A stretch of 64,000 bases of DNA. It comes from Gammaproteobacteria bacterium. Lineage in GTDB: Bacteria > Pseudomonadota > Gammaproteobacteria > UBA4575. The position numbers and the translations under genes were made by a program. A model generated the notes under the pieces. That model searched no databases, was not told the DNA's origin, and saw only the letters and a program-made list of their open reading frames with translations. The stretch spans positions 128,001 through 192,000 of the forward strand of contig CBDCUI010000009.1 in NCBI GenBank assembly GCA_965222615.1, written 5' to 3'. The stretch's first letter is position 1. Every line of letters begins with the position of its first letter. Positions 1 to 64,000 of the stretch are shown here, in pieces.

Positions 1-36
1 AAGCGCTTTATCACTAAATTTTCTAAAGATATTCAT
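1..36 (-). CDS. 5' end of a gene running off the left edge (MNIFRKFSDKAL...), downstream of the Flp-like pilin
   Basis: ATG at 36-34 with GAGGTG ribosome-binding site at 50-45; frame stays open to the window edge. Confidence 0.5.
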   Translation of the reverse strand, partial: MNIFRKFSDKAL

Positions 37-75
37 GCTTTATTCACCTCAATTATACTTGTAGTTAATAAAAAT

Positions 76-267
76 TTATGGATAAGACTGTGAAATCCAA
101 CCAATAAATGCATTAATTACTCCTTTGGATGTATCCAGGAATAATATAAGCGTAGGCAAGAGAATTGCTGCAGCTATTACCATGGCTATCCCAAACTCAA
201 CCGTAAGACCACCCCATTGTTTTTGTAAGATGTTATGCCTTTGAAATTTAGGTGTAGCCGTATACAT
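76..267 (-). CDS. Flp/TadE-like small prepilin
   Basis: 63 aa; basic leader, then G|LTVEF (class III signal with Glu at +4/+5) and a hydrophobic helix; GGAG RBS; divergent from the ATPase operon. Confidence 0.65.
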   Translation of the reverse strand: MYTATPKFQRHNILQKQWGGLTVEFGIAMVIAAAILLPTLILFLDTSKGVINAFIGWISQSYP

Positions 268-650
268 CTCAAAAACTCGCTCCTGAATTTTGTGAATCTG
301 TATTTAATAGTAATTCACGGCTATTGATTCTCTCACCCATATAACCTTAGTTCAACAATATTTCACTAAGGTTTAACTTAATGAAATTATAATTTGAACG
401 ATGCTTAATTTAGGTGTAACAAACGAAACAATGAGTTAATAAAAAAGTAAAAAGTTTTTTTTATATAAAACTTAGTGCTTTAGATTCATTTTATAAATTA
501 ACAATTTAGGTATCTGCATTTTTTTATAGATTTCTATTAACCATGTTTATACTTAAATTCTGCATTTAAGTTGTGGTATCTGGAAATTTTCTATATGCCA
601 CGGTATCTTGGGTGTTGATATTAAAAGCAACAAAAAACTGGGGGGTTGGC

Positions 651-1403
651 ATGCTTTCAAGGTCCGTTTCTAAGTCGCATCACTGGGGGTCATTAGCAAT
701 TATTTTTAGTGTTTATTTATGTAGTAATGGCGCGTTTGCTAGCACTATTTTTATAGAACAATCTACCTCAGAAATTCGTAAAAGTTTTTTGCAAGAGCAA
801 AATAATAATTCGTTTCAACATTCACAATATACTAGCAATATAATTTTGTTAGCTGAAGCAGCAGTAGAGCAAGCTACTGTTAAAAACGTAGAAGTTAAAT
901 CTCCTGAAGTCAAAAACGCAGAAATTCAAAATGCTGAAGTTAAATCTGCAGAAATTCAAAGTGCAGAGGTCAAAAATCCAGAAGTAAAATCTGCCGATGT
1001 AAAAAGCGCGGAAATTAAGAATGCAGAAGTAAAGTCCGTAGAGGTTGAAAGTGCTGAGGTTAAAAATATAGAGGTAAAATCTGCGGAAGTTAAAAATGCG
1101 GAAATTAAGAATGCAGAAGTAAAGTCTGCAGAAGTTAAAGATGTAACTGTAAAAGACGTTGTAATCAAAGCTTCTGAAGTGAAAGCTTCTCAGGTTAAAG
1201 ATGCAACTGTAAAAGATTCAGTAGTGAAAGCATCAGAAATAAAAGCCTCAGAGGTAAAACCTTCTGAAGTAAAAGCCTCAGAAGTCAAGGCGGCAGAAGT
1301 GAAAGAAGCAAAAGTGGATCAAGCCAAAGAGGTAAAAGTGGTAGTCAAGGAAGCTCATGTTAAACCAGCGCCTAATCCTGGGCCGTTTCCGTTTAACCCC
1401 TAA
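651..1403 (+). CDS. Secreted pentapeptide-repeat ([S/N/A]-A-E-[V/I]-K)n protein
   Basis: ATG 651 after GGGGG (ORF track starts at 573); signal peptide ending AFA-S; about 29 tandem 5-aa units; Pro-rich C-terminal tail. Confidence 0.8.
   Translation: MLSRSVSKSHHWGSLAIIFSVYLCSNGAFASTIFIEQSTSEIRKSFLQEQNNNSFQHSQYTSNIILLAEAAVEQATVKNVEVKSPEVKNAEIQNAEVKSAEIQSAEVKNPEVKSADVKSAEIKNAEVKSVEVESAEVKNIEVKSAEVKNAEIKNAEVKSAEVKDVTVKDVVIKASEVKASQVKDATVKDSVVKASEIKASEVKPSEVKASEVKAAEVKEAKVDQAKEVKVVVKEAHVKPAPNPGPFPFNP
885..1319 (+). repeat. Degenerate 15-bp coding tandem repeat (about 29 units)
   Basis: Recurring gcagaagt(t/a)aaa units; an identical 29-mer at 1008 and 1098. Confidence 0.9.
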
Positions 1404-1471
1404 TTTTAATTTCTGACACAAAGACATATTTGTTTGCGACCATACTGAATTAACATTAATTAAATTAATAT

Positions 1472-2029
1472 ATGGAAAATTTTATGGATAAAAGCAAAGA
1501 TAATTTAAAATTTCGTACTCATTTTGTTCTGTACACAGTAACTATAGCAGTTTGTACATTGTTGACTTGTGCATGTGTGACCACTCCACAGCAATCTCAA
1601 ATTAAAGAAACTGTAACGACAGTTGATGACGAGTCATTTGAATCCGAGGTTTTGCAAACTAATGGACCTGTAATCGTATTATTTCATGATAATGCCATTG
1701 TTGAATCACAGGATATGCAAAAACGCTTTGATTATTTCAGCGAAAGATATGCAGATGAAATCAAGTTTTTAACATTCAACTGGAATTCGGCAGGAAATAC
1801 AGCACGATACAATTTAAATTCATTACCTAGTACGGTTTTTTACTATAACGGAGATGAAATCGATCGAATTGGTGGAATACCAGAGGATGGTGAACTACTT
1901 CGGGAATGGAATAAAGATATTGATCTTTGGATTTTGAAAACTGTGTTGGGTTTACAAGGTGATGATTATGCGGGTAGGTATGTGTATAAGTTTAATGACA
2001 CCGCAAAGTTACATATAAGTAACTATTAA
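1472..2029 (+). CDS. Thioredoxin-fold probable lipoprotein lacking CxxC
   Basis: Lipobox-like LTCAC; thioredoxin pattern (DDESFESEVL..GPVIVLF..., RYNLNSLPSTVFYYNGDEIDRIGG) with no Cys at the active-site position. Confidence 0.7.
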   Translation: MENFMDKSKDNLKFRTHFVLYTVTIAVCTLLTCACVTTPQQSQIKETVTTVDDESFESEVLQTNGPVIVLFHDNAIVESQDMQKRFDYFSERYADEIKFLTFNWNSAGNTARYNLNSLPSTVFYYNGDEIDRIGGIPEDGELLREWNKDIDLWILKTVLGLQGDDYAGRYVYKFNDTAKLHISNY

Positions 2030-2043
2030 GATGAGTATTACTA

Positions 2044-3741
2044 ATGGAACCTGCAACTCAGGAACTCAATGCGCGACTGTCACGTGTCGCTAATCGAAGA
2101 AATATCAAAGTACCAGGAAGCGTAACTGCCAATGGTAAATTATTGTCAGACTCATTGCTTGAAAACAAAAATATATCTAGTCAACTTGCAAATGAGTTAC
2201 TAGAAGAAGCAAGTGGTATTCGATCGATAGATCCACAATATATCTCTTTTTCTAAAACCTTTTTAGATCACGTAAGCCAGTTAATTCCAAAAGAAATATC
2301 TCTTGAAGAAAAGGTCTTTCCTATAAAACATGAGGGCAATCATGTGCACTTACTGATGGCAAGTCCGTTAGATGAAACTTTGGTTGCACGCATGGAGGCG
2401 TTAACTGGTTCAAGGATAAAGCGTTATTGTTGTTATAGCTCTGGAATCAAACAGGCAATTGAAACTCACTATCCAAAAGAGGTTTCACAACTGCCAGTAA
2501 ACTCAGAAGAGTTAGTGGAACAGGCTGTTAATGATGCGCAACATATTTTAAACCGACGTGATGGAGGTCTTGAGACATTAGTAAATGTACCGTCTCTTAT
2601 ACGACTATTACGAATGATTTTTTACGAAGCAGTGAGCCTGGGAATAAGTGATATCCACTTTGAAACTCAAAAAGATAATTTCCGCATTAGGGTAAGACAA
2701 GATGGTGTTTTACGAACTGCCTGGAAATTACCATTGGTTTTAAGTCAAGCGCTCATTGCTCGAATCAAACAAATAGCAGGACTCAACATAACTGAAGGTA
2801 AGCCACAAGATGGCCGAATTGATTATCACTTGGTTGACGACCATGAAATAGATATTCGGGTTTCAATTTTACCAGGTGTTTATGGCGACAAAGCCGTATT
2901 GCGTGTGTTAGAAAAGGGTAAAAATCGACTTAGTTTGACTGATTTAAAACTTGATCCGAAAACTGATGCCCAATTTAGAAAAATGCTCGAACGCCCTAAT
3001 GGTTTGGTATTGATTACAGGCCCGACCGGTAGTGGTAAGACCACTACCTTATATGCGTTGTTGGAAGAATTAAATAGTGAAGAAGTAAATATCAGCACAG
3101 CTGAAGATCCGGTGGAATATGAATTAGAAGGAATTACACAAGTTGATTGCACGGAGCAAAGAGGAGTTACTTTTGCTTCAGCATTACGTTCTTTTTTACG
3201 ACAAGATCCAGACATTATTATGGTTGGGGAAATCCGAGATTTAGATACGGGTGATATAGCAGTCAAATCTGCGCTTACAGGGCACCTTGTGCTATCTACG
3301 TTACATACCAACGATGCACCCAGTGCAGTTACACGGTTAGTAAATATCGGGGTTCCCCCATTTTTACTTGCTGCATGTGGTTTGACAGTTGTTGCACAAC
3401 GTCTGGTGCGAAAAATTTGTACAAACTGTAAAAAACCAATGAAACCGGAAGCTGCATTATTGAACAAACTAGGGATAGAGGAAGTTGATGCAAAGTTTTT
3501 TCAAGGCTCTGGATGTGATCGGTGTGCAGGCACGGGCTACAAGGGCCGTGTTGCAATTATGGAATGTTTTAGTGTAAACGAAAAAATTGAAAAACTGATT
3601 GTTGGAGAAAAAGGCACTGGTGATTTAAGACGTGTTGCTATTAAATCAGGTATGACGACGCTACGCAGAGATGGTCTCGAAAAAATTAAACAAGGCTTTA
3701 CAACACCGCAGGAAGTATTGCGAGTAACAACCAATGCATAA
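2044..3741 (+). CDS. pilB: PilB/GspE-family assembly ATPase
   Basis: SDIHFE, PQDGR, Walker A GPTGSGKT, EDPVE, RQDPDIIMVGEIRD, His box STLHTN, tetra-Cys CTNC..CDRC. Confidence 0.92.
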   Translation: MEPATQELNARLSRVANRRNIKVPGSVTANGKLLSDSLLENKNISSQLANELLEEASGIRSIDPQYISFSKTFLDHVSQLIPKEISLEEKVFPIKHEGNHVHLLMASPLDETLVARMEALTGSRIKRYCCYSSGIKQAIETHYPKEVSQLPVNSEELVEQAVNDAQHILNRRDGGLETLVNVPSLIRLLRMIFYEAVSLGISDIHFETQKDNFRIRVRQDGVLRTAWKLPLVLSQALIARIKQIAGLNITEGKPQDGRIDYHLVDDHEIDIRVSILPGVYGDKAVLRVLEKGKNRLSLTDLKLDPKTDAQFRKMLERPNGLVLITGPTGSGKTTTLYALLEELNSEEVNISTAEDPVEYELEGITQVDCTEQRGVTFASALRSFLRQDPDIIMVGEIRDLDTGDIAVKSALTGHLVLSTLHTNDAPSAVTRLVNIGVPPFLLAACGLTVVAQRLVRKICTNCKKPMKPEAALLNKLGIEEVDAKFFQGSGCDRCAGTGYKGRVAIMECFSVNEKIEKLIVGEKGTGDLRRVAIKSGMTTLRRDGLEKIKQGFTTPQEVLRVTTNA

Positions 3742-3751
3742 GGGGTAAGAG

Positions 3752-4627
3752 ATGGGTTTGTTTATTGGATTATTGCTATTGTTAGTTGTAATTATTTTGG
3801 TTGGTATTCAGTTTGCCCCGGATCCGCAGTTGCAAGATGCAGGACGCAAAGCAGGTTTTACGTTTGAACGTCAATGGACGGCGGAAACACGTCTATTTAA
3901 AATCTTTACACCCTTTATGCGAATGTTTTCACCACTGGTTTCACTCTGCCCTATGGGTAAATATAGAGAGCGATTAATGCGTTGGTTAACCGCTGCAGGT
4001 TTAGAGTATGAGGTTACACCAAATGATGTAATTGCACTGCAAATCGTTATGGCATTAATCTTTCCAGTTATTGCTAACACTATTTTTGGTGGAATTGTCT
4101 CTATGATTTTTGGATTTATATTTGGTATCGCATTTCCAATTATTTGGGTGCTTGAGAAACGTAGAAACAGGCGTGAAGCAATTTTACGCAGTATGCCAAA
4201 TGTCGTAGATATGCTGGCATTAAGTGTTGAAGCAGGACTAGATTTTAATAGTGCTGCGCAACGTATTATTGAGCGTAGTGATGATGAGAAAGACCCAATG
4301 ATCGATGAACTGAATTTTTACCTGCACAGTACGAAGCTTGGTATGAGTCGACAAGAGGCACTCGAGCAACTTGCACAAAGAATAGATTCCGGCGAAATAT
4401 ATTCATTCTGCTCCGTGCTTATTCAAGCAGACAAAATGGGGGCGAGTATTACAGATACCCTAAAACAACAAGCGCAAAGACTCCGCGATGAGCGTTTTAT
4501 GCGTGCCGAGCGTCACGGTGCTGTGGCAGCACAGAAGCTTTTAGTGCCTATGATGGTTTTTATATTTCCATTGCTATTTATCATCGTATTCGCACCTTAC
4601 ATGCTCAAATTATTTTATGGTCAATAA
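3752..4627 (+). CDS. tadC: TadC-like type II secretion system F-domain platform protein
   Basis: PNVVDMLALSVEAGLDF, LIQADKMGASI..L..QA, KLLVPMMVFIFP; single T2SSF domain with TM helices. Confidence 0.88.
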   Translation: MGLFIGLLLLLVVIILVGIQFAPDPQLQDAGRKAGFTFERQWTAETRLFKIFTPFMRMFSPLVSLCPMGKYRERLMRWLTAAGLEYEVTPNDVIALQIVMALIFPVIANTIFGGIVSMIFGFIFGIAFPIIWVLEKRRNRREAILRSMPNVVDMLALSVEAGLDFNSAAQRIIERSDDEKDPMIDELNFYLHSTKLGMSRQEALEQLAQRIDSGEIYSFCSVLIQADKMGASITDTLKQQAQRLRDERFMRAERHGAVAAQKLLVPMMVFIFPLLFIIVFAPYMLKLFYGQ

Positions 4628-4675
4628 AGAAAAGCAAAGTTATATGTAGACCAAGAAACAGGGTGATTAAAACAA

Positions 4676-6097
4676 ATGGCCGACACGTGGAAATTGACTA
4701 TATACCGAGGCGGAGTGAAACACGCGGATACGACGCTTGATTCGGGTAAAGCATATTTGGCTGGCAGAGATCCAAACTGTGATATTGTTTTACCTAGCTC
4801 AATCGTTTCGCGTGAGCATACAAAACTTACAGTAAATGCCGACGGAATAGTCGTTGAAGATAATAATAGCAGCAATGGAACTTATATCGATGGTAAAAGG
4901 ATAGCCAGTCAAAAAGTGAATGGAGTGTCACCGATTGGTGTAGGGGAATATAAGTTAGAGCTTTCATCAAATCAGTCTTTACGCTCAATTTGGCAAGAGC
5001 GTTTGAATTCTTTTCTCAATATATGTGGTAATCATCCATATAAATTTTCTACATTTCTCATACTTGCATTAGTACTTCTCTCGGTTTGGTTTTTACAGGG
5101 GCCATATGAGAATTATGTGCGTGAAATTCAAAATGAAGCTACGACTAATCACGCCATGTTAGTTGCACAATCCGTTCTTGCGTTAAATGAAGATTATTGG
5201 CTTAAGGGAATAATATCAAATTTTAAAGTTACACCACTTGATTCCCAAGAAGGTATAGAAAAAATATACGTAGTGAATCAATACGCAGGGGTGCTTGCTC
5301 CACAGAGCCATGCATACGATGTTTTAGACGATGTTGAGTTAGAACGAGTACTGACGCCACCTGGAAAAGAGGTATTGATATTTGACGATGAAGGAAAAGG
5401 CAAAATATACCTTCCGGTTCGTCGCAATGACACTGTACTAGGTGCAGTCATCGTACATTATGCAGCTCAACAAGGACAAAACTTAATTCCATTTGGCAAA
5501 TATGGGGCTATTATTTTGTTTCTGCTTTTGTTGGCATTACTTCTGGCGTATTTGTTGGTAAATATGTTTTTAAGGCCATGGAGGCAGTTAGCAGATGAAG
5601 CAGATTTGTCTGTTGGCGAAGAAAAAAATTTATTTAAAAGGGAGCCTGGCTATAAAGAATTACAACAGCATAGGGTCTTATATGAACGTTTATTATTAAA
5701 AGCACAAACTAATGGTGATGATACATTACAAACAACACACAATAACGAATGTTCAGCAGATATTGGTAAGGCTAGTGTTGTTAACATGCCGCTGTCGAGA
5801 AAACCTTCAACATCGATGGGCGATTGTTCATGTATTATCGATAGATTGAGTCATCATATCAACAATGGTTCTAGTGAGTTCATGCGGTTGTTTGGATTAG
5901 ATCAGCCTAAAGCAATACATATATTAGATGCTTTTAAAAACCATGAAAGTATTCTAGCTGCGGTTACTAAGTTACTTGAAAATAATGAAGGTGAGCATAC
6001 AGCCACTGTTCACAATCGAATTTTCAATATAAAAACTGAATATGTGGATGACGCTTTATTGAAAATTGTTTTTCAGCGAATAAAACATGCAAGCTAG
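4676..6097 (+). CDS. FHA-domain membrane protein with periplasmic sensor-like region
   Basis: FHA motifs GRDPNCD, VSREH, SSNGT; two TM helices flanking a periplasmic domain; HAMP-like FLRPWRQLA. Confidence 0.8.
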   Translation: MADTWKLTIYRGGVKHADTTLDSGKAYLAGRDPNCDIVLPSSIVSREHTKLTVNADGIVVEDNNSSNGTYIDGKRIASQKVNGVSPIGVGEYKLELSSNQSLRSIWQERLNSFLNICGNHPYKFSTFLILALVLLSVWFLQGPYENYVREIQNEATTNHAMLVAQSVLALNEDYWLKGIISNFKVTPLDSQEGIEKIYVVNQYAGVLAPQSHAYDVLDDVELERVLTPPGKEVLIFDDEGKGKIYLPVRRNDTVLGAVIVHYAAQQGQNLIPFGKYGAIILFLLLLALLLAYLLVNMFLRPWRQLADEADLSVGEEKNLFKREPGYKELQQHRVLYERLLLKAQTNGDDTLQTTHNNECSADIGKASVVNMPLSRKPSTSMGDCSCIIDRLSHHINNGSSEFMRLFGLDQPKAIHILDAFKNHESILAAVTKLLENNEGEHTATVHNRIFNIKTEYVDDALLKIVFQRIKHAS

Positions 6098-7001
6098 ACA
6101 ACAACAAACAACTCAAGTTAAGGAAATGGAAAAAACCAAGAGAGTTGTGCTGAAATTAGTCGGGCCTAATATACAGCAAGATGTTGTATTAGAACCAAAT
6201 AGAAAATATTCAATCGGTCGTGACCCGGAAAATGATATTCATCTAGATGATGATAGAGTATCACGTCATCATGCAGTTTTATTAATGGAAGGTGGCGAAT
6301 GGGTGTTGCATGATCAGAAGAGTGTAAACCAAATATTAACTAGTGATGGTTTGGTTGCAGAATTGAAAGTACATTCAGGAACAAGTTTTCAAATTGGTCC
6401 TGTGCTTTTCACGGCACATAAAGAGGGTGAAATACTTGGTGAGTTAGGTGGACTAACAAGCAAGCTACAAGGGAAAAATCGTCAAGTAATGTTACTTGCG
6501 TCTACACTAGTGGCGATAATTCTATTAGGAATATTGATGTCAGGTAACGAAGAAGAAAAACCTGAAAATATAGAGGACGCAATCGTGAACATACAATCCG
6601 AGGAAATTGTCGATGAACAAATTTTTACTCTACCGGTAGATGGCGCAGCCGCAAAAAAGTCTAAGGAACATTATTATCTTGCGATTCAGCATTACGATAC
6701 ACGAAATCTTGAAAATGCAATTCAAGAATTACAGCTCGCTATAAAAAGTAATCCAAATAATCAATCGGCAAAAAGAAAATTTGCCGAAATTGAACGGGAA
6801 TTGGATTTAGAAATTACCAGGCATTATCAACAAGGTTGTTTTCATGCCAGATTTTTACGTCGATATGAAGCACAACAAGAATTTAGAACAGTCATTCAAA
6901 TGGTTAGAAATAAAACGGATGGCCGATATTTAGAAGCACGCAGAATGCTTGAATTACTTGAAGATAAAGAAATATCAAGCTTAAGTTGTGGGGAATCATA
7001 G
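6087..7001 (+). CDS. FHA-TM-TPR protein
   Basis: GRDPENDIHL..VSRHH; one TM helix; TPR-like HYYLAIQHY...AIQELQLAIKSNPNN. Confidence 0.8.
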   Translation: MQARQQQTTQVKEMEKTKRVVLKLVGPNIQQDVVLEPNRKYSIGRDPENDIHLDDDRVSRHHAVLLMEGGEWVLHDQKSVNQILTSDGLVAELKVHSGTSFQIGPVLFTAHKEGEILGELGGLTSKLQGKNRQVMLLASTLVAIILLGILMSGNEEEKPENIEDAIVNIQSEEIVDEQIFTLPVDGAAAKKSKEHYYLAIQHYDTRNLENAIQELQLAIKSNPNNQSAKRKFAEIERELDLEITRHYQQGCFHARFLRRYEAQQEFRTVIQMVRNKTDGRYLEARRMLELLEDKEISSLSCGES

Positions 7002-7014
7002 GGTAGGAACAACA

Positions 7015-8952
7015 ATGACAACAGTAGCCTCAATAGAAGTAAGACTTAAAGACAGAAAAGTGAATGAGGTAGGTCTTAGTACAGCTAAACCTTTAACAAT
7101 TGGACGCCGAGATGACAATGAATTAGTACTTGATTTGCCGACCATATCTTCTTTGCATGCACGAATTGATGCTGAAGATAATGACTGGGTGTTAACGGAC
7201 CTAGGTAGCAGTAACGGTGTATGTGTAAATGGTGATCCTATAAAAAGGCGCAAACTACAAATTGGTGATGAAGTAGAAATAGGTCCATACACATTATATT
7301 TTTCTGCTGTGGATAAAAACTTGGACATAAAAGCTACAAACCCATTTGTTGCACCTAATAATGATTTACAGACATCGGATGTGGGTTATGTGCTAGAGGT
7401 TTTAGTAGAGAATTCTGATGAGATTGAGCAAGTCATCGCGATTAATAACCGAATTAAAATAGGTCGAGGAAGCAATTGTGATTTTTCACTTGATGGTGAT
7501 TTAACGGTATCAGAAGAACATCTTAGCATTGAAAAAATACCTCAAGGCTGGATAGTTAAAAACCTCAATCGTAGTTATGTAACATGGCTGAATAAAATTC
7601 CAATTCGTGATCAGGCTCCTATACAGCTTGGTGATGTCATAAATGTTGGAAATACACGTTTACGTTTTGCTACGGCTGCATCATCAACAGCTACAGCCAG
7701 CCAAACTTCATATAAACATTCGACATCGAGCATAAATAATTTTATGCAGATATTTAGCGGACCAGAAGGAAAACGAGCGCGTATTATTGTTTTAACAGGA
7801 TTATTAGTGTGTATCTTACTTTCCACATTTATGTTTGGAGGAGATGATAAAACCGAAACTAAGCTTGAGGAAAAAGATGTAGCCATTGGAATAGATGCTG
7901 ATTCCAATACAGAAGTGGTCGAGGATAACCTGTCAACAAAGCGAATTCGTAATCGTTATTTAACTTGGATACACGATCTAATTAGTAAAGGTGAATATGA
8001 GCTTGCGGTTTATAGAGTGGAGGCAGGACTGCAAGAGCTTCCCAATGATCCACAACTTACTAAATTAAATGTTGAGACACGCATTGCTTACGCTAATCAA
8101 CTAGCAGAACAAAAACAATATCAAGCTGCGATTAGTAGTTTGCAAGCATTGCCACAAACTGATGATCCTCAAGTGAGTAATTTCTTAACGCTATTGCAAC
8201 AAAGATATCTCGAAGAGCAGCGTGAGGCACGTCGGTACGAAGAACTCGATATAAAATTTGGTAAACAATTACAACAGATTGCTAGAAACTATGAAGAAAA
8301 TAAATATGCAGAAGCACAAGAAATTGCTACAGAGATGTTGGCATCTGATGATTTGAATAAATTTCCTGAAGCCAAACAAGTCACTAAAAACTGGTTTGAA
8401 AAACTAAAAGTAGCCATTGTGCAGCAAAAGGAGCAACAACAGATTGCTTTGGTAAAACAAGAGCAGTTAAAGCAAACCATGCAGGAAGAATACGCAAATT
8501 GCTTAAAAGCTGAACAGGAAGGAAGTTTAGTTAAAGCGATACAGGCTTGTAATTTTGTCGCCAGTGCTGACTTAGATACCCCAGAGCGGGCAGCTGCAGT
8601 TGAAAAGATAAATGATTTGCAGGCGAAGTTAAGCAGCAGTGCGGATGATTATTATAAAAATGGAGCCGCATGTCGTTCCCAAAATAATCTTACATGCGCG
8701 ATGCGCAATTGGCATCAAACTTTGGTTTTAAACCCTAACCATGAGCAGGCAAGTAAAGGATTAAAATCAATAATGCCAGAACAGGTAAAGAAAGCACAAA
8801 CTATATATCGTGAAGGTTTAGTATATGAAGGCTTAAACAATATTCCAAAAGCCATTGCGAAGTGGGAAACAGTGTTGACTATTCTTCCGATTGAGGAGGA
8901 ACTGTATCATCAAAAGGCATTAAACAAGTTAGAAGAATTTGGAGAAAAGTAA
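7015..8952 (+). CDS. Double-FHA-TM-TPR protein
   Basis: Two FHA domains (GRRDDN..ISSLH..SSNG; GRGSNC..VSEEH), TM helix, several TPR-like helical repeats; ATG 7015 with AGGA RBS (ORF track 6988). Confidence 0.8.
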   Translation: MTTVASIEVRLKDRKVNEVGLSTAKPLTIGRRDDNELVLDLPTISSLHARIDAEDNDWVLTDLGSSNGVCVNGDPIKRRKLQIGDEVEIGPYTLYFSAVDKNLDIKATNPFVAPNNDLQTSDVGYVLEVLVENSDEIEQVIAINNRIKIGRGSNCDFSLDGDLTVSEEHLSIEKIPQGWIVKNLNRSYVTWLNKIPIRDQAPIQLGDVINVGNTRLRFATAASSTATASQTSYKHSTSSINNFMQIFSGPEGKRARIIVLTGLLVCILLSTFMFGGDDKTETKLEEKDVAIGIDADSNTEVVEDNLSTKRIRNRYLTWIHDLISKGEYELAVYRVEAGLQELPNDPQLTKLNVETRIAYANQLAEQKQYQAAISSLQALPQTDDPQVSNFLTLLQQRYLEEQREARRYEELDIKFGKQLQQIARNYEENKYAEAQEIATEMLASDDLNKFPEAKQVTKNWFEKLKVAIVQQKEQQQIALVKQEQLKQTMQEEYANCLKAEQEGSLVKAIQACNFVASADLDTPERAAAVEKINDLQAKLSSSADDYYKNGAACRSQNNLTCAMRNWHQTLVLNPNHEQASKGLKSIMPEQVKKAQTIYREGLVYEGLNNIPKAIAKWETVLTILPIEEELYHQKALNKLEEFGEK

Positions 8953-9337
8953 GCGAATATTGAAACTAGATAATAAAAAATTAACTAGACTCACATATTT
9001 TTTGCAAGGTTATTAATAAGCAAGTAAGCCTTTGAAGGTAAATTATATAAAAACAATTCGTTACTACAATTAACTAATAAACTAATTCAAAGTAGTTTAA
9101 TTAACTTTAATAATTGTATTACTGACTTGAACATTTTGTGAACCTATAATTAACATACAATATAGTTTTTGAATAAAGAATCAAAAATCCTGTACTACAT
9201 GTACACATCAACCAGGGGTGGGGAAGATGAAGGTAGGGCTCGTTAACAAAATATTTTGTGGTGTAAATCTAAACGGTGTTGGGTTTTGTTCAGCACTGGT
9301 GGGGACATTAATTCAGTAAAGATCAAACGGGGATCCA

Positions 9338-11716
9338 ATGTCAAAAGCACATACTATGGGAAGTACAGTCGAATCTAAGCAGAATTCGTTACTTTCAACG
9401 CCCACGTTTGATATTGAAATTCCCGGTTATGAAATTATCAAACAATGCGGTGATGGTGGAACCGCGAAAGTCTTTATTGCAACACAAAAATCTCTAGACC
9501 GACAGGTTGCACTTAAAATAATGCTGTCTGCATTAGCTGTCGATGAAGACCATAGTACAAGATTTTTAAAAGAAGGGCGCGTTATCGCTAAGCTTACTCA
9601 CCCAAATATCGTCACTATTTATGATGTAGGCGTATCGGATAATAATCATTATATTGCAATGGAGTATTTGCCATCTGGAAGTTTGAGAGAAAAGTTTTCC
9701 AATAAGCTTGAGTTAAGTGAAATATTAAAAATAGTAGAGCAAATTGCTTCTGCACTTGCATATGCGCATGAAAATGGATTTGTGCATCGAGATATCAAGC
9801 CAGAAAACATCTTATTTCGAAAAGATGATGTGGCAGTACTTTCTGATTTTGGTATTGCAAAAGTTGTAGATACGCGTACTCAGATAACCAACCGAGGTAG
9901 TTTGGGTACACCGCGTTATATGAGTCCAGATCAAATTCGTTCAAATCCAATTGGTCCGAGTTCAGATGTTTATTCGCTAGGAGTAGTTCTGTATGAAATG
10001 TTAACGGGTCAACCGCCTTACGATAGCGATGATAGTGTTTCAATATTGTATTCCCATGTTCATGAATCAATCCCAGCGTTACCATTGGATAGCCGACATT
10101 TACAACCTTTAATTAACAAAATGTTGGCGAAAGAAACTAAATATCGGTTAACAGATGCGGGTGAAGTATTAACTGTCCTTAGATATTTAATAAAAGAAGG
10201 CAGACTCCCTAAAGAGTTGATTCATTCAACATCAGGCTCAATCCCTATCAACCAACCAACTATTTTAGTCGATCAGAAGACGATTGATGAAGTAGTTAGT
10301 GGAAATAAAAGTGTTGGGCAAGAATCGCAAATTACAAAATCACTAGCAAACAAAAAAAATCACACCATACCTGTAACCAGTGATGAGCTTGCAGAAGCTA
10401 TTTCTACTCAGGCTCGTATTGAAGAGTATAAAAATAATTCAAACAGTTTTATTAAACGGGTAGTAGATAGTGTATCAAGTTCAACCAAAGCTCTAAATAA
10501 CAAGGTTAATAAAGTTCCAACGATCTTACCAAAACCTAAACTTAATCTAAAAACTAATTCAAAAAGTGCAAAATACTTACTATATCAAGATTCTGGTATT
10601 GAGCGAGTTGTAAAAATTGTATTACATCCAATCTTGCTTGGCGTAGCAGGCATTATTGCGGCATTTAGTTTATTTGTTGCATATAACATCAATGAAACAA
10701 ACGAAGAAACACAACAACAAATGCATGTCAGTAATATAGAAGACACGATGAAAACTACAAAGAATGAGCCTGTTATTACAAAACCAATTGAAGTCAATGA
10801 TTCCAGTATTAAAAATGCAGACATAGTTGTTAAAGATGAAACGCAAGTAATTGACAGCCCGATATCTAAGACAGAAAAAATACAAACATGGTTAAGTGAA
10901 GCGGAATCATTGATTGAAAAAGGTCAATATATTTCACCTGCCAGAGAAAATGCGCTTAGCAAATATCAACAAATATTGAGTCTTGAACCAGGAAACGAAC
11001 AAGCATTAGTTGGGTTGCAAAGTATTGTCAATCGCTATACTGAACAGGCAAAGCTAGCTGGCTTTGGAGGTGTGTTTGCTGCGAATCCGCAGAATTTAAG
11101 CGGAGAAAAAGATACTGTAATTCAATTAGCCAATTTTAATCAAAATCAAAACACTGGCATAGAGCTCGAAAAAACTAACAGCGATTCAAGCTCTGCTAAA
11201 AAAATTATTATTGAAAGCGAGAACGAACCAAATAAAAAACAAGACAAGGATAAAACTGTACAAGAAGTTGTGGAGGTTAAAACTGATGACAAATCATTGC
11301 TAATTAATGACAAAGAATCTAAGCTGAGTGCTGAAAAAGAAAGTGAACCTACATCAATTAATGTTGCACTAACTGAACAAAAACCTTCAAAAAATAAAAA
11401 CGAGATATCGAAAAACAAAATAAAGGAATTAATTGCACTTGCAGATGCATATATTGAAAAAGATTATCTTACTTTTCCGATTGGTGAGAATGCATTGGAA
11501 GTATATCAACATATAAGACAGATCGATCCAAACCACCCATCCATTGAGAAGGGATTTGAGCGAATTGCCGATCACTATGCACTTGCTGCTGAACGACGTT
11601 TTGCCAATGGAGATATCGAACGAGCAATCACATTAGTGCGACGTGGGTTACGAGTTCAATCAAATCACGAATGGTTGCAACAACTAGAAGAAGAGCTAGC
11701 ACCGTATGGTTATTAA
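9338..11716 (+). CDS. Membrane Hanks-type Ser/Thr protein kinase
   Basis: VALK, HRDIKPEN, DFG, GTPRY, DVYSLG; TM helix; two periplasmic copies of a P..ENAL..YQ.I..L.P helical motif. Confidence 0.92.
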   Translation: MSKAHTMGSTVESKQNSLLSTPTFDIEIPGYEIIKQCGDGGTAKVFIATQKSLDRQVALKIMLSALAVDEDHSTRFLKEGRVIAKLTHPNIVTIYDVGVSDNNHYIAMEYLPSGSLREKFSNKLELSEILKIVEQIASALAYAHENGFVHRDIKPENILFRKDDVAVLSDFGIAKVVDTRTQITNRGSLGTPRYMSPDQIRSNPIGPSSDVYSLGVVLYEMLTGQPPYDSDDSVSILYSHVHESIPALPLDSRHLQPLINKMLAKETKYRLTDAGEVLTVLRYLIKEGRLPKELIHSTSGSIPINQPTILVDQKTIDEVVSGNKSVGQESQITKSLANKKNHTIPVTSDELAEAISTQARIEEYKNNSNSFIKRVVDSVSSSTKALNNKVNKVPTILPKPKLNLKTNSKSAKYLLYQDSGIERVVKIVLHPILLGVAGIIAAFSLFVAYNINETNEETQQQMHVSNIEDTMKTTKNEPVITKPIEVNDSSIKNADIVVKDETQVIDSPISKTEKIQTWLSEAESLIEKGQYISPARENALSKYQQILSLEPGNEQALVGLQSIVNRYTEQAKLAGFGGVFAANPQNLSGEKDTVIQLANFNQNQNTGIELEKTNSDSSSAKKIIIESENEPNKKQDKDKTVQEVVEVKTDDKSLLINDKESKLSAEKESEPTSINVALTEQKPSKNKNEISKNKIKELIALADAYIEKDYLTFPIGENALEVYQHIRQIDPNHPSIEKGFERIADHYALAAERRFANGDIERAITLVRRGLRVQSNHEWLQQLEEELAPYGY

Positions 11717-11753
11717 ATAATGAAATGATTTATGAGTATTTAAAAAACAAAAA

Positions 11754-12287
11754 ATGCAAAAACAGCAAAAATCATATACCCGAAATCGAGCTGATAAAAA
11801 AACACGTGGATCGATCACGGTAGAGTTTGCCATAACCTTAATCCTGTTATTTCTCTTTCTAACTACTTATTTGCTCATCTCAAGTGGGTTAGTGGGCCAT
11901 GAACGCGAAACCTATGCGGCTTATGTAGGGGCACGCGCCAACGCAGTGGGTGCTAACGTCAATCGTGCCGTTACCATGGTACGCGGTAAAACCTCAGAAG
12001 TACGTGGTGATCGAGTCACTGTACGAGACGAATTGGAAATGCCGATTGATTTTAATCAATGGGTATTTCCTCGCAAAGATCGGACGTATACGGTGGAACA
12101 AGAACTACGAGTAGCCGTGGAGCAACGAGACAGTGGCGATAATATGTGGATGCCAACCCGCAGCATATTTGGATTGGGGTCAAATAAAGACACAAACTTT
12201 TCGCCGCTAGATAAGCCATCAAGCTTAATCGATCCCAACAACGACGGCGAGCAATGCAAACTATATTGTTGTGGTGAAAAACCTTAA
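11754..12287 (+). CDS. TadE-like minor pilin/pseudopilin
   Basis: RG|SITVEFAITLILLFLFL prepilin motif, then YAAYVGARA (TadE 'AAxxGAR' pattern). Confidence 0.75.
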   Translation: MQKQQKSYTRNRADKKTRGSITVEFAITLILLFLFLTTYLLISSGLVGHERETYAAYVGARANAVGANVNRAVTMVRGKTSEVRGDRVTVRDELEMPIDFNQWVFPRKDRTYTVEQELRVAVEQRDSGDNMWMPTRSIFGLGSNKDTNFSPLDKPSSLIDPNNDGEQCKLYCCGEKP

Positions 12288-12351
12288 ATTTTAATGCTGA
12301 TTATGCCAAAACAAGCTAAACATTAATCGATTAGATAAGCAGGGGACAAGT

Positions 12352-15300
12352 GTGTATCGAACAAGAACTCACAAAAACACAATGGTTGGTCAAAAAAAAA
12401 GCTTAGTAATCGTTAAAATATACAGCGATCAAATAAAAGTAATCATATTGACCACAATCCTGGCGTGCATATTAAATACACCTGTCAATAGCGCTGAGGT
12501 CGGCGGCTGTGGGGCAGACGGTGGGGACCCCCGATGTGCAAGCACAGCCGATCCAGGGAGTACACCAAAAACAGGGACGCCCAACGTCGGCAGCAGCAAT
12601 CCCATCAATCTCATCACCGGCAACAAATACCAACGCGAAGACGATCATCAACCCTATTTAGGCAATACTGCGACCAAGCTAGTATTCATGCGCCATTACA
12701 ACAGTGCCAATACCGACAACGACTTCGGCTTAGGCCCGGGTTGGAGCATGAGCTACGACACCCGCATCGGTCAACTCAGTGAACAACAACTCCAGATCGT
12801 ACAAAGCGACGGGCGACGCATCGTATTTACACGCAAATCCAACCCCGAAACCAATGAAAGTAAATACCAAGCCGTAAATCCCACCGATGGGACAATCTAT
12901 CAAAACGACCACCACTATCGCTGGTATCTACGTGATGGTCGTGCACTCTATTTTAATTTAGACGGCCAACTGACCCGCATCCATCACCAAACCCGCAATA
13001 TCACCTTAACGATGTATCGCAATACCCGAGGCTGGCTCACACAAGTCCGCGATGATGCCGAACGCCGCATCCAGCTGCAGTACTATGACAAAAAAGATGC
13101 GCAGCAAACCAACGGTATAAACGTAACCGACAGGCTACACGGCAAACTTCGTCGCATCACGATTCCCACTGGCGAAACCATCCACTACCACTACGATCAA
13201 GCCGGCAACCTACGACAAGTCACCTATCCCAATCAAACCACTCGCAGCTATCACTACGAAGATGTAAATCATCCGCATGCCCTCACGGGCATCACCAATG
13301 AAAAAAACACAAGAACAGTGACCTGGGGGTATGATCAAGAGGGGCGCGCCAACTTATCTGAACAAGCCGCACAAGTAGGGCGAGTGACCCTAGACTACCA
13401 ATTGCCCCTGCATGCAAACGAACTTGGGCGCACCCTGGTTACCAACAGTTTGGGGCAACAAGCGACTTATACTTGGCGGCGCGATGCGCTACAGGCGCAA
13501 GCCTTACTCCTACGAGGTGAAGGGATTGCTTGTAGCAGCTGTCCCAAGACTGGGGTGCAGTATCAATATAACGAAAACTATCAGCTCAGCGAAGCTACCT
13601 TTCAAGATTATCTCTCTATTCGTTATCGCTACGACAATTTAGGAAGATTAAGCAGCCTTACTCAACAGGCTGAAGACACGCCTGAACAAATGATCGAACG
13701 TTTTGAATATTTAGGCGAAACCAATTTAAAAACGGCTATCCACCGGCCCAGTGTTAAACCAAATTCAGAATACATAATTACCTATACATATGATCAAAAC
13801 CAACAACTAATACAAATTGATGAGCAAGGATATTCTCCAGACTCAGAATATAATTTTGATCCAATACATCGAATTACACGTTTGAGGTATAAAAATAGAA
13901 ACCTTGTTGAAATAAATGGACCGAGAGGAGATGTAAGTGATGTTATACAACTTAACTATGACCATGAAGATCAACTAGCTAAAATTATTACACCTGATCA
14001 AGTTGCTATAAGCGTACTGGCTTATGATCAATATGCAAGACCTGTAAAACTACAGCCCACTAATCAGAAAGCACTGGAAATAAAATACACTGAACGCGGC
14101 TTACTGAAACAAATTAAACAAGGTGCAAATACAATAGACTATGCCTATGATCATGCCGGAAAAATAAATCATGTCTCTACATCTAATGGCAAAAAAATAT
14201 CGGTAACCTATGATGATGCAGGCAGGTTAAGGGAATTACGCAACGGAATTCGAAATCGAATAAAAGTAGAGCTGGATACAGAAAGTAATATTCTAGCGAG
14301 TACAGTTGTTGATAACGGGATCGTAAAAACGCTGACATACCTCTATGATGCAACCGGGCGTTTGAATCAATTCCAAGGAGGGGATGGCAATGTTGTTGCG
14401 AATTATGAATATGATAATTTAGGCAACTTGGTTCAAATCCAGGATGCTGAGGGGAATGTAAATCCGTTGTATCAACCCAATCTCGATTCAATGTTTGAAG
14501 CCGCTTTGGCATCAAATACAAAGGTACAATCGAATGCATTAAAAGAGCAAGAAAACATCGAGAGTGTAACCGATGCGCGTGGCAATACTACAGATTACGT
14601 ACAAGATGATTTTGGTCGTATAGTCACTATAGAAAGCCCCGATACAGGATTAGCTCACTATGTGTATGATAACGCCAATAACATTATTAAAGAGATCAAT
14701 GCACTTGGACAAAAAACTACCTATGAATATGATGCTGCAAATCAACTAATAAGTTGGAAAGATGATAAAGGACTTGTTCGTATTCAATATAGTCAAGGAC
14801 AAATAAGTGAGATAATAGATAAGTACTCAACAGAAAAATTCAAATATGATGGTCTAGGGAATGTAGCTGAACATACCAGGCATATAGATGGTTTTACGTT
14901 TACAACAGCCTATCATTACGATGAAGAAACCGGTCGATTAAAATACAAAGACCTCCTCGATGGGCAAACCTTGCGCTTCCATTATCACGAAAATGGAAAA
15001 TTACATGCCATCACGCGAAAAAACCTACTTGGCCAAAGTACTATCATCGGTGAAATCAATACAAGCGAAGCCAATCGCCATTATGTACATGGCAACGGCA
15101 TCGTCACCGACTACCAATACAATGCAGAGGGTCAACTTACAAGCATCTATAGCCAACAAGTGCATAATCTTGAGTATCAATACGATCAAAGAGGAAACAT
15201 CATCGGCATCCAACTTGATGGCATTGCAAACCAATACAATTATGATTCTATCGGGCGTTTAACGAATGCAATCAATCCTACAGTTACCTATGCTTATCAA

Positions 15301-16725
15301 TACGATGAACTCGGCAACCGAACACAAACTACAGAAAATGAGGTAACCACAAATTATCGCTATGCAAATTACGCAGAAGGTAATCGACTCCTGTCTAAAA
15401 ATGAAAACCAGCAATACGAATACAATGCAGCAGGAAGTCCAACCAAAATCGGCACAAAAACCTATGAATATGATACCGACCAGCGACCGACAAAACTATA
15501 TATAAACAACCAGCTCAAAGCAGAATATACCTACAATGGTTTTGGTGAACGCATTAAGAAAGTAAGCTACCAAGGCAATCAGAAACAAGTCACATACTAC
15601 TTTTACAATGGCGAAGGAAAATTAACTGCAGAAGCCGATGAAACCGGCACCATTACCTCACAATATGTATATCTCAACCATCAACCGATCGCCAAACTCG
15701 AGCATAAAAAAATCTATGCGATTCATACTGATCGATTAGGTACATCGCATAAAGTCACTGACAAACAGGGCGAAATCATATGGGCGGCAGAATATAGCCC
15801 CTTTGGAAAGGCTAAAATAACCACAGCACACATCACTCTCAATCTGCGCTTTCCCGGCCAGTATTACGATCAAGAATCTGATACCCACTACAATTATCTA
15901 CGAGATTACGACCCCGAAACCGGACGTTATCTCACTTCCGATCCCATTGGCTTAGAAGGCGGCATCAATCTTTATGCGTATGTAAATAATAATCCATTAG
16001 CACTCATGGATCTGCGTGGTACTTCTCCACTTTCATGGTTAGCTAAACAGGCAGGTAAAAAAGTTGCAGTTAAGAAGTTCAAGAAAGAACTTGTGAAACA
16101 ACTAAAGCCAAGATTAGATAGACTGCTTGAAAAAGATAATCTTGGCGATGCGGCTAAAAAACAACTACAAAAAGACTACGATGAAATCCTGGAGGCAATT
16201 AGTGCCTTAAGTGATGGTTTAGATGTTTGGGATTTAATTGAACTTGTTCCAATAGCCGGTGATGCAGTAGGTGCATATCGATTTATTGATAAATGTCAAA
16301 ATATAGCAAGTTTGTTAAAGCGGTTTACACGAAAGACGATCGGTTTTTCGCGATTGCCAGCAAAAGGCTCAGGTAAATGGACTGGTGGAATTGGTCAAGG
16401 TAAATTTACTCCCAATAAAGATACAGATCTTTATAAGGCGCTTCCTGACGGAAATAAAAGTATTACCTATAAAGATGGGATGCCAGACTTAAAACCTTTC
16501 TCAAAAGGAAATGTTAAAATAAAGGGGTTAAAAGGTACTGATGCTGATAAAGCAGCAGCAATTAGAAAGATGAAGAAAGAGAATCCAGGTTGGGAACAGC
16601 CGCCTAATACTGATTGGCATCATGATCCGGATTGTTTAACTATGGTGTTGATTGATAAAACTCTTCATAAAGCGCTAGGTCATACTGGTGGTGCTGAAGT
16701 CATCAAGCAAGGTGCCTGTAATTAA
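12352..16725 (+). CDS. rhs: Rhs/YD-repeat polymorphic toxin with C-terminal WHH (HNH/EndoVII) nuclease
   Basis: Hydrophobic signal-like N-terminus; NPINLITGNKYQ (DUF6531-like); many YD repeats; core LRFPGQYYD..YNYLRDYDPETGRYLTSDPIGLEGGINLYAY; pre-toxin DLIELVPIAGDA; C-terminal YKDGMPD..WHH..H..GHTGG. ATG 12382 is an alternative start. Confidence 0.92.
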   Translation: MYRTRTHKNTMVGQKKSLVIVKIYSDQIKVIILTTILACILNTPVNSAEVGGCGADGGDPRCASTADPGSTPKTGTPNVGSSNPINLITGNKYQREDDHQPYLGNTATKLVFMRHYNSANTDNDFGLGPGWSMSYDTRIGQLSEQQLQIVQSDGRRIVFTRKSNPETNESKYQAVNPTDGTIYQNDHHYRWYLRDGRALYFNLDGQLTRIHHQTRNITLTMYRNTRGWLTQVRDDAERRIQLQYYDKKDAQQTNGINVTDRLHGKLRRITIPTGETIHYHYDQAGNLRQVTYPNQTTRSYHYEDVNHPHALTGITNEKNTRTVTWGYDQEGRANLSEQAAQVGRVTLDYQLPLHANELGRTLVTNSLGQQATYTWRRDALQAQALLLRGEGIACSSCPKTGVQYQYNENYQLSEATFQDYLSIRYRYDNLGRLSSLTQQAEDTPEQMIERFEYLGETNLKTAIHRPSVKPNSEYIITYTYDQNQQLIQIDEQGYSPDSEYNFDPIHRITRLRYKNRNLVEINGPRGDVSDVIQLNYDHEDQLAKIITPDQVAISVLAYDQYARPVKLQPTNQKALEIKYTERGLLKQIKQGANTIDYAYDHAGKINHVSTSNGKKISVTYDDAGRLRELRNGIRNRIKVELDTESNILASTVVDNGIVKTLTYLYDATGRLNQFQGGDGNVVANYEYDNLGNLVQIQDAEGNVNPLYQPNLDSMFEAALASNTKVQSNALKEQENIESVTDARGNTTDYVQDDFGRIVTIESPDTGLAHYVYDNANNIIKEINALGQKTTYEYDAANQLISWKDDKGLVRIQYSQGQISEIIDKYSTEKFKYDGLGNVAEHTRHIDGFTFTTAYHYDEETGRLKYKDLLDGQTLRFHYHENGKLHAITRKNLLGQSTIIGEINTSEANRHYVHGNGIVTDYQYNAEGQLTSIYSQQVHNLEYQYDQRGNIIGIQLDGIANQYNYDSIGRLTNAINPTVTYAYQYDELGNRTQTTENEVTTNYRYANYAEGNRLLSKNENQQYEYNAAGSPTKIGTKTYEYDTDQRPTKLYINNQLKAEYTYNGFGERIKKVSYQGNQKQVTYYFYNGEGKLTAEADETGTITSQYVYLNHQPIAKLEHKKIYAIHTDRLGTSHKVTDKQGEIIWAAEYSPFGKAKITTAHITLNLRFPGQYYDQESDTHYNYLRDYDPETGRYLTSDPIGLEGGINLYAYVNNNPLALMDLRGTSPLSWLAKQAGKKVAVKKFKKELVKQLKPRLDRLLEKDNLGDAAKKQLQKDYDEILEAISALSDGLDVWDLIELVPIAGDAVGAYRFIDKCQNIASLLKRFTRKTIGFSRLPAKGSGKWTGGIGQGKFTPNKDTDLYKALPDGNKSITYKDGMPDLKPFSKGNVKIKGLKGTDADKAAAIRKMKKENPGWEQPPNTDWHHDPDCLTMVLIDKTLHKALGHTGGAEVIKQGACN

Positions 16726-16762
16726 TATAGTTAATGAATGTCAATCTATCGATAAGTCAATA

Positions 16763-17692
16763 ATGAAAGAATTTCACTTTCAGAATCAAAGTCAAATAGA
16801 AGCGACTGATAAGAAGATCAGGAATTTGGAAAAATTTATTGATGCAAAACTGCCTGATGATTTCATTCAGTTTTTGAAAGAATATAAAGGAGGTTGGTTA
16901 CCTACTAGAAGGGATTTCGTGGTTTTTTGGGGTAAAAATAATGACCTTCCCTGGCCTAAGCAAGAGGGTAATACAAATAGCTTATATAGTATTGAAGAAC
17001 TTCAGGAATCGTTTAAGGATAATTTAAAGGATCCAGAATATTTCTTTTTGCCGATTAAAGATCTTGAAATTGGGTATAGTGAAAGTGGCCGAGTATTTAT
17101 CAAGCTTCATGAGCCACACAGAGGTAAAGTTTTTTTCTGGCCGTATGAGTTGATTGCAGCGTATGATGACATCCTGGATTATCGTCCCAAGTTTGATTTT
17201 GCAAATCATAATCTCTATCTGCCTGAACTTGCAAGTGTAGTGGCCGACACCTTTGAAATATTTAGCTATGCATTATTAAATAAATATGAAGACTATTCAT
17301 TGACTGCTGGTAAAGATTACCTTGTAAGCTTGCTAGATGGCTCTAAAGAAGACATACAATTCTGGAAAAAGAAAGGAGAGCATGGAGAAATGTTGCGCCA
17401 AATGCTCGAATATTCGTTTTACAACGTAATGTTAAATCATTTCTCCAGGGCCAAAACAGCCTATAAAGCCTTCTGCAAGGCCAAAGACAAATACGAAGAT
17501 GAGTCACTTGATTGCATCTTGCAATGGGAAGGCTGGAAAGCCCATATCCAATTGGCTGAACAAGAACACCAAAATGGGCTCCCTGATTGGCGCTTTCGAT
17601 TTGCCCGTCGAGTCAGTAGCATCGATCCGGATCAAGAACCTCTACCTATTCCAGAAGGCTTTGAATATAGTGAAGTGATCACCTTGTCCTAA
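16763..17692 (+). CDS. SMI1/KNR4 (SUKH) immunity protein with C-terminal extension
   Basis: IRNLEKFIDAKLPDDFIQFLKEYKGG..IG..G.V.FW..VADTFE; immediately after the toxin; ATG 16763 (ORF track 16688). Confidence 0.82.
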   Translation: MKEFHFQNQSQIEATDKKIRNLEKFIDAKLPDDFIQFLKEYKGGWLPTRRDFVVFWGKNNDLPWPKQEGNTNSLYSIEELQESFKDNLKDPEYFFLPIKDLEIGYSESGRVFIKLHEPHRGKVFFWPYELIAAYDDILDYRPKFDFANHNLYLPELASVVADTFEIFSYALLNKYEDYSLTAGKDYLVSLLDGSKEDIQFWKKKGEHGEMLRQMLEYSFYNVMLNHFSRAKTAYKAFCKAKDKYEDESLDCILQWEGWKAHIQLAEQEHQNGLPDWRFRFARRVSSIDPDQEPLPIPEGFEYSEVITLS

Positions 17693-17714
17693 ATTTAACC
17701 ATAATCATTACACT

Positions 17715-17984
17715 GTGCCCAAGATCAAAAACAAGCGAGTACATGCCAACCTTACTCAAGAGATCAATGAAATCGAGCAAGACTTAGATAAATTCTTTGC
17801 ACGCCGAATGTTTATTTGGCGATGGCGAACTATATTTACTGCTATATTTGTTGGAATTCTGAATTACTTTTATCCAAACTTATGGTGGTTGTGGTTTATT
17901 CCATTATTATCACTAGTAATAATGGGCGTGATGTATTTGTTGGCGAAGAGGGACATTGCAAAAGTACTGGAAAAATTAGATTGA
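17715..17984 (+). CDS. Small two-TM membrane protein
   Basis: 89 aa with two hydrophobic segments; a decayed paralogue at 19150-19307 supports coding status. Confidence 0.65.
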   Translation: MPKIKNKRVHANLTQEINEIEQDLDKFFARRMFIWRWRTIFTAIFVGILNYFYPNLWWLWFIPLLSLVIMGVMYLLAKRDIAKVLEKLD

Positions 17985-18325
17985 TGGGAAAAAGAATTTT
18001 CTCCAATTAAAACACTTTAACATCAGTTAGTTATTTTGTTTTTTTAAACTAAAATATCCGTGTAATACTTAAGCTTTTCAATATCTGAAAATCTCGATAA
18101 GCTTGTCTTTATCAAATTAGTTCATTCACCAAATTAATGGAGCCCAGAAAATCAATAATAAGAGAAATAGGGTAATTTCAAAAAATATGAACATCTTAAA
18201 ATCAGTAAAGTTTTTCCTTATTTAAAGAAATCTATTCTGGCTTTGGTTAGAAAATGAATAAAGCTTGATTATCTTAAATAAATTGTATTTTTATAGAACT
18301 TAGACTCAATTAACGGGGGGTAGTT

Positions 18326-19084
18326 ATGAAATTTTTTATGAAGGTTGGAATTCTTGTTATTCCTTTAATCATTATAAGCCTTAGTTCTGTATCTCACTCT
18401 GGAGATATTTTTGGCAAAGTGATGGACAACATTGATATTGGTGTGGCTGCGTTCCAGATGAATGAGGAATATGTAAAGACACAATCCATAGCAGCAGTGG
18501 CAGAAATGGATGAGCGGAACCCAGTAGCGCCTGATGATAACGAATATTACCTCCGCTTAAATAAGATTGTTGCAGGTCTTTCTACTTATGAAGATCTCAA
18601 GCTAAATTTCAAAGTATATTTAGTCAAAGATGTTAATGCGTTTGCTACACCCGATGGCTCTATTCGTGTATTTGCTGGCTTAATGGATTTAATGTCAGAT
18701 GATCAGATTTTAGCAGTAATCGGTCATGAAATAGGTCATGTGAAGTTAAAACATGCTTACAATCAAATGAAACAATCACTGAAAACTGAAATAGGGTTTC
18801 GTGCTTTAGCGATGGCTGGCGGTACTGCAGCTACTTTATCGAAATCTCAGCTTGGAAAACTTGCTAATGCATATTTGCACTCAAGTTATTCGCAAAGTGA
18901 TGAACTTGAATCAGATGCATTCTCTGTAAAGTTTCTTAAAGAAAGAAATAATAATCCTAGAAATATGATTGGTGCAATTAAAGTGCTTGAAGAAAAGTAT
19001 GGTTCTGGCTCAGATTTTTTAACCTCACATCCTTCTAATACACGTCGAATTCAGGAACTCGAGATGCAAATCAATCAAAGCTAA
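18326..19084 (+). CDS. M48-family zinc metallopeptidase (LoiP-like)
   Basis: Signal peptide; VNAFATPDG, HEIGH, ELESD, FLTSHP. Confidence 0.9.
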   Translation: MKFFMKVGILVIPLIIISLSSVSHSGDIFGKVMDNIDIGVAAFQMNEEYVKTQSIAAVAEMDERNPVAPDDNEYYLRLNKIVAGLSTYEDLKLNFKVYLVKDVNAFATPDGSIRVFAGLMDLMSDDQILAVIGHEIGHVKLKHAYNQMKQSLKTEIGFRALAMAGGTAATLSKSQLGKLANAYLHSSYSQSDELESDAFSVKFLKERNNNPRNMIGAIKVLEEKYGSGSDFLTSHPSNTRRIQELEMQINQS

Positions 19085-19149
19085 AAATATAGCTTGAATA
19101 AATTTCTATAAATAGTTTGGTTAGTTTAGTAGCCGTGGCGGTATTTGCC

Positions 19150-19307
19150 GCAGATCCAGATTCACTACTTTATTTGTTGGGATACATTATTACTTTTACC
19201 CTAACCTATGGTGACTGTGGGTTATTACATTACTAGCATTAGCATTAATGGGCTCGATATACATATCCGTAAAAAATATAGGAAAAGTACGCAAAAAATT
19301 AGATTGA
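19150..19307 (+). pseudogene. Decayed paralogue of 17715..17984
   Basis: Translates FTTLFVGIHYYFYPNLW*LWVI...KVRKKLD* versus FTAIFVGILNYFYPNLWWLWFI...KVLEKLD*; TGG>TGA at 19212; no intact 5' end. Confidence 0.8.
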
Positions 19308-19511
19308 GCATTAAGGAAGTTTATTCTTAGATATAGAAATATTGAGTCAAGGCTATTTGATAGGAAGAATTAGTTTTGTTTTTAAGCTAGTAACCTACTT
19401 AAAAATCGGTTAGCTCCAATTATCCAAGTAGTTTAATAAACTTTTTTGCTCAATTTTGAATTCTCTGAATTTAAGATAGACTTCTAAAATTGAATCAGGT
19501 TGGTGTATCAG

Positions 19512-20051
19512 ATGCTTAGACTATATAGAAAATATAAAACTGCAGTAATAATAACTGTGCTAGCGATTTCGATAGTTGGAGTAGTCTACGTCATTAAAGG
19601 GAAAGCGCCTACTGGTGTAAAACTGGGTGGGATTAATGATTGCAAAAGAGCAATTGATAAGCGCAATAGATATAAGTGTTACATTGGCAATGCCATGGAG
19701 AGTAGTGATATTTCTTGGTGTAAAAAAATCCCGCTAAATTACTGTGTTAGTCATGAATATGGAAATTATTATGATTGGTGTATTAACAGGCTTGCAGTAG
19801 GGCATTTGAGAGCTGAGTTCTGTAAGGAAGTAAAGCATGAAGTTTCTCCATGCTTTCCGGTAGACGATCTGACAACCAGATGGCGAGATAAGTGTTATTG
19901 GGAGATTGCTGTTGAAATTGGTGATATGCCATTGTGTAACAAAATAAAAAGGCCAACATCACGGCATCTTTGCAAAGATGCTATTGACTGGAATCGCAGC
20001 GACCCGAACTATCCAAGTAAAAAACCTGGAATGCGTCGTTGGCCAGAATAA
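19512..20051 (+). CDS. Exported/membrane-anchored Cys-rich repeat protein
   Basis: N-terminal TM helix; 10 Cys in about three C-x13-C-xx-[IV] units; ATG 19512 (ORF track 19500). Confidence 0.7.
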   Translation: MLRLYRKYKTAVIITVLAISIVGVVYVIKGKAPTGVKLGGINDCKRAIDKRNRYKCYIGNAMESSDISWCKKIPLNYCVSHEYGNYYDWCINRLAVGHLRAEFCKEVKHEVSPCFPVDDLTTRWRDKCYWEIAVEIGDMPLCNKIKRPTSRHLCKDAIDWNRSDPNYPSKKPGMRRWPE

Positions 20052-20494
20052 ATCCACGAAGGTCAGTTTGGTCATACCCTAGTTTAATAAGTAGTTTGAA
20101 AAAGGTTAAATTGATTAAGCCTTAACTTTGATTATGGTGGTTTAGGCGCTTTGTTTGGTAGACATATTGAGGTTATTGGAGGCGTTTATACGAAAACACT
20201 AGAAGGGAAGGTTATTGCTGCAGCATTTGCAGATTCTTACTAGCAATATGGTCCTTGCATTACTTTAATTATTGGGCCCAAACAGTTAAAAACGGTTTGA
20301 ATAAAAGTGGTAAAACTGGGAGCAGGAAAGTAAATCTCTCCTGAAGCGATTGATTTTATCGTTATACGGAATCTGCTATTGATCATACTTTATTTTCACG
20401 AAGTCAAAACTCTTTCAATAGAATTTTATGGAAATCAAATCGTTTGTTGATAAGATATAATGCGGGCTTTAATAAATAAGTAACTAATGATGCC

Positions 20495-20523
20495 AACCTC
20501 GGTGCTGTTATCGAGGTTTTTTT
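20495..20523 (+). terminator. Intrinsic terminator-like hairpin upstream of tRNA-Cys
   Basis: AACCTCGGT-GCTGTT-ATCGAGGTT followed by a T run. Confidence 0.55.
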
Positions 20524-20551
20524 ATATTATCGGTGTTGGATATTCGTTTTA

Positions 20552-20625
20552 GGCTAGGTGGCAGAGTGGTTATGCAGCGGCCTGCAAAGCCGTGGACACC
20601 GGTTCGATTCCGGTCCTAGCCTCCA
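20552..20625 (+). tRNA. cysT: tRNA-Cys(GCA)
   Basis: GGCTAGG acceptor stem, anticodon loop CTGCAAA, GGTTCGATTCC T arm, encoded CCA; 74 nt. Confidence 0.97.
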
Positions 20626-20831
20626 TAAGATCGATTAAATATTGACCACTCCCATGCGGAAACAACTATTTATCAATAATTGCTGCGGTTATATTGTAAC
20701 CGCTTGATTTTTAGCCCCGTATTCCCAAATTAATACAACAAGAGTAGTCATCATTAACACACAATAAAAAAGCCTGCCTACATCACATATCTCAGACACT
20801 TATCTTTATATGTGATAAGGACAACAATTAA

Positions 20832-21027
20832 TTCGTGTACTTTCTACAATTTGATTTGATTGTTTGACAAGTTGCAAACTTGCTTGTGCCTGTGACCTCG
20901 AACTTTCAGTGGATTCTTGAGTCTGTTTCATCGCTTCACCCGCCTGTTCTGCAAGTGTAGTTCCTTCGCGTGCACTTTCGGTTAATCGTTGAACTTCATC
21001 TGCAACTGCAGCAAATTCTCGGCCAGC
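20832..21027 (-). pseudogene. Inverted, internally deleted fragment of the pilJ signalling domain
   Basis: Reverse complement matches 24487-24549, 24643-24708 and 24742-24811 with two in-frame deletions (96 and 33 bp); preceded by a stop codon, no start codon. Confidence 0.85.
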
Positions 21028-21770
21028 CTACAGTTGTTAAAAATTGTTCTAGATAATTTTGTCCTTCCCTGGCCATAGTCTTATAAATTGATCTCTGAAA
21101 ATATTTATTTCTTACTCAATCAGTGATGCGTAATTGAATGTAAATTGCAGATTTGACTAAAATAGTTATTAATTTTCAGACAGATATAAAGAAAAACAGG
21201 TGAAGGAAATTATTAAATTATTACAAGTTATTGTTTAGTAATATATTAATAATTAGCTTTGTTCTCTGTCAGCGTCAAACTTATGACTTGCTTTTGCGAA
21301 GGTAGGTCATCTATGTATGTTAATTGCAGTCGTTGTGATGCACATAACTATTTTTCTAGAGTTTTGCGTGCGTTACTCAATTTATTTAATAGAGTTTCTT
21401 TATCTGCAAGATCTCAATATTTAACTAGCTTGATCAAGCTAAATTTTTATTGACAAAATCTGCGAATACAGTCAGAGTTAAGATTATAAGCACAGATCTG
21501 TGCATACTCATAACGTATACATAACAAAAATCCGTAACATAGCTATTACCAGGCAGGGGTTCACGTGTGTGAATTGGCTCAAGCATTTGTGTTGAGCTTT
21601 GCGGGATTCAAAAAAACCGTAATGTTCTCAAATTAATTTTTTGTAATGACTGAAAGTCGTAACGATACATATTTCTTAGTCAATTCTACTGACTAAGATG
21701 AGTTAATATTTTTATAACCTATGCAGAAAGTGTTAGTGCAAAATTGTAGTATGTTTTTAGTAGAATCATA

Positions 21771-22130
21771 ATGAACAAAGTACTTATTGTAGATGATTCA
21801 AAGCCTGATTTAGAAAATCTAAAATCAATAATATCTAGTGCTGGATTTCATGTAATAACAGCTACTTCTGGTGAGGAAGCAGTTGAGAAAGCTAAGAGTA
21901 ATAAACCAAACTTGATTTTTATGGATGTAATTATGGATAACAAGGATGGTTTTGAAGCATGTCGTGAAATTACTGCAGATAAAAACACAAAAAATATTCC
22001 TATAGTCTTTGTTACAGGCAAGTGTCAAAAAGCCGATCGGGTATGGGCTGAGTTGCAGGGAGGTAAAGCATTAATTGGCAAACCTTATACGCCTGATCAA
22101 ATTGTTTCGCAAATTATTAAGTATATCTGA
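21771..22130 (+). CDS. pilH: PilH-like single-domain response regulator
   Basis: LIVDD, FMDVIM, DGFEACR, ADRVWAELQGG..KPY. Confidence 0.85.
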   Translation: MNKVLIVDDSKPDLENLKSIISSAGFHVITATSGEEAVEKAKSNKPNLIFMDVIMDNKDGFEACREITADKNTKNIPIVFVTGKCQKADRVWAELQGGKALIGKPYTPDQIVSQIIKYI

Positions 22131-22711
22131 TGGAAGAACCTATCAAATTATCTGGTGTGACTTTATCAGATAAGTTAAGCGAAATGGGTTTGCGTACGGG
22201 GTGGGTAGAGAAGCATGCTGAATTGATCGCCAAACTCGAAGCTGAGTATCAATCATCTCATGATGAAAAAGATGATTCATTAGATACTCGCTATTATGGG
22301 TTCAGAGTTGGTAATTTGAATTTACTGATATCAGAGGAAATGTCTTCTGAAATTCTTGAAGATAGTACTATCAATCCAATACTTCTTGCGCCTAATTGGC
22401 TAATAGGCGTATGTAATGTACGTGGTGACATCGTTCCCATAATCGATTTAGAGCAAATCGTAACCAGTAAAATCGGCATTACTGAGCCTAGGAAGTATAA
22501 AACACTAATTTTAAGCCAAGAAGGAAATTCTATAGGTCTTCTACTCGCAAAGTTACCAGTATCAATATATTTCAATAAAGAAGAACGTGTAAGCAACTAT
22601 TCTAAATTGCCTGAGTTAATACAACCTTTTACAACAATTGCTTATGAAAGAAAACAAAATATTTGGACATGTCTTGATTTTTCCACTTTTATTTCATCAT
22701 TTTCAAATTAG
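22130..22711 (+). CDS. pilI: CheW/PilI-like coupling protein
   Basis: APNWLIGVCNVRGDIVPIIDL. Confidence 0.82.
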   Translation: MEEPIKLSGVTLSDKLSEMGLRTGWVEKHAELIAKLEAEYQSSHDEKDDSLDTRYYGFRVGNLNLLISEEMSSEILEDSTINPILLAPNWLIGVCNVRGDIVPIIDLEQIVTSKIGITEPRKYKTLILSQEGNSIGLLLAKLPVSIYFNKEERVSNYSKLPELIQPFTTIAYERKQNIWTCLDFSTFISSFSN

Positions 22712-22749
22712 CAAAAACCAACTGCGCTAGCATTTGGAGGAATAGTAAT

Positions 22750-25053
22750 ATGATAGATTCAAACAAGTTTTTAGATATCAAAATCACAAAAAAACTTACT
22801 CTACTGTTTATAGCGGTCACTTTAGGTTTTATAGCAATAGCTCTGACTTATTGGTTTGTAATTAAGAATGAGCGTGAGGCTACTGATAGATCTAACTTGT
22901 ATATTAAATATGGTCAACTCGTAAGTGATGCTCAAAAAAACTATTTCAAGGTAAGACGATTTGAAAAAGACTTTTTGTTAAGCATATCTGCCTCAACAGG
23001 TCAGACATATAACAATACACCACTTGAAGAGCATGCGCGATATGTTCAGTTACTGAAAAAAAACATGGAACAGTTACGGGCTTTAAGTAATATCATAGAT
23101 TCCACGACACCTGATGAAATTGTTATTGAAGATATTGAATTACCGATTGAGTATTTATCTCAGTTGGTAATACAAGCCTCTACAGTAGTAAATGACTACG
23201 TAGCATCATTTGATGATATTGTGAAATTTAATCAAGTAGTTGGTTTTACAGATACAGAAGGACTGCGACAAGAGGCAAACTTATTACTTAGTCAAATTGA
23301 AAATAAAATTGGAGATGCAAATAACTCTAACTTGTTTACAGTATTAGCAAAGTTAAGAGCACATGAGAATCATATACTGCAATCCATTGACTTAACTGAA
23401 TCTTTCGAAGATCTAAAATTACAGCATCAAAAATTTAATTCATCGTTGAGTGATTCAGGTTTAATTTCCGATAAAGATAAACCGGTTTTACTCAACGTTA
23501 TGAATAACTACCTTAATATCATCAATGATATTGTAGCTAACAAACGCAATGCAAATGAGTATACAGAACTGTATGACTTCATGCTTGGACCGCTTTTTGA
23601 TGAAATGGGTCAATCTTCAGAATTAAGTATATTGCAAAATCAAGCTGCTCAAGAAAAAACAACCTATACTATTACAGTATTTGTAGCGTTAGCACTCATC
23701 GCAATTGCTACACTTATTTCACTCTTACTATATTTATTTGGTTATAGCGTAACCAAACCAATCAATGCGTTTGTGGATGCAATACATGAGGTTAATCAAG
23801 GAAATTTGCATGTGCGCACAAAGTTAAATCGTAAAGATGAATTAGGTGAGTTATCAAAGGCTTTTGATAAACTCTTAGATGAAAAAGTAACACAACTTTC
23901 AATCTCAGAAAAAAATAATAATGAATTAAATGATTCTGTCATATCTCTATTAAATTCCGTAGCTCTGCTAAGTAAAAAAGATTTTACTGTAAAAGCACCA
24001 GTTTTTGAGGATGTTACAGGAGCATTAGGCGATTCATTAAATTTGCTAACGAAAGAAACTGCATCCGCTCTTAGTGATGTAAAAGAAATTTCCGTTCGTG
24101 TTGTTGTTGAGTCTAATCGAATTCAGCGACAGTCTAAATTTGTGATGGCAGTTGCCGAAAAAGAGCGACGCCAAGTTGAAGGAACGATGTATGAACTCAA
24201 TAAATCTTCGGAAGCAATGAATAAAATTTCATGGGATGCAACTGAGGCAAATAAACGGGCAGATAACGCATTAGATAATACCCAATCAGCTTTAGGAGCC
24301 GTAAATCGCTCTATCGATGGCATAAATAGTATTCGAGATACTATTCGAGAAACTGAAAAACGAATCAAAAGGCTAGGTGAGCGATCCCAAGAAATTACTG
24401 GCATCGTAAATTTAATTAATAGTATTGCAGAGCGTACACATATTTTAGCACTTAATGCCAGTATGCATGCCGCATCAGCTGGAGAAGCTGGCCGGGGATT
24501 TGCAGTAGTTGCTGATGAAGTTCAACGATTAGCCGAAAGTGCTCGAGAGGCAACTACTGAAATTGATTCATTAGTTAATAACATACGCGTGGAGACAAAA
24601 GACACTGTAACAGCAATGAATACAGCTATAAGTCAAGTTACTGAAGGAACTACACTTGCAGAACAGGCGGGTGAAGCGATGAAACAGACTCAAGAATCTA
24701 CTGAAAGTCTTGTGAAAGCTGTAAATCAAATCACTGAAAGCTCAAGGTCACAGGCACAAGCAAGTTTGCAACTTGTCAAACAATCAAATCAAATTGTAGA
24801 AAGTACACGAAAGACTGATCATCATTTGCATTTGCAAGTGAAAAATGCCAACAACCTGGTTCGATATTCAAATATGCTATTAGCTACCGTTGGAATCTTT
24901 AGGTTACCTGTAACGGAGAAGGAACAGCAAAATAAACCTAAGATCACAGAAATTCCAGCTAATGCAAAATTACGTAGTGGTATTACGACTGCAAAAATAG
25001 AAAATAGAGATAAAACTTCTCAAACTGATAAAGCCGAACTTGTAACCGCGTAG
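22750..25053 (+). CDS. pilJ: Methyl-accepting chemotaxis protein, PilJ-like
   Basis: Two TM helices, HAMP, RETEKRIKRLGERSQEI, LALNASMHAASAGEAGRGFAVVADEVQRLAE. Confidence 0.9.
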   Translation: MIDSNKFLDIKITKKLTLLFIAVTLGFIAIALTYWFVIKNEREATDRSNLYIKYGQLVSDAQKNYFKVRRFEKDFLLSISASTGQTYNNTPLEEHARYVQLLKKNMEQLRALSNIIDSTTPDEIVIEDIELPIEYLSQLVIQASTVVNDYVASFDDIVKFNQVVGFTDTEGLRQEANLLLSQIENKIGDANNSNLFTVLAKLRAHENHILQSIDLTESFEDLKLQHQKFNSSLSDSGLISDKDKPVLLNVMNNYLNIINDIVANKRNANEYTELYDFMLGPLFDEMGQSSELSILQNQAAQEKTTYTITVFVALALIAIATLISLLLYLFGYSVTKPINAFVDAIHEVNQGNLHVRTKLNRKDELGELSKAFDKLLDEKVTQLSISEKNNNELNDSVISLLNSVALLSKKDFTVKAPVFEDVTGALGDSLNLLTKETASALSDVKEISVRVVVESNRIQRQSKFVMAVAEKERRQVEGTMYELNKSSEAMNKISWDATEANKRADNALDNTQSALGAVNRSIDGINSIRDTIRETEKRIKRLGERSQEITGIVNLINSIAERTHILALNASMHAASAGEAGRGFAVVADEVQRLAESAREATTEIDSLVNNIRVETKDTVTAMNTAISQVTEGTTLAEQAGEAMKQTQESTESLVKAVNQITESSRSQAQASLQLVKQSNQIVESTRKTDHHLHLQVKNANNLVRYSNMLLATVGIFRLPVTEKEQQNKPKITEIPANAKLRSGITTAKIENRDKTSQTDKAELVTA

Positions 25054-25103
25054 GTAAATACTAATTATCTAAGTTATTCAAAATTAAGTTTACTCAAAAT
25101 TGT

Positions 25104-28100
25104 ATGCAAGAAGATCTTAGTATCCTTGAAGATTTATACAATTACATAAGGAAATGGTCCATTAATTCTGAAAATAAAGCAGAACATATAAATGAATTGC
25201 TGCTTGAGATTGAACTATTTTCAAACCAATTAGCTGAGCGTTCAAAAAAGTTTAAAAATTTTGAACTATTCCAGCATTGTTTAAAATTGCAAGATAATCT
25301 TGAAATACTTAAAGAGAATTCACCATCTCCTAATCAAATAAAGTTGCTTTGTGAATGGCCAATTCAGATGAGAAACTATTTACAAAATTATAAAAAGGAC
25401 AATTATAAAGAAGATTTAAAAAAGTTCTTATGTAATTCGAATTGGCCGAGTAGGTATAAAAGGAGCGAGATTGATTCATTGTTATCATCAGACTCTAAGA
25501 CTGACTCCAATATACAAGATAAAATTAAAAAGGGAAAATACTCAAAAGATTGTTCACCGGAGCAACAAGAGTTACTTGACCTAATTAATGTTGAACTATC
25601 TGTTCTTCTTAAGTCACAAAAAGAACTGGCATCAGATATTGATAAATTAGGGCATGATCACAAACAGCTTCTAGAAATAACAGAAGTACAAATCGAACAA
25701 ATAAAGCGTATTGGCTCTGCATCTAAAATGATTGGATTATCCGGTCTGCATCAGTTTTGTAACCACATACAAAAAAATTTTGCACATATTGAAAATAAGA
25801 ATCCTAAACAACTTATTTCTTTATTGTCGCAAATGCTTGCGTGGCCTGAAGTAATTCAGGCATATTTGCTTGATTTTGACAATTCAGACTCAATCCAAGC
25901 CTTATTGGAATATCTTAGCCAGGAAAACTGGCCAATTAAATTAAGTAAACAAGAACTTAATAAACTGCAGGCGTTATTTAATAAATCTATAGTTGAGCCG
26001 GATATAAGTAACGCCCATAAACGGATCCGGAAAGCTACTCCGAAATTAGTTAGCCTAAAAGTGTCTGAGGATATAGATACAGATATCTTTAACAGTTTTA
26101 TGCTTGATTTGCCTGTGCAAACTGAAGAATTATCAAACGCTGTACAAAATTTGTGTGATAACAACTTTCTTGAATATCTTGAAATTGCCGAGCGGATTAC
26201 ACATACCCTAAAAAGTGCAGCGAATACTGTCGGCATACAGGGTATAGCTAACTTGACTCATCATTTAGAGGATATATTTTCGGCTTTGCTAAAATTAAAA
26301 ATGAAACCATCGAAATGCCTTCATGAAACAATCCAAAATGCTACAGATAGTTTAGAAGAAATGTCAGAATACTTAGAGGGTGCAGGTTCATTTCCAGATA
26401 AGTCAGTACAAGTGTTGCAAGAAATTTTAGATTGGACAAATAATATAGATGAACACGGTATCAACTACCTAAAAGAATCAAAAAAAGGTGAGGTTGACTC
26501 TAGTGTTCCACAGAACCTTACTGCTGAATCAAAACTTAATCAGAGATACAACGCAACTTCTAAAAACTCAAAAAAGATGTCTACGGAATTATCGCTTCGA
26601 ATTTCCGCATGTCTAGTAGATGGCTTACTTAAGCGTGCCGGTGAAAACATCATTTCTAACGAACAGGTTCGTGAATTAGTTTTACATTTGAAATCCTCCA
26701 TACAACATTTAAGCACTAATAATAAAAAAATTAAAACGCTTGCCCAAGAACTTGATAATTTAATTGGCATTCGTGGATTTTCACCTCGCCAGGATTCACT
26801 CACAACAAATAGAGACTTTGATCCACTTGAAATGGATCAGTTTAATGAATTACATACATTTGCAAATCAATTTATGGAAACTTCATATGATTCTGTGGAG
26901 TTTTTGCATGAAATTGAAGAATCATTGTTGAAACTTGAAAAGCTCTCCATCAATCAAGTACGCAATCTACATGAGAATCAGGAAGCAGTTTTGCGAATTC
27001 GTATGATACCTGTACAGAGTATTGTTCCCAGATTAAAACGAGCTGTCAGACAAGCATGTAAATCATCAAATAAATTAGCCAAATTAGAAATTTTTGGTGA
27101 GCATATTCATGTTGATAGTGAGTATATACACCAACTCGTGGATCCAATAATGCATATCCTGCGTAATGCAATTGATCATGGAATTGAAACACCCGATCTA
27201 AGAGTTAAACATAGTAAAAATGCAGAAGGAAAAATACAGCTCATTTTTAAAAAAGAAGGCAATCTAATACGGGTTATTTGTCGAGACGATGGTAATGGTT
27301 TGGATCTAGGATTAATTAAATCAAAAGCTATCGAAAAAGGATTGTTAAATAAAAATGAAGAATTTACCAAGGAGCTTGCAATACAAATTATACTTCAACA
27401 TGGATTTTCGACCAAAGACAAAGTGTCACAGCTTTCAGGACGTGGTGTTGGATTAGCTGCAGTTTTTACAAAAATCCATGAAATGAAAGGATCTATAGAA
27501 ATAGAAACTGATAAAGATGTCGGTGTCAAAGTTGAAATTGCAATTCCAACAACTTTCAATTCTGTGCATGCCCTTATAGCTCTTTGTGATGACAGTACTG
27601 TTGCAATATCAAACCGAGGTATCGATGAAATTTTATATGCTGGCGCAGGAAATATTATTTCAAAATCAGGCCAGTGCTATTTTAAGTATCTACAGCAGCA
27701 ATACCCAGTTTTTGATCTACAATTCATGCTTGATAAAACAGAAAAAAATAGTCCAGTCGATGATAGAGTAATTCTGATTATAAGTGATGATGCGAATAAA
27801 AAATATGCTGTCACAGTAGACAAAATTTATGATACTCGAGATGTTGTAGTTAAGCCATTAGGCAAATTCATTCCAAAAATTTTAGGATTGCTTGGAACTA
27901 CCATATTAGGTGATGGTAGAATAATAACAGTTATTGATATGATTGAATTGATTCAAACTTCAAGTAGATCTTCTGAAACTAGCGAGCCTAGTAAAAAAGT
28001 TCAAAAGTCGATAGAACATCAACATGCACTTATTGTAGAAGATGCAATTAGCACGCGGAAGTCTCTTGCACAATTTATGCGAGATATTGGATTTGTCGTA

Positions 28101-28385
28101 AATACAGCTAAGGATGGTGTAGAGGCAATTAACCTTATCCAAAAGCAAATTCCCTCAATTGTATTAACAGATCTGGAAATGCCACGTATGAATGGGTTAG
28201 AACTGTCGGATCATCTTCGATCGAATAAAGAGACTGAATTCACACCTATTATAATGATTACTTCTAAATCAACAGAAAAACACAGAGAAGAAGCGAAACG
28301 TTTGGGCGTGTCAGCATATATTACTAAGCCTTACGATGAAGACGAACTACTTGAGTTAATAAATTCATTTAAAGTTATTGCATAA
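25104..28385 (+). CDS. chpA: ChpA/CheA-like hybrid histidine kinase (Hpt-HATPase-CheW-REC)
   Basis: Hpt HTLKS, FDPLEMDQF, HILRNAIDHGIE, GFST..SGRGVGL, CheW domain, C-terminal receiver TDLEMPRMNG. Confidence 0.88.
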   Translation: MQEDLSILEDLYNYIRKWSINSENKAEHINELLLEIELFSNQLAERSKKFKNFELFQHCLKLQDNLEILKENSPSPNQIKLLCEWPIQMRNYLQNYKKDNYKEDLKKFLCNSNWPSRYKRSEIDSLLSSDSKTDSNIQDKIKKGKYSKDCSPEQQELLDLINVELSVLLKSQKELASDIDKLGHDHKQLLEITEVQIEQIKRIGSASKMIGLSGLHQFCNHIQKNFAHIENKNPKQLISLLSQMLAWPEVIQAYLLDFDNSDSIQALLEYLSQENWPIKLSKQELNKLQALFNKSIVEPDISNAHKRIRKATPKLVSLKVSEDIDTDIFNSFMLDLPVQTEELSNAVQNLCDNNFLEYLEIAERITHTLKSAANTVGIQGIANLTHHLEDIFSALLKLKMKPSKCLHETIQNATDSLEEMSEYLEGAGSFPDKSVQVLQEILDWTNNIDEHGINYLKESKKGEVDSSVPQNLTAESKLNQRYNATSKNSKKMSTELSLRISACLVDGLLKRAGENIISNEQVRELVLHLKSSIQHLSTNNKKIKTLAQELDNLIGIRGFSPRQDSLTTNRDFDPLEMDQFNELHTFANQFMETSYDSVEFLHEIEESLLKLEKLSINQVRNLHENQEAVLRIRMIPVQSIVPRLKRAVRQACKSSNKLAKLEIFGEHIHVDSEYIHQLVDPIMHILRNAIDHGIETPDLRVKHSKNAEGKIQLIFKKEGNLIRVICRDDGNGLDLGLIKSKAIEKGLLNKNEEFTKELAIQIILQHGFSTKDKVSQLSGRGVGLAAVFTKIHEMKGSIEIETDKDVGVKVEIAIPTTFNSVHALIALCDDSTVAISNRGIDEILYAGAGNIISKSGQCYFKYLQQQYPVFDLQFMLDKTEKNSPVDDRVILIISDDANKKYAVTVDKIYDTRDVVVKPLGKFIPKILGLLGTTILGDGRIITVIDMIELIQTSSRSSETSEPSKKVQKSIEHQHALIVEDAISTRKSLAQFMRDIGFVVNTAKDGVEAINLIQKQIPSIVLTDLEMPRMNGLELSDHLRSNKETEFTPIIMITSKSTEKHREEAKRLGVSAYITKPYDEDELLELINSFKVIA

Positions 28386-28476
28386 AATGTGAGGAATTGC
28401 CGTATATTGATTTCTTTTGTAGATATTCGTATACATATTTTTATTTTGCAACGATGAGCAGGATTGATTTACTAAA

Positions 28477-29361
28477 ATGACTGAAGTTCAAGATTTAACA
28501 TTCGAGATTAATGATGAAACAGCTCGAACCATAGATGAAAGTTCTTTCAGCTTGGATACAGAGATTCCGGGCTATGAAGTAGTTGGTATTTGCGGTAGTG
28601 GTAGCACTGCTAAAGTTTATGTAGCTATCCAAAAATCATTAAGCCGTCAAGTCGCACTAAAAGTTATGCATCCTCGTCTAGCGTCTGATGAGGAACGTGT
28701 CAGCCGGTTTTTACATGAAGGACGCATAAATGGAAATCTTTCTCATGCCAATATCGTGCCGATTCATAATATTGGAACAGTAAATGATATGCACTACATT
28801 TCGATGGAATATATGCCTTGGGGTAATTTACGTCGACACCTCGAAACTAAACTTGAGCTTGATTGGATATTTGAAATTATAAAGCAAATTGCATTAGCTT
28901 TATCTTATTCACACGAACATGGGTTCATTCATCGAGATATTAAGCCTGAAAATATTTTATTTCGGGATGAAAACTCGGCAGTTCTCTCTGATTTTGGTAT
29001 TGCAGATGAACTAGAGCATCGTACTGAAATTATAAGCAAATCGAATCAAGGCACACCTAAGTACATATGTCCTGATCTGATTCGTTCTAGTCCAATTGGT
29101 CCTAGCTCTGACATTTACTCCCTAGGGGTAGTATTTTTTGAAATGCTTACTGGCAACCCTCCATATGAAAGTGGGACGCGACCCTACACAAGAAAAGATA
29201 CAATAACGGTTCTATTTGCACATTTGCGTAAACCAATACCTGAATTACCACCCGAATTCCAACACATACAACCTTTAATTAATAAAATGTTGGCAAAGGA
29301 TCCTAAAGACCGCTTTTATAAGGCAAGTGATGTAATTGAAGCGATTGCAAGCCTTAGTTAA
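28477..29361 (+). CDS. Soluble kinase-only Ser/Thr protein kinase, paralogue of 9338..11716
   Basis: VALK, HRDIKPEN, DFG, GTPKY, DIYSLG; no TM helix. Confidence 0.9.
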   Translation: MTEVQDLTFEINDETARTIDESSFSLDTEIPGYEVVGICGSGSTAKVYVAIQKSLSRQVALKVMHPRLASDEERVSRFLHEGRINGNLSHANIVPIHNIGTVNDMHYISMEYMPWGNLRRHLETKLELDWIFEIIKQIALALSYSHEHGFIHRDIKPENILFRDENSAVLSDFGIADELEHRTEIISKSNQGTPKYICPDLIRSSPIGPSSDIYSLGVVFFEMLTGNPPYESGTRPYTRKDTITVLFAHLRKPIPELPPEFQHIQPLINKMLAKDPKDRFYKASDVIEAIASLS

Positions 29362-29941
29362 AAGTTTACTGATAGCTTTTTGCTATATACAGCCATTTTA
29401 AAAAAGATAGAGTGCTGAACATTTAATAGCGCAAAATAAATTTTTTATAAAAATTTGTTGTTAATTTGCAAACACGTCCTAGCCTCTAATTTATATATTA
29501 AACAGTAAGTTATATAAATTTATTAAAGTTGTATAATAGCTTTGGTCAATTCGATATTACGCTGTATTTCAACTCCCCAATAGGTGCGTTAACCAGCAAT
29601 ACATGTTCGCGGGCATATAAAGGCATTAAGTAAACCTTATTCCTTAATACATACTTTTTATGGCGGATATTTGATAAGTAGGCATTTAGGGACTAGGATT
29701 TGTATTATTTATGGACTAAATATAATTAATTTGTCCTGAATCAATAGAAAATCAGATTTTCATTGCCATAGTTGATATCTGGTTAAGTGCTATAAAACCA
29801 TTAGCACTCATCCCTAAGTTAGGCTCTAACCCTGTCTAATGCATATACCTTAATGTTTGGGCATGCATCAAGTTATGCGCACTTTCTGAATAAGATATGC
29901 AAAAGAAAGTTAATTTAGAAATAGAACAAGGAGAGTTTTTT

Positions 29942-31300
29942 ATGAAAAAGATAATCTTTTTTTCAATGTGTGCACTGATAATCGTACTTCCATCTATTGT
30001 CACTGCCACCAATGGCTACTTTGCCCATGGTACAGGGCTGATTAATCGTTCTCTTGCAGGTGCTGGTGTTGCTTTTCCACAAGATGCCATGGCGGGTGCC
30101 ACAAATCCTGCAGGTATGGCTTTTATCGGCAACCGTTTTGATATTGGAGCGGTTTTATTTAAACCCGATCGTGATTATTCCGCTGGGCCTAGTCTTGCCA
30201 ATGGTAATGGCGGTGCTTTTACTATTGGGCCGGCATCGGAAAATAGTGGCGACGAAAATTTCATCATTCCAAGCTTTGGGATCAATTATATGCTGAATGA
30301 TCGAAATGCTATCGGCTTGTCCATTTATGGTAACGGCGGTCTAAACACTACTTATGATGGGGGCAGTGCCTCGTTCGATCCATTTGGTATGGGTGGTGCA
30401 GGCATCACGTTCCCGGGCACCTTTGGTGCAGGGACGGCAGGTGTGGATTTATTTCAAATCTTTTTCAATTTTTCTTATGCCCACAAGTTTACAAATAACT
30501 TTTCAGTAGGCATTAGTCCAATATTTGCACTGCAGGGTTTTCGTTCCGCAGGGTTGAACGCCTTTGCACCTTTTACCAAAACCTTTGCCCAAAGTGGTGG
30601 CATGGCGATGCCCATGAATTTAACCCGTAATGGCCAGGAGTATTCCTATGGAGGCGGTGTGCAAGTTGGAGCTTTAGCACGAGATGTAATGGGTACAGCC
30701 GATTTTGGAATTTCATATCGTTCAAAAATGTATATGGATGAATTTGATGATTATGCTGATCTGTTTGCAGAAGAGGGTGACTTTGATATCCCATCTACTT
30801 TATGGGCAGGATTTGCAGTAGATCTCACACAAACTGTCACCTTAATCGCTGACTATCAAAAGATTTGGTATGACGATAGTGACGCAGTTAGCAACGATAT
30901 ACAAAATCTATTTAACTGCCCAACTTTAGGAGGCTCTGATTTTGAAAGTTGCTTGGGTGGTGAGAATGGTGCAGGGTTTGGTTGGGATAATATCGATATC
31001 ATAAAAGTTGGACTACAGTGGCAAACTCACCCTGACGTGACGGTGCGTTTTGGTTATAGCCATACCGACCAACCTATCGATAGTGATCAGGTGTTATTTA
31101 ATATTCTTGCGCCTGGTGTAATAGAGGATCATGTCACTATCGGTGCAACGATTGAAACTCAAATGGGTAAATTTAATCTAGAGGCCATGCATGCTTTACA
31201 TCATTCTGTTAAAGGTGCGAATCCTTTTGACCCAACTCAACAGATTCGGATTAAAATGAATCAATTTGAAATCGGAGCAAGCTGGTCCAAAGAGTTCTAG
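29942..31300 (+). CDS. fadL: FadL/OmpP1-family outer-membrane hydrophobic-compound transporter
   Basis: Signal peptide, TNGYFAHG, NPAG, GFGW, NILAPGV, terminal Phe; ATG 29942 with GGAG RBS. Confidence 0.88.
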   Translation: MKKIIFFSMCALIIVLPSIVTATNGYFAHGTGLINRSLAGAGVAFPQDAMAGATNPAGMAFIGNRFDIGAVLFKPDRDYSAGPSLANGNGGAFTIGPASENSGDENFIIPSFGINYMLNDRNAIGLSIYGNGGLNTTYDGGSASFDPFGMGGAGITFPGTFGAGTAGVDLFQIFFNFSYAHKFTNNFSVGISPIFALQGFRSAGLNAFAPFTKTFAQSGGMAMPMNLTRNGQEYSYGGGVQVGALARDVMGTADFGISYRSKMYMDEFDDYADLFAEEGDFDIPSTLWAGFAVDLTQTVTLIADYQKIWYDDSDAVSNDIQNLFNCPTLGGSDFESCLGGENGAGFGWDNIDIIKVGLQWQTHPDVTVRFGYSHTDQPIDSDQVLFNILAPGVIEDHVTIGATIETQMGKFNLEAMHALHHSVKGANPFDPTQQIRIKMNQFEIGASWSKEF

Positions 31301-31624
31301 GTGTGTCAATGCAAGATAATAATGGGAGTTTTTGTAGTTTTATTTTTATCTTGCCAACTAATAGTTGGTAAACTAGCGATGAATGTGTTGCGGTCCATCT
31401 GTTTGATGAAGACTATGAATACTCAGTAAAAAGTGATCGTGACACTACTCTTGCTTGTAGCGTGGCAATGAGTATCAGCATAAAACCAAAACTTAGCGAT
31501 GTTTGGCATCTGCTATATAGGCTAATATACTTTTGAAGCCATGCAATATTGCTCCATCATAAGTTACTTATTGACCGTTTGAAGCACGGAAGTAGGGTTG
31601 GCTGACTAGCTGTTCAGTAAGTAG

Positions 31625-31654
31625 TTGACTTTTTAATAAATGGTAAAATATAAC
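31625..31654 (+). promoter_or_regulatory. Possible sigma70 promoter for tRNA-Leu
   Basis: TTGACT-N18-TATAAC ending about 25 nt before the tRNA. Confidence 0.45.
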
Positions 31655-31678
31655 CCAATGCTTTCTATGAGTATCGTT

Positions 31679-31766
31679 GCCCGGGTGGCGGAATTGGTAG
31701 ACGCAAGGGACTTAAAATCCCTCGCCTGAATAAGGCGTGCCGGTTCGACTCCGGCCCCGGGCACCA
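31679..31766 (+). tRNA. leuZ: tRNA-Leu(TAA)
   Basis: GCCCGGG acceptor stem, GGTAGACGC D arm, anticodon loop CTTAAAA, long variable arm, GGTTCGACTCC, CCA. Confidence 0.97.
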
Positions 31767-31848
31767 TAATAATTAATGAGATATGATATTTTCTTAATGT
31801 GTCTTATTGCTTTAAATCCAGCAAAAGAATTGGCCCAAAATAGCTGGA

Positions 31849-32442
31849 ATGAATATGAGTAGACTAAGCTTTCAAAGGGGCTTTTCCGAGGACAGTCGAT
31901 ATACTGCAGCACAACTATATGATGAAGCGTTCGGCCCTAAATTCTCAGTAGCGATAAAATCTAAGCAAGAACGTCTCGCGATTCTCACAAGTAGTTTCGT
32001 ACCTGAATACGCAATAGTGGCTATGCACAATAATGAACTCATAGGGATCGCCGGATTTCATACTGTCGAGGGTTCATTAACAGGGGGCATGACTTATAAA
32101 GAACTTGCATCAAAGCTAGGAAGAATAAAAGGTACTTGGGCTGCGTTGGTATTTAGTTTATATGAAAGAAAACCGGCAGCTGGTGAACTATTAATGGACG
32201 GAATCGCTGTAAATAGCGATTTTAGAGGGCAGGGAATCGGCGGCAGACTGCTTGATGAAATTACTAAATATGCAAGTGAAAATTACTATGAAAAAATACG
32301 CTTAGACGTGATTGACACAAATCCAAGAGCTAGGAAATTGTACGAAAAGAAAGGCTTTAAACCGATTAAGACGGAAAATTTTTTTTATTTACGCTGGTTA
32401 TTAGGTTTTGGTAGCTCTACTACGATGAAGATGAGCATTTGA
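31849..32442 (+). CDS. GNAT-family acetyltransferase
   Basis: AVNSDFRGQGIGGRLL, N.RA.KLYEKKGF. Confidence 0.9.
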   Translation: MNMSRLSFQRGFSEDSRYTAAQLYDEAFGPKFSVAIKSKQERLAILTSSFVPEYAIVAMHNNELIGIAGFHTVEGSLTGGMTYKELASKLGRIKGTWAALVFSLYERKPAAGELLMDGIAVNSDFRGQGIGGRLLDEITKYASENYYEKIRLDVIDTNPRARKLYEKKGFKPIKTENFFYLRWLLGFGSSTTMKMSI

Positions 32443-32450
32443 TATAAAAA

Positions 32451-32879
32451 TCAGCATTGCTCCCATGGGAAACCATGGAAGCGCCAACCCCCTAATGTAC
32501 CTCGATGTCCTTGTTCATCCCGCTCGCCTTCAAAGCCTTCATCGATGTGGAACACGTTTTTGAAACCATCTTTTAATAATGCTTTCCCGGCTTCTTTGGA
32601 ACGTTTGCCACTTCGGCAAATTAAAATTATTGGGCTATGACAATCATTAGTATCACTTGTAGCACCGTCCAGCATTAATTTGCGAACTTCAGTAGTAAAT
32701 TGCGGATTTACTTCCCAGTCAGGTTCATCTATCCAAGGCAAATGTGTTGCACCAACAGGATGTCCGACAAACAAGTATTCCATTGAAGAACGTATATCTA
32801 GCAAAGTTACGCGAGGGTTATCCTTTAACATTTGCCAGGCTTGTCGACAAGTTAAATTGCGCAACTTGTTGTTATTCAT
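32451..32879 (-). CDS. Single-domain rhodanese-like sulfurtransferase
   Basis: LLDIRS..EY..GHP.GA, active-site CRSGKRS, GFEG..GW. Confidence 0.9.
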   Translation of the reverse strand: MNNNKLRNLTCRQAWQMLKDNPRVTLLDIRSSMEYLFVGHPVGATHLPWIDEPDWEVNPQFTTEVRKLMLDGATSDTNDCHSPIILICRSGKRSKEAGKALLKDGFKNVFHIDEGFEGERDEQGHRGTLGGWRFHGFPWEQC

Positions 32880-33616
32880 TGTTTAGACAAATTTATTACG
32901 AGTAATTTAGTCTTGCGTTGTTTAATTTCATTTTTCACTTTGACAAGTGATTTTTCTAACTCTTGTGCAATAATAATTGCTTCATAGTTTTTATTTGCCT
33001 GTTCAACTTTTTTATAGGATGTTGCTAATTCTTTTTGGTATTTTCCAATTGTTGATTCGGGGTCATTGATATCACTCGTATAGTGCTTGTAAAAAGTTGG
33101 GTCTTGTTTAAATGTGTATACCAATGAGACGTATGCTACTGCAAAATGAGTGCTGTAGGCCTTATACTCATCCAGAGTTTGCACTGTGTTTCGTGCCTGT
33201 TTAATTTTATTATTAAACGTATCGCAATAGCCAAGTAATTTTTTCTTGTAGTCACCTGTTACGTCATACTCATTTACAAGCTTAGTTATAATTTCTGAAA
33301 CCTGTAAGCGAATATCATCGTATGCAATTAAAGTATTGAGTAACTCTTGCTCAATTGTTGCCAGTGACTTTTGATTTAGTTTGAGTGACTGCAACGCAGA
33401 TTCGAGCTCGTTCTTTAATACTATTAATTTTTCATGTGAGATGTCGGAAAGATTCTCTGGTAGGCCATAAGCAGCTATTGTTTTAGTTACTGTAGGATTT
33501 TCGTAGTGCAGAGAATCTGCAAATACATGAGGAATCGTACAAATAAAAAATATGACAAATAGTGCTATATGTAAAAACGTTTTAGTGTAAATGTTTTGAT
33601 GGTCTATATTAGACAT
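32876..33616 (-). CDS. Hypothetical exported helical/coiled-coil protein
   Basis: 246 aa, signal-like N-terminus ending VFA-D; GGAG RBS; overlaps the rhodanese start by 4 nt. Confidence 0.7.
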   Translation of the reverse strand: MSNIDHQNIYTKTFLHIALFVIFFICTIPHVFADSLHYENPTVTKTIAAYGLPENLSDISHEKLIVLKNELESALQSLKLNQKSLATIEQELLNTLIAYDDIRLQVSEIITKLVNEYDVTGDYKKKLLGYCDTFNNKIKQARNTVQTLDEYKAYSTHFAVAYVSLVYTFKQDPTFYKHYTSDINDPESTIGKYQKELATSYKKVEQANKNYEAIIIAQELEKSLVKVKNEIKQRKTKLLVINLSKQ

Positions 33617-33681
33617 GTGTCCGTTCTCCTAGCCCGTTAGTTGATATCGTTGTCTCATTTATTGGGCTAACTAAACGGCAA

Positions 33682-33736
33682 CGCTTTAGCAGTATTTTGT
33701 AAGCCGCCCTGCAAGTTGTTTGATTAAACCGGCGAC
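33682..33736 (-). promoter_or_regulatory. Second SAM-II-like riboswitch aptamer
   Basis: GUCGCC-GGUUUA..CUUGCAG-GGCGGC..AAAAUACU-GCUAAAGCG; P1 stem pairs; pseudoknot motifs UUGC/GCUAAA present. Confidence 0.65.
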
Positions 33737-33739
33737 CAT

Positions 33740-33771
33740 AAAAAAACCCATCTAAGCACTGCTTAAATGGG
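33740..33771 (-). terminator. Intrinsic terminator between the two aptamers
   Basis: CCCAUUUAAGC-AGU-GCUUAGAUGGG followed by U7. Confidence 0.85.
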
Positions 33772-33783
33772 CCCTATATCCCT

Positions 33784-33834
33784 CGCTTTAGCGGTACTTA
33801 TTGTGCGCCCGCAAGCTGATGCTCAAATCGGCGC
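33784..33834 (-). promoter_or_regulatory. SAM-II riboswitch aptamer
   Basis: GCGCC-GAUUUG-AGCAUCAG-CUUGCG-GGCGC-ACAAUAAGUACC-GCUAAAGCG matches the SAM-II pattern (P1, GAUUU, UUGC, A-rich linker, GCUAAA). Confidence 0.8.
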
Positions 33835-33843
33835 CTAATATGT

Positions 33844-33872
33844 AGCTTAATTATAGGTATAAGTTTTGTCAA
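33844..33872 (-). promoter_or_regulatory. Sigma70 promoter driving the riboswitch leader
   Basis: TTGACA (33872-33867)-N17-TAAGCT (33849-33844), about 10 nt before the first aptamer. Confidence 0.7.
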
Positions 33873-34106
33873 TACTTATATTAAACTATTTTCCCCAAAT
33901 TAAGTGCCAGTGGCTTAACCAGAGAACTCTGTCACAGTGTCAATACACAGGCTACCTAGTTGGGATTAATTTATACCTAATTTTAATTAAAGCAGCGTGA
34001 TATTTTTGCAGATAAGATCTCAGTACGCTACAGAGTTAATATAGCGGTGGATTGTTGCTCTCAGATAGCAAATAAATTTATCGATTTACTTCTAGAATAA
34101 GAACAA

Positions 34107-34880
34107 ATGCCTAATTCCTTTTTGATTCAGTTATTTACACTTATTTGCCTGATAAGTTTCATTCCTTTGAAGGCAGTTGCTAAATGTACAATAGAAGAAG
34201 TCGAATTTTTTTTAGATAAGGGCTTTTCTCAGGAACAGATAACTCGCTTATGTTCAACTGCTAGTGGCCAAAATTGCCCTCCTTGTCCGAAAGAAAAAAC
34301 CTTAACTCAGCTAGAAATAGCAGACATTTGTAAAGCATCTAATTCTGCTAGTTTAGATTGTAGTAAATGCCCTCAACAATCAGTAACAGGTACGACAAGT
34401 GAATCTTCGCAAGAAATTGATGAAACTCGACAAAACGTTGCTCTAGTGCACAAAGCCGACTCATCTCAAAGCGAACGAGAGGCAATTCAAAAGTTAAAAA
34501 TAGCGGGGGACATACTAAATTTCGATGTCGATCCCGAGAAAATAAAATATACCAAAAGAGTTTGTGTGTTTTCCGGTGATGCACAAGCAAGGGGCAGACG
34601 TCGTGAATATTGCCACGGTATTAATTACACAATCACGCGTCGCAATTTACAAGCAAGTCCTGGCAAAACGCTACCGATAATTGGTACACCCAATGCATTA
34701 ATTGTTGGCGATATATCGTTGGAATTGAATGGCAGTCTAAAAGAATATCCGTCTGAAGTTCGTAAACAATTAGAGGCATATGTTAAGGATAATCAAGGTA
34801 AAAATGAAACTAATTTTCCTGCACGTGAGGAATTTTCTGTTGCGGAGATTGTTCAAGCTTTGCAAACGCTTTCACGTTAA
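34107..34880 (+). CDS. Hypothetical exported Cys-containing protein
   Basis: Signal peptide AVA-K; CPPC and CSKC motifs. Confidence 0.7.
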   Translation: MPNSFLIQLFTLICLISFIPLKAVAKCTIEEVEFFLDKGFSQEQITRLCSTASGQNCPPCPKEKTLTQLEIADICKASNSASLDCSKCPQQSVTGTTSESSQEIDETRQNVALVHKADSSQSEREAIQKLKIAGDILNFDVDPEKIKYTKRVCVFSGDAQARGRRREYCHGINYTITRRNLQASPGKTLPIIGTPNALIVGDISLELNGSLKEYPSEVRKQLEAYVKDNQGKNETNFPAREEFSVAEIVQALQTLSR

Positions 34881-34929
34881 AAATCGCATAGTCTGCCTTA
34901 TAACTTAGCTTTTTAACTATGGTACTTAT

Positions 34930-36366
34930 ATGGCATCAATAACAGAAAATATTTCGGGTATAAAGCAAAGTAAAATAATTTATTTTATTCCTTCGTTCTT
35001 AATTCTATTTTTTTTCAGCTTATCTTTTTTACCGCGTATCCAACAAAACGAAAATCTTATTTATACCTTTTGGTGGGTAAGTATCATACTCGTACTCTTG
35101 TATGGATTCGTATTATTTTTTCTTCTGAAAAACAAAATAATACCAAGTATACGCGTAGTACTACGACCATCGCACTATGTGCAAGCTATGGTTCAACTTG
35201 GAGTTTATATCTATTGGGGATGGTATTGGCGACCTGTTTATGAACAGGCTACATTGATCCTTGCGCAGCTAGTATTCCTTTATATATTAGAAGCACTCAT
35301 ATCATGGGTACGAGGTAGACAGTGGTATTTAGGTTTTGGCGTCTTTCCCATCATATTTAGCATCAATTTATTTCTTTGGTTTAAAGACGATACTTTTTTC
35401 TTACAATTTATAATGGTGGCCATTGGAGTACTAGGAAAGGAGTTTATTACATGGAATAAAGAAGGGCGTATTACTCATATTTTTAATCCGTCTGCCTTTG
35501 CATTATCAGTAGCTGCAATGCTGTTAATAGTAACCAATAATTCCGAGATTAGTTGGGGGCATGCGATTGCTAACACATTAGCTTATCCAGAATATATTTA
35601 CGTATGTATATTTGCTCTTAGTCTAGTCGTCCAATATTTATTTCGAGTAACTTTAGTAACACTTTCGGCAGCAGTAACCTTAGTTCTAATTGGTTTAATT
35701 TATTTTAAATTGACAGGGGTGTATTTCTTTATCACCTCCGATATTCCCATAGCCGTATTTCTCGGTTTACATTTATTGATAACAGATCCTTCCACATCGC
35801 CGCGTACGGATTTTGGTCGCGTTCTATTTGGAGCCTTGTATGGAATTAGTGTAATAATATTATTTGCTGTGCTGAATCAAACGGGGTTCCCTACCTTTTA
35901 TGACAAGTTATTGGCGGTGCCGATATTAAATCTGACTATTCAAATGCTTGACCGTGTGGCTAGAGGCATTGACTTTTCTAAATTTTGGCCAGAGGAATTA
36001 CGATTTAAGTTTACGCCACACCAACTAAATCAATTGCATATGGCAATTTGGATTATTTTCTTTTTGAGCTTATTTTCTGCAAATAAGTTTGGTAGTTCGC
36101 ATGCAGGGCGGAATTCCGGCTTTTGGGAACAGGCATGTGATAAAAACTTACGCAATGCTTGTCATAATTTATATGATCTAATGGCAAATGAATGTGCTAA
36201 AGGCCAACCAATTGCGTGTGCAAAACAGGGCTGGATGACACGCAATGCTGTTGGCACGGTGCGTGATGATAAAAAGGCCTTTGAGTTGGTTGACCATGCC
36301 TGTGACCTTGGTTTTACTGAAGCCTGTACTCGTCTTTATGAGGGTGAGTTTAACTACGAAAAATAG
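34930..36366 (+). CDS. RnfD/NqrB-like polytopic membrane protein with C-terminal Sel1-like repeats
   Basis: HIFNPSAF and ITDPSTSP motifs, many TM helices; C-terminal ACD..AC Cys-paired helical repeats. Confidence 0.7.
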   Translation: MASITENISGIKQSKIIYFIPSFLILFFFSLSFLPRIQQNENLIYTFWWVSIILVLLYGFVLFFLLKNKIIPSIRVVLRPSHYVQAMVQLGVYIYWGWYWRPVYEQATLILAQLVFLYILEALISWVRGRQWYLGFGVFPIIFSINLFLWFKDDTFFLQFIMVAIGVLGKEFITWNKEGRITHIFNPSAFALSVAAMLLIVTNNSEISWGHAIANTLAYPEYIYVCIFALSLVVQYLFRVTLVTLSAAVTLVLIGLIYFKLTGVYFFITSDIPIAVFLGLHLLITDPSTSPRTDFGRVLFGALYGISVIILFAVLNQTGFPTFYDKLLAVPILNLTIQMLDRVARGIDFSKFWPEELRFKFTPHQLNQLHMAIWIIFFLSLFSANKFGSSHAGRNSGFWEQACDKNLRNACHNLYDLMANECAKGQPIACAKQGWMTRNAVGTVRDDKKAFELVDHACDLGFTEACTRLYEGEFNYEK

Positions 36367-36437
36367 TACTTATAAAATATTTGATTACTATCAATTGTTT
36401 TCGTACTAAATCGATTGAGTTCAACAACAATATATTT

Positions 36438-36689
36438 ATGGACTATCAGTGGCATGACATTGTAGGGAATGTAGGAGTTGGTTTAATAATCATTACCTAT
36501 TTTTTGCTGCAGATGGGCCGCATGGACAGCGCGAGTTATAAATATTCAATTCTCAATGCCTTAGGTGCATTTTTTGTCATCATTTCATTAATGTATGAAT
36601 TCAATATGTCAGCATTTATCGTTGAGGCTTTTTGGGTTGGTATAAGCTTGTTCGGAATTTTCCGACTGTGGAGAATGAGGCATCGGTAA
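36438..36689 (+). CDS. Small membrane protein (CBU_0592-like)
   Basis: DIVGNVGV..YFLLQ...YSILNALGA...FNMSAFIVEAFW; ATG 36438. Confidence 0.7.
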   Translation: MDYQWHDIVGNVGVGLIIITYFLLQMGRMDSASYKYSILNALGAFFVIISLMYEFNMSAFIVEAFWVGISLFGIFRLWRMRHR

Positions 36690-36987
36690 ATGTGATGTTA
36701 GTAATGTTGGCTACTCTTTAAGCTTATAGTTGTTTCTTAACATTGACTGAAGATATAAACCACTTATAGCGAACTAATATTTTCTAGCAACCAGGAAATC
36801 CACTATTGTATAACCACTGTATAGTCTCTATACCTAATGCTTACTCATAAGGTGGTATGCCCTAAGTGCAATTGCTCGAGAATCTGTGGAAGTCCAGTAT
36901 CTATATATTCGTTTAGATAAAAATCATAATGAGGCCTAGTGGGCAGGCTGTTTTCTGAAGGATTTACACTTTAAATATAAAAATAAG

Positions 36988-38331
36988 ATGAGCTTTCCAA
37001 CGCAGGTAAAATACTTAGTTATTGGCGCCGGAATACATGGTCTCAGTACGGCCTATCACTTGGCATTGCAACTCAAAGCAAAAGGACGGGGAAGTGGCGA
37101 AAATATATTAGTTATAGATAAAAATGGCATCGCTTCCGGAGCGTCCGGTATTGCATGTGGTGTAATACGTAACAACTATTTTCAGCCAGCTATGCGTGAG
37201 TTAATGGTACACAGTGTGGAAGTTTGGGAAACCGATCCTGAAACTTATAGCTACTATCCGGTTGGATACATGCAAATCAGTCCTGAAATTATGCATGAAG
37301 ATGTTGCCAGTATCGCAAAACAACAACAAGATATTGGTTATCAATCCGCTTTCATTGAAGGTGAAAATGACTGCATGAAATATATGAGAAGTATTTTCGA
37401 TGATTGGCAGGCCAAAGAGATAACTTCTGTCTTACATGAAAAGCGTGGCGGTTATGCCAACAACACCAAGTCAATGTATGGACTGGCATCTAAGGCTGAG
37501 GCTGAAGGCGTACGAATTATGAGCGGTGTCAAAGTAACTGATTTTCAGCAAGCCAATGGCAGTGACAGTGTTAAAGCAGTAGTAACTAACAAAGGTACAA
37601 TCGAATGTGACTATGTCATCATCGGTGTTGGTCCTTGGGTCAAATCGCTTTGGGAGATGCTGGAATTACCTAAAACGGTCGATGTCAAATTACCGGATGG
37701 CACAATGAATAATGATGTACTTATGTGGGTTTATTGGTCACTACAAGAAGGTACTTTAGGCGTTGATCCAAACATGCAAAAAACAAATGATGGTGATTTT
37801 CCTCCTGTTATCCATGTGGATTCTGCTGCACCGCTTTATTCGGAAAGAGATGGCAAATTGATTACCGATAAGATGTGGGGCATCTATTACAAACCCGATT
37901 TTAATTTTGGTGGTATTCAAGGTGGAGCGGCACCATTTAAAGTGGAGGAAGATCCTGATGTAGTGAAAATTGATCCATATGGCCCCGAATCTCCTCATTA
38001 TGTTGTAGATGAAGACTTTGTTGAGATGTGGGTTTCGGCATTGGCACATTGTCAAAAGCGTTTTGAAGGTACCTTGCCACAATACAAACGAGAACCTTCT
38101 GGAGGCTTGGGTTGTTTTACCCCTGATAATTTTCCTGTTTTCGATGTTTTCAAAGATAACTGCTACATCATCGCAGATTCAAATCATGGCTATAAAATGA
38201 TTGGTGTAGGCAAACTTGTCGCGGAAGAAATTTGCGGTGAAACAAGTAGATTATTGGAGCCATTTCGTTTTTCACGTTATGCCGAAGGTAAACTGCATCC
38301 TATTTCAAACAGTCCATATCCATGGAGTTAA
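36988..38331 (+). CDS. FAD-dependent oxidoreductase, sarcosine oxidase beta / N-methylglutamate dehydrogenase-like
   Basis: VIGAGIHGLSTAYHLA, GASGIACGVIRNNY, TPDNFP, HGYK. Confidence 0.85.
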   Translation: MSFPTQVKYLVIGAGIHGLSTAYHLALQLKAKGRGSGENILVIDKNGIASGASGIACGVIRNNYFQPAMRELMVHSVEVWETDPETYSYYPVGYMQISPEIMHEDVASIAKQQQDIGYQSAFIEGENDCMKYMRSIFDDWQAKEITSVLHEKRGGYANNTKSMYGLASKAEAEGVRIMSGVKVTDFQQANGSDSVKAVVTNKGTIECDYVIIGVGPWVKSLWEMLELPKTVDVKLPDGTMNNDVLMWVYWSLQEGTLGVDPNMQKTNDGDFPPVIHVDSAAPLYSERDGKLITDKMWGIYYKPDFNFGGIQGGAAPFKVEEDPDVVKIDPYGPESPHYVVDEDFVEMWVSALAHCQKRFEGTLPQYKREPSGGLGCFTPDNFPVFDVFKDNCYIIADSNHGYKMIGVGKLVAEEICGETSRLLEPFRFSRYAEGKLHPISNSPYPWS

Positions 38332-38394
38332 GAAACGTAGTGTTGATTTGCTGATGGTCAATATAAAAAAGTATAAAAAGAGGAGCTCTAGAAA

Positions 38395-39870
38395 ATGGCA
38401 ACAGATTTAGAAAAACATGTAAATGCCGATGGACGAAGCGATCTAGTTAAACAAGTTCGTGACAAAATAAATTCATTAGGTGTTAAGTACATATATTTTC
38501 AATTCGTATCCGTTACCGGTCGTATTGTTGGCAAAGGAATTCCTGCAGATCATTGGGAGCGAATTGCAGAACGAGGATTTCAGTTAGTCTATGGTTCTAC
38601 CGCTAATCTCTATCTTGATCGTCATGGCAGCTATATAGGCTACGGGCCCGAGGCATCAGAACTGGTCGGCATTCCAGATCCAGAAACGTTCTGTCAGCTT
38701 CCATGGGATAAACGTATTGGGCGTGTCTTTTGCACATGTTTTCGCAATCGTGAAGAACAAGAAAATCCCGGAGCTCATTTAACTTCAGATTGCCGCGGTA
38801 ATCTTCGCATCATCCACGATGAATTCAAGGCAAAACATGATGGTTTACACATGCGTATGGGTACCGAGCCCGAGATGATGTGGCTGAAGAAAGACGAAAA
38901 TGGTCAACTAGATGGCGGCGTGACTAAACCAAATTGTTATCACATTGATCAGTTTGAAGAACTACGACCGGCTTCCATAAAAGTCATCGAATATGCGGAA
39001 CAAATGGGCTACGACATGATTCAAGGTGATCATGAGGATGCACCAGGACAACTTGAATTAAACTGGATGTTTGATGATGTGATGCGTAATGCAGATCGTT
39101 TAACTACCTACCGACAAATCTGTGCACAAGTTGCTCGTGAACAAAATTTAGTAGCTTGTTTTATGACGAAACCCTTTATGGGTGTTTCGGCTTCAGGTTG
39201 TCACCACAATGTATCTTTATGGAAAGGTGGTAAATCTGTAGTGAACTCATTACATCAAGACCCAATGGGTGGGATGGAAGATGTATTCAGTTATCTACAA
39301 GGTGGCGACAACACCTTTATGCCCGATCCCAAAATTGATGAGCGTAAGCCGGGGCCGATTGGTCTGCAATGTATCGGTGGTGTCATGCAACATTTGCAAG
39401 CACTTACGGCAATTGGTTCTTCTACGGTTAACTCTTATCGGCGTTTATGGGATACCGGTTTTTGGGCTCCCGTATTCGCTGACTGGGGTTTTCAAAATCG
39501 TACTTGTGGTTTGCGTGTTTCTGCACCAGGTAGATTTGAATATCGCTCTGTCGATTCTATGGTGAATCCTTACTTGATGGGTGCCGCCTTACTCAAGGCA
39601 TTTGATGATGGCATTACAAATGATTTAGACCCAGGTGATCCAGAAGAACGCAATATTTACGAGGCAATAAAAGAAGGTAAGGATGTGAAAAGACTACCGA
39701 TGTCCCTAGGGGAGGCGTTAGAGGCATTGGATAAGGATGAGGTAATCAAATCTTCAATGCCCGATGAAATGTATAAGGTATTTACTCATTATAAAAATGA
39801 TGAGTGGGAGCGATTTAATCATACCGTGACTAATTGGGATGTTGAGACCTATCTAGATTATTTACCATAA
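38395..39870 (+). CDS. Glutamine synthetase-family protein (gamma-glutamylamide synthetase-like)
   Basis: GTEPE, DHEDAPGQLE, FMTKPF..SASGCHHN, NSYRRL, NRT..R, FEYRSVD..NPYL. Confidence 0.88.
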   Translation: MATDLEKHVNADGRSDLVKQVRDKINSLGVKYIYFQFVSVTGRIVGKGIPADHWERIAERGFQLVYGSTANLYLDRHGSYIGYGPEASELVGIPDPETFCQLPWDKRIGRVFCTCFRNREEQENPGAHLTSDCRGNLRIIHDEFKAKHDGLHMRMGTEPEMMWLKKDENGQLDGGVTKPNCYHIDQFEELRPASIKVIEYAEQMGYDMIQGDHEDAPGQLELNWMFDDVMRNADRLTTYRQICAQVAREQNLVACFMTKPFMGVSASGCHHNVSLWKGGKSVVNSLHQDPMGGMEDVFSYLQGGDNTFMPDPKIDERKPGPIGLQCIGGVMQHLQALTAIGSSTVNSYRRLWDTGFWAPVFADWGFQNRTCGLRVSAPGRFEYRSVDSMVNPYLMGAALLKAFDDGITNDLDPGDPEERNIYEAIKEGKDVKRLPMSLGEALEALDKDEVIKSSMPDEMYKVFTHYKNDEWERFNHTVTNWDVETYLDYLP

Positions 39871-39891
39871 ATTTAACAGGAGAAATTTAAA

Positions 39892-40827
39892 ATGTGTGGA
39901 ATAGCTGGACTTATCTGGAAAGGTAAGAATTCGGACATCGGTTCGGAGATGACTTCCATGCTTCAAGCTTTGAAACATCGGGGCCCAGACTCAACTGGTT
40001 TTGCGCTGTATGGAAATGCAAACCAGAATGAATATGTGATGCGATTTGTAACTGCAGAACAAGAAGATATGGAAAAGGGCTTCGATATTCATGCGGAAGT
40101 TGAAGCACGCGAGGAAGCAGTAGAGGCACGACTTAAAGAGTCGGGGGCTACGCTTAATGAACAACATGCTGCAACAGAGTATTCACATCGATATAGATTT
40201 AGTTTCGATGGTGATTTACGCCGTCTTATTGATTACATAGAAGATGTAGATGGTGTAGAAGTCCTTTCAGTTGGAAATGCTTTGGAGTTAATAAAAGATC
40301 TTGGTGATGCGAGTACTGTATCGGATCAATATAACTTGAAAGGATTTCAAGGCACGCATGGTATTGGACATACTCGCATGGCAACTGAATCGGATGTAGA
40401 TATCCGCTCTGCGCACCCATACTGGGCCTATCCATTTTCCGATGTTGCGGTTGTTCATAATGGGCAGTTGACCAATTACTGGACTAACCGTCGTGCACTT
40501 GAACGCCGTGGGCACCGCTTTATGTCAAACTGTGATTCTGAGTTAATCGCTGTGTATCTCGCGGATCGCATCGATCAGGGTGATGATTTAAACGAAGCCA
40601 TGGATCGTTCCATTAGTTATTTAGATGGTGTGTTTTCCTATTTAGTGGCCACTAGTGATCAACTTGGCATGGCGAAAGACACCATGGCGGCAAAACCCAT
40701 GGTGATTTACGAGGGTGATGAATTTGTAGGATTGGCATCTGAAGAAATTGCAATTCGAAGTATTTTCCCACGTGAAATTGATACTTTTGATCCATATGAA
40801 GGGGAGGTTCGGGTATGGCAAGCGTAA
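39892..40827 (+). CDS. glxB: Ntn glutamine amidotransferase subunit (GlxB/MgsA)
   Basis: MCGIAG, HRGPDS, GHTRMATES, VHNGQL, DSE. Confidence 0.85.
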   Translation: MCGIAGLIWKGKNSDIGSEMTSMLQALKHRGPDSTGFALYGNANQNEYVMRFVTAEQEDMEKGFDIHAEVEAREEAVEARLKESGATLNEQHAATEYSHRYRFSFDGDLRRLIDYIEDVDGVEVLSVGNALELIKDLGDASTVSDQYNLKGFQGTHGIGHTRMATESDVDIRSAHPYWAYPFSDVAVVHNGQLTNYWTNRRALERRGHRFMSNCDSELIAVYLADRIDQGDDLNEAMDRSISYLDGVFSYLVATSDQLGMAKDTMAAKPMVIYEGDEFVGLASEEIAIRSIFPREIDTFDPYEGEVRVWQA

Positions 40828-41660
40828 GCAAAACACATAAATCTCATGATATGGGAATGCACGCCGAGCAATTGGCGGGCCGAACTCAACAGATGTATTT
40901 TTCGCCTACCGCTGAGGAAAATTTTGTCCATGCCTATGCCTATGATGTGGACTTTGACAAAGCCACGGAATTTGATTGTGCTGAAATGACGAGTACAGAA
41001 ATCAATATCAAGATTCGTGAACTCATGAAACAAGGCTATGGGACGATCACGATCAAAAATCCTATGGGCAAACATGCCTTAGGTGTAGGCATACTCAATC
41101 GACTCAATCTGAATTTTGAAGGTAGCTTAGGTTATTTTGCCTGTGGACTAATTGATGGGCCCAATGTTCGCATTAATGGTCGTGTGGGTTGGTCGTGTGC
41201 CGAAAACATGCTTGCAGGTACAGTGGTGATTGAAAAAAATGCAGGTTCAACTTTTGGTGCCGCGATTCGTGGCGGGGATTTGATTTGTAAAGGCAGCGTA
41301 GGTTCACGTACTGGGATCGATCAAAAGGGTGGAACCATTATTGTTGGTGGAGATACAGGGGCATTTTCTGGGTTCATGATGCAGCGCGGTCGCATGATTA
41401 TTTTGGGGGATGCAAGTGAAAACCTTGGTGATTCAATGTATGACGGTACGATTTATATTGCCGGTAAAGCGAAAAGTTTAGGCGTGGATGCGGTAGAAGC
41501 CGAGTTAACTGAATTGGATGTTCAATACTTAAAAGGCAAATTAGCACTTTACCAGATGGAAGCGCCAAATGGTGTAGAGAATATCACCAAGATTGAATCA
41601 GGCAAGCAGTTGTGGAACTACGACAACCTCGAACCCACCGAGAAGAAACTGGTGCTTTAA
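40815..41660 (+). CDS. glxC: GXGXG beta-helix subunit (GlxC/MgsB)
   Basis: Repeated GxxG units: GSLGYF, GRVGWSCAENM, GDTGAFSGFMMQRG. Confidence 0.85.
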   Translation: MASVSKTHKSHDMGMHAEQLAGRTQQMYFSPTAEENFVHAYAYDVDFDKATEFDCAEMTSTEINIKIRELMKQGYGTITIKNPMGKHALGVGILNRLNLNFEGSLGYFACGLIDGPNVRINGRVGWSCAENMLAGTVVIEKNAGSTFGAAIRGGDLICKGSVGSRTGIDQKGGTIIVGGDTGAFSGFMMQRGRMIILGDASENLGDSMYDGTIYIAGKAKSLGVDAVEAELTELDVQYLKGKLALYQMEAPNGVENITKIESGKQLWNYDNLEPTEKKLVL

Positions 41661-41688
41661 TAAGTTTAATAATATGAGGTAAACAAAA

Positions 41689-43035
41689 ATGTCTTCAGTA
41701 AAAGACGAAGCTAAAAAATATCACCTTGGTAAAAGCTTCATATTTCCGCCCGAGGTAATCAATGACATTCATGTAAAGTCGGAGTTGGGCCGCTATCGTA
41801 TGCGCGGCTTTTCAATATTTAAAAAAATTCCAACTTGGGATGATCTAACGTTTATGCCAGGTACTTTGACACGATTTGTAATTGAGGGTTACCGTGAAAA
41901 ATGTACCACTGAAACCATCATTGGACCCCGCGCCAAACGTCCACTGGTTTTGGACATCCCTATTTATATTACTGGAATGAGCTTTGGTGCTTTGAGTTAT
42001 GAAGCAAAGACAGCACTCGCTCGTGGTGCCACCATGGCGGGAACCGCAACCTGCTCTGGTGAAGGCGGCATGATTCCTGATGAGCGCCGCTATTCTGAAA
42101 AGTGGTTCTATCAATGTATTCAATCTCGCTACGGTTTCAATCCACAACACTTACGTCTTGCGGATGGCGTAGAGTTTTTTATTGGGCAAGGCTGCAAAGT
42201 AGGTTTGGGCGGACACTTAATGGGGCAGAAGGTTACTGACCAAGTCGCCGAGATGCGCTCACTGCCTGCAGGAATTGATCAACGTTCACCCGCGCGACAC
42301 CCAGACTGGTTGGGTCCAGATGACTTAGCCATCAAGATTCAAGAAATTCGTGAGGCAACGGATTGGCAAATTCCAATACAGTTAAAATTAGGTGCAGCAC
42401 GAGTGTATGACGATGTACGCATGGCAGCGAAAACGGATCCTGATTCAATTTATATCGACGGTATGGAAGGCGGCACCGGGGCCGGGCCTCATCTGGCAAC
42501 GGAAGATACTGGAGTGCCGGGCATCGCAGCAATACGCCAGGCGCGTCGCGCGATTCAAGACGTAGGTATGGAGGGCAAGATATCTCTAGTGTATGCCGGA
42601 GGTATTCGCAATGGTGCGGATGTCGCCAAAGCCATTGCTTTAGGTGCTGATGCCATTGCGATTGGTCACTCCGCCATGATGGCGTTGAATTGTAATAAGG
42701 ATATTCCTGAAGCCGATTATGAAGAAGAAATGGGTGTGGAAGCGGGGGCTTGTTACCATTGCCATACCGGTCGTTGCCCTGTAGGGGTCGCGACACAAGA
42801 TCCAATATTGCGTGCGCGTTTGAACCCAGATGATGCCGCAGTTCGTGTCTATAATTTCTTACATACACTGGCAATTGAAGCGCAGCTATTTGCACGTGCT
42901 TGTGGCAAGACCAACATTCATTCTTTAGAACCTGAAGATTTGGCAGCCTTAACTATGGAAGCCTCGGCCTGTGCACAAGTACCGATTGCAGGAACACAAC
43001 ACACGGTTGGCCGTCCTGACATGACACGTTTTTAG
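41689..43035 (+). CDS. glxD: FMN-binding glutamate synthase-family subunit (GlxD/MgsC)
   Basis: MSFGALS, GEGG, GQGCKVGLGG, DGMEGGTGA, GGIRNGAD, CYHCHTGRCPVGVATQ. Confidence 0.88.
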   Translation: MSSVKDEAKKYHLGKSFIFPPEVINDIHVKSELGRYRMRGFSIFKKIPTWDDLTFMPGTLTRFVIEGYREKCTTETIIGPRAKRPLVLDIPIYITGMSFGALSYEAKTALARGATMAGTATCSGEGGMIPDERRYSEKWFYQCIQSRYGFNPQHLRLADGVEFFIGQGCKVGLGGHLMGQKVTDQVAEMRSLPAGIDQRSPARHPDWLGPDDLAIKIQEIREATDWQIPIQLKLGAARVYDDVRMAAKTDPDSIYIDGMEGGTGAGPHLATEDTGVPGIAAIRQARRAIQDVGMEGKISLVYAGGIRNGADVAKAIALGADAIAIGHSAMMALNCNKDIPEADYEEEMGVEAGACYHCHTGRCPVGVATQDPILRARLNPDDAAVRVYNFLHTLAIEAQLFARACGKTNIHSLEPEDLAALTMEASACAQVPIAGTQHTVGRPDMTRF

Positions 43036-43044
43036 GAGAACATC

Positions 43045-43434
43045 ATGAGTAAAAAAGATATTGACCGCTTTTTAGAGACCGATGAGCTCAGTGAAGAGCG
43101 TGAAAAAATGATCGGTCAACATATCGGTTATCGATATGATGTAAATCTCGTACCCGACTTAACTAAACTAACTCCTTTCCTAAAAAAATATATTGAAATT
43201 ATGGGTTGGAGTGATCTTAACTGGTTGGAAGACGTTCATATGGGCTATGAAGAAGGCCGTGCAGCGGTGTTCGATCGCAATATCAATGGTTGGGTTACCG
43301 TGCCAGAGGATATGGAGCTTCCAGATAATCAGCAGGAACGCGATATGATCGCAAGAGAACTATTAGTCAAGTTTCAAATGTCGCCAAATCATCCGATGGT
43401 CGATTTACGCAAGGCCTATGAAAAATTTAATTAA
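43045..43434 (+). CDS. Hypothetical protein in the glx operon
   Basis: AGGAG RBS, 9 nt after glxD. Confidence 0.8.
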   Translation: MSKKDIDRFLETDELSEEREKMIGQHIGYRYDVNLVPDLTKLTPFLKKYIEIMGWSDLNWLEDVHMGYEEGRAAVFDRNINGWVTVPEDMELPDNQQERDMIARELLVKFQMSPNHPMVDLRKAYEKFN

Positions 43435-43559
43435 TGTAAATCGACAAGAAGCATGTTTATATAGTTGAAACTCATAGCTTTTTGAAACTTCTAGGAATAT
43501 TTAATACGGCTGTTCAATAGCTCTCATTTTTAAAAACTTGTGAATAGCACGTCTGCCTT

Positions 43560-44156
43560 ATGGATACGGACCAGAATAGTGTTGAGCAACATATGCGTGA
43601 TCATTTTATTGGCTGGCAATGTCGCATTCGTCAGTATGCAGTTCGCAATGCAGGCGGGCGGCCTTCTGAAGGCATGCGGGCTACTGTGTTCATCGACGAT
43701 GAAGCAATTGCCAAGATCATCGTATTAATTAATAAAAAAGATTTGGCAAAGTTAGTTACCGAATTCAGTTTTATGTACAAAAAAAACCAAGACCCTGCTG
43801 TACGGCGTGATTCAATCTTGCGGGTATTGATGGCAGGTTATTTTCAGTATCCTGAAGAGTTTTCAGACAGACTCACAGCCTTATTGTCTGCTAGTCATGA
43901 TCTGACAAAATGTTTGTTAGAAGCTGGAGAGGTCTCACTTTATTTTTATCAGCAGAATCAACAATATCAGATCCCATGTACTGTGCATGCTCTAAAGTCA
44001 AGTGATCACGAATACCAAGCAACTTATTGGCATAACTCGTTATTTAATCCTAATATCCCAACTGATATCCATATTCTTGCTTTTGAGCCAGATTGGTCGA
44101 TTGCAAAGGCAAACCCCTTGCCCAATGCACTCAAGCTTGCATCTAATTTTCAGTGA
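43560..44156 (+). CDS. Hypothetical protein
   Basis: 198-aa ORF, WQCRIRQ..R..GGRP motif, stop overlaps the next start. Confidence 0.75.
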   Translation: MDTDQNSVEQHMRDHFIGWQCRIRQYAVRNAGGRPSEGMRATVFIDDEAIAKIIVLINKKDLAKLVTEFSFMYKKNQDPAVRRDSILRVLMAGYFQYPEEFSDRLTALLSASHDLTKCLLEAGEVSLYFYQQNQQYQIPCTVHALKSSDHEYQATYWHNSLFNPNIPTDIHILAFEPDWSIAKANPLPNALKLASNFQ

Positions 44157-44581
44157 ATTTAACCACTGTTCAACATAAAGACTTCTATACTGGTAGTTGT
44201 TTATGCGGTGCTATTCGCTACCAAGTCAAAGGAAAATTGCGTGATGTGGTGAATTGCCACTGTAGTCTGTGCCGAAAATTTCACGGTCATTTTGGTGCTT
44301 ATACCGCAGCAAAAAGAGAAGATGTTCATATCAACAGTTCCAAAAATAATGATCTACTGGCCTGGTATCAAAGCATGGACAATAAAGCCCGTAGAGGGTT
44401 TTGTGTGATTTGTGGATCAAGCCTATTTTGGGATTTAGAAGGTGCTTCTACTTTGAGTATTGCTGCAGGTAGCCTGGATCAACCTTCGGGTCTAAATACT
44501 ACAACCGATATTTTTGTCGATGACAAAGCCGATTACTATGAACTTGATGAACGCTTAATCCATCTTAGGCAGGGTTTATAA
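44153..44581 (+). CDS. GFA/CENP-V family (glutathione-dependent formaldehyde-activating) protein
   Basis: GSCLCGAIRY, CHCSLCRK, RGFCVICGS. Confidence 0.88.
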   Translation: MNLTTVQHKDFYTGSCLCGAIRYQVKGKLRDVVNCHCSLCRKFHGHFGAYTAAKREDVHINSSKNNDLLAWYQSMDNKARRGFCVICGSSLFWDLEGASTLSIAAGSLDQPSGLNTTTDIFVDDKADYYELDERLIHLRQGL

Positions 44582-44932
44582 GACTGCAAAGTCAACCGGA
44601 TAAAAGCAAGCGCTTAGCTTATTCCAGAGGATCCGTAGCATAGGGACTTGTGATACTAAAATACTACCTGATTTCAACATTGTTTCACCTTGCGCTACTA
44701 CACTGTATTAATACTATGGTGAGTAGATTGTAAGAATACATCGGTGTTCAGCAGGTATACCGCCAATAAGCGTAAGCCTGGTCCTATTGGTGAATAGAAC
44801 TGAATGCTCAAGTAATTACTATATGGTTGTAGGTTACTTGTGTGCTGTATGTCTTTTGGGTCGTGAAGCGGTTTAACCTGATCGCCTGCGACACATTATT
44901 TTCACAGTTAAATTCATCCTGGATACTAAATT

Positions 44933-45061
44933 ATGAATACCGATCAAATCATAGCTCTCATTAGTGTTATCTTTATTGCTTATTATCTTATCTGGGAAGT
45001 TGATTGGGATGCTGTGGAAAAAAAAGCAAAAAAAAAAGTGGCAGCACACTTTCCTCAATGA
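44933..45061 (+). CDS. Possible small single-TM protein (42 aa) containing A8/A10 tracts
   Basis: MNTDQIIALISVIFIAYYLIWEVDWD...; not in the ORF track; a -1 shift in the A10 tract extends it to 45107. Confidence 0.35.
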   Translation: MNTDQIIALISVIFIAYYLIWEVDWDAVEKKAKKKVAAHFPQ

Positions 45062-45460
45062 TAAGGACTTTGAAAAGCTTCAGGAAACCCTCAACGAGTA
45101 CAAATAAGGACTGCGAGAGATAAATGATTCGTCTCCGTATTGTGTGGAAATTTCCTAACTTTTTCTGTGATTATGTTGATCTGGTTTATTCAGTTTCCTA
45201 ATAGCTTTAGATCTGTATAAGAACGAGGTGGTTTCTCTCAAGATTGTGAGCACCTAAGGGAAGGCTTATTAGGCTGAAAAGTATAAGCAACTAATCCGGC
45301 TACCAAGTGCACTCTAAAACAGGTCACCTTATTTAATTCCGTAAACAGTAAAACTTCTGTTTTTCACATTGCGTAATCAATGCTCATTCGAAGCCTCCAG
45401 CTGGTGGTTGGATGTAATATCGGGCATGGTCTTGTTACTATTCTCCCTGAGGATGAGCTA

Positions 45461-46971
45461 ATGGCTAATGCCGAGAAACTATTCGAGACGATAGCGAATT
45501 ACACCTACGACTGGAATCCTGGATCGGGCAAGACGGGAAATTACTTTGGGTTAATCCCGCGATAGAGCGTATGACCGGTTATACGACCTCAGATTGCCTC
45601 AAGATGCACGATTACCCGCTACCCATTGTAGATAAGGAAGACCGTGCGAAGATCGCGCAATACCTGGAATCAGCAGCCGACGGTAGTAGCGGTAACGATA
45701 TCGAATTTCGAATTCGTGATAAATATGGGCAACTCCGCTGGGGCGCAGTGTCATGGCAAACCATCTATGATGGTGCTGGTCATCAACTTGGTTTCCGTAC
45801 CAGCGTGCGCGACATTACCCAACGTAAGCAGGTAGAACGAGATCTCCAAGCTGCTTATGAAGAGGCAGAGCGCGCAAATCGGGCAACGTCGAAATTCCTT
45901 GCAGCCGCCAGTCATGACTTGCGTCAACCACTTCAGGCTGCCGGATTGTTTGTTGAAACGATCGACGCGCATATCAAGGATAAGAAACTAAGCGATATTG
46001 TTGCCTCATTACGTAAATGCCTGCATAGCACTAATGATCTCTTAGATACCCTGCTCGATATTTCACGATTGGACGCGGGCACCATAGGCGTTGAATCGCA
46101 GGCATTTGCCATTATTGATCTGCTGGACCGGATGGAGACTGAGTTCGGCGCAATGGCAAGCTCGAAGAATATTACTCTCAAAATCGTTGATAGCAGTGCT
46201 TTTGTGTATACCGATCCGGTTCTGCTTACGCGGGTAATGGAGAATCTTGTTTCCAATGCTGTTCGCTATAATGAAGGAGGCCGTATTGTTGTCGGCGCAC
46301 GCCGTCGCGGAGAAAAGCTGAGGCTGGAAGTTTGGGATAATGGTATCGGCATTGCGAAAGACCAGTTGGAAAACATATTTGAGGAGTTTTATCAGGTTGG
46401 AAATCCGGAGCGTGACCGCACGCGTGGCCTGGGTCTCGGTCTATCGGTGGTACGCCGTATCGCACAATTACTGAATGCGAGGCTGGGAGTCCGATCCTGG
46501 TTAGGGCAAGGATCGGTGTTTTCTGTCGAAGTGCCACTTGCCTCTGCTGAATCGATTATGGTACCTAAAGATGCTTGTCCTTCGAGCCCTGCGCTGGCCG
46601 GCCTGAAAGTGGCTGCCATTGATGACGAGCCTTTGCAGCTGGCAGCGCTCGAGGCGTTTCTATCGATCTATGACTGTCAAGTGATCACCGGTACTACATT
46701 GGAGGAGTTGGCAAGCAAGCTAAGACAGAAAAAACTAATCCCCGGTGTAATCATTGCCGACTACCGTTTACGTGGTGGAACGACAGGCGTTCAGGCCATC
46801 AAGTCTCTGAGGAAGGAATTCGGTCAATTTATCCCAGCGATACTAATTACAGGAGACACGGAGCCAGATAGAATTGCGGAAGCCAACAACAGTGGTTACC
46901 CAATATTGCACAAGCCACTGGTTCCCAATGAGTTCGTTGCTACCTTATCGGAAGTATTGGTGAAGCATTGA
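45461..46971 (+). pseudogene. PAS-HisKA-HATPase-REC hybrid sensor kinase with a frameshift near codon 18 (true lesion or sequencing error)
   Basis: MANAEKLFETIANYTYDW continues as ESWIGQDGKLLWVNPAIERMTGY if one G is added at 45513-45514; AAASHDLRQPL, NLVSNAVRY, DNGIGI, GLGLGL, receiver ADYRL..KP. Confidence 0.8.
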
Positions 46972-47024
46972 TCATTACACGGCAGGTGTTTTATCGATGT
47001 TGATAGGACCTGCCAGGTTCCTTT

Positions 47025-47183
47025 CAGAATTTCATCTGACTTGTTTTAACCAAAGTCCACTGCTATCTAGATGCCTTAGTTCTGCTAAATACGTTAAGCT
47101 TCTTTAAGATCACCCGCAAATAAGTTTTTACCGAACTTTCTAGAATATCGCAGTCGCACATAATCTTCGTGTTCGATTTATCC
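47025..47183 (-). pseudogene. Decayed copy of the C-terminal LuxR-HTH of the regulator at 51821..52525
   Basis: [49 protein letters not shown] versus [51 protein letters not shown]. Confidence 0.8.
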
Positions 47184-47400
47184 AGTTTCTTCAGGTTAGA
47201 TATCTCGTCAGTAGGCGTAATCATAGCTTGTTGAAGAATAGGGCGCATGATCCATTGGCTATGATGTGATAGCCTATATTCAAGATCGAGAAATTCAGTA
47301 ATACCTGTCATACTGAATGCACTAGCAAAGACAATTTGTACTAAATTAGGAGAAAAGTTTATAAAAATTTAATGAATTATTAGATTAAGTTAACGCTTGT

Positions 47401-47721
47401 CTAAACTGTTTTTTTATCACGGGATTTAAAATATTCCCAGCGATACCTCGCCCATCGATAAGCGTCCATAATCGATAATGCATAGATAAAAAGACCACCT
47501 GCAAATCGACCCAAAAAAGAATGTTCGGGTGTAGTTGTATAAAACGTCACCATACCTAGCATTATCATAAAGCAGATCATCAGCATGCCCCTGCCAGGAG
47601 TGTTATTCAATACTTGTCCAACGCCTGGTAATAAAACCGCAATGATGAGGATTATGTGAGGATGATGAATGTAAGATAGTTTGTCTGAAGGTTCAGGGTG
47701 AACTTTATTTGTGTCCGTCAT
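47401..47721 (-). CDS. Small membrane protein
   Basis: LLPGVGQVLN motif, three TM helices; ATG 47721 with AGGTGG RBS. Confidence 0.75.
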   Translation of the reverse strand: MTDTNKVHPEPSDKLSYIHHPHIILIIAVLLPGVGQVLNNTPGRGMLMICFMIMLGMVTFYTTTPEHSFLGRFAGGLFIYALSIMDAYRWARYRWEYFKSRDKKTV

Positions 47722-48409
47722 TTTCCACCTTCTCGTCAACCACTCGACTAAATTTACAGGATAAATCGTCAATGAGTCTAATTAAAGCATCGATCAGTTG
47801 TTTAACTAGCTTAAAATCAAGGCGGTCATGCTCAAACACTAATTGCCTGAGCACCATATAATGAGAACGCAATGCTTGGTCTACTAGATAAACGATGCGT
47901 ACACCTTTGGGTGTAATTAGCATCTCTTTGCAATTTGGATCTTTAAACATACGTCTGACAAAGCGACCTACTACATCGAGCGGAGGAATATCATCGAAAT
48001 TGTTAGTACGCAAGGTAGCGTGTTGAGGCCAATCGTGTGGAATGTCCAACGTATTACAAAGACTGGCAGAAGGGGAATAAAACTCGGTATTTTGTGGCCG
48101 CACCAAGTAATCTAATGTGCCAGAATATGGTATAGGAAACTTCAGCGAAACAAGTAACCAAAGCGCAGGTATTTTTCGTACCGCAAGATGATCTACCAGT
48201 GCTTCGATTTTTACGTCCATTCCTTTATAACGTGCGCGCAACACTGGGTAGTTAACTTCATCCTGTGTAACGTTAACTTCAGAAAATAGGGAAAGGCAAT
48301 CATCAAATATCGCTCCACGCTTGCTGCGTATCATGCGACGTGCTCGACGGTTCATTCCCCAAAGGATTAGAACAAAAGTAGCACCTAATATAACTGCATC
48401 GATACGCAT
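47705..48409 (-). CDS. Hypothetical membrane-anchored protein
   Basis: N-terminal TM helix; KEMLITPKGVRIV; co-oriented with the permease. Confidence 0.75.
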   Translation of the reverse strand: MRIDAVILGATFVLILWGMNRRARRMIRSKRGAIFDDCLSLFSEVNVTQDEVNYPVLRARYKGMDVKIEALVDHLAVRKIPALWLLVSLKFPIPYSGTLDYLVRPQNTEFYSPSASLCNTLDIPHDWPQHATLRTNNFDDIPPLDVVGRFVRRMFKDPNCKEMLITPKGVRIVYLVDQALRSHYMVLRQLVFEHDRLDFKLVKQLIDALIRLIDDLSCKFSRVVDEKVENDGHK

Positions 48410-48474
48410 TTCCACCCCAGTAAAAAGCCCAGCACATAGTTTAGCTTCACACTGGTGTGCTTAATTTTAATGGG

Positions 48475-48906
48475 CTAACGGACGATTGTTACTGGACAAT
48501 GTGCTTTGTGAACGACATCTGAAGCAACCGAGCCCAACAACATACGAGTAATACCGGTTTTGCCTGTTGAACCCATGACAATATGGTCGCAGTCATTCTC
48601 CTCTGCAAATGCAATAATTGTAGCAGCGATGTTCAAACCCTGTGCTGAAACGCATGAAAACTTTTTAACACTGTTAGCCTTCGCTGCTTTTTCAGCCGCA
48701 AACAGCTCTTTGTTTGTTTGCTCATCCACAGCTTCAAGTACTATCTGACTATATGCAAGACTGGAACTCAATTGAGCGTCGGTTATCGTATCTACGTCTA
48801 AAAAAATGACTTCTGCATCGATCTGATTGGCAAATTCGCATGCGAATTCTACTGATTTTGCCGATGCAATCGAACCATCCGTGGCGCAGAGTAATCTACT
48901 AATCAT
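48475..48906 (-). CDS. Universal stress protein (USP)
   Basis: LLCATDGS..S, DHIVMGSTG..LLGSVA..V.HKAHCPVTIVR; ATG 48906. Confidence 0.9.
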   Translation of the reverse strand: MISRLLCATDGSIASAKSVEFACEFANQIDAEVIFLDVDTITDAQLSSSLAYSQIVLEAVDEQTNKELFAAEKAAKANSVKKFSCVSAQGLNIAATIIAFAEENDCDHIVMGSTGKTGITRMLLGSVASDVVHKAHCPVTIVR

Positions 48907-48926
48907 TATACTAGTACCTTTTCTTA

Positions 48927-50330
48927 TTAATAGCCGCGTGGCTTGGGCCATGGCATGGTAAATTGGTCGCCGCGCCTGACGTACTTATAGCGATGCATAT
49001 GGAACCAGAATGAAACCACGATATAGAAAGCCATAATAGATAGGAGTGAGCTTCCATATCCCAGGAATGTGGCGAAGTAGGTGGCGCCGCACAGGATCAG
49101 CAGTGTAAGAGCTGGTAGGGGATGGAACGGATGAATATAACCCCGTTTGATCGAGCCCAATGGCCACTGTTTTCTGAATTTAATCACATTCAGTGACATA
49201 AACGTATAGCCCAGCAATCCCGAGAGAATGGAAAAGGTAATCACCTGATCCAGCAGCCCGGTAAAACCGAATGATACTGCAACTGGAATAAGGAATAGAA
49301 TTGCGCGGTAAGGTGTTCGATACCGAGGGTGAACGGCGGCAAACCAGACCGGCAGGTAGTGATCACGTCCCATGGAGAACCAAGATCGCGAAGCATCGTT
49401 AATACAACCATTCGCTGACGCGACTGCGGAGAACAAGGTGCCGACAAACAATAGAATCTGAAGAGTCGGACTACCTGTTAAGCGAGAAGCATCATACAAA
49501 GGAACAGCAGCCTGGCCCAGGTATTCCCAGGGCATTAGCCCCGAGGCGATCCACCATGTTAGAGTCGCGGCAATAAGCAAAGTAATCATCCCAGTCATCG
49601 TCCCTAATGGGATGGAACGCCCAGCGGACCTTACTTCTTCGGCCGCCTGGCAGGTGCCTTCTATGCCCAAGTAATACCACATCCCGAACTGAAGCGCTGC
49701 AACCACGCCAATCCACCCGTAGGGTAAATCGGTCAACAGCTCCTTATGATGAACAATTTTGCCTGGGTTCCAGGGTTCAACACCGATAAAAAGAACAAGA
49801 ATCGCCACGAAGGCAATGGCTGTAATGATGAAATTGACTGTTAGGGTCATAAATACCCCTCGATAATTCAGCCAGGCTAAAAACATGATCGTCATCACTA
49901 CGAAGGGTTTGGTATCAAGGCCTTCAAAGCCAAATTGCCCTGCCACAACTGCCAAAAGATCGCCCACCACCAAGGCATCTGCGGCCTCAAGCATGGTATA
50001 CGCCATCACCAGGTACAGACCAACATTGAATGCCATTATCGGACCTACAATATGCTTGGCCTGGGCATATTGACCACCTGCTGCTGCAACCGTTGATGTT
50101 ACCTCCGAGTCGATCATAGCTACACAGGTGTACAGTAGTCCTATAAACCAGCACGCAATAATCGAACCGTAAGCTCCGCCCTTGCCGACGGAGAAATTCC
50201 AGCCCATGTATTCACCAACAAGTACAATTCCTACACCAAGTGCCCATACATGTACTGGGCCAAGAACCTTTAACAAATTAATACGTTCAGGTGCAGTAGT
50301 ACCGTCGGCAGCCATCACTTTATCTGTCAT
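48927..50330 (-). CDS. APC-family amine permease (ethanolamine/methylamine permease-like)
   Basis: HVWALGVGIVLVGEYMGWNF, WYYLGIEG..QAAEE, about 12 TM helices. Confidence 0.88.
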   Translation of the reverse strand: MTDKVMAADGTTAPERINLLKVLGPVHVWALGVGIVLVGEYMGWNFSVGKGGAYGSIIACWFIGLLYTCVAMIDSEVTSTVAAAGGQYAQAKHIVGPIMAFNVGLYLVMAYTMLEAADALVVGDLLAVVAGQFGFEGLDTKPFVVMTIMFLAWLNYRGVFMTLTVNFIITAIAFVAILVLFIGVEPWNPGKIVHHKELLTDLPYGWIGVVAALQFGMWYYLGIEGTCQAAEEVRSAGRSIPLGTMTGMITLLIAATLTWWIASGLMPWEYLGQAAVPLYDASRLTGSPTLQILLFVGTLFSAVASANGCINDASRSWFSMGRDHYLPVWFAAVHPRYRTPYRAILFLIPVAVSFGFTGLLDQVITFSILSGLLGYTFMSLNVIKFRKQWPLGSIKRGYIHPFHPLPALTLLILCGATYFATFLGYGSSLLSIMAFYIVVSFWFHMHRYKYVRRGDQFTMPWPKPRGY

Positions 50331-50356
50331 CGTTACTTCTCCCCTAATTTATATAG

Positions 50357-50512
50357 TTATTCTTTATCAAGCAGTTCATCTGCACCTTCACGGGAACTGA
50401 CAAGCACATCTTCATCGTATTCCTGTCCCACACGGAAAGCGTCTAGCAACATCCAAATAGCAATAAGTGCTGAAATCCCCCAGGCTGCATAGGTAAACAG
50501 TGTCCAGAACAT
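50357..50512 (-). CDS. Small membrane protein (51 aa) missed by the ORF track
   Basis: MFWTLFTYAAWGISALIAIWMLLDAFRVGQEYDEDVLVSSREGADELLDKE; GGAG RBS; sits inside the operon. Confidence 0.75.
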   Translation of the reverse strand: MFWTLFTYAAWGISALIAIWMLLDAFRVGQEYDEDVLVSSREGADELLDKE

Positions 50513-50580
50513 AGTAGTACTCCAATTTTGATTTTATTTTTTTGATCAAAAATCCAATGCTGACTCAAGCAGTAATAGTT

Positions 50581-50961
50581 TTACCTGAATTTTTCTCTAA
50601 TCACGTCCTTATACTCCTTATCAGAAAATTTAAAGAGGAGAACGAAATAGCCGATGATGACAAGAGCGGTTAAAATCAAACTAACCGGATTGACAGTGTA
50701 ATCAAACTTGTTATTAATGATCTCAGCTGCCTCTTCCACTTCCACGCCAAGCGTTTCCCACTGCGCTTGCATCGTTTCATTTTGTCCAAGTGATTCCCAG
50801 GTAGGTACAACACTTTCAGCCGTTACTTCCTCATCACTATTCTCGCTACCGAAATCAACGAAGAGAGGAATAAGGAGTGAGACGTAGACCAGAACAAGCA
50901 GGAATATACTGTCGATAAACTGCCCGAACTTGCCTTGTTTTGGTGGTTGATAATATGTCAT
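50581..50961 (-). CDS. Small two-TM membrane protein
   Basis: AGGAG RBS; TWESLGQN..QW..LG motif. Confidence 0.78.
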   Translation of the reverse strand: MTYYQPPKQGKFGQFIDSIFLLVLVYVSLLIPLFVDFGSENSDEEVTAESVVPTWESLGQNETMQAQWETLGVEVEEAAEIINNKFDYTVNPVSLILTALVIIGYFVLLFKFSDKEYKDVIREKFR

Positions 50962-50973
50962 TGTTTCTCCTTA

Positions 50974-51279
50974 TTATCTGTTTGTAGTGCTGCTTTTCGC
51001 GGCACGCATTTCATCCAGATGCTGAATATCAATGCCATATATGGCGTGCTTGTCTTCCTTATAGTGGCGGACCATCGCGAAGATGGAGGCGGTGTTGTAT
51101 ATCACGACCAATGCTCCACCGATAATCAGTGCAACTCGAATGGAGCCATTCGAGTTATGATTATTGATAGCAAAGAATACGTACGCGTAGGTCAGCCATA
51201 AGACGATTACAAAACCCCAGGCCCACACACTGTCACCCACAAGCATTGAGTTAATTCGTCTCTCAAGACCCTCACTCAT
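50974..51279 (-). CDS. Small two-TM membrane protein, first gene of the permease operon
   Basis: GGAGGAG RBS; NTASIFAMVRHY..DK..IYG.DI. Confidence 0.78.
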   Translation of the reverse strand: MSEGLERRINSMLVGDSVWAWGFVIVLWLTYAYVFFAINNHNSNGSIRVALIIGGALVVIYNTASIFAMVRHYKEDKHAIYGIDIQHLDEMRAAKSSTTNR

Positions 51280-51366
51280 AACTCCTCCCTAGACAATTAA
51301 TTGTTTTTTTGAAGATTTTTATTATTATCAGAATGTACAAATTTAAAATTCCACCAGTGGTGGGTG

Positions 51367-51488
51367 GTAGTCTTATTGGATGGTGAGTAGTAGTCCTATT
51401 GGCTATAGTTTTATTAGCGAATGGACATATATCCTCGATTACTTAATAGATTTCTAACCAATAGGATAAGGTAATTTAGCCCAATGGA
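51367..51488. promoter_or_regulatory. Repeated TC(C/T)TATTGG boxes upstream of the permease operon
   Basis: GTAGTCTTATTGG (51367) and GTAGTCCTATTGG (51390); inverted CCAATAGGA (51458) and CCAATGGA (51481); both pairs 23 bp apart. Confidence 0.55.
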
Positions 51489-51820
51489 ATTAGGCAATTT
51501 TTTAATGGGAATTTCGTAACAGGGTCCAATTTCGATTAGGTGGAAAATAGCGGCCCTGAGGCAAAGTTTATTGGGATACTAAGCGAGCGATTTAGTTGTG
51601 CTTAAGTAAAGAGTCATTCCAACCTTTTTCTTTTTCAAGGAGATCACTAAAAAATACTAATGCAAATGCTCGGATTTTCTGAGTTTTCAGCACATCTTTT
51701 TGCTTACGTTGAATTTCTTACCATTGTTGGAGATGACACATTCTGTGTAAAAGGAAGTAAGCGATAATATGTAGATCTGGTAAAAATTTGGGCTAGAGGT
51801 TCCTATGAGACTTGCTGTAC

Positions 51821-52525
51821 TCATTGTGGGATTTCATCTGATCTGTTCCAACCAAGATCCATGGCAATCCTGGCTGCTTCAGTCCTGTTTGAAGCGTTAA
51901 GTTTTTTTAAAATCACCCTTATGTGTGCCTTCACTGTACTTTCCAGAATACTGAGGTCACGCGCGATTTCCTTATTCGATTTACCTAATATCACCAGGTC
52001 AAGCGTAGCTCTCTGGCGCGGCGTCAGCTGTTGCAAAAGGTTTTCTGGGATTCCACTCTTACCACATTTTTTGGCAACGGATTTGCTCGTGAGGCTGACT
52101 GCCAGGAGTACATCCGGTGGGACATAAACCTCGCCTGATGTCACCAATGCTAGTGCGTGTTTGAGGACGTCTCGGTTCGATGACTTGACGATATATCCGC
52201 ATGCACCCATCTCAATTGTGCGAGCGATAAATTCTGGGTTGGTATAGGCAGACACGATCACAAGCGGTGTTTCCGGCACTTGCTCCACGACGCGCTGAAT
52301 TCCTGCAAAGCGTTTATACTTAATGCCGTCACCTACACTTTGATCCATGCCTGGCATTTGCAGATCCATCAAAATAAGATCTGGTTTCGTGCTATTCTCA
52401 ATTTGCTTCAACGTGGCCTCGACACTACTCGCTTCCAGAATTTCCACGTTTTCGAACATACTGCTCAACACAAGCCGTAGCCCTTCACGGAAAAGTCCAT
52501 GGTCATCTGCAATTAGGATTTGCAT
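51821..52525 (-). CDS. NarL/FixJ-family response regulator
   Basis: ILIADDH, LMDLQMPG, GYIVK, LTPRQ..GKSNKEIA..TVKAH. Confidence 0.92.
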   Translation of the reverse strand: MQILIADDHGLFREGLRLVLSSMFENVEILEASSVEATLKQIENSTKPDLILMDLQMPGMDQSVGDGIKYKRFAGIQRVVEQVPETPLVIVSAYTNPEFIARTIEMGACGYIVKSSNRDVLKHALALVTSGEVYVPPDVLLAVSLTSKSVAKKCGKSGIPENLLQQLTPRQRATLDLVILGKSNKEIARDLSILESTVKAHIRVILKKLNASNRTEAARIAMDLGWNRSDEIPQ

Positions 52526-53357
52526 AAAAGATTATTGTGCACTTTGTATAGTATTGCATTCTATAACTAGTTGAACACACCGGGTGCATCTAAAACGTAG
52601 GCAAGGGCAAGGCGTTTTCGGCAAAATCGCGATCTTCGATGTCTTTAAACGTAATAGCTATGTTTGCGTCGAACTTGACCTGTTTGTAGAAGACCCATGC
52701 TTCTAACGATTATCCGCGGTCGTGTCTTACTCAAAAGCATACGCTCTATTTACAGTAAAGAATAATGTGAATTTCGGTTTAATTGCCGACAGAAAGATCT
52801 CTATTATCTCTCCTCACTAAATAGTGGCAAAACAGTTAGCCTAAACTCGTATTGAGTCTTTGTATATTTCCAGCTTTATTATACATCCCTATATTGATAA
52901 ACGGACACACCGTCAATAGGCGTAGTTATCATCCTTTTGAAGGATAGAGCAACATGGTCAATTTGTTACAACGCGACAGTTGGACTTAGGAAAGATTTGT
53001 TCAAGATAAAAGTGACAATTACGTGCTTGCGAATCATCTTTGTAAATTATCGCAGGATGATGAACGCTTTATCTTAATAGAGAAGGCTGCAATATTACTT
53101 CAATTACTTTACCCAAATTTAGGTACAAATTTCTACCACTATGGCCTAACACCGGCTAAGTATTTTTCCACTTTATGCGGAGGAGTAAAGTTTTCTGTAA
53201 TGAGTTGTCAAGTGAAAAGGAGTGTCTACAAATGAAATGCAGCTCGAAAACGTTGAACTACTTAATAAATATTCAGGGCGAAACATTCATAAAAAATAAA
53301 AAATGTGTGAAAAATTATTATTATCTTGTGGTTGTTTAATCTTGTCACAATAAATTG

Positions 53358-53377
53358 TACTCAGTATTTCCTGAGTA
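53358..53377. promoter_or_regulatory. Inverted repeat upstream of the ABC operon
   Basis: TACTCAG-N6-CTGAGTA. Confidence 0.45.
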
Positions 53378-53548
53378 ATTAATTAGTCTTATAGGAACTT
53401 TTTTGTAAATTAAGTAGTGCTAGTTAGCGATTTGGCTATAAAGATTATGCGGTTTAACAAAAGTAATTTATTAATATAAAAAACTTAGTTAAAAACAAGG
53501 CATGAAAAAGTAAAAGTATAAAATTAACTGAAGTAAGGTGGAGTTAAC

Positions 53549-54826
53549 ATGATGAGTAAAATCAAAATCAGACAATTAATAACAGTAATAGTGTTCGCAG
53601 TTATCGTTTCTATGGGAAAGGTTTGTGCTGAAACTGAAACAATAAATGTAGGTTTTCTTGGGGCTTTATCTGGTCCGGATGCAGGATGGGGTTTACCAGG
53701 ACTCACAGGGAACCAAATGTTTATTGACGAAGTGAATGCGGAAGGTGGATTGGATGTTTGTGGTACGCGCTACAAATTAAATATGGTCACCTTTGATGAT
53801 GAGGCAACTGGTTCAAAAGCTCTTCAGGGCGCTAAACAGTTGGTGTTAGAACATGATGTGAAATTTATTAGTGCAATCGGCGGTAATCCTGCCGATGCAA
53901 CTCACCCTTTCTTAACTCAGAAAAAGGTGATTTATGCCAGTTTGATTTCAACCGATATTAAGCCGGATCGTTCTTATCTCATTGCGGGTGGAGATGTGAC
54001 TCCACGCATCGATATGATGAGACCAAGTTACCATAAAAAGCGAAATCCAAAACTCAAACGCTGGGCAGTACTTTCTCAGGATGATTCTATTGGGATTTCT
54101 TCCCAGGCTTGGGAAGTAGGGTCTGCTTTAGTCGATGGTTGGGATGTCGTTTATGACGAACATTATTCTCTTGATACTGTTGATTTTGCGCCAATTGTAA
54201 CAGCAGTGCTTGCAACCAAACCGGATGTTGTTAGTTTAAATTTATCTTACCCAGATTTTGTAGTAAGCATTATTGAACAGCTTTATGTTCAGGGATATAA
54301 AGGAGAAATCTCGGCTAATTATCTCGATAGCGAATCTATTTTAACTAAAGTGCCAGCTTCATATTTGGAAGGTGCAGTAGATAGTTTCCCATTATTTGAT
54401 GATCCTTGGTGGGGTGACGGTTCAGTCCAGCATAAATTCTACGAGGACTGGATAAAGCGTTATGGGCCTGGGGGTCCTGAAGATGTTCATCGTGGCATTA
54501 CAGGTATCGATTGGGACCACGTAATTATGTTGAGGGTTTGGGCTGACGGTGTGAAGAGAGCATGTTCTTTTGATGCGGATAAAGTCATTGAAGCATTAAG
54601 GTCTGCTGATTCAATCGATACTCTTTTAGGCGAAGGAAAATTCACAGGCGGCGAAGAAATGTGGGGAATCAATAATATGATTTCTACACCTGTGCCGGTT
54701 AATGAGCATCGAGATGGTGTTAAACGTGTTCAAGCCGTATTAGATTTTCTTGAATGGTTTGAGCCACGTAAAGAAAAGATCATCGAGCATGTTCGTTCTA
54801 AAGGATTAATGTATGATCAAAACTAA
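53549..54826 (+). CDS. Liv-family ABC transporter substrate-binding protein
   Basis: Signal peptide; VGFLGALSGP.AGWG, VNAEGGL, DFAPIVT. Confidence 0.88.
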   Translation: MMSKIKIRQLITVIVFAVIVSMGKVCAETETINVGFLGALSGPDAGWGLPGLTGNQMFIDEVNAEGGLDVCGTRYKLNMVTFDDEATGSKALQGAKQLVLEHDVKFISAIGGNPADATHPFLTQKKVIYASLISTDIKPDRSYLIAGGDVTPRIDMMRPSYHKKRNPKLKRWAVLSQDDSIGISSQAWEVGSALVDGWDVVYDEHYSLDTVDFAPIVTAVLATKPDVVSLNLSYPDFVVSIIEQLYVQGYKGEISANYLDSESILTKVPASYLEGAVDSFPLFDDPWWGDGSVQHKFYEDWIKRYGPGGPEDVHRGITGIDWDHVIMLRVWADGVKRACSFDADKVIEALRSADSIDTLLGEGKFTGGEEMWGINNMISTPVPVNEHRDGVKRVQAVLDFLEWFEPRKEKIIEHVRSKGLMYDQN

Positions 54827-54962
54827 ATAAATAAAAATCTATTATATTAAATGATGGGTACTGAGGTTGTGCTTCTGCAATACCCCTTTGTGTTTGAAAT
54901 TGTTTTAAGTGAATAGCTAATAGATTATTAGTACTATAAAACAGGGAGGGTAGATTGAGGTT

Positions 54963-55832
54963 ATGGGATTAGATGTTCTAGTACAAACATTTGCGAATGC
55001 AATTGTTTTAGGCTCTATCTATGCCATGGTAGCTGTTGGTTTAGCGCTGGCATTTGGAGTAATGCAAATGGCAAACTTTTCCCATGGCGAGTTTTTTATG
55101 GCGGGAGCCTATGTAGTATATGTTTTGTATTCTTTGGTTGGCTTACCATTTTTTATTGCTGTTATTGCATCTTTTCCAATTGTTGCGTTGATTGGAGTAC
55201 TATTTGAGCGTTTATTATTTAGGCCGACACGAGGGAATGTTTTAGCTGGCTTTATGGCAACAGCAGGTGCAGGGTTTGTTATGCAAGTATTGGTGGGTCA
55301 ACAATGGGGGGTTGGCTTAATGCGTTCAGTAGTTGTGCCATATAAAGGGAGTATAGAAATTTTAGGCGCAGCAATAAGCTGGCAGCGCTTAGTGATTATT
55401 CCAACAACATTTATTTTGGTCGCAGGCCTGTGGTTTTTCCTAACTAGAGTAAAAGCTGGGAAAGCACTAAGAGCATGTGCTCAGGACCCTGAAGCAGCCG
55501 TCCTACAAGGAATCAGTATTAATAAAATGGCTGCACTTGCCATGTTTTTATCTGGTGGTTTTGCGGGTGTAGCCGGTGCGATGATGGCACCGATTATTCC
55601 GGTAACACCGTATATGGGACACGTTTATGCTGTGACTGCTTTTATTGTTGTGATTGTAGGAGGTATGGCGAGTATTGAAGGTGCTGTACTTACTGCATTT
55701 ATACTTGGCTTTATTCATACCGTGGTTTCGACTATGTATGATTCTGTAACAGCTACTATGGTTGGTGTCTTGTTCATGGCAATTGTATTAATTGTTAAAC
55801 CAACGGGATTATTGGGTAATGTTAAAGTCTAG
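54963..55832 (+). CDS. livH: Liv-family ABC permease
   Basis: GSIYAMVAVGLAL.FGVM..NFSHGE, GKALRA, PTGLLG. Confidence 0.88.
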   Translation: MGLDVLVQTFANAIVLGSIYAMVAVGLALAFGVMQMANFSHGEFFMAGAYVVYVLYSLVGLPFFIAVIASFPIVALIGVLFERLLFRPTRGNVLAGFMATAGAGFVMQVLVGQQWGVGLMRSVVVPYKGSIEILGAAISWQRLVIIPTTFILVAGLWFFLTRVKAGKALRACAQDPEAAVLQGISINKMAALAMFLSGGFAGVAGAMMAPIIPVTPYMGHVYAVTAFIVVIVGGMASIEGAVLTAFILGFIHTVVSTMYDSVTATMVGVLFMAIVLIVKPTGLLGNVKV

Positions 55833-56808
55833 TTCACCAATCGTCGTTTGGTTACCTGCTGTTATAGTCGTTGCATTGTTTTACTTTGCGCCGCAAATAA
55901 TTTCTGCTTATAGGCTTGAGCTGCTTACTATTTTTCTGATCAATGTAATCTTAGCGCAAAGCTATCGTTTAATGACAACTACTGGAGATTGGACGCTATG
56001 TCATTACATATTGATGGGAGTGGGTGCTTATGCAACCGGAATTCTGGCAAAAAATTATGATGTGCCATTTTATTTTGCAATGCCGATTGCAGCTTTAATT
56101 ACAGTAGCAATCAGTTTTATATTTGCAGTGCCACTTTCTAGAACAATTGGGTTTGCGTTTTTTATTGCATCTTTTGCACTGGGCGAATTTGTACGACATG
56201 TTTGGCTTAAATTTCACAGTCCTTTTGGAGGGGCGCGTGGCGTGAACGGTATTCCAAAATTAGAGCTAGGGCAGCCGGGAGACTGGTATTTTGTAGATTT
56301 TTGGGACTCTACAAATTTTTATTTCTTCACACTTATTTTTACAGTTTTAGCACTTGTGATCCTTTATCGTATTGATCGTTCGCGTATTGGTAACGCATGG
56401 AGGTCTATCTATGCGGATAGTGAACTTTGTGAAAGCATAGGTATTAATGTTACGAGGTATCGAATTTTAATTTTTTGTGTTGCCGGTTTTTTTGCTGGAA
56501 TAGCGGGTTCTTTGCTTGCATATCAAATTGGTTCTATTGATCCACACAATTTCGAAATGGTAGAGATGGTATATCTGATTATTTGGGTAGTTGTTGGTGG
56601 TGTAAAAACATTTTGGGGTCCACTCATTGGAGTTTTATCGATGTCGTTGGTATTTGAGTTAACGCGTCCACTAGAAGAATGGCGACCACTATTATTTGGG
56701 CTCATTCTAATTTTGTTTTTAGTTTTTATGCCAGGCGGTCTTGAAACACTGCTACCACGAATTAAGGGTTTTTTTGCAGATTTGTTTGCTAAGAAAGAGG
56801 TAAGTTAA
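55819..56808 (+). CDS. livM: Liv-family ABC permease
   Basis: SRIGNAWRSI, VVVGG..TFWGP, MPGGL; ATG 55819 (ORF track 55792). Confidence 0.85.
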   Translation: MLKSSSPIVVWLPAVIVVALFYFAPQIISAYRLELLTIFLINVILAQSYRLMTTTGDWTLCHYILMGVGAYATGILAKNYDVPFYFAMPIAALITVAISFIFAVPLSRTIGFAFFIASFALGEFVRHVWLKFHSPFGGARGVNGIPKLELGQPGDWYFVDFWDSTNFYFFTLIFTVLALVILYRIDRSRIGNAWRSIYADSELCESIGINVTRYRILIFCVAGFFAGIAGSLLAYQIGSIDPHNFEMVEMVYLIIWVVVGGVKTFWGPLIGVLSMSLVFELTRPLEEWRPLLFGLILILFLVFMPGGLETLLPRIKGFFADLFAKKEVS

Positions 56809-56809
56809 G

Positions 56810-57577
56810 TTGTCATATTTTTCTGTAAAAAATTTATCTAAACATTTTGGAGGGTTAATTGCTAATGATTCAATTAATATGGAAGTCAAAAAAGGTGAGA
56901 TCCGAGGTGTTATCGGCCCGAATGGCGCAGGTAAAACAACTTTTTTTAATGTCGTTAGTGGTTTTTATAAACCAACAGCCGGTACGGTTGAATTTAAAGG
57001 ACAAATAATTTCCGGACTGCATTCCAGCAAGATTGCAAAACTGGGTGTAGTACGTACCTTTCAACGACCTGCATTGTTTCCAGATTTCACCGTTTTTGAA
57101 AACGTAATGGTTGCACGCCACCTCAATGCCAATTCTTCGTTATTAAATGCAATATTTAGGCATAAAAATAGTGCGGAGATTGGTAACATTGCACGCACAA
57201 AGGAGATCATTGAATTTCTGGGCTTGAAAAGTGAGCAAGATAACTTAGCGTTAAATTTATCGCATGGGCATCAACGTGTTTTAGGTGTTGCCATGGCATT
57301 GGCTACAGAGCCAGAACTTTTAATGCTAGATGAACCTGTTGCAGGGATGAACTCGGGTGAAAAACGAGTCATGGTTGAGTTGATTAAAAAGATTCGAGAT
57401 GACTGGGGGGTTACCGTATTGCTCGTGGAGCATGATATGAGAACAGTGATGAATTTGTGTGACTATATTACTGTGCTTGATTTTGGACAGTTGCTGACTG
57501 AAGGCCTGCCTGAAGAAGTTATCAATAATGAAAAAGTGATTGAAGCCTATTTAGGAGCAGATGATATTGCTGCTTGA
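56810..57577 (+). CDS. livG: Liv-family ABC ATPase
   Basis: GPNGAGKT, VRTFQ, LSHG, LDEP, VEHDM. Confidence 0.9.
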   Translation: MSYFSVKNLSKHFGGLIANDSINMEVKKGEIRGVIGPNGAGKTTFFNVVSGFYKPTAGTVEFKGQIISGLHSSKIAKLGVVRTFQRPALFPDFTVFENVMVARHLNANSSLLNAIFRHKNSAEIGNIARTKEIIEFLGLKSEQDNLALNLSHGHQRVLGVAMALATEPELLMLDEPVAGMNSGEKRVMVELIKKIRDDWGVTVLLVEHDMRTVMNLCDYITVLDFGQLLTEGLPEEVINNEKVIEAYLGADDIAA

Positions 57578-58277
57578 ACTCAAAAATACAGCTGTTCATT
57601 ATGGAAAAGTGGTGGCAACTCAAAACATTTCTATTCAAGTCCCTGAAGGGGAAGTGGTAACTTTAATTGGTTCTAATGGCGCAGGGAAAAGCACTACCTT
57701 ACGTATGATTTCAGGTTTAGTTCGGCCATCATTGGGTGAAGTGCTATATCAAGGGAACTCTATTGCAAAACTTCCCCCCGAAGAGATTACACGAATTGGT
57801 ATTGCGCATATTCCTGAAGGTCGACATGTATTTCCTCAAATGACTGTAAAAGAAAATCTTGAGATGGGTGCGTATTTAAGAACAGATTCTAAAGAAGTAG
57901 AGGAAAGTATGGAGCTTACTTTTTCACATTTTCCTCGTCTTAAAGAAAGAGTAAATCAAGATGCAGGAACCATGAGTGGTGGCGAACAACAAATGCTAGC
58001 GATGGGACGAGGCCTAATGTCGAATCCAAAACTCATTTTGATGGATGAACCGTCTCTAGGACTATCTCCAATTATGTGTCAGGAAATTGCTGGAATTATT
58101 AAAAAAATTCACGCACAAGGTCGTACGATTATTTTAGTGGAGCAAAATGCTCGTTTGGCATTAGCACTGGCAAATTATGGCTACGTTTTGGAGACTGGAA
58201 ATATTGTTCTTGAGGGAAAAGCAATAGATTTGCGTGATGATGATGTGGTTCGCCAAACCTATCTGGGTATTACATAA
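57561..58277 (+). CDS. livF: Liv-family ABC ATPase
   Basis: GSNGAGKS, PEGR, MSGGEQQMLA, MDEPSLGL, VEQN. Confidence 0.9.
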   Translation: MILLLELKNTAVHYGKVVATQNISIQVPEGEVVTLIGSNGAGKSTTLRMISGLVRPSLGEVLYQGNSIAKLPPEEITRIGIAHIPEGRHVFPQMTVKENLEMGAYLRTDSKEVEESMELTFSHFPRLKERVNQDAGTMSGGEQQMLAMGRGLMSNPKLILMDEPSLGLSPIMCQEIAGIIKKIHAQGRTIILVEQNARLALALANYGYVLETGNIVLEGKAIDLRDDDVVRQTYLGIT

Positions 58278-58546
58278 ATACTGGTTCCTGCTAGGTCGCG
58301 TAGGACTTGTTCTAAGTGTCTGAATGAAGTAAGACGCTAATTGCTAGGAGTTCTCTGTTCTTGATCATAATTTAAGCTGCTGTTGAATAATTTGTTAAAG
58401 CTAAAGGTGATTATTTCGCACTTAAGTAAGGTCTTTTTTATTTAAAGTTGACTTAGAAATATTTTACAATTCATTAAGATATGGAATGTTTGAGGAAAAT
58501 ACATTAACTTATAAAATATTTCATAAATAACAACAATCAATAGTAT

Positions 58547-58562
58547 TACCTATATATAGGTA
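58547..58562. promoter_or_regulatory. Perfect 7-2-7 palindrome upstream of amt (NarL/NarP-like site)
   Basis: TACCTAT-AT-ATAGGTA fits TACYNMT-N2-AKNRGTA. Confidence 0.5.
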
Positions 58563-58771
58563 TAAAATTTTACTCCTTTGTGCTAATCCTCCACTTTTGT
58601 ACTAATACCCTCTATGTATTTTTTCAACATAAGTAGAAGGGTAAGGTTCTTAGCGTACTAGAAAATAACTTGATTAGCGTTGCCACAGCAGGAAGCTATA
58701 CACAGGGATGTTTTGGGGAAATAGCAAGCGTGGTCTCAGCTATACAAAATAAATAAGAAGAGGGGAAGATA

Positions 58772-60193
58772 ATGACTGACGCATTAGGCTCACTAACGGT
58801 CATCTTTACCGAATTTTACTATTGGGTAACAGTAGTGATCATGTTTCTAATTCATGCCGGATTCATAATGTATGAAGTGGGAGCTTCACGGCATAAGAAT
58901 CATCTGCACACCTTAATGAAGAATGTAATGATCATACCTTTGGTAACCATTACGTTTTTCTTTTTTGGCTGGTGGATTTATTTCGCATTTCCATATGGCC
59001 CAGGGATTATGGGTGGCATCCAAAGTGCTCCGCATGCCACACCCTGGAGCGAATTGATGGGCACCCATATGGGTGGAGCGCCTTTACAAGAAAGCCTAAG
59101 CGCTGATGATACAGCCTTTTGGGCGCGTATAAACGGTGTCTTTTGGGCGGCATTTTTACTTTTTTCTTGGACTGCAGCCTCGATTGTTTCCGGCTCGGTC
59201 ATTGAGCGCATCCAATCAGGTGCCTTCTGGATCTTGGCCGTGCTAATTGGTTCTTTCACATGGATTATTGATGCGGCTTGGGGCTGGCACTGGGATGGCT
59301 GGATGGTGCATAAGCTGGGTTATCACGATGCCTATGCTTCCGGAGTCATTCATGCCATTGCAGGTGGCTTTGCCTTAGGCGTGCTATGTATCTTAGGGCC
59401 GCGCATTGGTAAATTCCGAAAAGATGGTACGCCACGGAATATCAACCCACATAATCCGTGGTTAGTCTGTGTTGGACTATTCCTTATCTATACAGGATTC
59501 TGGGGTTTTTACGCGGCTTGTAATGTACCGATCATAGATTTCTTTGGTGGAGACATGCTGGATGTAGAAGGCAAGACCATGTTTACCGCCACGAATATCT
59601 ATCTTGGTCCCACTACACTGTCGGCTATCACTTTTAATTTCTTGATTTCATTGTCAGGTGGTCTCATGGCGGGCTATATCGTTTCAAGAGGCGATCCTTT
59701 CTGGACGTTTTCTGGCGGTCTTGCAGGAATAATTGCTGCATCTGCGGGAAATGATTTATATCACCCCATGCAAGCATTTATTATTTCAATTGCTGGCGTA
59801 GTAATTATGTATAAAATGCATTACTGGGTTGAGCGTAGATTCAAGATTGATGATGCCGTCGGTGCTGTCGCCGTACACGGTTATGCTGGATTCTTTGGAG
59901 TATTTATTGCCGGCTTCGTGTTATGGGGTTATCCGTCATCACCTTTTGGTGAAGGTTATGCTGTAGTAACTCCATGGGGGCAATTCCTAGGCGCTTGTAT
60001 CATGTTCTTTGTACTAGGATTCTTTCCTGCATTAATTGCTTCTAAGATCCTAGACATGATGGGTTTGCTACGTATACCTAGAGAAATTGAGCTAGCCGGT
60101 CTGGATATTTCTACAGAAATGCTTGCGGATGAAGAGTCTTCAGAACTAGATCGTGGGCTTTTAGAACAAGCTACAAAAGATGGGCTTGTTTAG
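58772..60193 (+). CDS. amt: Divergent Amt-family ammonium/methylammonium transporter
   Basis: SGSVIER, HDAYASGVIH, LGPR.G, IDDAVGAVAVHG (twin His), E..GLD. Confidence 0.88.
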   Translation: MTDALGSLTVIFTEFYYWVTVVIMFLIHAGFIMYEVGASRHKNHLHTLMKNVMIIPLVTITFFFFGWWIYFAFPYGPGIMGGIQSAPHATPWSELMGTHMGGAPLQESLSADDTAFWARINGVFWAAFLLFSWTAASIVSGSVIERIQSGAFWILAVLIGSFTWIIDAAWGWHWDGWMVHKLGYHDAYASGVIHAIAGGFALGVLCILGPRIGKFRKDGTPRNINPHNPWLVCVGLFLIYTGFWGFYAACNVPIIDFFGGDMLDVEGKTMFTATNIYLGPTTLSAITFNFLISLSGGLMAGYIVSRGDPFWTFSGGLAGIIAASAGNDLYHPMQAFIISIAGVVIMYKMHYWVERRFKIDDAVGAVAVHGYAGFFGVFIAGFVLWGYPSSPFGEGYAVVTPWGQFLGACIMFFVLGFFPALIASKILDMMGLLRIPREIELAGLDISTEMLADEESSELDRGLLEQATKDGLV

Positions 60194-60233
60194 ATTGACT
60201 TTGATAAAAAATAAATAACAAGAGGAGACAATT

Positions 60234-60476
60234 ATGTCTACTAATGTCGAAACTTGGGCAAACCTAGATCAGCTTGGTCCAGTTTATCCCATGCCTGGTA
60301 CTGAGGTACTACTTGCTTTGATTGGCATTGCTATTTGGATTATTTGGCATTTATGGCAAATTGCACAAGAAAAGCGTGAGCATAGAGAAGAGATGGCAAA
60401 ATGGGGCAATAAGCAAGGGCTACGGAAAGTCCTTGAATTAGAAGAAGATCCTTCTTCGCGTCACTTTAAGCAATAA
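60234..60476 (+). CDS. Small single-TM protein co-transcribed with amt
   Basis: GAGGAG RBS; LGPVYP.PGTE..WIIWHLWQ. Confidence 0.75.
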   Translation: MSTNVETWANLDQLGPVYPMPGTEVLLALIGIAIWIIWHLWQIAQEKREHREEMAKWGNKQGLRKVLELEEDPSSRHFKQ

Positions 60477-60535
60477 AATTATATTAATAAGTAATCATAT
60501 TGCTACTTAGAGTAATTAATTCCTCCTGAATTAAT

Positions 60536-60561
60536 CCCCGGCTTTATGCCGGGGTTTTTTT
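60536..60561 (+). terminator. Intrinsic terminator
   Basis: CCCCGGC-TTTAT-GCCGGGG followed by T7. Confidence 0.9.
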
Positions 60562-60610
60562 GGGTGCTAATAATAAATAAATCGAGCAGTTTGTTGGACG
60601 ACTTAAATTC

Positions 60611-61114
60611 ATGTATAGACATTTATTCGAAGGGGTACCGACAAAACCGGTGCTCGTACTTGCGCCATTAGTGATTGCAGCTGTTCTGGCCCTTTACTAC
60701 TACAATCAACATAAGAATTGTAGCCACCAAGCCTCACTGCGCGAACAATTTTATATCTTCTTAAAAAACAACATTAACCAAACTATAGCACTATCTGAGG
60801 CTATGCCATTTAAGTGGGATAAGGCCTATATATTGGTGAACTACAAACCCGATAGAAAAGTACGAGATTGCCCATTTGAATGGGATTGGACAGAAGAATA
60901 TCGCCAAACCCTTATTGAAAGTGATTTACTCAACGTAATTTTTTTTACCGTTAATGATAAGCGTGCCATGTATATCGAATTTAGTGATGAACAGATCGAT
61001 ATGCAAGATATGGGTGAGGATAACCTACTAACATCTGAGACGGCTTTGTTTAAAATAGAATCTAAAGATGATTTAAATCAACAGCTTAAACTAATACATG
61101 CAAGTACTTTATGA
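60611..61114 (+). CDS. Hypothetical membrane-anchored protein
   Basis: 167 aa with an N-terminal TM helix; stop overlaps the next start. Confidence 0.7.
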   Translation: MYRHLFEGVPTKPVLVLAPLVIAAVLALYYYNQHKNCSHQASLREQFYIFLKNNINQTIALSEAMPFKWDKAYILVNYKPDRKVRDCPFEWDWTEEYRQTLIESDLLNVIFFTVNDKRAMYIEFSDEQIDMQDMGEDNLLTSETALFKIESKDDLNQQLKLIHASTL

Positions 61115-61839
61115 CTAAATTACCTCGCATACTTGTATTTCAACATATTGCCGCTGAGCATCCTGGTATTTTTAGAAATTACTTACAAGAAGATCAAATC
61201 GAATGGGTTCCTATCGAATTAGACGAAGGAGAGCAAATTCCAAATTTAGATCAATTTGATGCGTTGTGGGTTATGGGTGGTCCGATGGATGTATGGGAAG
61301 AAAGTAAATATCCCTGGTTAGTCGACGAGAAAGCTGCAATTCATGAAGCAGTGATTGAACGTAAACTTCCATATTTAGGTTTTTGTCTCGGTCATCAACT
61401 ATTAGCCGATGCGCTTGGGGGCGAAGTCGGTTTAGCAAAAACTCCTGAAATCGGTGTGATGGATGTAGAAATCACAAAGCTAGGAAAAACAAGCCCTTTC
61501 TTACAAGATTTACCTGCTAAGACTAAGTGTCTGCAGTGGCACAGCGCCGAGGTCATACATACACCAGAAGGTGCAGACATTTTAGTTTCAACGAGTTCAT
61601 GTCCGATTCAGGCGATGTCATTGGGCGCCAAGGCATTGAGCGTGCAATACCATATTGAAATAACACCGCACACGGTATCGGAATGGGGTGAGATTCCCGC
61701 TTACAAACAGGCGTTAGAAAAGCAACTTGGGCCGGATGCCTTAGATCAAATAAACACGGACGCGGATCGGCATATGTCAGATATGAATAAAAATTCTCGA
61801 ATACTTTATGAAAATTGGAAACGGACTGTGTTTTCTTGA
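61111..61839 (+). CDS. Class I glutamine amidotransferase-like protein (possible gamma-glutamyl-amide hydrolase)
   Basis: MGGPM, GFCLGHQ, QWHS, QYHIE (Cys-His-Glu triad). Confidence 0.88.
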   Translation: MTKLPRILVFQHIAAEHPGIFRNYLQEDQIEWVPIELDEGEQIPNLDQFDALWVMGGPMDVWEESKYPWLVDEKAAIHEAVIERKLPYLGFCLGHQLLADALGGEVGLAKTPEIGVMDVEITKLGKTSPFLQDLPAKTKCLQWHSAEVIHTPEGADILVSTSSCPIQAMSLGAKALSVQYHIEITPHTVSEWGEIPAYKQALEKQLGPDALDQINTDADRHMSDMNKNSRILYENWKRTVFS

Positions 61840-61910
61840 AAAAGCATTGCTATATATGGATTTGGTCGATTTAAGCACAATGCTAATTCGAAGCGCTGTA
61901 AATTAGCTTT

Positions 61911-62561
61911 ATGTTAATGTCAGCTGAACAGTGGTGGTTGTTTTTAACAGCGTGCACGATTCTAAATATTGCACCTGGTCCAGATACTATTTACATCACT
62001 ACAAAAACGATTACTCAAGGAAAGTTGTCGGGTTTATTGTCCGCTTTTGGTGTTTGTACAGGTGCAATGATTCATGCAATAACAGCTGGCATAGGCCTAT
62101 CAGCCGTTCTGGCAACCTCTGCTTATGCCTTTACTATCATTAAATGGATCGGAGCAGTCTACCTAATGTATCTTGGGTTACGTGCGATTATGGGAACTTT
62201 TAAGCATGGACAAAAAACTAAAAGTTTGAAACAAGAAGTTGCAGCTGTCGAAAATAATTTAGGGAAAATATATTTTCAAGGTGTACTCGTGGATGTGCTT
62301 AATCCTAAGACTGCGATGTTTTTTCTGGCTTTTATCCCACAGTTTATTGACACCACCGCAAACAGCAGTGTTTGGCAATTTATCTTTCTGGGGCTAATCG
62401 TAGTTTTAAATGCATTGGTAATTGAAGCTGTATTGATTTTTTTTGCAGCAAAAATTACACGATTTTTACGTACCAATATATCACTTTCTAATTGGCTTGA
62501 ACGTAGTCTAGGTGCGATATTAATTGGGCTTGGTTTTCACGTTTTGAATAGAAAGATGTAG
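61911..62561 (+). CDS. LysE/RhtB-family exporter
   Basis: APGPD, GAVYL.YLG, LNPK.A.FFLAFIPQF. Confidence 0.9.
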   Translation: MLMSAEQWWLFLTACTILNIAPGPDTIYITTKTITQGKLSGLLSAFGVCTGAMIHAITAGIGLSAVLATSAYAFTIIKWIGAVYLMYLGLRAIMGTFKHGQKTKSLKQEVAAVENNLGKIYFQGVLVDVLNPKTAMFFLAFIPQFIDTTANSSVWQFIFLGLIVVLNALVIEAVLIFFAAKITRFLRTNISLSNWLERSLGAILIGLGFHVLNRKM

Positions 62562-62621
62562 GCCTGTTATTAATCCTTGACTTGATATTTGAATAAGTTG
62601 TCAAAAAAATAGAGTACTGCT

Positions 62622-63440
62622 TTAATTTTCAATTCCGTAAGATTTGCTCCACAGCAGGATTTCTTTTAATAATTGGTTTAAAAGTTTTTGAATTCTTTTT
62701 GCCTTGTCCGAATGGTATTCAGGAGGACATGATTCATTCATGTAACTTTGTTGTGTAAGTTCTAGTTGTACTGTATGAATATTTTGTTGTGGCTGACCGT
62801 AATGCCGCGTTATGTAACCGCCTATAAAGCGCCCATTGAGTGTGCTTGAATATTCTTTAAAGTTATTACATATCTCAAATAGCCGAATAGCTAAAGCTGT
62901 GTCCATACTTTTACCATTTGCGGTACCTAAGTTGAGATTATCTAATTGGTCATCAAATAGAGATGGAACTACAGATTTTATTGAATGTGCATCAAATAAA
63001 ACTGCAACACCAAATTGTTTGCGTAGTGAGTTTAATTGTTTATTTAAATGATGGTGATAGGGCTGCCAATAGTTTAGTAAACGTTGTTTAATTTCTTCTT
63101 CAGTAGGTTCTTTTCCTTTTTTGTAGACAGGTAATTCATTAAATGTTTTTAGTGGGCAAAGTTCGGTATAGGTTTTGCCTGGGTATAATATTTTATTATT
63201 AGGTGATCGATTCAAATCGATTACATAACGAGAATAATTGGCAATTTGCAAGCTTACACCCAGTTTCGTCGCAAATGCATATAAACGATTCAAATACCAA
63301 TCTGTATCCGGTAATTCAATTGCAGATGGAGTGAATCGTTTCCCGATATCATCGGGCAGCTGGGTACCTGTATGCGGTATACTGATTAACAGTGGCGTAG
63401 AGCCTTGAATGTAATCATATACCTGGTTTGTTGTTAACAA
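62622..63440 (-). CDS. hutG: N-formylglutamate deformylase
   Basis: PLLISIPHTG, DTDW, SRYVIDLNR, YWQPYH, DAHSI, NGRF.GGYITR.YG, QLEL. Confidence 0.9.
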   Translation of the reverse strand: MLTTNQVYDYIQGSTPLLISIPHTGTQLPDDIGKRFTPSAIELPDTDWYLNRLYAFATKLGVSLQIANYSRYVIDLNRSPNNKILYPGKTYTELCPLKTFNELPVYKKGKEPTEEEIKQRLLNYWQPYHHHLNKQLNSLRKQFGVAVLFDAHSIKSVVPSLFDDQLDNLNLGTANGKSMDTALAIRLFEICNNFKEYSSTLNGRFIGGYITRHYGQPQQNIHTVQLELTQQSYMNESCPPEYHSDKAKRIQKLLNQLLKEILLWSKSYGIEN

Positions 63441-63449
63441 AGAAAATGA

Positions 63450-64000
63450 TTAACAGTCCAAAACGTTGGTGCGTTCCCAATCGCTCAGGTGGGTGGTGTA
63501 TTCGTTCCACTCTTGCATTTTTAACTTAATAAGTGAATCAACAAGTTCAGTGCCTAATCCTTTTTGAATAATTTTGTTTTTTTCGAGTAAACGTAGAGCA
63601 TCAAGTAAGGTAGTAGGTAACTGTTTGGCGGCTTTAACCTTGTGGCCTTCTTCATACATATTAATATGTAGCGGTTTTCCAGGGTCACGCTTGCTTTCGA
63701 TGCCTTCTAAACCGGCAGCAATTACGCCGGCTTGTAGAAGATAAGGATTGGTAGAACCATCCATTAAACGTAATTCAAACCTGCCAGCATCAGGTACGCG
63801 TATCATATGCGTGCGGTTATTTCCAGAATAAGTAATCGAACTAGGAGACCAAGTTGCACCGGAGGTAGTGCGTGGGGCACTGATACGTTTATAACTGTTT
63901 ACGGTTGGATTAAATACAGCACATAGAGACTGAGCGTGCTGCAAAATACCACCTAAAAAGTTATAGGCAAGCTTAGACAGTCCCAAATCATCGCTTTTAC
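63450..64000 (-). CDS. glnT: Type III glutamine synthetase / gamma-glutamylmethylamide synthetase (GlnT/GmaS), 3' part only
   Basis: NPTVNSYKRI.APRT.SGATWSP..GNNRTHMIR.PD.GRFELRL, WER...LDC; frame open to the window edge. Confidence 0.85.
   Translation of the reverse strand, partial: KSDDLGLSKLAYNFLGGILQHAQSLCAVFNPTVNSYKRISAPRTTSGATWSPSSITYSGNNRTHMIRVPDAGRFELRLMDGSTNPYLLQAGVIAAGLEGIESKRDPGKPLHINMYEEGHKVKAAKQLPTTLLDALRLLEKNKIIQKGLGTELVDSLIKLKMQEWNEYTTHLSDWERTNVLDC

Follow-up and report, generated by a model that had tools for sequence, protein, structure and literature searches.

The window analysed here is the whole 64,000-nucleotide stretch of DNA, and all positions are counted from its first letter. 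Within it, the segment 33617-33872, read on the minus strand, serves as the 5' leader of an operon of two genes, in which two SAM-II-class aptamers follow one another about 100 nt apart. The first gene encodes a 246-aa protein (P0001) that, judged by its signal-peptide-like N-terminus, looks exported; the second, whose start overlaps the stop of the first by 4 nt, encodes a 142-aa rhodanese (P0002). An earlier note on this DNA had placed this pair under the control of the leader, and such control is indeed predicted. P0002 matches PF00581 with 56 bits, the cut-off being 22.2. The features of the locus are collected in Table 1.

Table 1. Features of the leader and the operon, in the order of transcription.
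Feature	Position	Strand	Details
Promoter-like element	33844..33872	-	TTGACA 33867-33872, 17-nt spacer, TAAGCT 33844-33849; read from sequence
SAM-II-class aptamer 1	33784..33837	-	RF00521 23.8 bits, E 0.0031; R1 68.7 bits
Aptamer 1, internal elements		-	P1 33830-33834/33805-33809; L1 GAUUU 33825-33829; loop strand GCUUGC 33811-33816
Aptamer 1, 3' tail	33784-33792	-	GCUAAAGCG
Intrinsic terminator of riboswitch 1	33740..33771	-	stem 33761-33771/33747-33757 (11 bp), loop AGU, U7 tract 33740-33746
SAM-II-class aptamer 2	33682..33738	-	RF00521 14.0 bits, E 1.4; R1 67.3 bits
Aptamer 2, internal elements		-	P1 33731-33736/33703-33708; L1 GGUUU; loop strand ACUUGC
Aptamer 2, tail	33682-33690	-	GCUAAAGCG
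Anti-sequestor hairpin (proposed)	33673-33683 with 33648-33660	-	CGUUGCCGUUU with AAAUGAGACAACG; CG common to the aptamer tail
RBS-sequestering hairpin	33664-33678 with 33621-33635	-	CCGUUUAGUUAGCCC with GGGCUAGGAGAACGG; buries the GGAG
GGAG ribosome site	33626-33629	-	read from sequence
ATG start	33614-33616	-	read from sequence
246-aa ORF (P0001)	32876..33616	-	N-terminus like a signal peptide, read as cleaved after VFA; all-helical domain; no internal Met
142-aa single-domain rhodanese (P0002)	32451..32879	-	active-site loop CRSGKRS, Cys88; PF00581

The TTGACA-N17-TAAGCT promoter described in the earlier note is there in the letters of the minus strand, although the promoter scan passes over it because its -10 hexamer matches TATAAT at only 3/6 positions. 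By reading, five related leaders (L002, L006, L007, L008 and L017) have TTGACA-N16/17-TAnnnT at the equivalent place. The 11-bp terminator with its U7 tract, which had been noticed as well, is present in the sequence, is also called by the pattern scan (as 33775-33743), and lies within the minimum free energy (MFE) structure in all 10 of the 10 tandem leaders that were folded.

Class of the aptamers

Both segments align with the consensus blocks GAUUUGA, GCUUGC and CGCUAAAG of Rfam SAM_alpha (RF00521), and the U-rich L1 beside P1 together with the conserved tail CGCUAAAG match the same consensus. The tail of aptamer 1 reads UACCGCUAAAGCG and ends at 33784, and that of aptamer 2 reads UACUGCUAAAGCG. 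Among the Rfam models that the earlier note had pointed to, SAM_alpha does find both aptamers, although below its gathering cut-off of 36 bits, which is an annotation criterion and not a structural feature; SAM-V (RF01826) and SAM-II long-loop (RF01726) gave no match at E <= 10 within 33500-34000. The highest RF00521 score over 14 related loci is 32.1 bits, and the consensus structure printed for this family is drawn without the pseudoknot. Over the whole 3.1-Mb genome, the top three RF00521 matches are the three copies of aptamer 1 (28.2, 24.6 and 23.8 bits), and the next one has 18.8, a separation beyond chance.

R1, a model trained on 25 homologous aptamers, picks out exactly seven aptamers in this genome, each with at least 58.7 bits, while the next match has 17.4, and aptamer 2 aligns with aptamer 1 in this one model. 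In the alignment of the 25 aptamers, 95.8% of the P1 cells are paired and 3/6 pairs change on both sides, that is, they covary (U-A in 12 and G-C in 11, for example). The pseudoknot between GCUUGC and the tail GCUAAAGC is paired in 88.2% of cells, with 4/6 pairs at 23-24 of 24; it shows no covariation because its columns are nearly invariant. The aptamer structure as a whole is 92% paired, as compared to 25-42% when the partner strand is slid. Positions T11-T13, G46, C47, T48, A49 and A50 are invariant across the 25 aptamers and align to the Rfam consensus. The GAUUU, CUUGC and GCUAAAG blocks of that consensus are invariant or nearly so here, and we take them to be the triplex and the SAM pocket of the published SAM-II structure. 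The consensus blocks, the covariation of P1 and the separation by R1 bear out the earlier proposal of two SAM-II-type aptamers in series, and on these sequence comparisons we assign the RNAs to the SAM-II class with high confidence.

Expression platforms and their proposed switching

Riboswitch 1 is predicted to be a transcription-level OFF switch. When SAM is bound, the tail GCUAAAGCG of aptamer 1 would be held in an H-type pseudoknot with GCUUGC and the terminator would form; without SAM, the tail would be free and could form base pairs with the terminator's 5' arm. The duplex between tail and terminator arm is only -5.7 kcal/mol in this copy, and 13% of shuffled tails equal it. Across the 10 tandem leaders, 5 have no more than 5% of shuffled tails as good as their own, the rows of L011 and L012 being meaningless in this test since their arms were not auto-detected.

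Riboswitch 2 would act as a translation-level OFF switch at about 55 nt from the ribosome site. The hairpin that buries the GGAG is the MFE structure in 11/13 homologous leaders, and in 12/13 when the tail is blocked; its arms are wholly different between the two types of platform. Both pairings drawn in this region by the earlier note exist in the sequence, and they fared differently: UAGCCC/GGGCUA turned out to be the inner part of this longer, conserved hairpin, while CCGUU(U)AGUU/AACUAACGG was rejected as a conserved element, being specific to this copy and having -9.1 kcal/mol when enforced against an MFE of -21.2 kcal/mol. The proposed anti-sequestor is the MFE structure while the nascent RNA is 48-60 nt long (-8.6 kcal/mol). 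Its helix is 84.6% paired over the 13 leaders, against 21-49% with the partner slid, and two of its pairs change on both sides. The loop motif CA-N-CG, which pairs with the tail-proximal strand, is nearly invariant in the 13 aligned leaders (CAAUG in L008). When enforced, the anti-sequestor has -10.7 kcal/mol, as compared to the MFE of -21.2.

Equilibrium folding of this copy gave no switch. The RBS hairpin is the MFE structure with or without the tail blocked, and the RBS has a mean P(unpaired) of 0.41 in either case; over all 13 leaders, tail blocking altered this value in only 3. A co-transcriptional model was adopted because blocking the tail at equilibrium left the accessibility of the RBS unchanged in this copy. 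According to this model, which calls for kinetic folding, the tail-proximal CGUUGCCGUUU would pair first with AAAUGAGACAACG in the absence of SAM, so that the GGAG would stay open; with SAM bound, the tail of aptamer 2 would be captured and the strand would close the long GGAG-burying hairpin instead. The order of a transcriptional and then a translational tier, as the earlier note had it, agrees with the terminator after aptamer 1 and the RBS hairpin after aptamer 2.

Published relatives and the regulon

The arrangement of the RNA is not new, because the same layout, in which the terminator comes first and the ribosome-site platform second, has already been published for 44 SAM-II/SAM-II doublets (Sherlock et al. 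2022, RNA Biol 19:1059, PMC9481103). The earlier view that such tandems are known only as the SAM-II/SAM-V of Pelagibacter is corrected by this work. As far as the main text of the paper describes these bi-mechanism doublets, they share with the present leader the two SAM-II aptamers with an intrinsic terminator after the first, and a second platform that occludes the RBS, here by the predicted hairpin around the GGAG (11-12 of 13 leaders). They differ in that here about 55 nt, spanned by a three-strand platform, separate the aptamer from the ribosome site, and the present loci may be among the 44. No exported protein or rhodanese is named as cargo in the main text of PMC9481103, and a literature search for ‘SAM-II’ with ‘rhodanese’ found no rhodanese in a SAM regulon in print. 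The RNA layout is the published arrangement; the cargo is the new part.

Two other systems are worth comparing, as they are described in the parts of the literature consulted. In ‘Candidatus Pelagibacter ubique’, a tandem of SAM-II and SAM-V exerts transcription termination first and translational control second, both responsive to SAM (PMC9481103; PMC11508383). The order of the tiers is the same here, whereas our second aptamer is not a SAM-V (no RF01826 match at E <= 10). The SAM-II riboswitch of Sinorhizobium meliloti metA, reported as ‘controlling translation at a distance’ (PMC9373788), acts like the present one on a start site outside the pseudoknot, but it is a single aptamer, found in an alphaproteobacterium, in front of a methionine biosynthesis gene.

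The seven aptamers of this genome include three tandem pairs: one before metF-metH (PF02219, 331 bits), one before metY (a MetY-type enzyme; PF01053, 305 bits), and the one at the present locus. Within the family, R1 finds 38 aptamers in 20/56 genomes, 9 genomes having tandem pairs, and across the class it has matches in 71/151 sampled genomes, a count that takes in the unpublished G094 and G196. Since R1 matches so many genomes and the Rfam threshold misses these aptamers, SAM-II appears to be under-annotated in the class; in practice, a locally trained model recovers what the threshold passes over. By reading, a lone aptamer in two other families stands before genes with Cys/Met-PLP-type N-termini. 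The same riboswitches also stand before a second family of methionine-poor proteins, about 150 aa long and having two Cys that are invariant, for which there was no Pfam match (two members), no NCBIfam match (five members) and no Foldseek match. Membership in a riboswitch regulon is usually a clue to function; in this case the regulon singles out two families of proteins without known function, the P0001 type and this two-Cys type.

Role of the operon and competing explanations

P0001 and its paralog have nothing above the cut-offs in Pfam and NCBIfam, and Pfam is also blank for 18 distant relatives. The AF2 model of P0001 has a pLDDT of 80.3, and its fold has no Foldseek match in the PDB at E <= 0.001. 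In the ESM Atlas the best score is 0.79, to unnamed clusters, and a profile search of 1.84 billion representatives finds a superfamily of 68 clusters only at E <= 0.001. A likeness to apolipophorin III (VIA-align wide, best Z 8.1) was set aside as the background level for helical bundles.

What sets P0001 apart is its composition. The P0001 clade is one branch with 100/100 support, and the 195-aa domain of its members contains 0.73 Met on average (n=15, of which 8 have no Met), as compared to 6.88 in the other clade (n=99). The Met-rich paralog is present in 54/56 family genomes searched, and its copy in this genome lies at C7:59637-60290. At columns where Met is 96-99% conserved in that other clade, 15/15 members of the P0001 clade have I, L, V or A. 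The loss of Met counts as one evolutionary event and not as 15, because it traces to one ancient duplication, and 49/977 ORFs of similar size in this genome are likewise without Met after residue 45. Riboswitch control is assumed for 11/15 members of the clade. The clade has also gained a conserved Cys in GYCDTF (mean 0.87 Cys versus 0.11).

The rhodanese P0002 has by reading no signal peptide. Its CRSGKRS loop aligns with CRSGNRS of PDB 2FSX (‘COG0607 rhodanese-related sulfurtransferase’; 134 aligned residues, E 5e-23), the two having the same CRSG-x-RS loop. It has more than 4000 homologs at E <= 0.001, and the best 120 are 64-80% identical, three of them bearing the names of sulfur oxidisers. 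The C-terminus is WEQC, likewise in the ortholog of G013, and WQQC in the copy of G002. The genome carries dsrABEFHC, genes that mark its owner as a sulfur oxidiser of the Dsr type. The only PF01507 matches in this genome are TilS and GuaA, with none for CysH or CysD.

Taken together, these findings make it very probable that the leader holds two SAM-II OFF riboswitches in front of an operon for a rhodanese and an almost methionine-free exported paralog. What the operon does can be said only with much less assurance. Tentatively, and at somewhat below an even chance, we propose a methionine-sparing role: when SAM and methionine are low, a methionine-purged isoform of the envelope protein would be made to replace or supplement the Met-rich paralog, and the P0002 sulfurtransferase would be raised and might feed reduced sulfur to MetY. 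Element-sparing paralogs are second copies without a scarce residue or cofactor that are made only when the nutrient is short. Sulfur sparing in yeast, the sulfur-poor phycobiliproteins of cyanobacteria and the Zur-controlled zinc-free paralogs of ribosomal proteins are of this kind. The case proposed here would differ from them in its sensor, a SAM riboswitch, in sparing methionine, and in concerning a protein of no known function. The literature search found no methionine-sparing paralog controlled by a SAM riboswitch, and we know of no earlier riboswitch-controlled amino-acid-sparing isoform. If the proposal is true, riboswitches join the means by which cells economise on amino acids through a change of isoform, and it would open a way into an uncharacterised and possibly abundant envelope protein of sulfur-oxidising Gammaproteobacteria that are uncultured.

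The earlier note had favoured an unrecognised function in the acquisition of sulfur or methyl donors. This is possible for the rhodanese, while the composition of P0001 suggests a Met-free isoform of a lineage-wide protein. In its full form, the alternative would have P0001 as a neofunctionalised envelope protein that acquires sulfur together with the rhodanese, its lack of Met being the usual bias of starvation proteins. A sulfur oxidiser with neither CysH nor CysD among its PF01507 matches would fit such a role, as would the Cys gained in GYCDTF, and the gene pair stands behind a SAM-II aptamer in two genera, that of G000 and that of G013, where the aptamer is followed by a 252-aa homolog of P0001 and then by the orthologous rhodanese. 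In L038, moreover, an ArsR-rhodanese gene is found 2.3 kb away from a P0001 homolog. However, the rhodanese follows the homolog in only 2/4 genomes where the aptamer precedes it, and direct contact is not expected, since the rhodanese is without a signal peptide and its partner looks exported. The fold and family searches of P0001 give no functional hint, and the rhodanese, MetF, MetY and MetH, which belong to the same regulon, are not depleted, with a normal Met content of 1.7-2.6%. We regard joint sulfur acquisition as somewhat less likely than the methionine-sparing role.

Another possibility is that riboswitch 1 alone is regulatory, with aptamer 2 and its hairpin constitutive or decaying, and the RBS hairpin predicted at equilibrium in either tail state would agree with this. 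So would, by reading, the degenerate ribosome site of the platform in L006 and the ORF after the leader in L008, which is reduced to 17 codons. Yet aptamer 2 is conserved as well as aptamer 1 (67.3 versus 68.7 bits with R1 here), and its type is found as a single aptamer, joined to the same platform, before metY-type genes (L009, L010, L015 and L016) and before a 154-aa gene (L032). The near-invariance of the CA-N-CG loop motif over 13 leaders, and its pairing with the tail-proximal strand, also speak for a working second switch, and single-tier control seems improbable to us.

That the RNAs are look-alikes sensing another ligand, such as SAH or a SAM analogue, could be argued from the RF00521 scores below the Rfam cut-off and from the A that replaces G before CUUGC in aptamer 2, but it is very unlikely in view of the conserved SAM_alpha blocks and of a regulon that comprises metF-metH and metY.

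It is just as hard to credit that the leader at first belonged to a methionine gene whose place was later taken by unrelated genes, as the earlier note had offered for an alternative; most of the family aptamers looked at do precede metY-type genes, but this idea is contradicted by the aptamer standing before a P0001-type gene in four genera and by what lies at metF-metH. There, the leader is 80% identical to the present one over 229 nt and is followed by a 66-aa ORF, which is the second-best match to the P0001 family profile among 584 ORFs (E 0.0011) and, by its sequence, is a relic resembling the signal peptide of that family. Such a relic behind the metF-metH leader points to copying from the present leader to metF, and not the reverse.

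A tandem SAM-II leader under the Rfam cut-off

The leader in front of the 246-aa exported-looking protein (P0001) and the rhodanese (P0002) is a genuine tandem SAM-II riboswitch with an architecture already in print; Rfam under-calls it. The minus strand of 33400-34100 was read for its layout, and the elements which an earlier note had listed there, including tandem aptamers, a terminator and a hairpin at the ribosome site, are all present; the terminator was also called by a pattern scan. The promoter TTGACA-N17-TAAGCT was not called by the promoter scan, because TAAGCT agrees with TATAAT at only three of six positions. By reading, a TTGACA-N16/17-TAnnnT element stands at the equivalent place in five homologous leaders.

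Features of the leader, its surroundings and related loci (C7, C8 and C9, sequences of the window's own genome; L, extracted loci)
Feature	Position	Strand	Remarks
Promoter-like element	TTGACA 33867-33872; TAAGCT 33844-33849	minus	17-nt spacer; read in sequence
Aptamer 1	33784-33837	minus	5-bp stem GCGCC/GGCGC; loop GAUUUGA...GCUUGC; tail UACCGCUAAAGCG
Terminator	33740-33771	minus	11-bp GC-ended hairpin, then seven U
Aptamer 2	33682-33738	minus	built as aptamer 1; tail UACUGCUAAAGCG
Stretch past aptamer 2	GGAG 33626-33629; ATG 33614-33616	minus	65 nt; read in sequence
246-aa ORF	32876-33616	minus	opened by ATG 33614-33616
142-aa ORF	32451-32879	minus	start overlaps 246-aa ORF stop by 4 nt
257-aa ORF	34107-34880	plus	no family; divergent from leader
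478-aa ORF	34930-36366	plus	divergent from leader; sole match NQR2/RnfD-like and weak (17 bits, below cut-off)
294-aa eukaryote-type Ser/Thr protein kinase	28477-29361	plus	PF00069, 184 bits; adjoins FadL/TodX-like ORF
467-aa FadL/TodX-like outer-membrane protein	29897-31300	plus	PF03349, 50.5 bits; adjoins kinase
Tandem pair	C7:799231-799389		before 66-aa ORF, metF (PF02219, 331 bits), then ORF read as metH
66-aa ORF	L013:1738-1938 (C7)		overlaps metF start
Tandem pair	C9:1112363-1112520		before 147-aa ORF and MetY-type enzyme (PF01053, 305 bits)
Tandem pair	window leader		third pair of own genome
Single aptamer	own genome		before 154-aa ORF
~150-aa family	C8:831791-832237 (L032:984-1433)	minus	own genome
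~150-aa family	C9:1112572-1113021 (L017:1726-2169)		own genome
~150-aa family	C8:842512-842955		third copy; without aptamer, without first Cys
~150-aa family	L003, L005, L007, L056:1624-2064		relatives
Paralog of P0001	C7:59637-60290		own genome
dsr cluster	C8:199500-204500 (L064)		own genome

At Rfam curated thresholds the whole window yields two tRNAs only. When 33500-34000 was scanned by E-value, the sole riboswitch family to match was SAM_alpha (RF00521), whose cut-off is 36 bits: aptamer 1 scored 23.8 bits (E 0.0031) and aptamer 2 scored 14.0 bits (E 1.4). The SAM-V and SAM-II long-loop models found no match there. The top three RF00521 scores in the 3.1-Mb genome (28.2, 24.6 and 23.8 bits) are paralogous copies of aptamer 1, the fourth-ranked match reaching only 18.8 bits; the maximum among 14 related loci is 32.1. 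Besides two paralogs in its own genome, the leader DNA has relatives in 11 others of the 40 genomes first searched.

Alignment of 25 homologous aptamers gave a P1 stem that is 95.8% paired, with two-sided changes at three of six pairs, and a pseudoknot, GCUUGC/GCUAAAGC, whose pairing is kept in 88.2% of cells and whose columns hardly vary; the structure as a whole is 92% paired, versus 25-42% with a slid partner. R1, the covariance model made from this alignment, finds seven aptamers in the own genome at 58.7-74.4 bits (next match, 17.4), including one at C8:832305-832358 that was found though outside its training set. The SAM-II-type call of the earlier note thus holds in that SAM_alpha matches both aptamers and R1 recovers them, while both fall short of the Rfam cut-off; from these comparisons we conclude that the two elements are putative SAM-II-class aptamers missed by the Rfam threshold.

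In Sherlock et al. 2022 (PMC9481103), 44 SAM-II doublets are described, some of which carry a terminator after the first aptamer and ribosome-site control after the second and are named bi-mechanism systems; the architecture in the window is therefore not new. Leyn et al. 2014 (PMC4239095) describe SAM_alpha as confined to alphaproteobacterial groups within their set.

The Burkholderia sRNA candidate RF02424 (Bp2_287) matches the strand opposite a SAM-II aptamer and terminator in the window (33755-33830, plus strand, 15.2 bits) and at two related loci (L007:1562-1696, 29.9 bits; L012:1465-1581, 25.5 bits), all three under its cut-off of 70. What RF02424 describes may be a SAM-II riboswitch read from the antisense strand.

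Predicted switching of the two riboswitches

The terminator of riboswitch 1 lies within the minimum free energy structure (MFE) of all ten tandem leaders folded. Across the tandem leaders the free tail, the aptamer 3' strand that closes the pseudoknot, can pair with the 5' arm of the terminator at -5.6 to -12.0 kcal/mol, and in five of the ten no more than 5% of shuffled tails match the real one. For the window copy a predicted antiterminator is plausible but weak, because the pairing amounts to only -5.7 kcal/mol and is equalled by 13% of shuffled tails.

Among 13 aligned platforms of riboswitch 2, the ribosome site is placed inside a long hairpin, the sequestor, which is the MFE in 11 leaders and in 12 once the tail is blocked. 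Its arms are wholly different from one platform type to the other (there are two), a sign that the hairpin has been selected. Blocking the tail leaves the predicted accessibility of the ribosome site in the window copy at 0.41 in both states and alters it in only three of the 13 leaders, which is evidence against a simple equilibrium switch. The second helix drawn near the ribosome site in the earlier note is confined to the window copy, lies 12 kcal/mol above the MFE, and was dropped as a candidate for the conserved element.

Twelve of the 13 platforms have a loop motif, CA-N-CG (CAAUG in the exception, L008), that pairs with the strand directly 3' of the tail. This anti-sequestor helix is 84.6% paired, versus 21-49% when slid, and two of its pairs have changes on both sides. 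In the window copy, a nascent RNA of 48-60 nt has this helix as its MFE (-8.6 kcal/mol); the helix is overtaken after the 3' arm of the sequestor has been transcribed. Since the folding speaks against a simple equilibrium switch and the anti-sequestor helix is conserved, a kinetic three-strand platform is proposed, in which a free tail would let the anti-sequestor form and translation proceed, and capture of the tail by SAM would let the sequestor form and shut translation off.

The regulon and the metF leader

Six of the seven aptamers in the own genome are arranged as three tandem pairs, and the seventh stands alone. Among 56 genomes of the bacterial family, 20 have aptamers found by R1, 38 in all, and nine of these genomes carry the 11 tandem pairs. 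Across the class, sampled as one genus per family, 71 of 151 genomes were matched, among them the unpublished G094 and G196; four genomes of this sample have tandem pairs, and the own genome has the highest copy number.

Over 229 nt the metF-metH leader has 80% identity with the window leader, whose platform type it shares. The 66-aa ORF behind it matches the signal-peptide region of P0001 at 12 of 34 residues (E 0.012) and ranks second of 584 ORFs against the P0001 family profile (E 0.0011; next, 0.12). It looks like a relic of a P0001-family signal peptide, which would now couple riboswitch-controlled translation to metF. The earlier note had offered the alternative that an original met gene was replaced; the P0001-like ORF behind a met leader points to copying in the opposite direction and disfavours it. 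Given the leader identity together with this relic, we favour a leader copied from the P0001 gene to metF.

In several genomes the first gene behind SAM-II aptamers encodes a protein of another family, about 150 aa long, and often lies directly 5' of a metY-type gene. Members of this family have two invariant Cys, in the motifs ALACAE and ECDxEFL, and no or one internal Met; they found no match in Pfam (two members scanned), NCBIfam (five) or Foldseek, and may assist MetY in sulfur relay or redox chemistry. In G186, from another family of the class, such a gene follows a tandem leader (hhalign probability 99.9). At four loci (L009, L010, L015, L016) the platform of the second riboswitch precedes merely a short ORF (<60 aa) and then a metY-type gene, at L008 the ORF has 17 codons by reading, also before a metY-type gene, and at L006 the ribosome site is degenerate. 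These look like decay stages of the ~150-aa gene.

A methionine-poor protein and a sulfurtransferase

The N-terminus of P0001 reads as signal-peptide-like, and its domain is modelled as all-helical (AF2 pLDDT 80.3). The protein belongs to no Pfam or NCBIfam family, and structural neighbour searches gave nothing informative. Thirteen close homologs were found, and among 1.84 billion proteins its superfamily accounts for just 68 representative clusters. A paralog with 27-36% identity is present in 54 of the 56 family genomes, where its name, if given, is nearly always 'hypothetical protein'. Four genomes, each of a different genus (the own genome, G014, G011 and G013), have an aptamer immediately 5' of a P0001-type gene; L037 and L038 apparently are the L004 and L002 loci and were counted once.

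The P0001 clade (15 sequences) is a single branch with 100/100 support and long internal branches. Its 195-aa domain contains 0.73 Met on average (range 0-2, none in eight), versus 6.88 (range 1-11) in the other clade of 99 sequences. Where that other clade has columns of 96-99% Met (residues 163, 165 and 166) or 81% Met (residue 183), all 15 members have I, L, V or A. The genome average is 2.0% Met, and 49 of 977 own-genome ORFs of 180-320 aa are Met-free after residue 45. In the regulon, Met content is normal in the rhodanese (2.1%), MetF (1.7%), MetY (2.1%) and MetH (2.6%) and stands at 0.68% in the two ~150-aa proteins. The depletion counts as one duplication event, not as independent cases, and a riboswitch upstream was seen for only four of the 15 members. 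Such sustained purging of Met from the predicted SAM-repressed copy of a lineage-wide protein would fit a methionine-sparing isoform that arose by one duplication.

P0002, the 142-aa protein, matches the rhodanese family PF00581 (56 bits) and PDB 2FSX (E 5e-23) and is a rhodanese with the active-site loop CRSGKRS at Cys88. More than 4000 homologs were found at E <= 0.001, the best 120 having 64-80% identity and three of these carrying names of sulfur oxidisers. The gene is single-copy in the own genome and present in only three of 56 family genomes. In G013 the ortholog directly follows the P0001 homolog, as in the window, and in G002 it stands alone, adjoining ORFs whose translations read as gcvT/H/P-like, at a locus where R1 found no aptamer.

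The own genome has a cluster of dsrA, dsrB, dsrE, dsrF, dsrH and dsrC (NCBIfam equivalogs over cut-offs), and a PF01507 search for CysH/CysD-type assimilatory enzymes matched TilS and GuaA only. By its gene content the organism is thus a Dsr-type sulfur oxidiser, with no CysH/CysD-type enzyme found by PF01507. If low SAM switches it on, the sulfurtransferase could hand sulfane sulfur on towards MetY, and the unusual cargo points to a testable response of methionine sparing and sulfur supply.

Behind the P0001-type gene lies an ABC-2 exporter in G011 and nothing in G014. An ArsR-type HTH-rhodanese fusion is encoded at L038:5990-6625, 2.3 kb downstream of a P0001 homolog and an ABC-2 exporter.
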